DNA of 32,000 bases. It comes from an uncultured Planctomycetia bacterium. Lineage in GTDB: Bacteria > Omnitrophota > Gorgyraeia > Duberdicusellales > 4484-171. The position numbers were made by a program, and so were the translations under genes. Of this stretch, positions 1 to 32,000 are shown one piece after another. How positions within the stretch are numbered: position 1 is the first letter of the stretch; every line of letters starts with the position of its first letter. Location of the stretch: assembly GCA_964536865.1 (NCBI GenBank), contig CAZHYN010000006.1, positions 30,001 to 62,000 of the forward strand. Reading direction: 5' to 3'. The notes beneath the pieces are model-generated. The model worked only from the letters and a program-made list of their open reading frames with translations. It ran no database searches and had not been told where the DNA came from.

Positions 1-188
1 AAATTAAACAAAATTTCAGTAAAGAATGTTTTTATTTTCCTAAAGCTCACTTGGTAGAGGAAGTATTAGCTCTCTTAAAGGAGGGAGATTTAGTTTTGGC
101 TTTGGGGGCAGGAGATATAAATATTTTATTCAATGATATTATCGAAGAGTTTAAAAGGAATAAGGCTAAAGTATTACCCTCTCAATAA
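1..188 (+). CDS. murC: UDP-N-acetylmuramate--L-alanine ligase, C-terminal fragment (5' end outside window)
   Basis: The frame is open from nt 3 to TAA at 186-188. The translation ...LVEEVLALLKEGDLVLALGAGDINILFNDIIEEFKRN... resembles a Mur-ligase C-terminus (GAGDI). It sits directly upstream of murB-ddl. Confidence 0.55.
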   Translation, partial: IKQNFSKECFYFPKAHLVEEVLALLKEGDLVLALGAGDINILFNDIIEEFKRNKAKVLPSQ

Positions 189-1014
189 ACTATCCTTTTT
201 TAAAGTAGGAGGAAGGGCAAAGAATTTTTTCCTCCCCTCCCAGAAAGAAGATTTAATTCTTTTACTTAGAGAGTTAAATAAACAAAATATCCCCTGTTAT
301 GTTTTAGGGGAAGGCTCTAACGTTCTGATAAACGATGAGGGAATTATTAACTCGGTAGTAGTAAAGTTAGGGAAGGGATTCTTCTTTATAAACCGAATCG
401 ATAGTCTGACTTTAGAGGTAGGGACAGCTACTCTCTTTAGAGATTTGTTAGATTACTGTGTAAAAAATAATCTGGGAGGGTTGGAAACATTCGCTGGTAT
501 TCCTGCTACTGTGGGAGGAATGTGTGTAATGAATGCTTCTAGTTTTGGGAGGGAATTTTTCTCTTTCGTGGAAGAAGTAGAGGCAGTCTCTTTTCAAGGA
601 GAAGTAATGATTTTGAAGAAACATGAAATTAACTACGGATACAGGTATACCTCTCTTAGAGATTATATAGTTACCAAAGTGAAGCTGGTTTTAGAGAAAG
701 GAAAGTCACTCAAAGAGAGGGTAAAAGATTTCTTGAGAGAAAGAACAGAAAAGCAGGATCTTTCCTATCCTAGCTTAGGATGTGTATTTAAGAATCCTCC
801 TGGGATGTGGGCAGGGAAGCTTATCCAAGAGTGCGGGCTTAAAGGATTTGGTATTGGTTCTATCTTTGTGTCAGCTAAGCATGCAAATTTTATTTTAAAT
901 AAAGGGAGGGGTTCCTTCAGAGATGCTTTATCTGTGATAGAGAGAATAAAAAGAGAGGTTTATCAAAGATTCTCTGTAAAGTTAGAGGAAGAGATTGTAA
1001 TATGGGAGAGTTGA
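133..1014 (+). CDS. murB: UDP-N-acetylenolpyruvoylglucosamine reductase
   Basis: 293 aa with FKVGG, GEGSNVLI, INYGYRYTS and LGCVFKNP motifs typical of MurB. It lies in the dcw context. ATG 133 overlaps the murC tail by 56 nt, so the true start is uncertain. Confidence 0.88.
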   Translation: MILSKSLKGIRLKYYPLNKLSFFKVGGRAKNFFLPSQKEDLILLLRELNKQNIPCYVLGEGSNVLINDEGIINSVVVKLGKGFFFINRIDSLTLEVGTATLFRDLLDYCVKNNLGGLETFAGIPATVGGMCVMNASSFGREFFSFVEEVEAVSFQGEVMILKKHEINYGYRYTSLRDYIVTKVKLVLEKGKSLKERVKDFLRERTEKQDLSYPSLGCVFKNPPGMWAGKLIQECGLKGFGIGSIFVSAKHANFILNKGRGSFRDALSVIERIKREVYQRFSVKLEEEIVIWES

Positions 1015-1949
1015 ATTTAAAAGAGATTTGTGTAGGAGTGCTCCAAGGAGGAATTTCTGAAGAGAGAGATATATCTCTTTTGTCGGGAGAACAGGTTTAT
1101 CTTTCTTTAGAGAGACAGAAGATAAATGCCAAACCTATAGATATTTTTACTACCGATGAAAAAATAATTAGGAAGATAATCTATGAAGCAGAGATAGAAG
1201 TTGCTTTTATAGCTCTTCATGGAAGGTTTGGGGAAGATGGAGGGATACAGAGTATTTTAGAGAGAATGGATTTGCCTTACACAGGTTCAAAACCGTTAGC
1301 AAGTTATTTAGCTATGAACAAAATTGCTGCCAAGAAAAGATTTAAGAAAATAGGTGTTCCTACACCAGAGTTTTTAGTTATTAAAAGAGGGGATAGGGTA
1401 AACAAAAGTTTTAGTTTCCCCCAGGTTGTAAAACCTTACTTTAGTGGTTCTAGTCTGGGAGTTTCTATTGTCTACAATAAGTATCAGCTCAACCACGCCC
1501 TTGATAAGGCATTTTCCTTGGGAGAGAGGGTAATTTTAGAGAGTTATATCGAGGGAAGAGAATTTACCGTAGGGATACTAGAGGAAGAACCTTTGGGAGT
1601 AGTGGAAATTGTTTCCCAAAGTAGGTACTTTGACTTTACTACTAAGTACAGTGATAATTTAGCAGAATTTCTTGCCCCTGCCCCTTTAGATAAAGGAGTT
1701 TACTCTTGCATTCAGAGAGTAGCTTTAGAGGCACATAAAGCTTTAGGTTGTGAACACTTCTCCCGTGTAGATATAAGATTAAGCAGGGATAATACTCCTT
1801 TCGTTCTTGAGGTAAATTCTATTCCGGGGCTTACTCTCCACAGTTTGCTTCCCCTTTCAGCAAGATGTTATGGTATAGACTTTGACAGTTTGATAAAAAA
1901 AATGATAGTTTTAGCATTAGAGAGAGGAAGGGTAAAGGTTAATCAGTAG
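1002..1949 (+). CDS. ddl: D-alanine--D-alanine ligase (ATP-grasp)
   Basis: 315 aa with ALHGRFGEDGGIQSILE..LPYTGS, a central ATP-grasp region and a C-terminal EVNSIPGLT motif. It overlaps the murB stop by 13 nt. Confidence 0.9.
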   Translation: MGELNLKEICVGVLQGGISEERDISLLSGEQVYLSLERQKINAKPIDIFTTDEKIIRKIIYEAEIEVAFIALHGRFGEDGGIQSILERMDLPYTGSKPLASYLAMNKIAAKKRFKKIGVPTPEFLVIKRGDRVNKSFSFPQVVKPYFSGSSLGVSIVYNKYQLNHALDKAFSLGERVILESYIEGREFTVGILEEEPLGVVEIVSQSRYFDFTTKYSDNLAEFLAPAPLDKGVYSCIQRVALEAHKALGCEHFSRVDIRLSRDNTPFVLEVNSIPGLTLHSLLPLSARCYGIDFDSLIKKMIVLALERGRVKVNQ

Positions 1950-2708
1950 ATGAAGAAAAGAAGGAGAGAGATTTCTAAAAGATTTCTTTCTAAAAAAGTA
2001 TGGATATACATTTTGGCTATAACTGTTTTTACTGGGGCAATTTTATGGGTTAGATCTTTCTTCTATAAGGGAGAGAGAATAAAAGAAGTTAGACCTTTTC
2101 AAGTTAAAGAAGTAAAAGTGAAACCCCAGGAAAATAGGTTTCTAAAACATATTGAAAGATTAGTAAAAGGGAAGTCACTTCTTTTTCTTAATCTAGAGAT
2201 GGTTCGTCAGCATTTATTGAATTCTTATCCGCAAATTAAAGAGGTAAAGATAGTAAAAAAGTTTCCCCATCTTTTATTATTTGAGATAGAGACACGTGTT
2301 CCTTTCTTTCAAATAAAATGCGGAAGTACTTTCTATACTGTGGATAATCAATTCAGAATTATCGCAAAAGAAGATATTGTGTCAAAATCTCTAATCATTG
2401 TAGATATCGGCAGTTGTCCTTCTGGATCAGAAGAAGGAGAAGTTATTCAAGATCAAAGAGTTAGGAGAGCAGGAGAGTTAATAAAGATACTAAAAAATTT
2501 TAAATTTAAGGCAAATGCTATTATAGCTAAAGACTTGGAGAGTTTATCTTTTATCTGTAATGACACAAAAATCATTTTAGGTAGCAGTGATTTTCAAAAA
2601 AAATTAAAGCTTCTTACTTTACTTTTGAAAGACAGATTTAATAATACTTTATCTTCCCTAAGGTACATTGACTTAAGATATGATAAGGTATTTATTAAGA
2701 AAAGATGA
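1950..2708 (+). CDS. ftsQ: Cell division protein FtsQ/DivIB-like
   Basis: 252 aa with a basic N-terminus, one TM helix (VWIYILAITVFTGAILWV) and then a POTRA-like region. It occupies the canonical position between ddl and ftsA. Confidence 0.7.
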   Translation: MKKRRREISKRFLSKKVWIYILAITVFTGAILWVRSFFYKGERIKEVRPFQVKEVKVKPQENRFLKHIERLVKGKSLLFLNLEMVRQHLLNSYPQIKEVKIVKKFPHLLLFEIETRVPFFQIKCGSTFYTVDNQFRIIAKEDIVSKSLIIVDIGSCPSGSEEGEVIQDQRVRRAGELIKILKNFKFKANAIIAKDLESLSFICNDTKIILGSSDFQKKLKLLTLLLKDRFNNTLSSLRYIDLRYDKVFIKKR

Positions 2709-3856
2709 GAGGCTTATGCGGATTAGGGATAGAAAAAAATGTCCTAAAATTTCTTTTAATTTCCTATAATCGCAATAATTTTTTTCCTCTTTATCAAGGA
2801 GAAATTCCTTCCTCTTCCACTGGACTGGTGGAAATCATCAGAGGAAGCATTGATTCTTTAGAGGAGATATTAAGAAGAGAGGAAAAAAAGTATTCTTTAG
2901 GGATAGAGAGAATCTATCTTCGTTTACCTATAAATTTAGCTACAGTAAAGATAATCGAAGATATTGTTCCTCTTTCTTCTTTTGGGAAGAAAATAATTAC
3001 TCGTAAGGTTATAGATTCAGCTAAACAATACATAGAGAATGCAAATTTGGAGTTAAATCATTTCTGTATTCACCATATTATTTTAGAATATAAAGTAGAT
3101 GGGAAGACATATTTTGATTTGCCTCCCAGCTTGGAGAGTCATAAAATGAACGTCAAAAGTTATATTGTTTATACAGAAAGAAAACTGCTTACTCAGCTAA
3201 AAGAAATTTTTGAGAATGTAGGAAGAAAACTTTCAAGGGTAGTATTTGCTCCTATTGGAGATTTAAGTGTAGAATTTGGTAAAAGAGATTATTCTTCATT
3301 GTTGGCTACAGTAAACATAGGGGAAGAAGATACTCTTATTTCACTGTTAGTAGAGAATAGAATTGACTTTAGTGTTTTTAGGTTTGGAAGGGAGGATTTA
3401 ATAAAAGAGATAGAGAGAAGTTTTGCTTTTTCTCCTGGAGTCTCTTCCGAAATTCTTAATTGTTACCTGTCTTTTTCCAGCCCATCCTTTAGTAAAGAGA
3501 TAGTGATAAAAAAGGATGAAGAAAAATATATGAATGTAAGTTTGGAAAGTATAAACTCTACTATTAAGAAAACAATGACGGAGAAGTTGATACAACTCCT
3601 ATCCTTTTTAGAAAGATCCTCCTCCAAGAGTAGAAAGGTTTTATTCTTAGGGAAAGTTCCTTCCCTAAGGGGATTCTATGAATTTATCCAGAAGTGTTTT
3701 CCTACAATAGAGATAGTTATACCTCAATTTAGGTTACCTAATTTAGCTTTATTAGGGGTGATAAAGTATGGAATTAGGAGATTTCTGGAAAATGTTGACT
3801 ATCCTGGTCAATCTGTGTGGAGTAGGCTTCTTCAATTATACAGGGAATACTTTTAA
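2705..3856 (+). CDS. ftsA: Divergent FtsA-like actin-family cell division protein
   Basis: 383 aa in the position after ftsQ with a 4-nt overlap. It has an actin/SHS2-like layout and a C-terminal amphipathic tail (SVWSRLLQLYREYF). Similarity to canonical FtsA is weak by eye. Confidence 0.55.
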   Translation: MRGLCGLGIEKNVLKFLLISYNRNNFFPLYQGEIPSSSTGLVEIIRGSIDSLEEILRREEKKYSLGIERIYLRLPINLATVKIIEDIVPLSSFGKKIITRKVIDSAKQYIENANLELNHFCIHHIILEYKVDGKTYFDLPPSLESHKMNVKSYIVYTERKLLTQLKEIFENVGRKLSRVVFAPIGDLSVEFGKRDYSSLLATVNIGEEDTLISLLVENRIDFSVFRFGREDLIKEIERSFAFSPGVSSEILNCYLSFSSPSFSKEIVIKKDEEKYMNVSLESINSTIKKTMTEKLIQLLSFLERSSSKSRKVLFLGKVPSLRGFYEFIQKCFPTIEIVIPQFRLPNLALLGVIKYGIRRFLENVDYPGQSVWSRLLQLYREYF

Positions 3857-3878
3857 AGACACTCCATATAAAACCTCG

Positions 3879-3907
3879 TTGCTCTTCCAACTAAATTGTG
3901 TTAAAAT
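3879..3907 (+). promoter_or_regulatory. Putative sigma70-type promoter (TTGCTC-N17-TAAAAT) for the hldA-kds operon
   Basis: The hexamers and 17-nt spacer were read directly from the sequence. It lies ~30 nt upstream of ATG 3938, in the only gap after ftsA. Confidence 0.4.
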
Positions 3908-3937
3908 ACACTCTCTATAAAATAAATATTTTGAGTC

Positions 3938-4948
3938 ATGAAGGTAAGTAAGATTCGGTTAAGGAAAGTCTTTAGAAAGTGGAAAAGTAAAAGAATTCTT
4001 GTGATAGGTGACCTTATCTTAGACCATTATATTTTTGGTCAAGCAGAGAGAATTTCTCCTGAGGCTCCTGTTCCAGTAATCCGTGTTAGCCAAGAGAAAT
4101 TTTTAGGAGGAGGTGCGGTAAATGTAGCATTTAATTTAATGGATTTAGGAGCCAGGGTAACTCTCTGTGGAATAGTGGGCAAAGATTATTTTGGCAATAC
4201 CCTCCTGTCTCTCCTTAAAAAGAGGAGGATGGATACCAGTTTAATTTTTACAGATAAATACAGACCTACAACTTTGAAAGCAAGAATTATAGCTCAACAT
4301 CAACAGGTAGTAAGAGTGGATTGGGAGACTAAAGAGTCTCTTCATTTAGAGCTTACCGGTAGAGTTTTAAAGAAAATAAAAAAAATAGTGGATATGGTGG
4401 AGGGGATAATAATAGAAGATTACGGTAAAGGCATGATAAATTCCTATCTGGTAGAAAATTTAGTTAAGTTGTGTAAGAGGAGAAAGAAGGTAATTACAGT
4501 GGATCCTAAGGAAGAACACTTTAGCTACTATGAAGATGTAACTGCCTTAACTCCTAATTTAAAAGAGGCAGAGATAGCCGCTAATATGCGCCTTAAATCT
4601 AAGGAAGAGATAAATCTCTTAGGAAGATTAATTTTAGATGAGCTAAGGCCACAAGCTCTCCTTATCACTTTAGGAGAAGAAGGGATGAGGTTGTTTTTAA
4701 AAGAAGGAGGAGTTTATCATATCCCCACCTATGCTTTGGAGGTTTATGATGTTACAGGAGCAGGGGATACAGTGATAGCAGTTTTTACTTTAGCACTTCT
4801 TGGGGGAGCCTCTTTTTTGGAAGCAAGTATAATTTCTAATCTTGCTGCAGGAGTGGTAGTAGGAAAGTTAGGAGCTTCTACCACTAGCTGTTCAGAACTT
4901 ATTAGAAAAATGAATAATACAGATATCAAAATTTATAAGATAAAGTGA
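3938..4948 (+). CDS. hldA: D-glycero-beta-D-manno-heptose-7-phosphate kinase (RfaE domain I, PfkB family), stand-alone
   Basis: 336 aa. ILVIGDLILDHY..G...RISPEAPVPV at the N-terminus and DVTGAGDTVIAVF near the C-terminus are typical of the HldE kinase domain. No adenylyltransferase domain is fused. Confidence 0.8.
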   Translation: MKVSKIRLRKVFRKWKSKRILVIGDLILDHYIFGQAERISPEAPVPVIRVSQEKFLGGGAVNVAFNLMDLGARVTLCGIVGKDYFGNTLLSLLKKRRMDTSLIFTDKYRPTTLKARIIAQHQQVVRVDWETKESLHLELTGRVLKKIKKIVDMVEGIIIEDYGKGMINSYLVENLVKLCKRRKKVITVDPKEEHFSYYEDVTALTPNLKEAEIAANMRLKSKEEINLLGRLILDELRPQALLITLGEEGMRLFLKEGGVYHIPTYALEVYDVTGAGDTVIAVFTLALLGGASFLEASIISNLAAGVVVGKLGASTTSCSELIRKMNNTDIKIYKIK

Positions 4949-4951
4949 TAT

Positions 4952-5692
4952 ATGGAGGTAATTGGGGTAATTCCTGCAAGACACTATTCTCGGAGATTGC
5001 CAGGAAAGTTATTGAAACTACTTTTGGGTAAACCTTTGTTGCAGTGGACATGGGAAAGTGCTAAAAAATCTTCTAGTTTAGATAGACTTATCATTGCCTG
5101 TGATAGTGAAGAAATAAAAAATGTTGCTCAAGGTTTTGGCGCTGAAGTTGTACTTACTTCTGAGAAACATACCTCGGGCACAGATAGAATAGCTGAAGCA
5201 GTGAGAGATATTGACGTGAATTTTGTAATAAATATCCAAGCAGATGAACCTTTAATTCATTACTCAGCTATAGATACCTTGGTAGAGGAGTTAAAAAATA
5301 ACCCTAAACTAGTAATGGTCACTCTAAAGAAAGAAATTAGCGAGGGGGGAGAAGTTAATAATCCAAATGTAGTTAAAGTAGTTACAGATAGAGAGGGTTT
5401 CGCTCTTTATTTCTCCCGATTTCCTATTCCTTATAGAAGAGATAGTGAAGTAACTCCTACCTACTATAAACATATTGGGATTTATGGTTACGCTAAAGAT
5501 TTCTTATACATTTTTAAAAATCTTCCTCCCTCTTCTTTAGAGAATGCAGAAAAGTTAGAGCAGTTAAGAGCGTTAGAAGCAGGGTATAGAATTAAGGTAG
5601 TCACTACTCAATTTGATTCGTGGGGGGTAGATACTGAGGAAGATTTTAAAAAGGTAGAGTGGATACTTACTCAGAGAGGTTACCGCCCATAA
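4952..5692 (+). CDS. kdsB: 3-deoxy-manno-octulosonate cytidylyltransferase (CMP-Kdo synthetase)
   Basis: 246 aa with GVIPARHYSRRLPGK, SGTDRIAEA, NIQADEPL and KLEQLRALE motifs. Confidence 0.9.
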   Translation: MEVIGVIPARHYSRRLPGKLLKLLLGKPLLQWTWESAKKSSSLDRLIIACDSEEIKNVAQGFGAEVVLTSEKHTSGTDRIAEAVRDIDVNFVINIQADEPLIHYSAIDTLVEELKNNPKLVMVTLKKEISEGGEVNNPNVVKVVTDREGFALYFSRFPIPYRRDSEVTPTYYKHIGIYGYAKDFLYIFKNLPPSSLENAEKLEQLRALEAGYRIKVVTTQFDSWGVDTEEDFKKVEWILTQRGYRP

Positions 5693-5704
5693 ATAAACCT
5701 TGAG

Positions 5705-6487
5705 ATGAAAAAGTTTATTCTTATCGCAGGGCCTTGTGTAATAGAGAATAAAAGTATTACTTTAGAAATAGCTAGTTACCTTAAAGAAGTTACTTCTAAG
5801 TACCCTTTGAGTTTCATTTTTAAGGCAAGCTTTGATAAAGCAAATCGTACTTCTCTCAAATCTTATCGAGGTCCTGGTCTTAAGAAGGGAATTAAGATTT
5901 TAGAAGAGGTAAAAAAGAGATTTTCTGTTTCTATTTTGAGTGATGTTCATTGTCGGTATCAGGTAAGAGAGGTAAAGGATGTTTTAGATGTAATTCAGAT
6001 ACCTGCTTATCTTTCTCGCCAGACAGACTTAATTTTAGAAGTAGCAAAGGCAAAAAAGAGAGTAAATGTCAAGAAAGCGCAATTTATGTCTCCATATGAT
6101 ATCAAATATGTTATAGAGAAGATTACCTCTGTGGGTAATAATAAAATTTTCCTCACCGAAAGAGGAAGTTGTTTTGGTTACAATAATTTAGTGGTTGATT
6201 TCCGTTCTCTTCTTATTATGAAGGAATTTGGTTACCCTGTAATTTTTGACGCTACCCATTCTTTGCAGAGACCTTCTGCCAAGAGAGGAATTTCGGGAGG
6301 CGATAGAAAATTTGTTTTACCTATGAGTTTAGCTGCTATTGCCTGTGGGTGTGATGGTCTTTTCTTAGAAGTTCATCCTCATCCCCAGCGTGCTCTCTCA
6401 GATAGATATACTTCTTTTCCTTTAAATCGTATTGAGGATCTTATAAAAAAAGTTTTAGAAGTTAGGAGGGTAATAGGTGAGAAGTAA
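5705..6487 (+). CDS. kdsA: 2-dehydro-3-deoxyphosphooctonate aldolase (Kdo-8-P synthase)
   Basis: 260 aa with AGPCVIE, FKASFDKANRTS, IQIPAYLSRQTDL, FDATHSLQ and GLFLEVHP motifs. Confidence 0.92.
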   Translation: MKKFILIAGPCVIENKSITLEIASYLKEVTSKYPLSFIFKASFDKANRTSLKSYRGPGLKKGIKILEEVKKRFSVSILSDVHCRYQVREVKDVLDVIQIPAYLSRQTDLILEVAKAKKRVNVKKAQFMSPYDIKYVIEKITSVGNNKIFLTERGSCFGYNNLVVDFRSLLIMKEFGYPVIFDATHSLQRPSAKRGISGGDRKFVLPMSLAAIACGCDGLFLEVHPHPQRALSDRYTSFPLNRIEDLIKKVLEVRRVIGEK

Positions 6488-7457
6488 GAAAGATAAAAGT
6501 ATTCTAAAGTGGGCAGAAGAAGTTCTTTCTATAGAGGGAAAAGCTCTGTACTCCTTAAAGAAATCATTAAGTAGAAGGTTTATTAAGGCTGTAGAATTGG
6601 TTTCTAAGTGTTCAGGAAGGGTGGTAGTTACAGGTATGGGCAAAGCAGGTATTATTGGTCAGAAATTCTCGGCTACTTTAGCAAGTTTTGGGTTCTCTTC
6701 TTTCTGGCTTCATCCTGCAGAAGCAGTTCATGGAGATTTAGGAAGGATAAGGGAAGACGATGTAGTGGTGGTACTTTCCTATAGTGGAGAAACAGAAGAG
6801 ATAAAAAACTTAATACCTTTTGTTAAAAAAATTGGAGCAAGAGTGGTAGCTATTACAGGAAATGAAAGATCTAGTTTAGCAAAATATTCCGATGCTCTCA
6901 TAAATACAAAAGTAGAGAAGGAAGCCTGCCCCTTAGGATTAGCTCCTACTACCTCTACCACAGCGATGCTAGCTATTTGTGATGCTATTGCTGTAGTGCT
7001 ACAGAAGTTGAAAGGATTGAAAGAAAAAGATTTTGCTTTCTTTCATCCTCAAGGTTCACTGGGTAGGAAACTCCTTCTTAAGGTGAGAGATATTATGAGG
7101 AAAGGTAAATTTAATCCTATAGTTAAAGAAGATGCTTTAATAAAAGAGGTGTTAATAAAAATAACTTCTTCTCATGCAGGAGCAGCTTCAGTGGTAAATA
7201 AAGATAAGAAGTTAGTGGGGATATTTACTGATGGTGATTTAAGGAGACACTTAGAAAGAGATCCTTATATTTTAGAGAGAAGAGTTAAAGAAGTTATGAC
7301 TAAAAATCCTGTAGTAGTGAAAGATGATGATTTAGCCAGTAGTGCATTAAAGGTTTTAGAATCAAAAAAGATAGATGAGGTTCCTGTTGTTGATAGCCAA
7401 GGTCGATGTGTAGGAATGCTTGATGTTCAGGATTTAATATCTGCAGGATTAATTTGA
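6477..7457 (+). CDS. kdsD: Arabinose-5-phosphate isomerase (SIS domain + tandem CBS)
   Basis: 326 aa with a GTG start 7-13 nt after AGGAGGG. It has the SIS motif VVVTGMGKAGIIGQK..S.SGET and two C-terminal CBS repeats. Confidence 0.85.
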   Translation: MRSKKDKSILKWAEEVLSIEGKALYSLKKSLSRRFIKAVELVSKCSGRVVVTGMGKAGIIGQKFSATLASFGFSSFWLHPAEAVHGDLGRIREDDVVVVLSYSGETEEIKNLIPFVKKIGARVVAITGNERSSLAKYSDALINTKVEKEACPLGLAPTTSTTAMLAICDAIAVVLQKLKGLKEKDFAFFHPQGSLGRKLLLKVRDIMRKGKFNPIVKEDALIKEVLIKITSSHAGAASVVNKDKKLVGIFTDGDLRRHLERDPYILERRVKEVMTKNPVVVKDDDLASSALKVLESKKIDEVPVVDSQGRCVGMLDVQDLISAGLI

Positions 7458-7993
7458 TGAGTAAAATATTAGAAAGATTTAAAAGAGTTAAACTTCTTGT
7501 TTTGGATGTCGACGGGGTCCTAACAAAAGGAGAGATAATCTATGACAATCAAGATAAAGAGTTGAAGATTTTTAATGTTAAGGATGGTTTGTCCGTTTTT
7601 TTGTTAAATAAAGTAGGTATAAACACGATTTTTCTTACTGCTAAAAATAGTAAAGTGGTAAGAAAGAGAGCTAAAGATATGGGAGTAAGAGAAGTAATAG
7701 GAGGAATCCTTCCTAAGAGTAAAGCCATAGAGAAAATCAAGAAAAAGTATAAGCTTAAAAAGGATGAAATATGCTTTATAGGCGATGATTTAATAGACAT
7801 GAGTGCGATGAAAAGAGTGGGATTACCTATAGCAGTAAGAGACGCCCCTGGAGAGGTAAAAAGGTGTGCTTTGTACGTAACTAAAAATAGAGGAGGAGAG
7901 GGAGCGGTAAGAGAAGTAGTGGAGTGCATCCTTAAGGCGAAGAACCTTTGGAAGAAGATAGTAGGAGAAATAGATAGTCTTATAGATAGATAA
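7457..7993 (+). CDS. kdsC: Kdo-8-phosphate phosphatase (HAD-IIIA)
   Basis: It has the HAD motif LLVLDVDGVLT, then FIGDDLIDM. The ORF track starts at TTG 7454; ATG 7457 overlaps the kdsD stop as TGATG. Confidence 0.8.
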   Translation: MSKILERFKRVKLLVLDVDGVLTKGEIIYDNQDKELKIFNVKDGLSVFLLNKVGINTIFLTAKNSKVVRKRAKDMGVREVIGGILPKSKAIEKIKKKYKLKKDEICFIGDDLIDMSAMKRVGLPIAVRDAPGEVKRCALYVTKNRGGEGAVREVVECILKAKNLWKKIVGEIDSLIDR

Positions 7994-8137
7994 TAGATGT
8001 TTATCTATCCCATATCCATATTGATGAGTTAGTATGTTTCCTATTAAAAACAGATCAAGAGGGTCTATTCTGATAAAAAGTTTTATCTTCCCTTTCTTGA
8101 AAAATTTTTAAAATTATGGTTTATATTAAAAGGGAAT

Positions 8138-8482
8138 ATGAGAAATGTAGCCTTTCTTTTAATTATAATTTTGTTTTTGTTCGCAGGGTCTCTACCAAGC
8201 TTTTCTCAAGAAGAGAATATACTTCTTTTAAAATTAAATCTTTTTGCTTCTAATCGGAATGGAGAAGATTTTTTAAATCTACTCATTACTCTATTTGGAC
8301 CTCCCCAGAAGGTATTTAATTATCAGGGGTTAGACGTTTGGTTTTATCAGGAGTTAGATACTGCTCTCTTGAGTGAACCTATGGAAGAGGTATATTTACT
8401 TTTTCAAGGAAGAAAGCTTATCAAGATAGAGAAAGCCACCTCCCCCTTAAATCCTTACAATCAATTTGCTGTTTATCCTTAA
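8138..8482 (+). CDS. Small secreted hypothetical protein
   Basis: 114 aa with an N-terminal signal-like segment (MRNVAFLLIIILFLFAGSLPSFSQE). I recognised no family. Confidence 0.45.
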   Translation: MRNVAFLLIIILFLFAGSLPSFSQEENILLLKLNLFASNRNGEDFLNLLITLFGPPQKVFNYQGLDVWFYQELDTALLSEPMEEVYLLFQGRKLIKIEKATSPLNPYNQFAVYP

Positions 8483-8529
8483 GCTTCTACTCTCTCCCAA
8501 AATTTTGATTTTTCAAGTTCTCTATTTAG

Positions 8530-8538
8530 TGCTATAAT
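8530..8538 (+). promoter_or_regulatory. Possible extended -10 promoter element (TGcTATAAT)
   Basis: TGCTATAAT was read at 8530-8538, ~50 nt upstream of ATG 8588. There is no good -35. Confidence 0.3.
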
Positions 8539-8587
8539 TAAATGCTTTAAGAGTGAGATAAGAGAAAGATTTCATTCCTATTCAGGG

Positions 8588-10570
8588 ATGGCGAAAAATA
8601 CACAAAGGATGCTCAGGATTATAATGGATAATATAGCGATAGGTGTTTCTTTGATAAATCCCAAGATGCAGATAATCTGGGTGAATAAGACCCTTAAGAA
8701 ATCGTTTTCTAATATTGATGTGAGAAAAAAACCTTTTTGTTATCGTTCTTTCTACTATCCTCCCAAGAAAGAAATGTGTGAGTATTGTCCTACTGCGAAA
8801 GCATTTTCTACGGGAAGGATGCACTCCTCGGAGACAGGCCTGTGTAGGGACAAGAGGATATATAGGATAACAGCTGTTCCTATAAAGAGCAGAAATGGGA
8901 AGGTTGATTACGTAGTTGAGACGATGGAGGATATTACTCAGATAAAGAGAAAAGACGTGGCTATCATAGAGGAACAGCTGAAATATCGTACCCTAGTAGA
9001 ACAATCTTTGCAAGGAATCGTGGTTGCTCGTGGTTTATCTCCCCGAATAATTTTTGCTAACTCTACTATGGAGAAGATTCTTGGTTATACTCCCCAAGAG
9101 CTACTCTCTTTTTCTCCTGAGAAGGTTAGAAAGTTAGTCCATCCTAAAGATAGAAAAGTCTTTTTTGATAAAATCAGGAAGCAACTTCGAGGAAAGGTCT
9201 ATCGGTCACAATATAAGATGCGAGGAGTTAAGAAAAATGGAGAAATTGTTTGGGTTGATGTTTCTTTAGCTAGAATTATTTATCAAGGTAAACCTGCAGT
9301 TCAAGTAACTTTTATAGATATAACTGAGAAGAAAAAAATCCAAGAACAACTTCAACGACTCAATAGAGAACTCCTGAAGTCAAATAAGCGTTTAAATCAA
9401 TTGGTTTTAAAAGATTCTCTTACTGGGGTTTATAACTACCGCTATCTTGAGGAAGTAATTGAAAGAGAGTTTTATCGTGCTAAAAGATATGGGCATCCAT
9501 TTTCTGTAATAATGTTAGATATAGATTACTTTAAATCTATAAATGAGATTTATGGGCAGAAATTCGGAGATTTAATATTAAAGCAGGTTGCAGAACATCT
9601 AAGGAAACTCGTACGTCGCTACGATATTGTTGTCCGATTTGCAGGGGAGGGATTTGTTATTGTATCTTCAGGTACAGATAGAACTACAGCAATGAATTTG
9701 GCTTGGAGGATTCTAGATAGTTTTCGTATTTCTAATTTCGGTACCAAAGATAATTCTATAAAACTAAAGTTAAGTATAGGAGTTGTTTCTTATCCTGAGA
9801 ATTCAGTAGTGAAAGGTTTTGATTTAATTAATTTTGCTGAGAAAGTTTTAAGTAAAGCTAAGGAGGATGGAGGCGATAGAGTATATTCATCTGAAGATTT
9901 AGAAGAGAAAGGAGAAGAGATTTCTGGAGAAGAGGCAGAAGGAAAAGAGGTAAAGGATGTTGAGATTCTAAAGGAGAAAATAAAGAAACTTACTAAGGAG
10001 GCTAATCAGAGTCTGATAGAGGCAGTTTTTGCCTTTGCTCGCACGATTAAATTAAAGGATAGTTATACAGGAGAACATGTAGAAAGTACGGTTTACTACG
10101 CTACCGAGATTGCTCGTAAGTTAGGTTTATCATCTCGAGAAGTAGAACTTATAAGGCAGGCAGCAATTTTGCATGATTTAGGGAAAGTAGGTATAAGTGA
10201 AAGGCTCCTTCTTAAGAATGCTAAGTTTACTAAACGAGAGTTGAAGCAAATTAGAAAACATCCTCAGATTGCTATAGATATTATAAGGCCAATCCATTCT
10301 TTACATGATATCATTCCTTTTATTCTTTATCATCACGAGAGATGGGATGGAAAAGGTTACCCTAGTGGTTTAAAAGGGGAAGAGATTCCTCTGGGAGCAA
10401 GAGTTATTGCTGTTGCCGATGTATATCAAGCTTTGATTTCTAATCGTCCCTATCGAAAAGCTTATCCTAAAAAGAAAGCTATTCAGATAATTAAAAAAGG
10501 AAGAGGCACACAATTTGATCCTCAGGTAGTAGATGCGTTTTTAGAGATTCTTCATAAAGAGGAAAGGTAA
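8588..10570 (+). CDS. Signalling protein: Cys-rich PAS + PAS + degenerate GGDEF (AGEGF) + HD-GYP phosphodiesterase
   Basis: 660 aa. Cys51/64/67/86 lie in the first PAS-like region. The second PAS spans ~aa 130-250. The GGDEF fold spans aa ~280-430, with RRYD (343-346) five residues before AGEGF (352-356). The HD-GYP domain has HD (529-530), HHERWDG and GYP (590-592). Confidence 0.85.
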   Translation: MAKNTQRMLRIIMDNIAIGVSLINPKMQIIWVNKTLKKSFSNIDVRKKPFCYRSFYYPPKKEMCEYCPTAKAFSTGRMHSSETGLCRDKRIYRITAVPIKSRNGKVDYVVETMEDITQIKRKDVAIIEEQLKYRTLVEQSLQGIVVARGLSPRIIFANSTMEKILGYTPQELLSFSPEKVRKLVHPKDRKVFFDKIRKQLRGKVYRSQYKMRGVKKNGEIVWVDVSLARIIYQGKPAVQVTFIDITEKKKIQEQLQRLNRELLKSNKRLNQLVLKDSLTGVYNYRYLEEVIEREFYRAKRYGHPFSVIMLDIDYFKSINEIYGQKFGDLILKQVAEHLRKLVRRYDIVVRFAGEGFVIVSSGTDRTTAMNLAWRILDSFRISNFGTKDNSIKLKLSIGVVSYPENSVVKGFDLINFAEKVLSKAKEDGGDRVYSSEDLEEKGEEISGEEAEGKEVKDVEILKEKIKKLTKEANQSLIEAVFAFARTIKLKDSYTGEHVESTVYYATEIARKLGLSSREVELIRQAAILHDLGKVGISERLLLKNAKFTKRELKQIRKHPQIAIDIIRPIHSLHDIIPFILYHHERWDGKGYPSGLKGEEIPLGARVIAVADVYQALISNRPYRKAYPKKKAIQIIKKGRGTQFDPQVVDAFLEILHKEER

Positions 10571-10660
10571 AATACTAAATTAAATTTAACCACTTCTTGT
10601 GGGAGTCCTCGCAAGCCATTTTATAAAGAGAGTAGAAATATTTTTGGATAATCAAGAGGA

Positions 10661-10686
10661 GCTTATAGTGTATAAGTTTTTCTTTT
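10661..10686 (+). terminator. Candidate intrinsic terminator after the PAS-GGDEF-HD-GYP gene
   Basis: CTTATA-GTG-TATAAG hairpin (10662-10676) followed by TTTTTCTTTT. The stem is AT-rich, so it is weak. Confidence 0.4.
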
Positions 10687-10813
10687 AATGAGGAGATTGT
10701 AAAAAATTACAGGAGGCTTTTTAGAAAAAGAGTTTATCCTTTGGAAATTGTCTTCTCAAGAACATCCTGTCAGCTCTAAATAATTATGCACCTTTTATTA
10801 AATTACAAAATTC

Positions 10814-10841
10814 TTGCCTAAATATTTTTCTATGTTATAAT
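10814..10841 (+). promoter_or_regulatory. Putative sigma70 promoter (TTGCCT-N16-TATAAT) driving the tRNA-Phe array
   Basis: The hexamers were read directly. The -10 ends 19 nt before the first tRNA-derived segment (10860). Confidence 0.5.
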
Positions 10842-10859
10842 TTTCTAACAATTTAGTAA

Positions 10860-10895
10860 GTGCCGAGGTAGCTCAGGAGGTAGAGCGAGGGACTG
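10860..10895 (+). repeat. Orphan exact copy of the tRNA-Phe 5' half (2 nt of leader + positions 1-34, ending at anticodon G34)
   Basis: A 36-nt perfect direct repeat of 10995-11030 (GTGCCGAGGTAGCTCAGGAGGTAGAGCGAGGGACTG). The sequences diverge immediately after G34. Confidence 0.95.
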
Positions 10896-10896
10896 T

Positions 10897-10944
10897 ATGT
10901 GATCTCCGACGTTAGTCGGAGTTGCCCGAAGGGCAAAATCACAT
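10897..10944 (+). other. Perfect 48-nt three-way junction fused to the orphan tRNA 5' half
   Basis: The 7-bp closing stem ATGTGAT/ATCACAT (10897-10903 / 10938-10944) encloses the hairpins CTCCGAC-GTTA-GTCGGAG and TTGCCC-GAA-GGGCAA. The junction linkers are 0-1 nt. Confidence 0.6.
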
Positions 10945-10996
10945 CCAGTTATTACTTTTGCTTAATCGAAAAACTTTTGATTAAAAATAAAACTGT

Positions 10997-11069
10997 GCCG
11001 AGGTAGCTCAGGAGGTAGAGCGAGGGACTGAAAATCCCTGCGTCGGGGGTTCGACTCCCTCCCTCGGCA
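10997..11069 (+). tRNA. tRNA-Phe (anticodon GAA), CCA not encoded
   Basis: Manual cloverleaf: GCCGAGG/TA/GCTC-AGGAGGTA-GAGC/G/AGGGA-CTGAAAA-TCCCT/GCGTC/GGGGG-TTCGACT-CCCTC/CCTCGGC/A. Confidence 0.92.
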
Positions 11070-11137
11070 CTTTTATCTCTAATTTATAAGTTTATTCTCC
11101 TCTCTGTGCGTCTTTAAGTGTTCCTAGGCAATGTCGG

Positions 11138-11196
11138 ATCCAACATATAAATACTTTGGTTTCACCAAAGGTTGGATACGACTCCCTCCCTCGGCA
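11138..11196 (+). repeat. tRNA-tail unit A: nested stem-loop + exact copy of tRNA-Phe positions 56-73
   Basis: The outer stem is ATCCAAC/GTTGGAT. It is followed by a 9-nt A-rich bulge, the hairpin CTTTGGT-TTC-ACCAAAG, an A, and then CGACTCCCTCCCTCGGCA (11179-11196), which equals 11052-11069 at an offset of +127. Confidence 0.85.
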
Positions 11197-11266
11197 TAGT
11201 TTATCCTCACATTCATTAACTTCTTTTTTAAGCTGGAAGTTAGCTCTGAGACGAAAGTATCGTCGG

Positions 11267-11326
11267 AACAAATAAGGGAAAATCGCCTTTGGCGAATTTG
11301 TTACGACTCCCTCCCTCGGCACTTTT
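11267..11326 (+). repeat. tRNA-tail unit B: nested stem-loop + exact copy of tRNA-Phe positions 56-73 plus 5 nt of 3' flank
   Basis: The outer stem is AACAAAT/ATTTGTT. It is followed by the 9-nt bulge AAGGGAAAA, the hairpin TCGCC-TTT-GGCGA, an A, and then CGACTCCCTCCCTCGGCACTTTT (11304-11326), at +125 from unit A. Confidence 0.85.
11274..11295 (-). terminator. Possible intrinsic terminator for the convergent dgkA operon (the same hairpin as in unit B, read on the minus strand)
   Basis: The minus strand reads TCGCC-AAA-GGCGA followed by TTTTCCCTT. The stem is short (5 bp). Confidence 0.3.
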
Positions 11327-11398
11327 TGTTTTTAAAGTCAGAATTGGAGATATTTTATTTCTGAAGTTACTTCCTACTTTATTATCTTATTAGTGTTC

Positions 11399-11782
11399 CT
11401 ATTTTGATAGAAAAGATATGATTTTAGGGAAAAAGAGGATTAAGCCAATAATTATTGCTCCTAAAGAGGAGAGGAGAACTGCTGCGGATGATATATCTTT
11501 AAGGAGCTTTATTTTAGGATCATTTTGAGGCTGGATCATATTAAGAATATACTCCACAAGAGTATTAAAAACTTCACATACGAAAACACCAACAGTAACA
11601 ATTATCAATATAACAAGTTCATCTGGAGAGAGTTTAAAAATGATACCGAACACAATTACTATCAAGCCAATGAGGAATATAAGACGCGCATTTCTTTCCG
11701 TTGCAAGTACAACTTTTAATCCTTTTAAAGCTCCCAAAAGACTTTCTCTTATGTTTCTATGTTTCCAAATTTTATTAGCCAT
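11399..11782 (-). CDS. dgkA: Diacylglycerol/undecaprenol kinase (prokaryotic DgkA family)
   Basis: 127 aa and three TM segments, with the ERNARL motif and E..NT..E......DP.....KD.SSAAVL motif characteristic of DgkA. Confidence 0.8.
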   Translation of the reverse strand: MANKIWKHRNIRESLLGALKGLKVVLATERNARLIFLIGLIVIVFGIIFKLSPDELVILIIVTVGVFVCEVFNTLVEYILNMIQPQNDPKIKLLKDISSAAVLLSSLGAIIIGLILFFPKIISFLSK

Positions 11783-11811
11783 TAATTTTCTTTGCTATTC
11801 TTTATGCAATA

Positions 11812-14800
11812 TCAAAATGGTAAACCAAATCCTCCATGGAGACGTGAGCGAGTAGTATCTTTATCTGCTCCTATCTTAAATCCATAGTCTAATTTTACAA
11901 ATCCCCATTTTGTTCTAAATCGCAATCCTATCCCACCTCCGCTTTTAAATTTATTCAAAGAAAAATCATTCGCTTCCTCTATTAGAAATCCTGTATCCAA
12001 AAATGCAGCTCCATAGAGTAGATTCTTATACAAAGGAAATCTAAATTCTATATTGATTACACCAAAAAAATTCCCTCCTAACGGAAGAAGATTGTTATCT
12101 AGCATTCCTACTTTTCTTCCTTTGTACCCTCTTATAGTAGAAGAACCTCCTATATAAAACTTTTCAAAAAAAGGAACTTCATTAGTTCCCCCAAAAGCAT
12201 CTAAATATCCCCATTTAGTTCTGAGTACAAACACTCTATCTTTTTTAAGATTATAATAACGGCGGTAATCTAATTGAATTCTATAGAAATCAAAATCTGA
12301 ACCAATAATTTGAGAAGAGATGTCTTGTTGAATTTTAAAGTAGGTTCCACTGGTAGGATAAATTTTATCATTAGTAGTTTTTCTTAGAAATTTTATGAAT
12401 AAGAAATCTACTTTAGGTTTTCCATAATAACTTTTAATTTTGACAGGTGCAGAAGGGTCTAAATCATAAATACTATACTTATAGGAGGAAAATCCTAAAT
12501 AGATTTTACTATTTTGTGTAAAATATGTTCCCAGATAGAGATCGTACATAAGTTTCCCTTTCAAATTATATCTTGAATCTGATTCCCATCGTCCCTTAAA
12601 TGAGAGGCCACCAAAGAATATACTGTTCAATATTTCATCCTTTTCAAAGCCTAATTTTAACTTCTTTTCATAAGAGGAGTATTTACCTCCAAAAATACCC
12701 TTAAAGTTCTTATGTTCATACTTTAGGTGTGCTTTTTCTCCAGTAGGTGCGGATATTTTTAGTTCTCCTATTCTTTGGATTTTCTTTTCCTCTTTTAAAG
12801 TAAGATTAAGAAATTCTAAAATTTTATTTTCGACGTATCCAAAAGATAAGTAAGAACTGAAGTGCCCCTCCGGAAGCCAAATAATGCGGGGATATTCCAG
12901 AGAACGCCATAGACTCACGCTACACTCAGAGGGCATGTCCTTGTCAAATAGAGCATTTATCATAAGGATAGTTTTGTTTTTGGCTTTAAAAGAAAAATTT
13001 AAAGGATCGATAATATTTACCTCTTCTAGGATTTTCTGTATCTGTTTTTCTTTAAGTTTTAATCTATATTTTTTAAGTAATCTACTCTTTAGTATAAACT
13101 TTTCGAAATCTGCACCCCCAAGGAGAAATACACCTCTGTTTATCGTTGCATCTTTGCCTAGAAGAGTTCCTGCAATGATAGCTCCTAGACTTAATCCTCC
13201 CAGAGCTATCCTATCATTATTTATAAAAGATTGTCTCTTCAGCCACTCTAAGGTATTTCCCCCTTCAATAGTTAGTTCTTTTATTAGATCTGTATAAATT
13301 TTTACTCTTTTTTGAAGGGATATATTCCTTAGTCTATCTTTATGTTGATGGTAAAATTTTTTTGCACCTAGTTCTAAAGTTACAAAAGCAAAATTATTCT
13401 TCGTTAAGAATTTTCCTAAATTTTCTTCAATGAATTTACTTACCCCTCCAGAGTGAGGGAGGAAAAATAAACAAGGATATTTTCCCTTCTTATTAGAAAG
13501 GAAGAGATAGATAAAAATATATTTGTTAGGTAATTTTAAATCTAATTTGCTTTCATAAACAAAAGTTAATTTTCTATAGTATTTTTTATTTTCTTCTTTT
13601 TCTAAAATAGGAAATATTTCTCTTTCATTTTCTTTCAAAAATCGATAAGGATTTTTAGTAGTTTTTGGAGGCAATTTTTTGCCAAATTCTTTTTCTAGGG
13701 AAAAATCAATTTCTTTTTCAGAGAGGAGGAAATACAGTCTTAGTTCATCAGGAACGAACAAGACACTTTGTAAAGTTCCCCCTCCTTTCCCTATAGGTGG
13801 TGTTCTTAATAAATTAAATGTACTTTTTAAATCAAACTTTTTATTGCCTCTCGCAGTTTTCTTGAACTGAACCAATCGCTTATACGAACTAGTTTCTTCT
13901 AATTTTGTCTTTGGATACACCGCTTTCATAGTTTGGAATAGTCTTTCTGTGAGATAGTGATTTACAGCAATAAGATACTTATCTTTTGGAAAAATAATCT
14001 CGTACATTCTTGCTGAGACTTCTGCGACAAATGCACTGTTCGTTTTCCCATCAGTTATAGTTATGGTATATCCCCTCATTCTTTTTGATTTAGATATTTC
14101 TCTTAGAGCTTTCCATAGATCAGGAGAATATTGGATAATTTTCCTTAAAAGGAACATAATCGGGATTCCAGTTTTTGATAAATCTTCAGTTCCCACTCCA
14201 GTTTCTCCTAAAGATATTCTATTTGCATTCATACCAGTTAACACTCCACACATTCCTGGCCAGCCAATGTGCACAAAAGGAAAGCCATTGTCGGGTTCTA
14301 CGAAAAAGATTACCCTATTTTTAAATAGATTTTTTCGTGGAGCAAAACCTAGATTTCTTCCATGAAAAAGTTTGTTACTTTGAGTTAATTCAGGCAAAAG
14401 TACGAAATTAGTACATGTTTTTTTAATTTTTCTTAAGAGAGGCATAACATCTAGAAAGGTATGCATCAGAAGAATTTTTTGATAAGATAGACCGCTTCCT
14501 TTAGCCACTCCTCTCATTTCTTCCCTAAATTCAGAAGGGATATATTTTTCTAATTGTCTCGATTTAAGTTTAAAGTACTGCAAGATAATCCACCGTTTTA
14601 ATTTTGAATGAGAAGAACTTTGGAGAAGCTCTTTTAAGAAGTAATTATTATAAAGTTGACGAATTTGGTTTCTTAAAAGATATCCGTGCTGAAATCCTCT
14701 TATAAATGGAGAACCTTTAAGATGAACTACAAGAATTCCATTTGTATTTTTTAAAGACGCTCCTTTTAGATAGTTTACTTTAGGTGAAGTGGAAGAAGGA

Positions 14801-14850
14801 AGGATAAAGAAAATAGTAATAGTAAAAATCGAAACAATAAATTTCTTCAC
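11812..14850 (-). CDS. Exported multidomain protein: signal peptide + C45-family Ntn hydrolase/acyltransferase + alpha/beta-hydrolase + C-terminal Omp85 (surface antigen D15) beta-barrel
   Basis: 1012 aa, GTG start. The signal peptide is KKFIVSIFTITIFFILPSS. The C45 signature is GSPFIRGFQHG ... KTC(146)TNF ... HGRNLGF ... WPGMCGVLTGMNANRISLGE. The hydrolase has the elbow GGLS(554)LGA plus FDKD and PEGH. From aa ~695 there are alternating aromatic beta-strands, ending ...GGIGLRFRT..VKLDYGF...GGFGLPF. Confidence 0.75.
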   Translation of the reverse strand: MKKFIVSIFTITIFFILPSSTSPKVNYLKGASLKNTNGILVVHLKGSPFIRGFQHGYLLRNQIRQLYNNYFLKELLQSSSHSKLKRWIILQYFKLKSRQLEKYIPSEFREEMRGVAKGSGLSYQKILLMHTFLDVMPLLRKIKKTCTNFVLLPELTQSNKLFHGRNLGFAPRKNLFKNRVIFFVEPDNGFPFVHIGWPGMCGVLTGMNANRISLGETGVGTEDLSKTGIPIMFLLRKIIQYSPDLWKALREISKSKRMRGYTITITDGKTNSAFVAEVSARMYEIIFPKDKYLIAVNHYLTERLFQTMKAVYPKTKLEETSSYKRLVQFKKTARGNKKFDLKSTFNLLRTPPIGKGGGTLQSVLFVPDELRLYFLLSEKEIDFSLEKEFGKKLPPKTTKNPYRFLKENEREIFPILEKEENKKYYRKLTFVYESKLDLKLPNKYIFIYLFLSNKKGKYPCLFFLPHSGGVSKFIEENLGKFLTKNNFAFVTLELGAKKFYHQHKDRLRNISLQKRVKIYTDLIKELTIEGGNTLEWLKRQSFINNDRIALGGLSLGAIIAGTLLGKDATINRGVFLLGGADFEKFILKSRLLKKYRLKLKEKQIQKILEEVNIIDPLNFSFKAKNKTILMINALFDKDMPSECSVSLWRSLEYPRIIWLPEGHFSSYLSFGYVENKILEFLNLTLKEEKKIQRIGELKISAPTGEKAHLKYEHKNFKGIFGGKYSSYEKKLKLGFEKDEILNSIFFGGLSFKGRWESDSRYNLKGKLMYDLYLGTYFTQNSKIYLGFSSYKYSIYDLDPSAPVKIKSYYGKPKVDFLFIKFLRKTTNDKIYPTSGTYFKIQQDISSQIIGSDFDFYRIQLDYRRYYNLKKDRVFVLRTKWGYLDAFGGTNEVPFFEKFYIGGSSTIRGYKGRKVGMLDNNLLPLGGNFFGVINIEFRFPLYKNLLYGAAFLDTGFLIEEANDFSLNKFKSGGGIGLRFRTKWGFVKLDYGFKIGADKDTTRSRLHGGFGLPF

Positions 14851-14860
14851 AAAATCTATT

Positions 14861-16258
14861 TTAATACTTCAGAATATACTTTTCAATCTTTTGCGGAGAG
14901 TCTAAATCTCTGTTAATTTCTTTCCAGACGTCTTTGCTCTCCATGCATAAATATATAGGTGTTTTTGTGTCGTATTTTCTTATCCAGGATATCGTTTTTT
15001 TATAAATTTCAATTCTTAAAAATGCAGGATACCTCAATTTTTTATCTTCTCCTAAAAAGAGCTCTCCATAGAATATCTTACTTTCTGGAAATCTTTGCTC
15101 AACAATATCTTTTAACTCTCTCGGACCACGAAGAGTTCCTAGGCTGATCCATTTAAAAGGAGGGTTTAAGGTGCGATACAATTCATCTATTATCTTCCTA
15201 TAAGAATTTTCCCATCCCTCAAAATATATTATAGGATCGAAATGAAATCCTAAAGAAAAGCCCTTCCTCTGTACCTCTTTAGCTGATTCAATCCTTTCTT
15301 CTAAAGTGGAAGTACCTATCTCTTCTTTTTCTATGATTTCCCAGGGATTGAGAGACCAAGAAATGACTATATTAGGAGAGGCTTGACATTCTAAGAGATT
15401 GTTTATTTTTTTACTCTTTGTTTTTAACTCAAAATATAGATTTTTATCTTTAAAAAAATTAATTAAAATTTTGCTATACTCAGTGATATCATCTAAAGCT
15501 AAAGAGTCACAGAACTCACCTGTGCCAATTCTTATTGGTTTTTTTAATTTTCTGTAGAATTCTTTAAATTTACTAAAAAAGTCGTCCAAATTTGAAGGGA
15601 GGATGACGCCAGGAAAGTTAGAGTAAACTTGAAGGTAACAGTAAGTACAATCAAAGGGACAGCCAAAACCTAAGTTAAATATCCAATAGTTACATCTCAA
15701 TACATTTTTTGTGCAGGGGCAGGGCTTTAAGAAGTCCCACCTTTCCTTTACTACAAAAATAATTGGTTTTTTAAAATCTGCTAAGCTGAACTTATGTGTT
15801 TTTAAATATTCAGCATAGTAGGGGATCTCGCAAATTTCTATATAAGGAAATTTCTTTTTTATCTTCTTTATAAGATAACTACATTTAGCCTCTTTTTCTA
15901 CAAATACCTTTTGAGGAATGATACTTTCTTGATGTGGAGAGGGGTGATAACAGTTTCGGAGAGGTTCTTTTAAAGATGAGAGGTAAATAGTTTTTGTATC
16001 AATTTTAGAGAGCCTTGCTGTGAGGGGGAATCTTAAATTTATCAGGTTTTCCTTTAAAACGAAGAATTTATTTCTTCCACCTGTTTTTCTTATTCTGGGA
16101 TTATTCTTCAATTCTTCTATTAGAGTGTAAGGTTGTATATCTTTAATAATACATATTTCATATATTAAACGCTGTAAGTCTCTGAGCTGATTGCGGTTAG
16201 GAGAGAAAGCAACTTCCCTTTCTAAAATAGATTTTAAATTTTTTAGAGCCTCTTGCAT
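14861..16258 (-). CDS. Spore-photoproduct-lyase-family radical SAM protein with a ~130-aa N-terminal extension
   Basis: 465 aa. FLKPCPCT....RCNYWIFNLGFGCPFDCTYCYLQ matches the SPL-family CxxxCxxC region. It ends 10 nt upstream of the fusion gene. Confidence 0.7.
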   Translation of the reverse strand: MQEALKNLKSILEREVAFSPNRNQLRDLQRLIYEICIIKDIQPYTLIEELKNNPRIRKTGGRNKFFVLKENLINLRFPLTARLSKIDTKTIYLSSLKEPLRNCYHPSPHQESIIPQKVFVEKEAKCSYLIKKIKKKFPYIEICEIPYYAEYLKTHKFSLADFKKPIIFVVKERWDFLKPCPCTKNVLRCNYWIFNLGFGCPFDCTYCYLQVYSNFPGVILPSNLDDFFSKFKEFYRKLKKPIRIGTGEFCDSLALDDITEYSKILINFFKDKNLYFELKTKSKKINNLLECQASPNIVISWSLNPWEIIEKEEIGTSTLEERIESAKEVQRKGFSLGFHFDPIIYFEGWENSYRKIIDELYRTLNPPFKWISLGTLRGPRELKDIVEQRFPESKIFYGELFLGEDKKLRYPAFLRIEIYKKTISWIRKYDTKTPIYLCMESKDVWKEINRDLDSPQKIEKYILKY

Positions 16259-16363
16259 AAGTTAACCCAAAATTTGCACCAGAGTTTTGAAAAACTCTCT
16301 AATCATTCAAAATGTTATAGTTTACAGTAAAGCTTTACACCAAAAAGATACAAAGGCAAATTC

Positions 16364-16413
16364 CAGCCCATTTTTAATGGGCTGGGTTAACCCAGCCCTT
16401 TCAAAAGAAAGGG
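16364..16413. promoter_or_regulatory. Overlapping, mutually exclusive palindromes at the GT2 stop codon (terminator/attenuator-like)
   Basis: The elements are CAGCCCA-TTTTTAA-TGGGCTG (16364-16384), the perfect 20-nt palindrome GGGCTGGGTTAACCCAGCCC (16379-16398), and CCCTTT-CAAAAG-AAAGGG (16396-16413). Confidence 0.45.
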
Positions 16414-17294
16414 CTTCTCCTTTTTAGACAAATTTTTCTAATGAAAAATTTGGGGTTAAATTTTTCCATCAACTCTTTATAAAATTTTGCCTCTTCGTTT
16501 TTACCTCTTTTTAATGCGCCCTTTATATAGATGCTACATTTTTTCTTTAGCTCTTCTATAGCTAAATTCCTTTTTTCCTCATCAAGAGTATTGTTTTCAA
16601 GTAATTTTTTTATAGCATATATTCTATATTTATCTAAAGCAGGATACTTTTTTGATTGTTGGTCAGGATGTCCTCCTTCTTTGATAGTTAAGTACTCAGG
16701 AATAAGCTTCACAGGGTATTTAGAAGTTACTCTCAGCCAAAAATCATAATCTTCACATACCGGCATATTTTCATCAAACTTTCCAATATCTTCAAATATA
16801 CTTTTGTGAATGCAGGCAGTAGAGATGCTAATGCAACAGAGCCTTAAAGCATATTTAAAAACTATTCCTTGAGGTTTTTTGTGGTATTTCTTTTGAGGAA
16901 GAAGTTTTCCGTTTCTGTACCATATCTCCTCGGTATGGAATATCTTACAATCAGGATATTTTTTTATATAACTATAAGTAATTTCTAGTTTATGATGAAG
17001 AAATCTATCGTCGGAATCAAGGAAGCAGATATATTTCCCTTTGGATTCGTTTATTCCCTTATTTCGTGCTGAACCAGGTCCTCGATTTTGCTGATAGAAA
17101 TAGCGTATAGTTTTTAGGGGATAGCGTTTAGTGAAATCTTCTATTATTTTTTCTGTATTATCTGTAGAGCCATCATCTACAATGATTAATTCAAAATCTT
17201 CAAAAATTTGATGGAGTACACTTTCTACAGCAATTTTAAGGAAATAGAAGCGGTTGTAAGTAGGGATGATTATACTAAAAAACGGCATTTTCAT
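16401..17294 (-). CDS. Family 2 glycosyltransferase
   Basis: It has FSIIIPTYNR....AVESVLHQ.F.DFELIIVDDGSTDNT and a later DSDD motif. The track start at 17324 is TTG. I prefer ATG 17294 (MKMPFFSIII...), which still overlaps the upstream gene. Confidence 0.85.
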   Translation of the reverse strand: MKMPFFSIIIPTYNRFYFLKIAVESVLHQIFEDFELIIVDDGSTDNTEKIIEDFTKRYPLKTIRYFYQQNRGPGSARNKGINESKGKYICFLDSDDRFLHHKLEITYSYIKKYPDCKIFHTEEIWYRNGKLLPQKKYHKKPQGIVFKYALRLCCISISTACIHKSIFEDIGKFDENMPVCEDYDFWLRVTSKYPVKLIPEYLTIKEGGHPDQQSKKYPALDKYRIYAIKKLLENNTLDEEKRNLAIEELKKKCSIYIKGALKRGKNEEAKFYKELMEKFNPKFFIRKICLKRRSPFF

Positions 17295-18123
17295 AGGTAA
17301 TTTTAGAATTATAGAATTTATCAAAATCAGGCCTAATAAAGTAAAGTTTAAACTTATATTTTTTGTTCACTTGGAGAGCAGTCTCTTTTAATTTTTCTGA
17401 AAAATTATAGTAACTTTCCTTATCTCTGTAAATGTTTTCAATACTTTTACCAAGGCTTTCATCTACTTTCTTTATTTTTTCTAAAATCTCAAGAAAATTC
17501 CCCATTTTGCTATGGTAAAGTTCTATATTTACCTCAGTAGTTAATCCTTTCATAAGAGGAAAAATTTCTTCTAGAGAGCTAAGGTAAGGAATAAATGGAC
17601 CAATGTGAATTCTTAAAGGTATACCTGCTCTTTTTATTTCTCTAATTACCGCTATTCTTCTTTTAAGAGAGGGCGAATTTTCCTCTACCAGAGATTTTAT
17701 CTTTTCTTCAGAGAAATTGAAGGTAAAAAAAATACGATTTTTTTTGTTAACTTTAATGAGAGAGAGGTATTTTCGTATTAAAGGAGATTTGGTTAGAATT
17801 GTATAAGAAATATTGTTTTTGTTCAAGATTTGGATAATCTTTTTACTAATACCATAGGTTAATTCTGCGTAAGTAAAACATTCACAGCTAGAGCCCAAAA
17901 TTACTTTCTCTACATTCCGGTATTTTAATTCTTTTTCCAGAATTAAGGGAGCATTAATTTTTATTCCCAAAGTTTCTCTATCTCTTTGAGCGGTTTTGGT
18001 GAATCTAGTATAACAGTATAAGCATCCGAATTCACATCCTCGGTAAGGGTTAATACAGAAAGGAGCTAGACTAATTTGAGTAGGAACTAGAACCTTTTGA
18101 GTTTTGATAAGTTTAATTTCCAT
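17275..18123 (-). CDS. Radical SAM protein, COG1533 (SplB/'DNA repair photolyase'-like) type
   Basis: 282 aa with INPYRGCEFGCLYCY near the N-terminus. It overlaps the B12-rSAM stop by 11 nt. Confidence 0.75.
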   Translation of the reverse strand: MEIKLIKTQKVLVPTQISLAPFCINPYRGCEFGCLYCYTRFTKTAQRDRETLGIKINAPLILEKELKYRNVEKVILGSSCECFTYAELTYGISKKIIQILNKNNISYTILTKSPLIRKYLSLIKVNKKNRIFFTFNFSEEKIKSLVEENSPSLKRRIAVIREIKRAGIPLRIHIGPFIPYLSSLEEIFPLMKGLTTEVNIELYHSKMGNFLEILEKIKKVDESLGKSIENIYRDKESYYNFSEKLKETALQVNKKYKFKLYFIRPDFDKFYNSKITYENAVF

Positions 18124-19372
18124 CTCTGTAAAAAAGATTGTTGATAAAACTTTTCGTATGGGGAATTTTTTCTCTTTCTAAGATAGAAATTAGTTTTTTT
18201 ACTCTAAAGAGTGTTTCTCTAGGTGGAAGATAGTTAGAAGAAAAGTAATCAATATAAGGGTTAATTTGAGCTATCTTAGGGATAAATTCTTTATTCTTTA
18301 CTATGAATTCAGCTGTTTCCTGAAAATCTTTCTTTTCTTCTTGAGGAAAGCCAACTATCAAACTTACCTCAAAGTGCAAGTTTTCTTTTTTTAAAATCTT
18401 AAATAGCGCTAAGGCTTCTTCTTTAGTAAATCCTTTATTCATTGCTTCCAATACTTTATTAGATGCACTTTCTAACCCAATAAAAAGGTTAAAACATCCA
18501 CTCTTCTTTAACAGTCTGGCTAAATCTTTAGTAAAATCCCTCTTTACTATTAGCTGAGCTTCCCAACTTATCTTCAGATTCTTTCTTAATATGAGACTAC
18601 AGAACTCCTCTAACCAATTTAGGTTGCCATTGATGAGAGAATCCTGAAAAACGAAATTATTAATTTTGTATTTATCAACCAAAAAATTTATCTGTTCTGT
18701 CAAATAGAGAGGAGAATGTTGCCTGAACTTAACGGTGAGAAATTTTTCTGCACAAAATTTACACCTCCTTATGCATCCTCTTGAAGAATAAAGAGGTAGC
18801 ATCGATGAGTAAAATTCTATATTGCAATCATTAAATTCACAGAAGGGAATTTCATCCAGATTTTCTAACTCATCATGGATAATTATCTTTTCCTTGGAGG
18901 AGTTTAAAATTCTTTCTATAGATTTCTCACCTTCTCCTATCACCCAGCTAAAATTATCGTTTAAATATTCTTTCCTCATTTTCATAAAAAGAACTTCCGG
19001 CCCTCCAATGACTATTTTTTTCTTAGGGTAAGCAGATTTTACTTCTTCTATAAAGGAGAAAGTAAAAGGTCTATTTCTTTTATAAAGAGAAAAGCCAATC
19101 AGATTTGCATTCTTTAATTTCTTGAAGATATTCTTTATGATTTGAGGGTGTTTTCTCTTTATTAAGGAGAATAAATTCTCTTCAAACTTTTTATCTAAGG
19201 ATAGCCAAGTTCTTTTGTCTGTGCCCAGGAGTTTGTAACAGAGGATGTTTAAATCTATTATTTTTACTTCAATCTTTCTTTTTTTAGAATAATTTTTAAT
19301 AAACTCTAAACCTAAAGGGGGTGTTTTAATCCAATGAGGGGGGCAGAGAAGGCAATAGACTAAAGCTTTCAT
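18113..19372 (-). CDS. B12-binding-domain (class B) radical SAM protein
   Basis: 419 aa. It has an N-terminal Rossmann-like cobalamin-binding-type region (..LIGFS....IVIGGPE..), then SSRGCIRRCKFCAE (CxxxCxxC). Confidence 0.75.
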   Translation of the reverse strand: MKALVYCLLCPPHWIKTPPLGLEFIKNYSKKRKIEVKIIDLNILCYKLLGTDKRTWLSLDKKFEENLFSLIKRKHPQIIKNIFKKLKNANLIGFSLYKRNRPFTFSFIEEVKSAYPKKKIVIGGPEVLFMKMRKEYLNDNFSWVIGEGEKSIERILNSSKEKIIIHDELENLDEIPFCEFNDCNIEFYSSMLPLYSSRGCIRRCKFCAEKFLTVKFRQHSPLYLTEQINFLVDKYKINNFVFQDSLINGNLNWLEEFCSLILRKNLKISWEAQLIVKRDFTKDLARLLKKSGCFNLFIGLESASNKVLEAMNKGFTKEEALALFKILKKENLHFEVSLIVGFPQEEKKDFQETAEFIVKNKEFIPKIAQINPYIDYFSSNYLPPRETLFRVKKLISILEREKIPHTKSFINNLFYRDGN

Positions 19373-19400
19373 CTTATTATAATATTAAATTGAAGCAATT

Positions 19401-20513
19401 ATGATGGGTTATCATCTGTATATTCACATTCCCTTTTGTAAAAGTAAATGTCCTTACTGCGATTTCTACAGTTTACCTTACGAGGAAAGTCTAGCTCGTC
19501 AGTATATAGATATTTTATCTAAAGAAATCAGAAATTTAAATATAAATGTGACAACAACCTACATTGGTGGTGGTACCCCTACAGTGTTAAGTCCTAATCT
19601 ATTAGATTCTCTACTTAAGAGTATGGAGAGGATAATTAGAAGATCCAAAGAAGTCACAATTGAGGCAAATCCTGAGAGTTTAACCGATGATAAACTAAAG
19701 TTATTCTTAAAAAAAGGAATAAACAGAATAAGCATTGGAATTCAATCTTTAAGAGAGGATAAATTGAAGTTTTTAGGAAGAATTCACTCTACTGGAGAGG
19801 GAATAGGTGCGGTTTATAAAGCAAAAAGAATTGGTTTCAAGAATATAAGTGTGGATTTAATCTATGGAGTACCTTATGAAACCTTAGAAAGTTGGCGCAA
19901 AGAACTTAAAGCTATAGTAAAGTTGCCCGTTACTCATATATCTTGTTATAGTTTAACACCGGAAGAATCTACCCCTTTCTATAAATTTAAAGAAGAGATA
20001 GATGAAGATACTGTTGCTCAGATGTTCCTCTACAATATGAATTATCTTCCTCGTAAGGGGTTTTATCATTACGAGGTTTCTAATTTTGCCAAAAGAGATT
20101 ATCAATGCAAACATAATTTAGCTTATTGGGATAACGCTCCTTATATTGGGTTAGGTCCGTCGGCGGTATCTTTTATAGAGGGAAGGAGAGTTAAGAATGT
20201 AGAGGATATCCAAAGATATATTGAAGGTAAAAACTCAAAAAAATACTTGATAATAGAGGAGAGACTTTCTCCTTTCCGTAGAGCTAAAGAAACTGTCTGT
20301 TTAAATTTGAGAAGGAAAGTAGGTGTGGAATTTGTCAGGTTTAGAGAAAAAACAGGTTTCGATTTTTGGGAGATAGAGGATAGAGATGTAGTAAGAAGAT
20401 TAATCAAAAATGGCTTTCTTCGTTATAAAAAAAGAGGAAAAGAGATTATAGGGTTGTTTTTGACTAAAAAAGGATTTCTCTATGCTGATGAGGTATGTTC
20501 TGAATTAATTTAA
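19401..20513 (+). CDS. hemW: Radical SAM heme chaperone HemW (HemN-like, oxygen-independent coproporphyrinogen oxidase family)
   Basis: 370 aa with LYIHIPFCKSKCPYCDF, YIGGGTP, EANPE and RISIGIQS motifs, plus a C-terminal HemN_C-like region. Confidence 0.85.
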   Translation: MMGYHLYIHIPFCKSKCPYCDFYSLPYEESLARQYIDILSKEIRNLNINVTTTYIGGGTPTVLSPNLLDSLLKSMERIIRRSKEVTIEANPESLTDDKLKLFLKKGINRISIGIQSLREDKLKFLGRIHSTGEGIGAVYKAKRIGFKNISVDLIYGVPYETLESWRKELKAIVKLPVTHISCYSLTPEESTPFYKFKEEIDEDTVAQMFLYNMNYLPRKGFYHYEVSNFAKRDYQCKHNLAYWDNAPYIGLGPSAVSFIEGRRVKNVEDIQRYIEGKNSKKYLIIEERLSPFRRAKETVCLNLRRKVGVEFVRFREKTGFDFWEIEDRDVVRRLIKNGFLRYKKRGKEIIGLFLTKKGFLYADEVCSELI

Positions 20514-20530
20514 TAATCCTATAATTTATT

Positions 20531-20558
20531 TTGCTACCACACAATTATTTGTTATAAT
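20531..20558 (+). promoter_or_regulatory. Putative sigma70 promoter (TTGCTA-N16-TATAAT) upstream of tRNA-Thr
   Basis: The hexamers were read directly. An imperfect inverted repeat, CCACACAATTAT...TATAATTTGTGG, overlaps the -10. Confidence 0.45.
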
Positions 20559-20588
20559 TTGTGGAAGTTTGTATGCAAAGATAGAAAT

Positions 20589-20620
20589 GCTAATATAATT
20601 CAGTTGGCAGAGTAATTCTG
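20589..20620 (+). pseudogene. Degenerate tRNA 5'-half-like remnant abutting tRNA-Thr
   Basis: GCTAATA-TA-ATTC-AGTTGGCA-GAGT-A-ATTCT aligns with the acceptor/D-arm layout. The D-arm block TA..TCAGTTGG.AGAG.A is conserved, and most differences from tRNA-Thr are toward A/T. Confidence 0.35.
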
Positions 20621-20627
20621 TATCTTT

Positions 20628-20699
20628 GCCGGGATAGCTCAGTGGTAGAGCAGGTGCTTCGTAAGCATCAGGTCGAGAGTTCGAATCTCTCTCCCGGCT
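20628..20699 (+). tRNA. tRNA-Thr (anticodon CGU), CCA not encoded
   Basis: Manual cloverleaf: GCCGGGA/TA/GCTC-AGTGGTA-GAGC/A/GGTGC-TTCGTAA-GCATC/AGGTC/GAGAG-TTCGAAT-CTCTC/TCCCGGC/T. Confidence 0.9.
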
Positions 20700-20724
20700 T
20701 ATAAATAGAGATACCAGATAACTC

Positions 20725-20749
20725 AGAGGTTCAAATCCTCTCTCCGGCT
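20725..20749 (+). pseudogene. Orphan tRNA 3' third (complete T-arm + acceptor 3' strand), non-identical to tRNA-Thr
   Basis: AGAGG-TTCAAAT-CCTCT-CTCCGGC-T lies 26 nt after tRNA-Thr and ends 1 nt before the AAGGAG Shine-Dalgarno of the MFS gene. There is no room upstream for the rest of a tRNA. Confidence 0.6.
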
Positions 20750-20760
20750 AAGGAGATGAG

Positions 20761-22020
20761 ATGTTTGTATCTTACTTTAAGGTCTTAAAAAGGAGAAATT
20801 TTTTTCTTCTATGGTTTGGTCAGGTAATTTCTCAATTTGGAGATCGTCTCACCCAGATGGCCCTGATAGGTTTAGTGTATGAGCTTATGCCTCATTCCTC
20901 TATGAGTTTAGCTAAGGTTATGAGTTTACCTGTGTTGGCGGTACTATTAATTTCCCCAGTAGCAGGAGTTTATGTAGATAGATGGCAAAAAAGAAAGACT
21001 ATGTATGTAAGTGATTTCTTAAGAGGAATATGTATAGCCCTTATTTTCATTCTGATTTTTAAGTTTAAAACAATGATTTTTATCTACTTCCTTATTTTTC
21101 TTTCTTTTTGTGTAGGTAGATTTTTTATCCCTGCTAAGATGGCTATAATTCCTACTCTAGTAGATCAAAAGGATCTCCTCTTAGCTAACTCATTAGTTTC
21201 AATTACTGCTATGATTGCTGCTATTTTAGGTTTTGGTTTAGGGGGGATAATTGTAGAAAAGTTAGGTGTAAAAGTAGCTTTTTTAATAGATAGTGTGACT
21301 TTTTTCCTTTCTTCCTTAGCAGTACTTTCTATGAGGGTACAAGAAAGAGGGTTATTTAGTCCGAAGGATTTTCTTGATTTAAGTAAGCAAGCTATTGAAG
21401 AGGTAAAACGTTCTTTTATATTTGAGATGAAAGAAGGATTAAAGTATCTTCTTAAAAGTAAAGAGACCCGTTATGCTGCCCAGGTATTTTTTCTTCTTTT
21501 TTCCTGTTTAGGCTCTCTTTATGTAGTATTCATTGTTTTTATTCAAAATACCCTTTCTTCAGTTACTTTAGATTTAGGATACCTTGCTGTAGGTCTGGGC
21601 ACAGGGTTATTTGTGGGTTCTTTAATTTATGGAAAGATAGGTAAAAGGTACCCTTTTAAAAAATCAATAAATGTATCTTTACTCATCAATAGTATTTATT
21701 TAATATCATTTGTTACTGTACTGAAGTTTCACCCCTCTAAATTTTTTGCTTTCTTTTCTTGTTTTCTTCTAGGAGGATTTTCATCTCCTGTTGTGGTGGG
21801 AATTAATGCTTTAATTCATAGTGAAAGTCAAAATATTTTTTGGGGTAGAATTTTTAGTTCTCTGGAAGTAGTGATGCATTTTGCATTTATAGCTTTTATG
21901 TTTTTATCTTCTTATCTAGCAGGATTTTTTTCTCCCTTTACAATAATTGTGAGTGTAGGTATAATTATATTCTTTTTTTCCTCCTTTAGATTACTTAATG
22001 AGCCTAAAGGCAATGATTAG
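20761..22020 (+). CDS. MFS transporter
   Basis: 419 aa with ~12 hydrophobic segments. The N-terminal motif FFLLWFGQVISQFGDRLTQMAL is typical of an MFS_3/enterobactin-exporter-like family. AAGGAG lies 6 nt upstream. Confidence 0.75.
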   Translation: MFVSYFKVLKRRNFFLLWFGQVISQFGDRLTQMALIGLVYELMPHSSMSLAKVMSLPVLAVLLISPVAGVYVDRWQKRKTMYVSDFLRGICIALIFILIFKFKTMIFIYFLIFLSFCVGRFFIPAKMAIIPTLVDQKDLLLANSLVSITAMIAAILGFGLGGIIVEKLGVKVAFLIDSVTFFLSSLAVLSMRVQERGLFSPKDFLDLSKQAIEEVKRSFIFEMKEGLKYLLKSKETRYAAQVFFLLFSCLGSLYVVFIVFIQNTLSSVTLDLGYLAVGLGTGLFVGSLIYGKIGKRYPFKKSINVSLLINSIYLISFVTVLKFHPSKFFAFFSCFLLGGFSSPVVVGINALIHSESQNIFWGRIFSSLEVVMHFAFIAFMFLSSYLAGFFSPFTIIVSVGIIIFFFSSFRLLNEPKGND

Positions 22021-23299
22021 AGTAGAGGAATATAAGTTGCCTCAACATGATTTACCTTCAGAGAAATTTTTACATCCCAAAAAGGTATATCTTCCTTTAA
22101 GCCAGCATATAGGCAAACCTTCCAAAGAATCGGTAGGTTTAGGAGACTTAGTTGATGAAGGGGAGCTTATTGCTAAACCGGGAGGAAAAGTTTCAAGTTC
22201 CCTCCATGCTCCTAAGAAAGGGAAGATTGTAGCCATAGAGTATTTTCCTCATCCTGTATTAAAAAGATATAAAGGTATTACAATTGAGTGTCAAGAGGAG
22301 GAGAAGAAATACTTTAGGACAAAAGACCCTTCTCTTTTGGACAAAGAGAAGATTTTACAGATTATAGAGAGTGCAGGAATAGTAGGAATGGGGGGAGCAG
22401 GATTTCCCACTCATATAAAGTTAAACCCTCCTAAAAAGATTGATACTTTAATTATCAATGGGTGCGAATGCGAACCTTACTTAGCTTGTGATTATCGATT
22501 GATGGTAGAAAATACTCAAGGGGTATTTGGAGGAGTAGAACTTATCTGTAAAATATTACAACCAAAGAGAGTTTTTTTCTGTATAGAAGAGAATAAGCCT
22601 GAGGCGATAAAGAGATTTAATTCTTCTATAAGTATCAAAAAGTATGACCTTCCTTCTCCTCAGATAGTAGTGTTAAAATCTTACTATCCTCAGGGAGGAG
22701 AAAAGCAACTTATCTATAAGGTGACTAAGAGGAAAGTTCCTTCAGGAGGGTTTCCTTTCGACGTGGGGTGTTTAGTTCAAAATGTTGCTACTTGTTTTTC
22801 TATTTATCAAGCAGTCTATTACTCTAAACCTCTCATAGAGAGATTGGTAACTTTCGCAGGAGACAGTCTCCTTAATCCTAAGAATATTTGGGTAAAGGTA
22901 GGAACTCTTATCAGTGAACTTTTTAAACAAGGTATTCTTCAATTTAAAAAAGAGCCTAGAAAAGTAATTTTGGGAGGACCAATGATGGGTATTGCTTTGG
23001 ATAGTTTAGATTACCCTATTCTTAAAACTACCACTGGGGTGCTTTTTCTTTCCCAAGATAGAATAGACCAAGAGCCGGAACAAGAATGTATTCGTTGTGC
23101 AAGATGTGTGGATGTCTGTCCTATGGGCCTTTTACCTTTAGAATTTGTTAAAAGAATAAAACGAGGGGAATTTGAAAAGTTAGATGAAGTTTTTATAAAA
23201 GATTGTATTGAATGTGGATGTTGTAGTTGGGGTTGTCCAGCAAAAATTCCCATCGTTCACTACATAAAGGTAGGTAAGTTGTATGGAACTCATAGTTAG
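21998..23299 (+). CDS. rnfC: Rnf complex subunit C
   Basis: 433 aa with GMGGAGFPTHIKL and two ferredoxin motifs, CIRCARCVDVCP and CIECGCCSWGCP. Confidence 0.9.
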   Translation: MSLKAMIRVEEYKLPQHDLPSEKFLHPKKVYLPLSQHIGKPSKESVGLGDLVDEGELIAKPGGKVSSSLHAPKKGKIVAIEYFPHPVLKRYKGITIECQEEEKKYFRTKDPSLLDKEKILQIIESAGIVGMGGAGFPTHIKLNPPKKIDTLIINGCECEPYLACDYRLMVENTQGVFGGVELICKILQPKRVFFCIEENKPEAIKRFNSSISIKKYDLPSPQIVVLKSYYPQGGEKQLIYKVTKRKVPSGGFPFDVGCLVQNVATCFSIYQAVYYSKPLIERLVTFAGDSLLNPKNIWVKVGTLISELFKQGILQFKKEPRKVILGGPMMGIALDSLDYPILKTTTGVLFLSQDRIDQEPEQECIRCARCVDVCPMGLLPLEFVKRIKRGEFEKLDEVFIKDCIECGCCSWGCPAKIPIVHYIKVGKLYGTHS

Positions 23300-24215
23300 T
23301 GTTGCTCCTCATCAACGTTCAAAAATAAGTATTCATTGGGCTATGCGTCAAGTTATCACCGCTTTAATCCCTGCTATTTTAGCTTCTATTATTCTTTTTA
23401 GAGAGAAAGCATTATTTTTAATTCTTAATTGTTCTCTTAGTTGTCTCTTAACTGAAGAGATAATTCTGAGGATAAGGAGAAAACCTTCGCAAGCTAAAAA
23501 TTGCAGTGCTGTATTAACGGGGATCCTTCTAGCGTTGGTTTTACCTCCTTCTACGAAGTGGTACGCGGCTACCTTAGGGAGTGTATTTGCTATTTTTATA
23601 GGTAAACAAGTATTTGGAGGGTTAGGGCAAAATATTTTTAACCCTGCCCTGATAGGAAGGGCTTTTCTTGTAGCAGCTTATCCTAAGATGATGACTACCT
23701 GGATAAGCCCTTTTACTCTAGATGCAATAACCAAAGCAACACCTTTAGCTTTAAGGAAATTTGACCAAATTCTTACTCCCCTTAAAGACTTATTTATAGG
23801 TACGGTACCAGGGAGCTTAGGAGAGACTTCTGCTTTAGCTTTGATTATAGGAGGTATTTATTTGCTGATAAGGAAGGTCATTGATTGGCGTATACCTTTA
23901 ACTCTTCTTCTTACTACTGTGATAATTTCTTCCATTTTTTACTTTATCGAACCTCTGAATGGTTCTCCTTTATTTCACATCTTTAGTGGCGGTCTTCTTT
24001 TAGGTGCTTTCTTTATGGCTACCGATCCAGTTACAACTCCAGTTACCAAGAAAGGGAGGTATATTTTTGGTGTGGGATGTGGTATACTAATAATGATTAT
24101 TCGTTACTTCAGTGGATTGCCTGAGGGTGTGATGTATTCTATCATTTTTATGAACGCTTTGGTTCCTCTCTTAAATAGATACACTCTCCCTAAGCCCTTT
24201 GGTTATGAAAGATAG
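23283..24215 (+). CDS. rnfD: Rnf complex subunit D
   Basis: 310 aa, polytopic, with the FMN-attachment region GAFFMATDPVT. Confidence 0.9.
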   Translation: MELIVSVAPHQRSKISIHWAMRQVITALIPAILASIILFREKALFLILNCSLSCLLTEEIILRIRRKPSQAKNCSAVLTGILLALVLPPSTKWYAATLGSVFAIFIGKQVFGGLGQNIFNPALIGRAFLVAAYPKMMTTWISPFTLDAITKATPLALRKFDQILTPLKDLFIGTVPGSLGETSALALIIGGIYLLIRKVIDWRIPLTLLLTTVIISSIFYFIEPLNGSPLFHIFSGGLLLGAFFMATDPVTTPVTKKGRYIFGVGCGILIMIIRYFSGLPEGVMYSIIFMNALVPLLNRYTLPKPFGYER

Positions 24216-24777
24216 TTTAAAATATAATCTAAGAGTAATTTTTGTTTTGACTTTTATTTCCTTGATTTGTGGATTTATTTTATCTTTTGTATTTAATTCG
24301 GCAAAAGCAAAGATTAAAGAGAATCAGAAAAAAGATATTTATCGTGCGATATACCAAATCGTAGATGATTGTAAAAACGTGGAGGAGAAAAGTATAAATG
24401 AAGAAACAATCTATTGGCTTTTTAACGATAAGGGCGAGCTAATCGGTTATGCTTACCTTTCTCAAGGTCAAGGTTATCAAGGAAAAATTAAAATTCTTTT
24501 TGCTATTGATAAAAGTATGGAGAGATTGTTAGGGATAGAAATTATAGAGAATGTGGAAACGCCAGGTTTAGGATCAAGAATTAATGAGGAAAGTTTTAAG
24601 AGCCAATTTAAGAATCTGAAGACCAACGTTCCTGTTGAATGTGTGAAATTCTTCCCTCAAAAGAAGAATCAGATTCAAGCTATTACCTCTGCGACTATCT
24701 CTTCCCGAGCAGTGGTCGGTATCCTTAACAAAGGGATACAAAATTTAAAGAGTCTTATTGAAGAAAATGATAGGTAG
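24205..24777 (+). CDS. rnfG: Rnf complex subunit G
   Basis: It has an N-terminal TM anchor and an FMN-binding motif TSATISSRAV. The track start at 24199 is TTG, and ATG 24205 (MKDSLKYN...) is preferred. Confidence 0.85.
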   Translation: MKDSLKYNLRVIFVLTFISLICGFILSFVFNSAKAKIKENQKKDIYRAIYQIVDDCKNVEEKSINEETIYWLFNDKGELIGYAYLSQGQGYQGKIKILFAIDKSMERLLGIEIIENVETPGLGSRINEESFKSQFKNLKTNVPVECVKFFPQKKNQIQAITSATISSRAVVGILNKGIQNLKSLIEENDR

Positions 24778-25354
24778 AATCTTTAAGGAAGGTTTGTGGA
24801 CAAATCACCCTATATTTAGACAGCTTTTGGGTATGTGTCCTACTTTAGCTGTCACTACTACTGTTTTAAATGGAATATCTATGGGATTAGCAGTAATCTT
24901 TGTACTTTTCTTTTCTTCGTTGGTAGTTTCTCTATTAAGAAAGGTGGTGCCTCATCAAGTTAGAATTGCTGTTTATACTATAATTATTGCTACTTTTGTT
25001 ACTATAGTAGATATATTTTTAAAAGCAAATTTTCCCCAGATAAGTAAAGCTTTAGGACCTTATGTACCTCTAATTATCGTCAACTGCATTATCCTGGGAA
25101 GGTGTGAAGCATTCGCTTCTAAAAATAGATTAAGTTTAGCTCTTCTGGATGCTTTGGTGATGGGGGGAGGCTTTTTTTGGGGTTTAGTTACTTTAGCCTC
25201 AGTTAGAGAAATTTTAGGTCAGGGTACTATTCTGGGATATAAGATTTTACCCCCTAGTTTTAATCCCTTAATAGTTATGGTTCTTCCCCCAGGAGCATTT
25301 TTGGTATTAGGTACTCTGGTAGCAATCATGAATAGATTAGAAAGAATAAAATGA
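24767..25354 (+). CDS. rnfE: Rnf complex subunit E
   Basis: It has the NP..RQLLGMCPTLAVTT motif. The track start at 24758 is TTG, and ATG 24767 (MIGRIFKEGLW...) is preferred. Confidence 0.88.
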   Translation: MIGRIFKEGLWTNHPIFRQLLGMCPTLAVTTTVLNGISMGLAVIFVLFFSSLVVSLLRKVVPHQVRIAVYTIIIATFVTIVDIFLKANFPQISKALGPYVPLIIVNCIILGRCEAFASKNRLSLALLDALVMGGGFFWGLVTLASVREILGQGTILGYKILPPSFNPLIVMVLPPGAFLVLGTLVAIMNRLERIK

Positions 25355-25932
25355 AAGAATTAGTTTTAATATTTATTTCTACAGTCCTTATTAACAATTT
25401 TGTCTTGACCTACTTTTTAGGAATCTGTCCATTCTTAGGTGTTTCTGGTAGGCTTTCCTCAGCTATAGGAATGGGATTTAGTGTTATTTTTGTAATGACT
25501 TTTGCTTCTAGTATAGTATGGTTAATATATCATCTTATTCTAGTGAAACTTAATTTAGTATTTTTAGAGTATATAGTCTTTATCCTGGTCATTGCTAGCC
25601 TAGTTCAAATAGTAGAGATGTTTGTAAGGAAGTATTCCCCCTCGCTTTATCAGGCTTTAGGAATTTATTTACCTTTAATTACTACTAATTGTGCTATTTT
25701 AGGATGTGCTCTCTTTATGGTAGCAAGAAATTATAATTTTTTAGAAGCGGTTGTTTATGGATTTTCTGCAGGATTAGGATTTACTGTGGTTCTTTTGGTT
25801 ATGGCAGGGATAAGGGAGGATCTTAACTATTGTGAGGTTCCTAAAGTATTTAGGGGAGCACCTATTACTCTTATTACCGCAGGGCTGCTAGCTTTATGTT
25901 TTATGGGATTTTCAGGGCTTATAAGAGCTTAA
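25351..25932 (+). CDS. rnfA: Rnf complex subunit A
   Basis: 193 aa with the NNFVLTYFLGICPFLGVS motif. It has an ATGA start/stop overlap with rnfE. Confidence 0.9.
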   Translation: MKELVLIFISTVLINNFVLTYFLGICPFLGVSGRLSSAIGMGFSVIFVMTFASSIVWLIYHLILVKLNLVFLEYIVFILVIASLVQIVEMFVRKYSPSLYQALGIYLPLITTNCAILGCALFMVARNYNFLEAVVYGFSAGLGFTVVLLVMAGIREDLNYCEVPKVFRGAPITLITAGLLALCFMGFSGLIRA

Positions 25933-25935
25933 GTT

Positions 25936-26742
25936 ATGAATGAGATAATAATTAAAGGCTTAGCAGTAATGGGAGGATTAGGATTAGCTTTTTCTGTTAC
26001 TTTAGCCTATCTTAGTCATCGCCTGAAAGTAGAAAGCAATCCTTTGGTAGAGAAAGTATTAGACATCCTTCCAGGTATAAATTGTGGAGCATGTGGGTTT
26101 TCCAGCTGTCGAAATTTTGCCGAAGCAATAGTAGCAGAGAGAAAACCTTTTACTTGTATTCCTGGGGGAGAAGATGTAAATAGAAAAGTGAGTCAACTTT
26201 TAGGTATTCAAAGCCAAGAAGTTAAGAGAGTAAAGGCAGTAGTTCATTGTGGAGCAACTAAAGATGAGAAAAAAGTAAGTTCATTCTATGTCGGTCCTAC
26301 CAGTTGTGCTTTTGTTGATATAACATTAGGAGGCTTAGATTGCAAATACGGATGTATTGGTTTAGGAGACTGTGTAAGTGTGTGTCCTGCAGGAGCAATT
26401 AGTATTAAGAGAGGAAAAGTGGTTATAGATATCAAAAAGTGTATTGGCTGTGGCAGGTGTGCTAAGGTATGCCCTCGTAATCTTTTTGAGTTAGTTCCTT
26501 GGCAGGGAGAATCGAAAATTTACTTTGTTGCTTGTAATAACGAGGAAAAAGTAGGCTACGTAAAAACTGTATGTGAGAGAGGTTGTATTGGTTGTGGGAT
26601 ATGTGTTAGGATAAAAGATTCCCCCTTTTATTTACAGAATAATCTTTCTCATATAAATTATCAACAAATTTTCAATCAAGAGATATTAGAAGAAGCAAAA
26701 AATAAATGTCCCACTAAGTGTATTCAGGAGTTAGATGCTTAA
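25936..26742 (+). CDS. rnfB: Rnf complex subunit B (membrane-anchored polyferredoxin)
   Basis: 268 aa with an N-terminal TM helix, the CGACGFSSC motif, and several CxxCxxCxxxCP clusters. Confidence 0.88.
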   Translation: MNEIIIKGLAVMGGLGLAFSVTLAYLSHRLKVESNPLVEKVLDILPGINCGACGFSSCRNFAEAIVAERKPFTCIPGGEDVNRKVSQLLGIQSQEVKRVKAVVHCGATKDEKKVSSFYVGPTSCAFVDITLGGLDCKYGCIGLGDCVSVCPAGAISIKRGKVVIDIKKCIGCGRCAKVCPRNLFELVPWQGESKIYFVACNNEEKVGYVKTVCERGCIGCGICVRIKDSPFYLQNNLSHINYQQIFNQEILEEAKNKCPTKCIQELDA

Positions 26743-27133
26743 CCGAGAAGTAGCTCAAATAGTAAAGATAGATACCAATAAGATTAAAATAAGATTTACA
26801 AAAAAATCTATGTGTAGTCATTGTCGTTTGAATTTCCTTTCTTCTTGCGGAGAAAATACTCTGATTTTATCTTGTCCTGATAAGCTCTTCTTAAGGGTAG
26901 GAGATAAGATAGAAGTAGGAGTGGAGGAGGAAAAGTTTTTGTTTGCCAGCTTAGTTTTGTTTTTTCTCCCTACTTTAGTTTTTATCTTCTCTCTGATGGT
27001 ACTTAGGTATCAACACGCAGTAATATCTTTTCTGGGAAGCCTGTTTTTTCTAGGACTATACTATGTTGTATTAAAGTTAATTCTAAAAAAATTAAAGCTT
27101 AATCTAAGTGTTAAGATTCTAAGGAAACTATGA
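26735..27133 (+). CDS. RseC/MucC-family (SoxR-reducing-system) small membrane protein
   Basis: 132 aa with an N-terminal Cys motif (CSHC....SSCG) and two C-terminal TM helices. It is translationally coupled to rnfB and purN. Confidence 0.6.
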   Translation: MLNREVAQIVKIDTNKIKIRFTKKSMCSHCRLNFLSSCGENTLILSCPDKLFLRVGDKIEVGVEEEKFLFASLVLFFLPTLVFIFSLMVLRYQHAVISFLGSLFFLGLYYVVLKLILKKLKLNLSVKILRKL

Positions 27134-27735
27134 TGAATATAGCTATTTTAGCCTCAGGAAGGGGAAGTAATTTCCAAGCAATAGTTAGAGCAGTAAAAAG
27201 AAAAAAACTTAAAGGAGCAAAAGTTAAACTTCTTATAACTGATAAGGAAGATGCTTACGTAAGAATAAGAGCCAAAAGGTTAGGTGTGAAAGATATCTTT
27301 GTGGATCCTAAGAAGTTTAAAACACGCCAGGATTTTGACAGAGAAATAGTAAAGATTCTAAATAAAGAAAGAATCGAATTGGTAGTTTTAGCAGGGTTTA
27401 TGAGGATTTTAACACCTTCCTTTGTAAGGAAATTTAAAAATAGAGTATTGAATATCCACCCCGCATTACTCCCTGCTTTTAAGGGCACAGATGCTATACA
27501 GCGTGCTTACAATTACGGTGTAAAGGTTACAGGAGTTACTATTCACTTTGTTGATGAGAAAGTCGATCACGGTCCAATAGTTATGCAGAAAGCTCTAGAG
27601 ATAAAAGAAGGAGAGAGTTTAGAGGAGTTGGAGGAGAGAATCCATCGTTTGGAGCATAAGATGTATCCAGAGGTTATTTCTCTTTTTATTAAGGGCAAGC
27701 TAAAAATAAGGGGTAGGCATGTTAAGATTATTTAA
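27130..27735 (+). CDS. purN: Phosphoribosylglycinamide formyltransferase
   Basis: 201 aa with ILASGRGSNFQAI, NIHPALLPAFKG and HFVDEKVDHGPI motifs. Confidence 0.9.
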   Translation: MMNIAILASGRGSNFQAIVRAVKRKKLKGAKVKLLITDKEDAYVRIRAKRLGVKDIFVDPKKFKTRQDFDREIVKILNKERIELVVLAGFMRILTPSFVRKFKNRVLNIHPALLPAFKGTDAIQRAYNYGVKVTGVTIHFVDEKVDHGPIVMQKALEIKEGESLEELEERIHRLEHKMYPEVISLFIKGKLKIRGRHVKII

Positions 27736-28144
27736 TTTACTTTTAGTGTCAAATTTAATTTTTGGATGTGCCTTTTCCAAAGCAATAGTTAAGGCGAAGT
27801 TAAGTAGAAATGAGGTTCGTACAGGAGAAAGTTTCACCTATGTAGTAAAAATCGAAGGAGATTTTTCTTCTCCTCGTTTAGAATTGCCAGATTTCGGTGA
27901 ACTAAAAATAGTTTCTCAAAGTCAAACGAGAAATTACCTATTTAAGGGGGGAAAGATAATTTTGAGGATTAAGTTAACTTATCAGCTCCTTGCACCTCGT
28001 CCAGGAAGGTATACTATAAAAGGTGTGAAAGTGATAGATAAGGGAAAAGTTTATGAATCGAGGGAGTTAGTTGTAAAGGCGGTAGGTAAACCTCTTAAGA
28101 AGAGGAAATTTAAAGATTTTATAGAGGGAGCAGTTAGTATTTAA
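27719..28144 (+). CDS. Small lipoprotein, BatD-like N-terminal fold (tentative)
   Basis: 141 aa with a lipobox-like LIFGC at aa 13-17. The beta-rich body resembles the BatD/oxygen-tolerance N-terminal domain, but only loosely. Confidence 0.45.
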
Positions 28145-28157
28145 GCTGGGAGGAGGT

Positions 28158-29429
28158 ATGGCTAAGATAAAAAGAGTATATGCAAGAGAAATTTTAGACT
28201 CTCGGGGCAACCCTACTGTTGAAGTAGAGGTAGTTTTGGATGATGGGAGTTTAGGAGTAGCAGCAGTACCCAGTGGAGCTTCCAAAGGAGAGCGAGAAGC
28301 TTTGGAGTTGAGAGATAATGAGAAGAAGAGATATTTAGGAAAGGGAGTTAAGAAGGCAGTAGATAATGTGAATCAAATAATTGCTAAAAAGCTAAAAAGA
28401 GAGGAAGCAGACTTTGTTAGGATAGATAAAATTCTTATTGATTTAGATGGGACGAAAAATAAGTCTCATCTGGGAGCAAATGCCATTTTGGGGGTTTCCT
28501 TAGCAGTAGCTAAAGCTTCTGCTGCATCAAAGAGAAAATCTTTATATGAGTTTTTGAATAGAAAAGCGAATTTGTTACCCGTACCTTTTATGAATATTTT
28601 AAATGGAGGAGTTCATGCTGATAATAATTTAGATATTCAAGAGTTTATGATTGTTCCTTTAGGATTTTCTACATTCAGAAGGGCTTTACAGGCAGGTTCT
28701 GAGGTTTTTCATACTTTGAAAAAAATTTTGAAGGCAAAAGGACTTTCAGTAAGTGTAGGAGATGAAGGTGGGTTTGCTCCCAACTTAAAGCATAACGAAG
28801 AAGCATTAAAATTAATCCTCTTAGCGATAGAGAAGGCAGGGTATAGACCTTTAAAAGAAGTAGCATTAGCTTTAGATGTTGCTAGTAGTTCCTTTTTTAA
28901 AGGGGACAGATATTTTTTTGAAGAGAAGTTTAGAGACTCTGATTATTTAATTGATTTTTATTCCCGCTTGGTAAAAAAATACCCTATAGTTAGCATAGAA
29001 GATGGTCAAGCGGAGAATGACTGGGAAGGTTGGAAAAAACTTACTGCCCGGTTGGGAGGAAAAATACAGATAGTAGGAGATGATATCTTTGTTACCAATA
29101 AAGAATTCTTATTGCGGGGGATAAAAGAAAAAGTAGCAAATTCTATTCTTGTAAAAGTAAATCAGATAGGTACACTTTCTGAAACTTTGGAAACAACAAA
29201 ATTAGCGTTAGTTAACAATTACACAGCGATAATTTCTCACCGCTCAGGAGAAACTGAGGATACAACTATAGCCCACCTGGCAGTAGCTACGGGTTGTGGG
29301 CAAATTAAGACAGGGAGTGTGTCTCGAACCGATAGAGTAGCAAAATATAATGAACTCTTAAGAATTGAAGAGAAGTTGGGCAAAAAGGGAATATATGCGG
29401 GTAAAATTATTCAACGTAGATTCGTTTAA
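28158..29429 (+). CDS. eno: Enolase
   Basis: 423 aa with [32 protein letters not shown] and [10 protein letters not shown] motifs. AGGAGG lies 2 nt upstream of the ATG. Confidence 0.95.
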
Positions 29430-29691
29430 ACTCTGGAGACTCATTATTGGTTTTATCATTCTCTTAATAGGAGTTGGGATTGTATATTTACCTTCCTATT
29501 TGCGTCTTAGGAGATTAAGAAAAGAGAATCAAAGGGTTATAGAAAAGATTGCTCATTTAAAGAAGGAGATAAAGACCTTAGAGACCGATGTAGAGAAACT
29601 TCAAAGTGAGTCATCTCTTTGGGAGAAGTTAGTACGGGAAAAATTAGGGGTAGCGAAAAAAGACGAAATAGTTATTGACATTAAGGATTAG
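29395..29691 (+). CDS. ftsB: Septum formation initiator (FtsB/DivIC family)
   Basis: It has one TM helix ([20 protein letters not shown]) followed by a coiled coil ([31 protein letters not shown]). The track start at 29365 is TTG. I prefer ATG 29395, which still overlaps the eno tail by 35 nt. Confidence 0.7.
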
Positions 29692-29732
29692 ATTGGTAAA
29701 ATTAAATCCGCATTTGTAATCATTTAAATTTT

Positions 29733-29809
<77 letters not shown>

Positions 29810-29874
29810 TTTCTATTAATCTTAATCTATGTTATGTAATCTTTATCTCGCTTACTATGCAAAAGCAATTTTGG

Positions 29875-29938
29875 ATGCAATAAATAAAAGACTCCGCCTC
29901 TGGCGGAGATTGCATACAAATCGGCCCCCCGCAACCAT
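29875..29938 (+). repeat. tRNA-tail unit C: nested stem-loop + exact copy of tRNA-fMet positions 56-76 plus 1 nt of flank
   Basis: The outer stem is ATGCAAT/ATTGCAT. It is followed by the 10-nt bulge AAATAAAAGA, the hairpin CTCCGCC-TCT-GGCGGAG, an A, and then CAAATCGGCCCCCCGCAACCAT (29917-29938), which equals 29789-29810 at an offset of +128. Confidence 0.85.
29882..29908 (-). terminator. Intrinsic-terminator-like hairpin + U-tract on the minus strand (the inner hairpin of unit C)
   Basis: The minus strand reads CTCCGCC-AGA-GGCGGAG followed by TCTTTTATTT. No annotated minus-strand gene reads into it. Confidence 0.4.
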
Positions 29939-30012
29939 CTAAATTTCTACCCGAGCTTTAAGAGATACTACTTTTATATTATAGGCGAGCGTAATTTTGA
30001 TGTGATAAATAT

Positions 30013-30049
30013 GTGAACGTTTCAACTTAGGGAAGGTTGCACACAAATC
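30013..30049 (+). repeat. Degenerate third unit (D) of the fMet array
   Basis: GTGAAC...GTTGCAC forms an outer stem with one bulge, followed by A and CAAATC (30044-30049), exactly +127 from unit C. The rest of the tRNA tail is lost and the interior is shortened. Confidence 0.4.
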
Positions 30050-30167
30050 ACTTATCTATAACTCCTCCTTAATATTTTTTTTATCTTGTTGATATTTTTT
30101 AGTTAAGTTAAAGAGAGAGTAAAAAAATATTGCTTTTAATAAAGGATTTTGTTAAAATTTAAACTAA

Positions 30168-32000
30168 ATGAGAATTTTTTGCTTTTTTTTAATTCTTTTG
30201 CTTTTATTTGTACCCTTAGGGGCAAAAGCTTCTTTAGGAAGTAAATACTGTGTAGAATTAGGAAGGAATTATTTAAAGAAAGGAGATATATATCAAGCAG
30301 AGATAGAATTTAGAAAAGCCCTTCTTATAAATCCTTCTGAAGAAGAAGCAAAGAAATTTTTAGAAGAGATAAGAAGAGAAAAGATTAAAAAAACTCTGGA
30401 TTTTTACTCTAAAGGCAAAGTTTCCCCAAAAGTGGTTTCTCCTCCGCCAAAAGAGAGTTTTTCCCCTGAGCCTTCTCCTCCTAAGAAAGAGACTAAAAGT
30501 GAATGGAAATTAGAGGGAGTATATCAGACAGGATTTGGAATAACTAATGATAGCTTCATCTGGAAAAGGGCTAACTGGGATTTGAACGAGGAAGATTGGC
30601 GAATTATCTCGAGTAAAGCTTACGATAATAGAGCAAATACTTTCGACCCAGCGATATTTACTCAAGTTAGGTTTCAATTAGATTCTCCTTCTCTAGAGGG
30701 GTGGAAATTCCATACTAATATTGATGTTAGTCCTTGGAGTTTTGTGGGTAAAAGCAACAAAGTTACTATAGAAGGAATTGATACTGGGACAGGTTTAGTT
30801 AGCGATAGAGTAGAGATTCAGTTAAAATACTGGGCAAATACAGGTTATACCGTAAATGAAACTTACTATACTCTAGAAGATGGAGCGCCTCTAGGATTAC
30901 CGGAAATAAAAGTTGTGAGAGGGAGAACTCTTCCTATGGAGATTTCTGGTATAGATTGGGGAGGCGATGGCATTCCTGACTATACTTATAATCTTCCTGA
31001 GTTAGATATTCACCGAAGATTCTGGCCGTTAAGGGAGCTTTGGTTTGATTACAATTCGTATAATTTCAATTTTCGTCTCTTCCCTGTAGCTTTACAAAAC
31101 CAGGCTTATACCTCTGACGATATATTAGGACTCTCCAATCATATTATTTGGTGGGAGGAATCTCCTTGGTTAGATATTTGGCAACCTGGACATGTAGATA
31201 CAGGGACAGAACCTTTGGATTTCTTTAAAGGTTACTGGGATGATTCTTTAACTTGGCTTGCTAGAGATTCGCAAGGAGTTCGTCTTACCAATTTAAGAGG
31301 TTTTTCTTTCTCTTGGAACCAAGATAGTACCAGCTGGGATTTTACTTTCGCTTCTCCCAAAACATTATGGCAGGATTATGATGAGTTTAATACCTATGTA
31401 AGTGCTTTGAGAGGTAAGTATTTTCTCAATGATAACTTTTGGATAGGAGGAATTTATACTTGTAAATTAGGTTATAATAAGGGTAGTCGAGATGCTACTA
31501 ACCAGGCTGTAGGAGTAGACCTTACTTATGGAGTTTCCAGTAATACCAAGGTGAGTTTAGAACTAGCTACTTCAAAATCTGTAAAAGACAAAATCTCTTC
31601 TTACAAGAGTGACTATCGAGGTAATGCGGTAAAGTTTAGCATCATTAGTTCGTCTGAAAGTGATATTTTTGATACTGACTATTTTGGGATAAATCCCCCT
31701 AAAGATTCTGAAGCTCCCTTCTATAAGTTAAGGATAGAACTTACCCATATGGACGAGGGATTTGAGGCAGGTTTGTCCAGTTTCAGAGAAACCAGGGATG
31801 ATATGTTCTGGTCACGACACCTCCATTTTAGAGAACCATTCAGATATTACTATGCTGGGTTATACGAACCTACATTAACTTGGGATGACATAAGACCTTT
31901 CAGGATAGGAGATGGTATTGATTACGGAAGGGATGTGATAGGTTTAAGGATAGAAGGAGTTAACTTTCTAAAAGGAAAATGCGATTGGTTGTTTGATATA
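30168..32000 (+). CDS. Large secreted protein, N-terminal 611 aa (3' end outside window): signal peptide + TPR-like repeat + Pro-rich linker + aromatic/beta-rich domain
   Basis: I translated codon by codon from ATG 30168 to nt 32000 and found no stop. The N-terminus is MRIFCFFLILLLLFVPLGAKA. It is followed by ELGRNYLKKGDIYQAEIEFRKALLINPSEEEA (TPR-like) and PPPKESFSPEPSPPKKE, then a W/Y/F-rich region. It is absent from the ORF track because it is open-ended. Confidence 0.7.
   Translation, partial: MRIFCFFLILLLLFVPLGAKASLGSKYCVELGRNYLKKGDIYQAEIEFRKALLINPSEEEAKKFLEEIRREKIKKTLDFYSKGKVSPKVVSPPPKESFSPEPSPPKKETKSEWKLEGVYQTGFGITNDSFIWKRANWDLNEEDWRIISSKAYDNRANTFDPAIFTQVRFQLDSPSLEGWKFHTNIDVSPWSFVGKSNKVTIEGIDTGTGLVSDRVEIQLKYWANTGYTVNETYYTLEDGAPLGLPEIKVVRGRTLPMEISGIDWGGDGIPDYTYNLPELDIHRRFWPLRELWFDYNSYNFNFRLFPVALQNQAYTSDDILGLSNHIIWWEESPWLDIWQPGHVDTGTEPLDFFKGYWDDSLTWLARDSQGVRLTNLRGFSFSWNQDSTSWDFTFASPKTLWQDYDEFNTYVSALRGKYFLNDNFWIGGIYTCKLGYNKGSRDATNQAVGVDLTYGVSSNTKVSLELATSKSVKDKISSYKSDYRGNAVKFSIISSSESDIFDTDYFGINPPKDSEAPFYKLRIELTHMDEGFEAGLSSFRETRDDMFWSRHLHFREPFRYYYAGLYEPTLTWDDIRPFRIGDGIDYGRDVIGLRIEGVNFLKGKCDWLFDI

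Follow-up and report, generated by a model that had tools for sequence, protein, structure and literature searches.

The window, by which we mean the whole 32,000-nucleotide stretch of DNA analysed, carries two tRNA genes whose own 3' ends recur directly downstream. The first, tRNA-Phe (GAA), occupies 10997-11069 on the plus strand, with the T-loop junction T55|C56 at 11051|11052 and the anticodon-loop junction G34|A35 at 11030|11031. Repeat analysis of the window places its 18-nt tail from C56 to A73, CGACTCCCTCCCTCGGCA, at 11052, 11179 and 11304, with spacings of 127 and 125, bearing out the exact recurrence claimed in a preliminary description of this DNA. The last copy runs on into CTTTTT, resembling the native flank. 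Flush against the 5' side of each copy stands a nested hairpin, and two plus-strand units are delimited. Unit A (11070-11196, 127 nt) comprises a left part (11070-11132), a hairpin (11133-11182) and a tail copy (11179-11196); its hairpin reads GTCG-G-ATCCAAC-ATATAAATA-CTTTGGT TTC ACCAAAG-GTTGGAT-A-CGAC and folds as single-stranded DNA with z = -6.3. Unit B (11197-11321, 125 nt) has its left part at 11197-11261, its hairpin at 11262-11307 and its tail copy at 11304-11321, the hairpin being GTCG-G-AACAAAT-AAGGGAAAA-TCGCC TTT GGCGA-ATTTGTT-A-CGAC, with a single-stranded fold of z = -5.5. A 76-aa minus-strand reading frame spanning the units (11092-11322) belongs to no family and is taken as spurious, and the frames within units likewise give no family match.

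A third unit of the same design lies upstream of tRNA-Phe in inverted polarity, at 10860-10994. It contains a displaced 36-nt plus-strand copy of the tRNA-Phe 5' half, from position -2 to 34 (10860-10895), identical to 10995-11030; a 58-nt three-way-junction hairpin on the minus strand (10892-10949), which passes the minus-strand scan for the design; and a remainder of 45 nt (10950-10994, plus strand), including an AT-rich hairpin, between that hairpin and the functional tRNA-Phe. Read on the minus strand, the hairpin is ACTG-G-ATGTGAT-[TTGCCC TTC GGGCAA][CTCCGAC TAAC GTCGGAG]-ATCACAT-A-CAGT, followed by the antisense of tRNA positions 30 to 1. Its single-stranded DNA fold has z = -9.5, and the RNA fold of 10860-10996 has z = -5.2. 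Just 5' of the displaced half, a plus-strand sigma-70-like site at 10814-10841 (TTGCCT, 16-nt spacer, TATAAT; 10/12 matches with a TG extension) is, judging from motif and position, probably the original tRNA-Phe promoter.

The second target gene is the initiator tRNA-Met (CAT) at 29733-29809, also on the plus strand. It is followed on that strand by unit M1 (29810-29937, 128 nt), with a left part at 29810-29869, a hairpin at 29870-29920 and a tail copy at 29917-29937 that equals 21 nt of the gene's own 3' end, CAAATCGGCCCCCCGCAACCA. The M1 hairpin, TTTG-G-ATGCAAT-AAATAAAAGA-CTCCGCC TCT GGCGGAG-ATTGCAT-A-CAAA, has a single-stranded fold of z = -6.9, and the unit is conserved in the related loci L027, L061 and L063. 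Beyond it, in register (+127), M2 (29938-30049, plus strand) is read as a decayed third unit at tRNA-fMet, with the remnant stem TTTG-A-TGTG ... CAAC TTAGGGAAG GTTG-CACA-CAAA (29996-30047) and a tail reduced to CAAATC; this assignment is tentative because its fold has no advantage over shuffles (z = -0.3). Downstream of M1 lies a hypervariable region, which differs among close strains and contains an IS256-like remnant. Elsewhere in the window, a tRNA-Thr remnant has the appearance of a plain decaying scar.

All intact units follow one order: 4 nt complementary to the first 4 nt of the tail, a G, a 7-bp stem, one or more inner hairpins set flush on the 3' side within the outer stem, the return strand, an A, and the tail. 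Both strands were scanned mechanically for the combination of a 7-bp outer stem, an inner hairpin, a 5' bulge of 7-12 nt and an unbulged 3' side, and exactly three sites emerged in the 32 kb (11138-11177, 11267-11302 and 29875-29915), against about 0.1 expected from shuffles; all three are on the plus strand and continue into an A and a copy of the tRNA from C56 to the 3' end. The pattern N4'-G-7 bp ... 7 bp-A-N4-tail is found four times in the window: in A, B and M1 and, read on the minus strand, in the 5' unit. The design also recurs in L058/L059 and L027/L061/L063, and with a 5-bp outer stem in L069-L073, and every true match adjoins a tRNA fragment. Single-stranded DNA folds agree with it, z ranging from -4.3 to -9.5. 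Scan and folds confirm the nested stem-loop geometry of the preliminary description, but the stem spans 12 positions, not 7, as pairing continues past a conserved G.A mismatch for four more base pairs (GTCG/CGAC) that take in the start of the tRNA fragment. This G opposite A is invariant in all seven hairpins compared, and in the same seven the 4-nt segment is complementary to its partner and tracks three target loops (GTCG/CGAC, TTTG/CAAA and ACTG/CAGT). Each unit has one design hairpin, whose sequence differs among A, B, M1 and the 5' unit; the stem sequences had been called completely different, yet the outer stems are semi-conserved, approximating ATSNAAY/RTTNSAT.

Covariation accompanies this geometry. 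In a small alignment, which covers four species and seven hairpins, two of them partly decayed and some perhaps of shared ancestry, and whose register was set by hand from the proposed structure, 94.6% of cells are paired and both-side changes occur at 15 of 16 pairs; none of 500 shuffles reaches the observed level, and slid controls give 27-42%. Compared with the strain represented by L061, the window diverges by about 10% in the flanks and at 5 of 60 positions in the left part of M1, with 0 of 68 changed in hairpin plus tail. Measured against this divergence, hairpin and tail are under purifying selection, and the claim of a selected structure with compensatory change stands, on the covariation of seven hairpins and on a hairpin and tail unchanged against a strain about 10% diverged.

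The conserved hairpin and tail could also act at the RNA or transcriptional level, as a minus-strand terminator, as an antisense small RNA with 18-21 nt against the tRNA 3' end, or as a pre-tRNA trailer or leader structure shielding tRNA folding from the duplicate segment. Viewed on the minus strand, the inner hairpins at 11154-11170 in unit A (followed by TATTTATAT), 11283-11295 in unit B and 29892-29908 in M1, each with a T-rich tract, resemble terminators, and going downstream from dgkA (11399-11782, minus strand), the first such site is the hairpin of unit B. The minus-strand loops are purine-rich (GAA, AAA, AGA, GCAA, GTAA), and a minus-strand site resembling a promoter (30006-29978) is directed at M1. 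The T-tract, however, is missing in L058, L069, L030 and the 5' unit; a terminated minus-strand RNA would lack the 3' strand of the outer stem and the covarying 4-nt segment; L061 does not retain the promoter-like site; and Rfam offers no match. Relative to tRNA transcription the 5' unit points the other way, so that no single role of the RNA can serve both unit types. We regard an RNA-level function as quite improbable, and the earlier seed-plus-terminator reading of the minus strand is not supported as the main one: neither the units of other species nor the inverted 5' unit show the feature, the covarying outer stem would fall outside a terminated transcript, and no conserved promoter was found.

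Further units occur in related Candidatus Omnitrophota contigs. The preliminary description had raised the question of homologous units that carry the tail of their own neighbouring tRNA, and such units are found there with local tails: in each, the tail is the local tRNA variant (CCCTC versus CCCTT; CGGCC, CCGCC and CGGCT). The tails have no CCA in the Phe units and include gene flank, which, together with this tracking of each species' own gene variant, bears out the suggestion of copying at the DNA level and not from mature tRNA. A retro-copy or primer-binding site was rejected for the missing CCA and for a boundary fixed at C56 instead of at a fixed length. Four other candidates were also set aside: a target-site duplication, the lengths being 18, 21, 28 and 36; a MITE with terminal inverted repeats, the 'repeats' differing between copies and no duplication being present; a tRNA mimic with an acceptor stem, there being no strand complementary to the tail; and a split or permuted tRNA or intron, the pieces not adding up and no bacterial enzyme of the kind being known.

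The tRNA-fMet site is filled in three species and empty in five related ones, and L063 has a novel junction at which the DNA past the hairpin is replaced from exactly after CAAA, at the stem foot. Sequence after the tRNA resembles sequence after the copy (42/60 in L058, 42/61 in L069), and L030 has ATGAAAG and a terminator in both places. This flank likeness, and the register of the units, would suit replication slippage or unequal exchange that locally duplicated the tRNA 3' end and flank in tandem, with no mobile element and with the hairpin arising in place. Duplication, however, does not produce a new 46-58-nt hairpin between the copies, and it leaves unexplained both the complementarity to three different loops and the recurrence of one design at two tRNAs, in two loops, in both polarities and in four species; it is a very improbable account.

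Searches for an enzyme covered the window and its relatives. Neither the window's open reading frames nor the Pfam lists compiled for syntenic loci include an integrase or transposase, and the absence of an integrase from the window noted in the preliminary description holds. As no recombinase was found in the window or across the roughly 290 kb of related loci, the units have no link to any enzyme. Neither a Y1 HUH transposase (TnpA or RAYT) nor distant tail copies bounding a large element were seen in the related loci examined. In Rfam only the three tRNAs reach the gathering threshold, and nothing credible covers the units at E <= 5. BLAST of the units against phages and plasmids gave no match, and pattern scans of IMG/VR yielded no unit, one chance match passing the stem filter. 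Scanned for A plus the 18-nt Phe tail, the genome collection gave a chance Streptococcus match and, in a single MAG, a classical phage-like element, and nothing else. Scanning the metagenome collection for TTTGG...A plus the fMet tail gave 34 loci, of which only L027 (an M1 unit) and L030 (decayed) are relevant, the remainder being ordinary att fragments. For the GGDEF protein encoded upstream of tRNA-Phe, an exact-match search for strain variants gave no record, and literature searches on attC-like sites at tRNAs and on Omnitrophota integrases brought up no description of such units. The motif TTTATYYTC of the unit left parts is enriched in the window (19 versus 6.5) but was discarded as not unit-specific because it is scattered through coding DNA.

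An identity block from C56 to the 3' end is the hallmark of the classical T-loop class, to which P4 and ICEclc (18-bp repeat) belong. The boundary at C56, described earlier as a classical T-loop sublocation, is indeed shared with other elements: a phage-like element (L004, in MAG DBS2-1.bin114) carries the identical 18-nt Phe tail beside an excisionase-like reading frame, and att sites in IMG/VR also begin at C56. The units might descend, as relics or in miniaturised form, from ordinary tRNA-integrating islands that a classical tyrosine integrase moved by crossover in the T-loop, with the tails as attR/attL and the hairpin as a surviving element-end feature such as a terminator, an insulator or an accessory protein site. 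The block is exactly what P4/ICEclc-type tyrosine integrases leave, and the phage-like element and the IMG/VR sites speak for this origin, as do the hypervariable region with its IS256-like remnant downstream of M1 and the plain decay of the tRNA-Thr remnant. Tandem partial tRNAs with degenerate remnants have a precedent in tycheposons (10.1101/2020.12.28.424599). Against it, random deletion would not yield lengths of 125-136 nt in five intact units, nor would it keep a covarying stem whose last 4 bp hold the crossover nucleotides, and hairpin and tail are under purifying selection. A flush inverted repeat is missing in L004 and in nearly all classical att fragments: among 33 fMet-tail fragments of other taxa (35 distinct fragments in total), a flush 7-bp repeat occurs in one, with one mismatch. 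A core site with inverted half-sites should resemble the T-stem 5' strand (GGGGGTT, GGCCGTT) left of the junction; GTTGGATA, ATTTGTTA, ATTGCATA and ATTTCATA do not. Replacement of the 5' half by the same hairpin in inverted polarity is also unusual for tRNA integrases. An origin as integrase relics is thus judged unlikely, though less so than a role in RNA; the related notion of decayed att scars fits the decayed copies at 29938-30049 and in L030, not the intact units.

Given the observed anatomy, covariation, tracking of the local tRNA by the tail, presence or absence between species and purifying conservation, we give about an even chance to the reading of the units as miniature cassettes that bear no genes and insert site-specifically into tRNA loops in Candidatus Omnitrophota. 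Each cassette, of about 125-145 bp, would carry a copy of the tRNA segment beyond its insertion point and push the original segment outward; because of this copy, the tRNA gene would stay intact. It would further include about 45-65 nt of tRNA-flank-like sequence and end, at its far side, in a 46-58-nt hairpin or three-way junction directly against the displaced segment. Insertion in the T-loop (TT|CGAC, TT|CAAA) would replace the 3' end, and insertion in the anticodon loop on the other strand (TTTT|CAGT) the 5' half, so that the module would be usable in either orientation, and successive insertions would build the in-register arrays A + B and M1 + M2. Neither an excised circle, nor a vacant site within a single population, nor a further genomic position of any one unit was seen; that the units may move as such is suggested by a single line of evidence, their presence or absence between species.

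The hairpin is probably the recombination site of the cassette, recognised when folded, most plausibly in single-stranded DNA. The four nucleotides 5' of its foot would pair with the four at the crossover point, and this pairing would match the cassette to its target loop. Both the recognition of folded DNA and the class of the enzyme are interpretations, and the putative recombinase would act in trans. More tentatively, and as a possibility to which we lean less than to the cassettes as such, the units may represent a previously undescribed structure-guided recombination system, in which a hairpin or three-way junction, together with an adjacent 4-nt guide, steers cassettes devoid of genes into the single-stranded loops of tRNA genes, whichever the strand. 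The displaced tRNA segment would travel with each cassette, and the putative trans-acting enzyme would read shape and four bases, not a long sequence; if so, swapping the four bases would retarget insertion.

tRNA genes are classic landing sites of mobile DNA, and what characterises the systems known so far is an integrase together with a sequence-specific att site. The conserved feature here is a folded DNA shape that abuts the crossover and pairs with the target loop, in both polarities and in cassettes too small for genes. If the hairpin is the recombination site, it would amount, in a little-studied phylum, to a compact insertion module that matches its target, and would offer a lead to a new or unusual recombinase. 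The units would also account for assembly breaks and hypervariable regions beside Omnitrophota tRNA genes, and were the hairpin merely an element-end insulator, it would still be reusable as a marker with which to date and count integration events.

Several known systems share part of this organisation. The inner hairpins of A, B and M1, with the minus-strand T-rich tract, fit the consensus of intrinsic (rho-independent) terminators, for which, however, the enclosing 7+4-bp stem, the G.A mismatch and the complementarity to the tRNA loop are superfluous, and three-way-junction variants have no T-tract. As in tRNA-integrating T-loop elements of the P4/ICEclc type and in tycheposon arrays, the displaced 3' segment is repeated downstream of an intact tRNA gene, the identity block runs from the T-loop to the 3' end (18-21 nt), older insertions are pushed outward and decayed remnants occur. 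Unlike such elements, the units measure 125-145 bp, have neither an integrase nor any genes, carry a covarying hairpin flush with the repeat whose stem takes in the repeat's first 4 nt, and use a module that also replaces the 5' half in inverted polarity.

With IS200/IS605 ends, PATEs and REPINs, the units share a subterminal hairpin with four nucleotides just 5' of its foot that are complementary to the tetranucleotide cleaved or targeted; like IS200/IS605 derivatives they are small, gene-less and in need of a trans-acting enzyme, and the junction in L063 falls directly 3' of this tetranucleotide. They differ in that no TnpA or TnpB is nearby, each unit has only one clear hairpin instead of similar ones at both ends, the linker from hairpin to tetranucleotide is 1 nt, and only tRNA loops are targeted, with the gene restored. 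In these families the hairpins resemble one another within a genome, whereas the unit hairpins differ in sequence between copies.

Integron cassettes and their attC sites offer a further parallel. No intI, attI or Pc platform accompanies the units; their array starts at a tRNA gene and the target is a tRNA loop. Full agreement with the RYYYAAC/GTTRRRY boxes is confined to unit A (ATCCAAC/GTTGGAT); in L069, GTCCAAC fits and its partner AGTGGAC does not, and the other five of seven hairpins do not fit. Unlike in attC, the junction lies outside the 7-bp stem, and the cassettes bring a segment that restores the tRNA. As in integrons, on the other hand, cassettes stand in tandem at one fixed site, gene-less cassettes exist, and a terminal imperfect hairpin is conserved in structure and not in sequence; its foot pairs with nucleotides of the neighbour or target, which resembles the R''/R' pairing of attC, and an unpaired position is conserved.

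tRNA-Phe(GAA), placed at 10997-11069 by both ARAGORN and Rfam, ends in the 18 nt CGACTCCCTCCCTCGGCA (C56 to A73), and exact copies of this tail begin at 11179 and 11304, at the spacings of 127 and 125 nt given in the preliminary description. A scan of both strands of the 32-kb window required an inner hairpin enclosed by an outer stem of 7 bp, with a bulge of 7-12 nt on the 5' side and none on the 3' side. It returned three sites against ~0.1 expected in shuffles, all on the + strand and each followed by A and the C56-to-3'-end of the upstream tRNA. Two are the units first recognized behind tRNA-Phe (unit A, 11070-11196; unit B, 11197-11321), while the third (M1, 29810-29937) lies behind the initiator tRNA-Met (29733-29809), a 21-nt copy of whose own tail occupies 29917-29937 at a spacing of 128 nt; the hairpin-plus-tail design therefore extends beyond tRNA-Phe. 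The 7-bp outer stem originally proposed is present but falls short of the full pairing, which runs four bp further, past a G opposite A, into the tRNA fragment: GTCG-G-[7 bp ... 7 bp]-A-CGAC in both Phe units and TTTG-G-[...]-A-CAAA in M1. The four nucleotides ahead of the hairpin are thus complementary to T-loop positions 56-59 of the preceding tRNA. Pairing is kept, as had been claimed, but the stems do not differ completely, the outer stem being partly sequence-constrained (approximately ATSNAAY/RTTNSAT).

Upstream of tRNA-Phe, 10860-10895 is an exact 36-nt copy of its 5' half (-2 to G34), and the segment behind it is strongly structured (z = -5.2 in an RNA fold). Within this 5' unit (10860-10994) the minus strand reads ACTG-G-ATGTGAT-[two hairpins]-ATCACAT-A-CAGT, then tRNA positions 30 to 1 in antisense, an arrangement that passes the same filter for the design N4'-G-7 bp ... 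7 bp-A-N4-tail, N4 being the first four tail nucleotides (single-stranded DNA fold z = -9.5). Inserted at the anticodon loop, it is the module of the 3' units with its polarity reversed. The three junctions within the tRNAs have a common form (TT/CGAC, TT/CAAA and, on the minus strand, TTTT/CAGT, the slash marking the junction), and the preceding base is A in every unit and T in the tRNA. A good promoter, TTGCCT-16-TATAAT, lies directly upstream of the displaced 5' half, a position consistent with that half being the original one. The hairpins of A, B and M1 form a two-helix variant with an A-rich strand in place of the small arm; those of the 5' unit and of two related loci, L058 and L069, are 58-nt three-way junctions.

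Across a small sample of seven hairpins, registered by hand over 4+1+7+5 positions per side and hence biased towards the proposed structure that the registration follows, 94.6% of cells were paired and 15 of 16 pairs had changed on both sides; four of the seven had been found by the tRNA repeat alone, the hairpin being seen afterwards. None of 500 shuffles equalled the observed value, and sliding the partner reduced pairing to 27-42%. Between the window and the close strain L061, adjoining genes and spacer diverge by ~10%, and at M1 the left part carries 5 changes in 60 positions versus 0 in 68 for hairpin plus tail (Fisher's test, p = 0.02); zero changes in 68 positions at 10% divergence has a chance of ~8e-4 (0.9^68, from observed counts). 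The earlier suggestion of compensatory change in a selected structure is borne out by the doubly changed pairs and the unchanged hairpin and tail. Among the left-part changes are two that compensate each other within a small hairpin, GCTT ACTATGCA AAGC at 29850-29866, which becomes GTTT ... AAAC in L027, L061 and L063 and hints at a second selected structure within the unit. As a control, 35 distinct fragments of A plus fMet tail were collected; only one of the 33 that came from other taxa had a flush inverted repeat of 7 bp, and it contained a mismatch.

Comparable units occur in relatives whose dgkA and enolase homologues are labelled Candidatus Omnitrophota/Omnitrophica by their sources. 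A species with dgkA 71% identical (L058/L059) carries one unit at tRNA-Phe, with a spacing of 134 nt, its own tail variant (CCCTT, not CCCTC) and the hairpin GTCG-G-ATGAAAT-[two hairpins]-ATTTCAT-A-CGAC (fold z = -6.2). A species with 75% enolase identity (L069-L073) has a unit at tRNA-fMet, spaced 136 nt, with its own tail variant CCGCC and a 58-nt junction, TTTG-G-GTCCA ... TGGAC-A-CAAA (fold z = -4.3). In L030 the copy is decayed, its tail again being a variant of its own (CGGCT) and its spacing 144 nt; at L030 6911-7100, ATGAAAG and a strong terminator follow both tRNA-fMet and the displaced tail, the terminators having different stem sequences, and hence the incoming unit gave the tRNA a new terminator. 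tRNA-fMet sites are empty in five further species (L067, L074, L076, L078 and L265), where ordinary flank or a terminator follows directly. Two independent Logan assemblies, SRR7517633 and SRR7517634 (L001 and L002), both stop at GGCAC within the last tRNA-Phe tail copy (window 11318), which may stem from variation within the population or from the repeat interrupting assembly at this locus. Also in the window, 11812-14850 (minus strand) encodes a 1012-aa protein joining a C45 autoproteolytic acyltransferase/hydrolase domain to an Omp85/BamA-type outer-membrane domain, an unusual fusion adjoining two spore-photoproduct-lyase-like radical SAM genes.

The tail copies derive from the gene rather than mature tRNA, since the Phe tails lack CCA and run on into gene flank. 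L030 shares 7 more flank nucleotides between both places, and L058 and L069 retain ~70% identity past the tail over 60 nt compared (42/60 and 42/61), in agreement with the DNA-level copying first proposed. Local duplication would account for this flank homology but leaves the hairpin unexplained. A role of the conserved module in RNA, as a minus-strand terminator or small RNA, meets mixed evidence: the inner hairpins of A, B and M1 with their T-rich tract are terminator-like on the minus strand, but the other four units lack this feature, the terminated RNA would omit the covarying outer strand, and Rfam gave no match to the units. The seed-plus-terminator small RNA put forward earlier is not favoured as the main reading, its terminator-like part being seen in three units only. 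In this species, where the hairpin of unit B is the first such site past dgkA, a secondary role in termination is plausible. The design is used in either orientation to the direction of tRNA transcription, so one DNA-level process accounts for it where one RNA-level role does not.

The main rival holds that the units are classical integrase scars. The C56 boundary belongs to the textbook T-loop class of integration in tRNA genes, as the preliminary description recognized, and tycheposons provide a known case of partial tRNAs in tandem. The same 18-nt Phe tail ends a phage-like element in MAG DBS2-1.bin114, where L004 3275-3636 holds an excisionase-like HTH ORF and two CGATAAT direct repeats just ahead of the exact tail; this classical att end has the C56 boundary and the ...GCATA/CGAC junction motif in common with the units. 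Scars nevertheless do not explain why the units are uniformly of miniature size, why a covarying stem lies flush with the tail, why the 5' unit is inverted, or why hairpin plus tail are conserved. A plain scar offers a contrast: the tRNA-Thr remnant at 20700-20749, an ordinary integration scar that has no hairpin and decays fast among close strains. It comprises a diverged T-arm and acceptor fragment (AGAGGTTCAAATCCTCTCTCCGGCT) 20 nt past tRNA-Thr(CGT) and is similar to the 3' end of tRNA-Thr in a related species; L061 and L062 carry different versions of it, and L055 and L067 lack it.

The insertions in tRNA loops come with their own substitute for the tRNA segment they displace, and they form tandem stacks. 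Each ends in a folded module that is conserved, and the foot of this module is paired to the nucleotides at the junction. The literature search turned up no description of such units, and phage, plasmid and IMG/VR collections held no copy; they are filed here as a previously undescribed form of tRNA-targeting site-specific insertion elements, and may instead be a distinct structure-guided system. No recombinase was found in the window or in ~290 kb of related loci, the window ORFs confirming the integrase-free reading made earlier. Directly after the M1 hairpin, three close strains have three contents (L063 4357-4735, L061 11713-12330 and window 29870-30170), marking a hypervariable spot; a short ORF at L061 11940-12173 (minus strand), ~160 nt downstream of the unit, resembles in translation the C terminus of an IS256/Mutator-type transposase and is a putative remnant. 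At L063 4357-4735 unrelated DNA of ~330 nt stands in place of the tRNA tail, and the match to L061 resumes at the TetR promoter.

The hairpin module would be the recombination site of the cassette, read in folded form. Folded recognition is suggested by sequence that varies while shape, mismatch and 4-nt complementarity are kept, by an arm spacing of 22-34 nt that suits a hairpin and not a duplex binding site, by the easier handling of a 125-bp cassette as single-stranded DNA, and by the exchange in L063 from exactly after CAAA, the foot of the stem. Pairing of the module's foot with junction bases has precedents. In IS200/IS605 ends, the tetranucleotide of the cleavage or target site is paired to another that lies 5' of the hairpin; in integron attC sites, bases contributed by the neighbour pair with the foot of the hairpin.

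Follow-up and report, generated by a model that had tools for sequence, protein, structure and literature searches.

Hairpin cassettes with target-matched guides beside the tRNA genes of an Omnitrophota bacterium: a candidate kind of miniature mobile element

The initiator tRNA locus

The stretch of DNA analysed here (32,000 nucleotides in length and referred to below as the window) comes from an Omnitrophota bacterium. It carries a tRNA-Met(CAT) gene at 29733-29809, in which a C1·A72 mismatch is a feature of initiator tRNAs, and behind this gene lie an intact and a decayed copy of a non-coding unit that we refer to as a cassette. The features of the locus, numbered by position in the window, are as follows.

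29733-29809, plus strand: tRNA-fMet (CAT) gene with encoded CCA (ARAGORN; Rfam tRNA, 58.8 bits; reading of the sequence)
C56 at 29789, plus strand: T loop of tRNA-fMet, the target of the cassette (sequence)
29789-29810, plus strand: proximal copy of the 22-nt tRNA-fMet tail, CAAATCGGCCCCCCGCAACCAT
29810-29869, plus strand: left part of the intact fMet cassette (alignment)
29870-29916, plus strand: hairpin module of the intact fMet cassette (strict pattern scan; DNA fold; covariation)
29870-29873, plus strand: guide TTTG of this module
29874, plus strand: invariant G, facing A 29916
29875-29881 and 29909-29915, plus strand: outer stem, ATGCAAT and ATTGCAT
29882-29891, plus strand: A-rich bulge
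29892-29908, plus strand: inner hairpin, CTCCGCC-TCT-GGCGGAG
29917-29938, plus strand: distal 22-nt copy of the tRNA-fMet 3' end (repeat family D17)
29939-30049, plus strand: second fMet cassette, decayed (alignment; 14-mer match; fold)
29996-30006, plus strand: guide and stem remnant of the decayed cassette, TTTG-ATGTGAT
30036-30042, plus strand: 3' stem remnant of the decayed cassette, GTTGCAC, followed by A 30043
30044-30049, plus strand: tail remnant of the decayed cassette, CAAATC

The tail CAAATCGGCCCCCCGCAACCAT is duplicated exactly (29789-29810 versus 29917-29938, an offset of +128), its distal copy spanning C56 to the CCA plus 1 nt. The sequence ahead of the distal copy (29870-29916) reads TTTG-G-ATGCAAT-AAATAAAAGA-CTCCGCC-TCT-GGCGGAG-ATTGCAT-A, and the CAAA with which this copy begins (29917-29920) pairs with the guide TTTG. 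The initial annotation of this DNA had described a 22-nt repeat at +128 behind a nested hairpin and a single A, and the sequence contains it in that form. Folded as single-stranded DNA, the intact hairpin reaches -15.5 kcal/mol (z = -6.4), a value equalled by 0 of 200 shuffled sequences. The left part of the cassette is AT-rich and without a stable fold, and its 3' end is the motif GCAAAAGCAAT, which adjoins the guide.

A decayed unit had also been proposed at +127, and it is a real homologue of the intact one, as judged from a 14-mer match and a longer alignment. The 14-mer GTTGCACACAAATC (30036-30049) is the sole other match in the window to ATTGCATACAAATC at up to 2 mismatches, with 0.26 matches expected by chance, and the alignment of 29939-30066 to 29811-29938 brings out further common sequence (AGC.AATTTTG.ATG..ATAAATA). 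The stem of the decayed cassette is no longer complementary (fold z = +0.5), and its tail is gone after CAAA(TC). The array behind tRNA-fMet has a polarity, with the proximal cassette intact and the distal one decayed.

The units at tRNA-Phe

10860-10895, plus strand: exact 36-nt copy of the tRNA-Phe 5' part (repeat family D8, 100% identity)
10896-10994, minus strand: inverted cassette upstream of tRNA-Phe (alignment; pattern scan; fold)
10949-10892, minus strand: module of the inverted cassette (fold -21.8 kcal/mol, z = -9.3)
10997-11070, plus strand: tRNA-Phe (GAA) gene, without encoded CCA (ARAGORN; Rfam)
11071-11196, plus strand: Phe cassette 1 (repeat search; pattern scan; fold z = -6.4)
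11133-11178, plus strand: module of Phe cassette 1, GTCG-G-ATCCAAC-bulge-CTTTGGT-TTC-ACCAAAG-GTTGGAT-A
11179-11196, plus strand: tail copy of Phe cassette 1, CGACTCCCTCCCTCGGCA
11197-11326, plus strand: Phe cassette 2 (repeat search; pattern scan; fold z = -4.6)
11262-11303, plus strand: module of Phe cassette 2, GTCG-G-AACAAAT-bulge-TCGCC-TTT-GGCGA-ATTTGTT-A
11304-11321, plus strand: tail copy of Phe cassette 2, continued by 5 nt of shared trailer

The tail copies behind tRNA-Phe lie at +127 and +252 (repeat family D1) and, as had been noticed at the outset, start at C56 and follow an A. Because these copies are without CCA, and one of them includes 5 nt of trailer, they derive from the gene and not from the mature tRNA. 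On the upstream side, the 36-nt copy consists of 2 leader nt plus positions 1-34, its end falling in the anticodon loop; ahead of it, TTGCCT-16-TATAAT (10814-10841) is probably the original promoter. The inverted unit that adjoins this 5'-half copy (10896-10994) was missed by the initial annotation. Its module reads, on the minus strand, ACTG-G-ATGTGAT-[TTGCCC-TTC-GGGCAA][CTCCGAC-TAAC-GTCGGAG]-ATCACAT-A-CAGT, where CAGT is the antisense of positions 34-31 in the 5'-half copy.

The DNA between the repeats measures 99-116 nt, and its only ORFs are reading-frame artefacts of 27-37 aa. Simple tandem duplication of one unit in the window was rejected: Phe cassettes 1 and 2 have only the module rules in common. 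The tRNA-Thr fragment in the window is a plain, diverged one.

One homologous family with a guide rule

The four units of the window (one at fMet, two after tRNA-Phe and one inverted before it) belong to one homologous family. The two loci had been thought to share no primary sequence, which is wrong, since all of the units have in common AAGYAAT-N4-G-A...T-A-C and a guide that is complementary to the tRNA copy over its first 4 nt. The accompanying proposal, that fMet obeys the same rules as tRNA-Phe and that neither a chance repeat nor a plain terminator is involved, was right. Each cassette is about 100-116 nt long (~106), non-coding, and made up of a left part that varies and, at its right end, a hairpin module. 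The order within the module is the AAGYAAT motif, the 4-nt guide, an invariant G·A mismatch, a 7-bp stem and one or more variable inner hairpins. The guide pairs with the first four bases of the adjoining tRNA fragment: C56-N59 for a T loop, or for an anticodon loop their equivalents on the other strand.

Our sample of the family comprises 8 distinct modules and 3 target types from one phylum. In 8/8 modules the guide matches the first 4 nt of the tRNA copy by 4/4 Watson-Crick pairs, with three different tetranucleotides: TTTG:CAAA at the fMet T loop in 4 lineages, GTCG:CGAC at the Phe T loop in 3 cassettes, and ACTG:CAGT at the Phe anticodon loop on the opposite strand. Two or more Watson-Crick types occur at 10 of the 11 pairs across the 8 modules, with the G·A mismatch and the G:C56 pair invariant, and six modules adopt an identical fold (z = -4.6 to -9.3). 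A strict scan of 1.35 Mb (both strands counted) with the pattern N4-GA-S6...S6'-TA-N4' gave 0-mismatch matches at the four window units, L006/L049/L002, L025 and L109/L110 (L numbers designate loci or alleles of relatives). All of them are tRNA-adjacent, and the scan gave no 0-mismatch match elsewhere. The partial tRNA copy is always abutted by the hairpin, in either orientation relative to tRNA transcription; the placement of the hairpin is a strand-agnostic rule at the level of DNA.

Distribution and conservation in relatives

The same cassette family occurs at the same loci in relatives, with a patchy distribution. At the orthologous eno-divIC-tRNAfMet locus a cassette is present in the window and in its 90% identical relative L006, as well as in L117, L025 and L060, and the locus is empty in L113, L115 and L120. 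Cassette-bearing and empty lineages interleave in an enolase tree.

Between the window and L006, the left part (29810-29869) is identical at 55/60 positions, which is ordinary intergenic divergence. The hairpin module (29870-29916) is identical at 47/47 positions and the distal fMet tail copy at 22/22, or 69/69 together, with neighbouring non-coding DNA at 92% and 60%; the decayed cassette shares with L006 its first 33 nt only. In all lineages the tail copies are free of mismatches, including those in which the duplicated trailer is down to about 80%, and they follow each lineage's own T stem (CGGCC, CCGTT, CGGCT, CCGCC). Such conservation of module and tail hints at a constraint at the level of the host and is not predicted by a simple selfish-element model. 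Plain target-site duplication followed by neutral decay was rejected as an origin of the repeats, the tails being identical at 21/21 and 19/19 positions and the co-duplicated trailers at about 80%. In many cases the duplicated sequence does not stop with the tRNA but takes in a trailer or terminator that has diverged. Strong sense-strand terminators stand between tRNA and module in L025 and L060, and GC-richer relatives carry the sense-strand terminator in the left part of the cassette.

A pair of strain alleles, L365 and L366, from Guaymas and JGI samples, places a breakpoint within this architecture. In L365 the module (...ATTGCAT-A-CAAA) is followed directly by 296 unrelated nt, and at the equivalent place L366 has the remainder of the tail plus 556 nt, so that homology between the two breaks exactly 3' of the guide-paired tetranucleotide.

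A metagenome scan for fMet tails with the TA junction found 73 loci, in which L049 and L060 were the only members of the family and the others were ordinary partial tRNA fragments. The exact tail plus TA junction had 0 matches in viral contigs, and loose module patterns gave chance matches only, none of them followed by a tRNA tail. Extension of the source genome yielded short Logan contigs and the mur cluster only, with no further tRNA loci there. The ends of two Logan contigs coincide at position 11318 of the window.

A proposed mobile cassette specific for tRNA loops

The cassette family has the look of a miniature mobile element, of a kind not described before, rather than of a small-RNA gene. 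We give a probability of about one half to the explanation that the cassettes are non-autonomous, specific for tRNA loops, and moved by a structure-directed single-strand recombinase with a logic like that of IS200/IS605 or of attC. A structure-specific single-strand DNA recombinase or transposase, acting in trans and probably through a single-stranded intermediate, would move the cassette today or would have done so in the past. The cut would fall 3' of the guide-paired tetranucleotide, as at the right end of IS200/IS605 elements, in a reaction also close to that between an attC hairpin and attI. The cassette would carry the remainder of a tRNA at its left end, and a gene that received it in its loop would be complete again because the cassette brings the rest of the tRNA. 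The original remainder, displaced, would come to lie behind the hairpin as the "tail copy", and new cassettes would enter next to the tRNA, with older ones pushed outward and decaying.

The intact units are flanked by direct repeats of 18-36 nt of tRNA sequence, and an insertion 3' of the tetranucleotide without target duplication fits such repeats only if the cassette does carry the tRNA remainder. We infer mobility and have not observed it, since the loci compared included no clean pair of a filled and an empty site in identical flanks, and no circular junction of the cassette was seen. No transposase or recombinase gene was found within the 32-kb window or the relative loci examined (about 10-20 kb each). 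A DNA-level function of the fMet unit, which the initial annotation had raised, is a serious option, and its overall interpretation is partly supported.

More tentatively, the family might represent an undescribed class of guide-directed single-hairpin mini-cassettes that home to single-stranded loops of tRNA genes on either strand and cycle by means of a trans-acting single-strand recombinase. A 4-nt DNA guide beside a structural hairpin would select the site, insertion would be harmless in that the cassette supplies the remaining tRNA sequence and in many cases a terminator as well, and the cycles would maintain the match between tail and tRNA, with decaying copies left behind in ordered arrays. 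No description of such elements was found in the literature searched. If correct, this would be a simple targeting rule, in which the four guide bases next to a hairpin choose a tRNA loop by pairing with four of its bases, and harm to the host is avoided since the element supplies the missing part of the gene. It would join the guide-directed cleavage of IS200/IS605, the folded-hairpin recombination of integron attC sites and the integrative elements that restore tRNA genes. It would also help to explain the short in-register copies of tRNA ends that are found behind tRNA genes in many phyla, for which the E. coli tyrT repeats are the classic and still unexplained case. The module provides a sharp search pattern for genome surveys, and the enzyme, if it exists, might provide a compact and easily reprogrammed system for site-specific DNA insertion, a candidate programmable single-strand DNA integrase.

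Comparison with known systems

As in the IS200/IS605, PATE and REP/RAYT systems, a subterminal imperfect hairpin would be recognised by its shape, and as in IS200/IS605 a 4-nt guide 5' of the hairpin foot pairs with a tetranucleotide on the 3' side of the hairpin. The 4-nt guides of IS608, which lie 5' of the foot, pair with the tetranucleotide at which the element is cleaved; the cut falls 3' of this tetranucleotide, and the guide sets the choice of target (PMC3201880). The L365 breakpoint and the decayed copy likewise end 3' of the tetranucleotide. The IS200/IS605 elements differ from the cassettes in needing a hairpin at each end: here a single hairpin is conserved per cassette, the left parts having none in common and the right-end module alone being conserved. 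The linker is 1 nt in the cassette versus 10 nt in IS608, so that the helix of guide and target is continuous apart from one G·A mismatch. Finally, peel-and-paste transposition makes no direct repeats, unlike the 18-36-nt tRNA repeats that flank the cassettes, and a tnpA gene was not seen in the window or the relative loci.

Like integron cassettes, the units form arrays in which each ends in an imperfect hairpin whose architecture is kept while its sequence is not. Two paired boxes with an unpaired position between them and a variable terminal structure above, as in attC, were found in the modules. New units apparently enter at the proximal site, and the neighbouring site supplies the sequence that completes the hairpin base. 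The R''/R' core consensus of attC is RYYYAAC / GTTRRRY. This core is absent from the cassettes, in which the base of the hairpin (N4/N4') is set by the tRNA loop; intI, attI and Pc are absent nearby, the cassettes are without a gene, and their common junction is an 18-22-nt tRNA segment with its site inside a tRNA gene loop.

The integrative elements that target tRNA genes, including integrase-less derivatives mobilisable in cis, also replace the displaced part of the tRNA and leave the gene intact. The corresponding direct repeats, made of tRNA sequence distal to the crossover, and an intact tRNA at one junction are both present here, as are tandem accretion and an identity block that starts in the T loop or the anticodon loop. 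Sublocation classes of integration within tRNA genes were reportedly distinguished by Williams in 2002. In Caldiarchaeum, a 1.8-kb recombinase-encoding element is flanked by a tRNA 5' fragment (PMC3293823). The cassettes depart from such elements in their size (~106 nt), in the absence of an integrase or cargo and of a tyrosine or serine recombinase between the repeats, and in having a conserved structured end with a target-matched guide; a parent element was not found.

A further likeness is to the rtT repeats of E. coli tyrT-tyrV (rttR sRNA, tpr), where tRNA 3' copies that start at the T loop also occur in register downstream (178-nt period) and a structured segment closes just before each tail copy. 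The rtT units are near-identical tandem repeats of one sequence, lack the module of guide, G·A and stem, and are known as RNA; loop-targeted insertion in both orientations is not suggested for rtT.

Alternative explanations

The identity of module and tail across lineages (69/69, with flanks about 90% identical) and the match of each tail copy to the T stem of its own lineage might also reflect selection on a structured RNA that the host maintains in the tRNA transcript. Hairpin and tail would then be transcribed as a trailer, or as a leader for the inverted unit, with a role in the processing or regulation of the cognate tRNA. In the window no sense-strand terminator separates tRNA and module, and there is the precedent of E. 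coli, where tRNA-Tyr 3'-end copies occur every 178 nt downstream of tyrV, within a region annotated as the rttR sRNA gene. We regard this as rather unlikely, given that in L025 and L060 such terminators do separate the two, the strand that the inverted Phe unit offers to the tRNA transcript is the opposite one, three related lineages have an empty locus, and the L365 allele keeps the module without the tail. Rfam matches point the same way: only tRNA was found at the gathering threshold, nothing else matched the fMet and Phe loci up to an E value of 5, and the RtT model did not match the window, including at E up to 5 on these loci. With no more than 4 nt of the tail in base pairs, the CCA end would not be presented in a tRNA-like helix.

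Integrative elements are classically recognised by direct repeats of the 3' (or 5') part of a tRNA, and the units might be inert scars without present function or mobility, either attL/attR leftovers of integrase islands or tandem duplications of tRNA 3' ends. The many ordinary partial tRNA-fMet fragments in metagenomes, the plain diverged tRNA-Thr fragment and the frequent extension of the duplication into a diverged trailer or terminator are consistent with such an origin. It is nonetheless improbable in our view, since a covarying 12-layer hairpin with its invariant mismatch and matched guide would not persist in scars across 3 target sites and 5 lineages. Neither a uniform size of 100-116 nt nor 69/69 identity beside diverging flanks would be expected of them, and a full-length parent element was not seen, the viral-contig scans included.

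The remaining alternative places the function on the minus strand, where two features are concerned.

29882-29908, minus strand: terminator-like site on the anti-element strand, CTCCGCCAGAGGCGGAG then TCTTTTATTT (inner hairpin and bulge)
29978-30006, minus strand: promoter-like site ATCACA-17-TATAAT (10/12 match), inside the decayed second cassette

From these, an autonomous small RNA of ~80-90 nt would have its own promoter, 22 nt of antisense and an intrinsic terminator, and would bind or regulate tRNA-fMet. The terminator-like half of the reading that had been offered for this strand stands: a hairpin with T tract recurs in L006, L117, L109 and Phe units 1 and 2, and examination of ORFs and genes supports the observation that no upstream minus-strand gene needs a terminator here. 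The promoter half does not, since such sites occur at chance density (4 found versus 3.2 expected, and 2 versus 1.7 in L006). Promoter-like sites do lie ~30-40 nt upstream of the antisense segment in both the window and L006, and a 15-nt block, TTTAAGAGATACTAC, is kept between them at that place. The two sites are not homologous in sequence, however: homology stops at 29971, before the TATAAT box, and L006 has a different weak site there. The window's promoter-like site is built from the decayed cassette: the stem strand TGTGAT of that cassette, itself decayed, gives the -35 box ATCACA when read in reverse complement. If transcription stopped at the inner hairpin, the RNA would be missing the 3' strands of the outer stem and of the guide helix, which are the covarying parts, and the T tract is missing from the L025 module and the inverted Phe module. 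Because the equivalent strand of the inverted Phe unit carries the sense 5' half, no antisense relation to the tRNA holds throughout the family, and pairing with mature tRNA-Phe would stop short of its end, since the Phe copies are without CCA. A conserved promoter, antisense segment and terminator were not found together on one strand in all members. The ~90-nt RNA proposed in the initial annotation is accordingly not supported as the function of the family, and such an RNA at the fMet locus itself seems to us very improbable.

We rejected a retroelement primer-binding site (the copies being gene-derived, as shown by the Phe copies without CCA and the one with gene trailer) and an archaeal-type BHB intron or split tRNA (the organism is bacterial, and with a 5' copy that stops at position 34 and 3' copies that begin at 56 the two do not complement each other), and we consider unlikely an orphan TnpB/IscB-type guide RNA with scaffold and tRNA-matching guide, whose first 4 guide-equivalent bases would be locked in the hairpin, which would target the intact tRNA gene of its own genome, and for which no effector gene was seen.

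The terminator-like hairpin on the anti-element strand is present in 5/7 distinct modules, which suggests a possible transcriptional role; with this frequency it is plausible that the hairpin blocks antisense transcription into the tRNA gene.

Units beside tRNA genes in the window

Three tRNA genes (Phe, Thr and Met) occur in the window, together with a unit that had not been noticed before:

10997-11070: tRNA-Phe
20628-20699: tRNA-Thr
29733-29809: tRNA-Met(CAT), the initiator as judged by its C1·A72 mismatch
10896-10994: inverted fourth unit, in opposite orientation upstream of tRNA-Phe

What the initial annotation described is confirmed. The 22-mer CAAATCGGCCCCCCGCAACCAT at 29789-29810 recurs exactly at 29917-29938 (offset +128), preceded by TTTG-G-ATGCAAT-AAATAAAAGA-CTCCGCC-TCT-GGCGGAG-ATTGCAT-A, whose hairpin was computed to fold as single-stranded DNA at -15.5 kcal/mol (z = -6.4), and tRNA-Phe has two tail copies, at +127 and +252. 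The further unit claimed after tRNA-fMet (29939-30049) is also real, since GTTGCACACAAATC at 30036-30049 is the sole other near-match in the window (0.26 expected by chance) and alignment of 29939-30066 to the first fMet unit reveals additional common sequence; it is decayed, however, its stem having lost pairing (fold z = +0.5) and its tRNA identity ending after CAAA(TC).

Alignment and folding unite the units in one family, with a common guide rule that the annotation overlooked. All carry the same module. It opens with an AAGYAAT-like motif and the 4-nt guide, followed by a G and the first strand of a 7-bp stem; its variable interior holds either an A-rich bulge with a single GC hairpin or two hairpins, and the second stem strand and an A then lead into the tRNA-derived copy. 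This G and this A face each other in an invariant mismatch, and the guide is the complement of the four bases with which the tRNA copy starts:

Guides and targets (L-numbers are loci compared with the window)
fMet T loop, TTTG:CAAA: window, L006, L025, L117, L060
Phe T loop, GTCG:CGAC: two window cassettes, L109
Phe anticodon loop, opposite strand, ACTG:CAGT: inverted window unit

The inverted unit adjoins an exact 36-nt copy of the 5' part of the tRNA that stops at G34, within the anticodon loop, and its CAGT is the antisense of tRNA-Phe positions 34-31. The hairpin always adjoins a partial tRNA copy, regardless of the orientation of the unit relative to tRNA transcription. Across 8 distinct modules, 10 of the 11 pairs occur as at least two Watson-Crick types, and a strict scan for the architecture in 1.35 Mb (both strands counted) gave perfect matches only at these tRNA-adjacent units. 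Since the Phe copies are without CCA and one contains the gene trailer, the source of the copies is the tRNA gene rather than mature tRNA.

A strong promoter-like site, TTGCCT-16-TATAAT with extended TG (10814-10841), precedes the 5'-half copy rather than the complete tRNA-Phe, and because of this position the tRNA-Phe transcript probably has a ~150-nt leader spanning that copy as well as the module of the inverted unit. At tRNA-Thr, a diverged copy of a T arm and acceptor 3' strand (CAGAGG-TTCAAAT-CCTCTC-TCCGGCT, 20724-20749) lies 24 nt past the gene, is without the hairpin module and is missing from the same locus in the relatives L107/L113 and L120; it has the look of a 3' end displaced from an older allele of tRNA-Thr.

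Relatives and distribution

Judged by exact-protein lookups and homologues, the window belongs to the Omnitrophota. A search of a genome collection for fMet tails recurring near +110 to +140 detected a near-identical fMet locus in MAG B7_G16 (L006) and a unit with identical outer-stem sequence (L025), and a metagenome scan contributed L049 and L060; all of these loci have eno-divIC-tRNAfMet synteny in common. The fMet cassette is present in the window/L006, L117-119, L025 and L060 and absent from L113/114, L115/116 and L120/121, and cassette-bearing and cassette-free lineages are interleaved on the enolase tree. L109/L110 have a Phe cassette whose stem differs and whose interior holds two hairpins. 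The tRNA-fMet of L120 (11553-11627) is without the encoded CCA found in the window and the other relatives.

A motif, ...CAGGGTGACAGCGAGGC...GTCAGAGAGACAAAGTCCTTATGA..., that is missing from the window recurs directly upstream of various tRNA genes in several Omnitrophota relatives (L108, about 3180-3330, minus strand; L109, upstream of tRNA-Phe, near which it is repeated; L113, 11540-11700; L117, 11530-11686) and may be another tRNA-associated repeat or leader element.

Conservation, decay and an allelic breakpoint

Over 7.3 kb the window shares about 90% identity with L006, and their homology stops at 29971, past a conserved 15-mer.

Identical positions, window versus L006
Upstream intergenic DNA: 67/73
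tRNA: 77/77
Cassette left part: 55/60
Module: 47/47
Tail copy: 22/22
Next 20 nt after tail: 12/20

In L117, L109, L060 and L025 the duplication extends beyond the tRNA end into the trailer or terminator, and this extension is about 60-80% identical whereas the tails are perfect, which excludes a plain target-site duplication followed by neutral decay. The perfect tails may reflect rapid cassette turnover, constraint on the tail copy, or cassette exchange among close relatives with identical tRNAs.

The enolase protein is the same in the strain alleles L365 and L366. L366, like L006, continues from the module into the tail remainder plus 556 nt; in L365 the module end (...ATTGCAT-A-CAAA) runs straight into 296 unrelated nt, and homology returns before the TetR gene. 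The break lies at the predicted position, exactly 3' of the guide-paired tetranucleotide, and the tRNA identity of the decayed window copy breaks at the same place. In IS608, 4-nt guides 5' of the hairpin foot pair with the cleavage tetranucleotide, and the cut is made 3' of it (PMC3201880).

The 296-nt replacement (L365, 4408-4703) contains a short reading frame that enters from the hairpin module and resembles a zinc ribbon in having two CxxC pairs (...EECLHCGQ...KCPYCGEE...). In L369 (2163-2250), which encodes the same enolase and DivIC, tRNA-fMet gives way to unrelated sequence after its first 9 nt; either allelic rearrangement or chimeric assembly could explain this. Two Logan contigs of the source organism from different samples (L004, L005) both end at window 11318, in the distal Phe tail copy, where the repeat within the genome, at just 23 nt, falls short of the assembler's word; they may represent alternative alleles in the population. 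An intergenic segment of ~100 nt (window 16264-16361), inside which L004 ends (at 16352), shares 85.7% identity with a stretch that the L006/L366 lineage has downstream of its fMet cassette (L006, reverse complement, 7541-7637; L366, about 8020-8120), and is probably a dispersed repeat or mobile promoter region.

Nature of the units

No Rfam family was matched by the units, and searches of the literature did not turn up any account of them. Among known systems they come nearest to IS200/IS605 ends and PATEs, the attC cassettes of integrons, integrative elements that restore the tRNA, which include an archaeal case with a tRNA 5' fragment (PMC3293823), and the E. coli tyrT rtT repeats. Since the units miss at least one defining feature of every family compared, they were assigned to none and are filed as a new variant.

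We give a probability of roughly one half to the units being non-autonomous, tRNA-loop-specific cassettes on which a single-strand recombinase or transposase directed by structure acts. New cassettes would enter next to the tRNA while distal, older copies decay, and insertion would be harmless because each cassette brings the tRNA remainder, often with a terminator. A weak point is that each unit has one hairpin, not two; no such enzyme was found in the available DNA (window and relatives' loci), and no clean pair of filled and empty sites was recovered among the loci compared. Conservation of module and tail hints at a host-level constraint, which also counts against mobile cassettes. A structured RNA inside the tRNA transcript, comparable to the rtT repeats of tyrT (where our direct check of the sequence found the tail recurring every 178 nt, with rttR and tpr annotated), is an unlikely alternative, and inert att or duplication scars are decidedly unlikely.

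The initial annotation read the minus strand as yielding a ~90-nt RNA with an anti-tRNA segment, and favored an autonomous small transcript or a DNA-level function. The terminator-like hairpin and T tract are present on the anti-element strand of window units, L006, L117 and L109, but are not universal, being missing from L025 and from the inverted Phe unit, where such a terminator would block tRNA-Phe transcription. Promoter-like sites occur only at chance density, and the proposed one lies inside the decayed second cassette, the decayed stem strand of which supplies its -35 box as reverse complement; L006 does not conserve it. As a transcript stopping at the inner hairpin would, moreover, leave out the covarying outer stem and guide helix, and the inverted unit bears sense, not antisense, sequence, we consider this RNA very improbable and do not accept it as the function of the family; blocking of antisense transcription may still be a selected side property.

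tRNA-tail repeats in other phyla

Many other phyla also repeat the 3' end of tRNA-fMet ~120-160 nt downstream of the original (genome-collection matches L007-L033), with lineage-specific spacers and without the Omnitrophota module. In Rhizobiales and Sphingomonadales the copies come after rrn-5S-fMet, and the spacer of ~90 nt is conserved. In Clostridia they form tandem units, in which 12 bp between a 5' segment and the tail make up a pairing that resembles an acceptor/T minihelix. They are also found in Thermoanaerobaculales and Nitrospira; the Nitrospira tRNA-fMet (L007, 4706-4917) has a group I intron (Rfam, 58.5 bits). The Patescibacteria MAG L027 has tandem units at 4937-5140 and 5233-5480: three of 68 nt after tRNA-fMet, each with two GC hairpins and then the tail, and, after the neighboring tRNA-Lys, a near-perfect 126-nt tandem unit of terminator, spacer, hairpin and tail.
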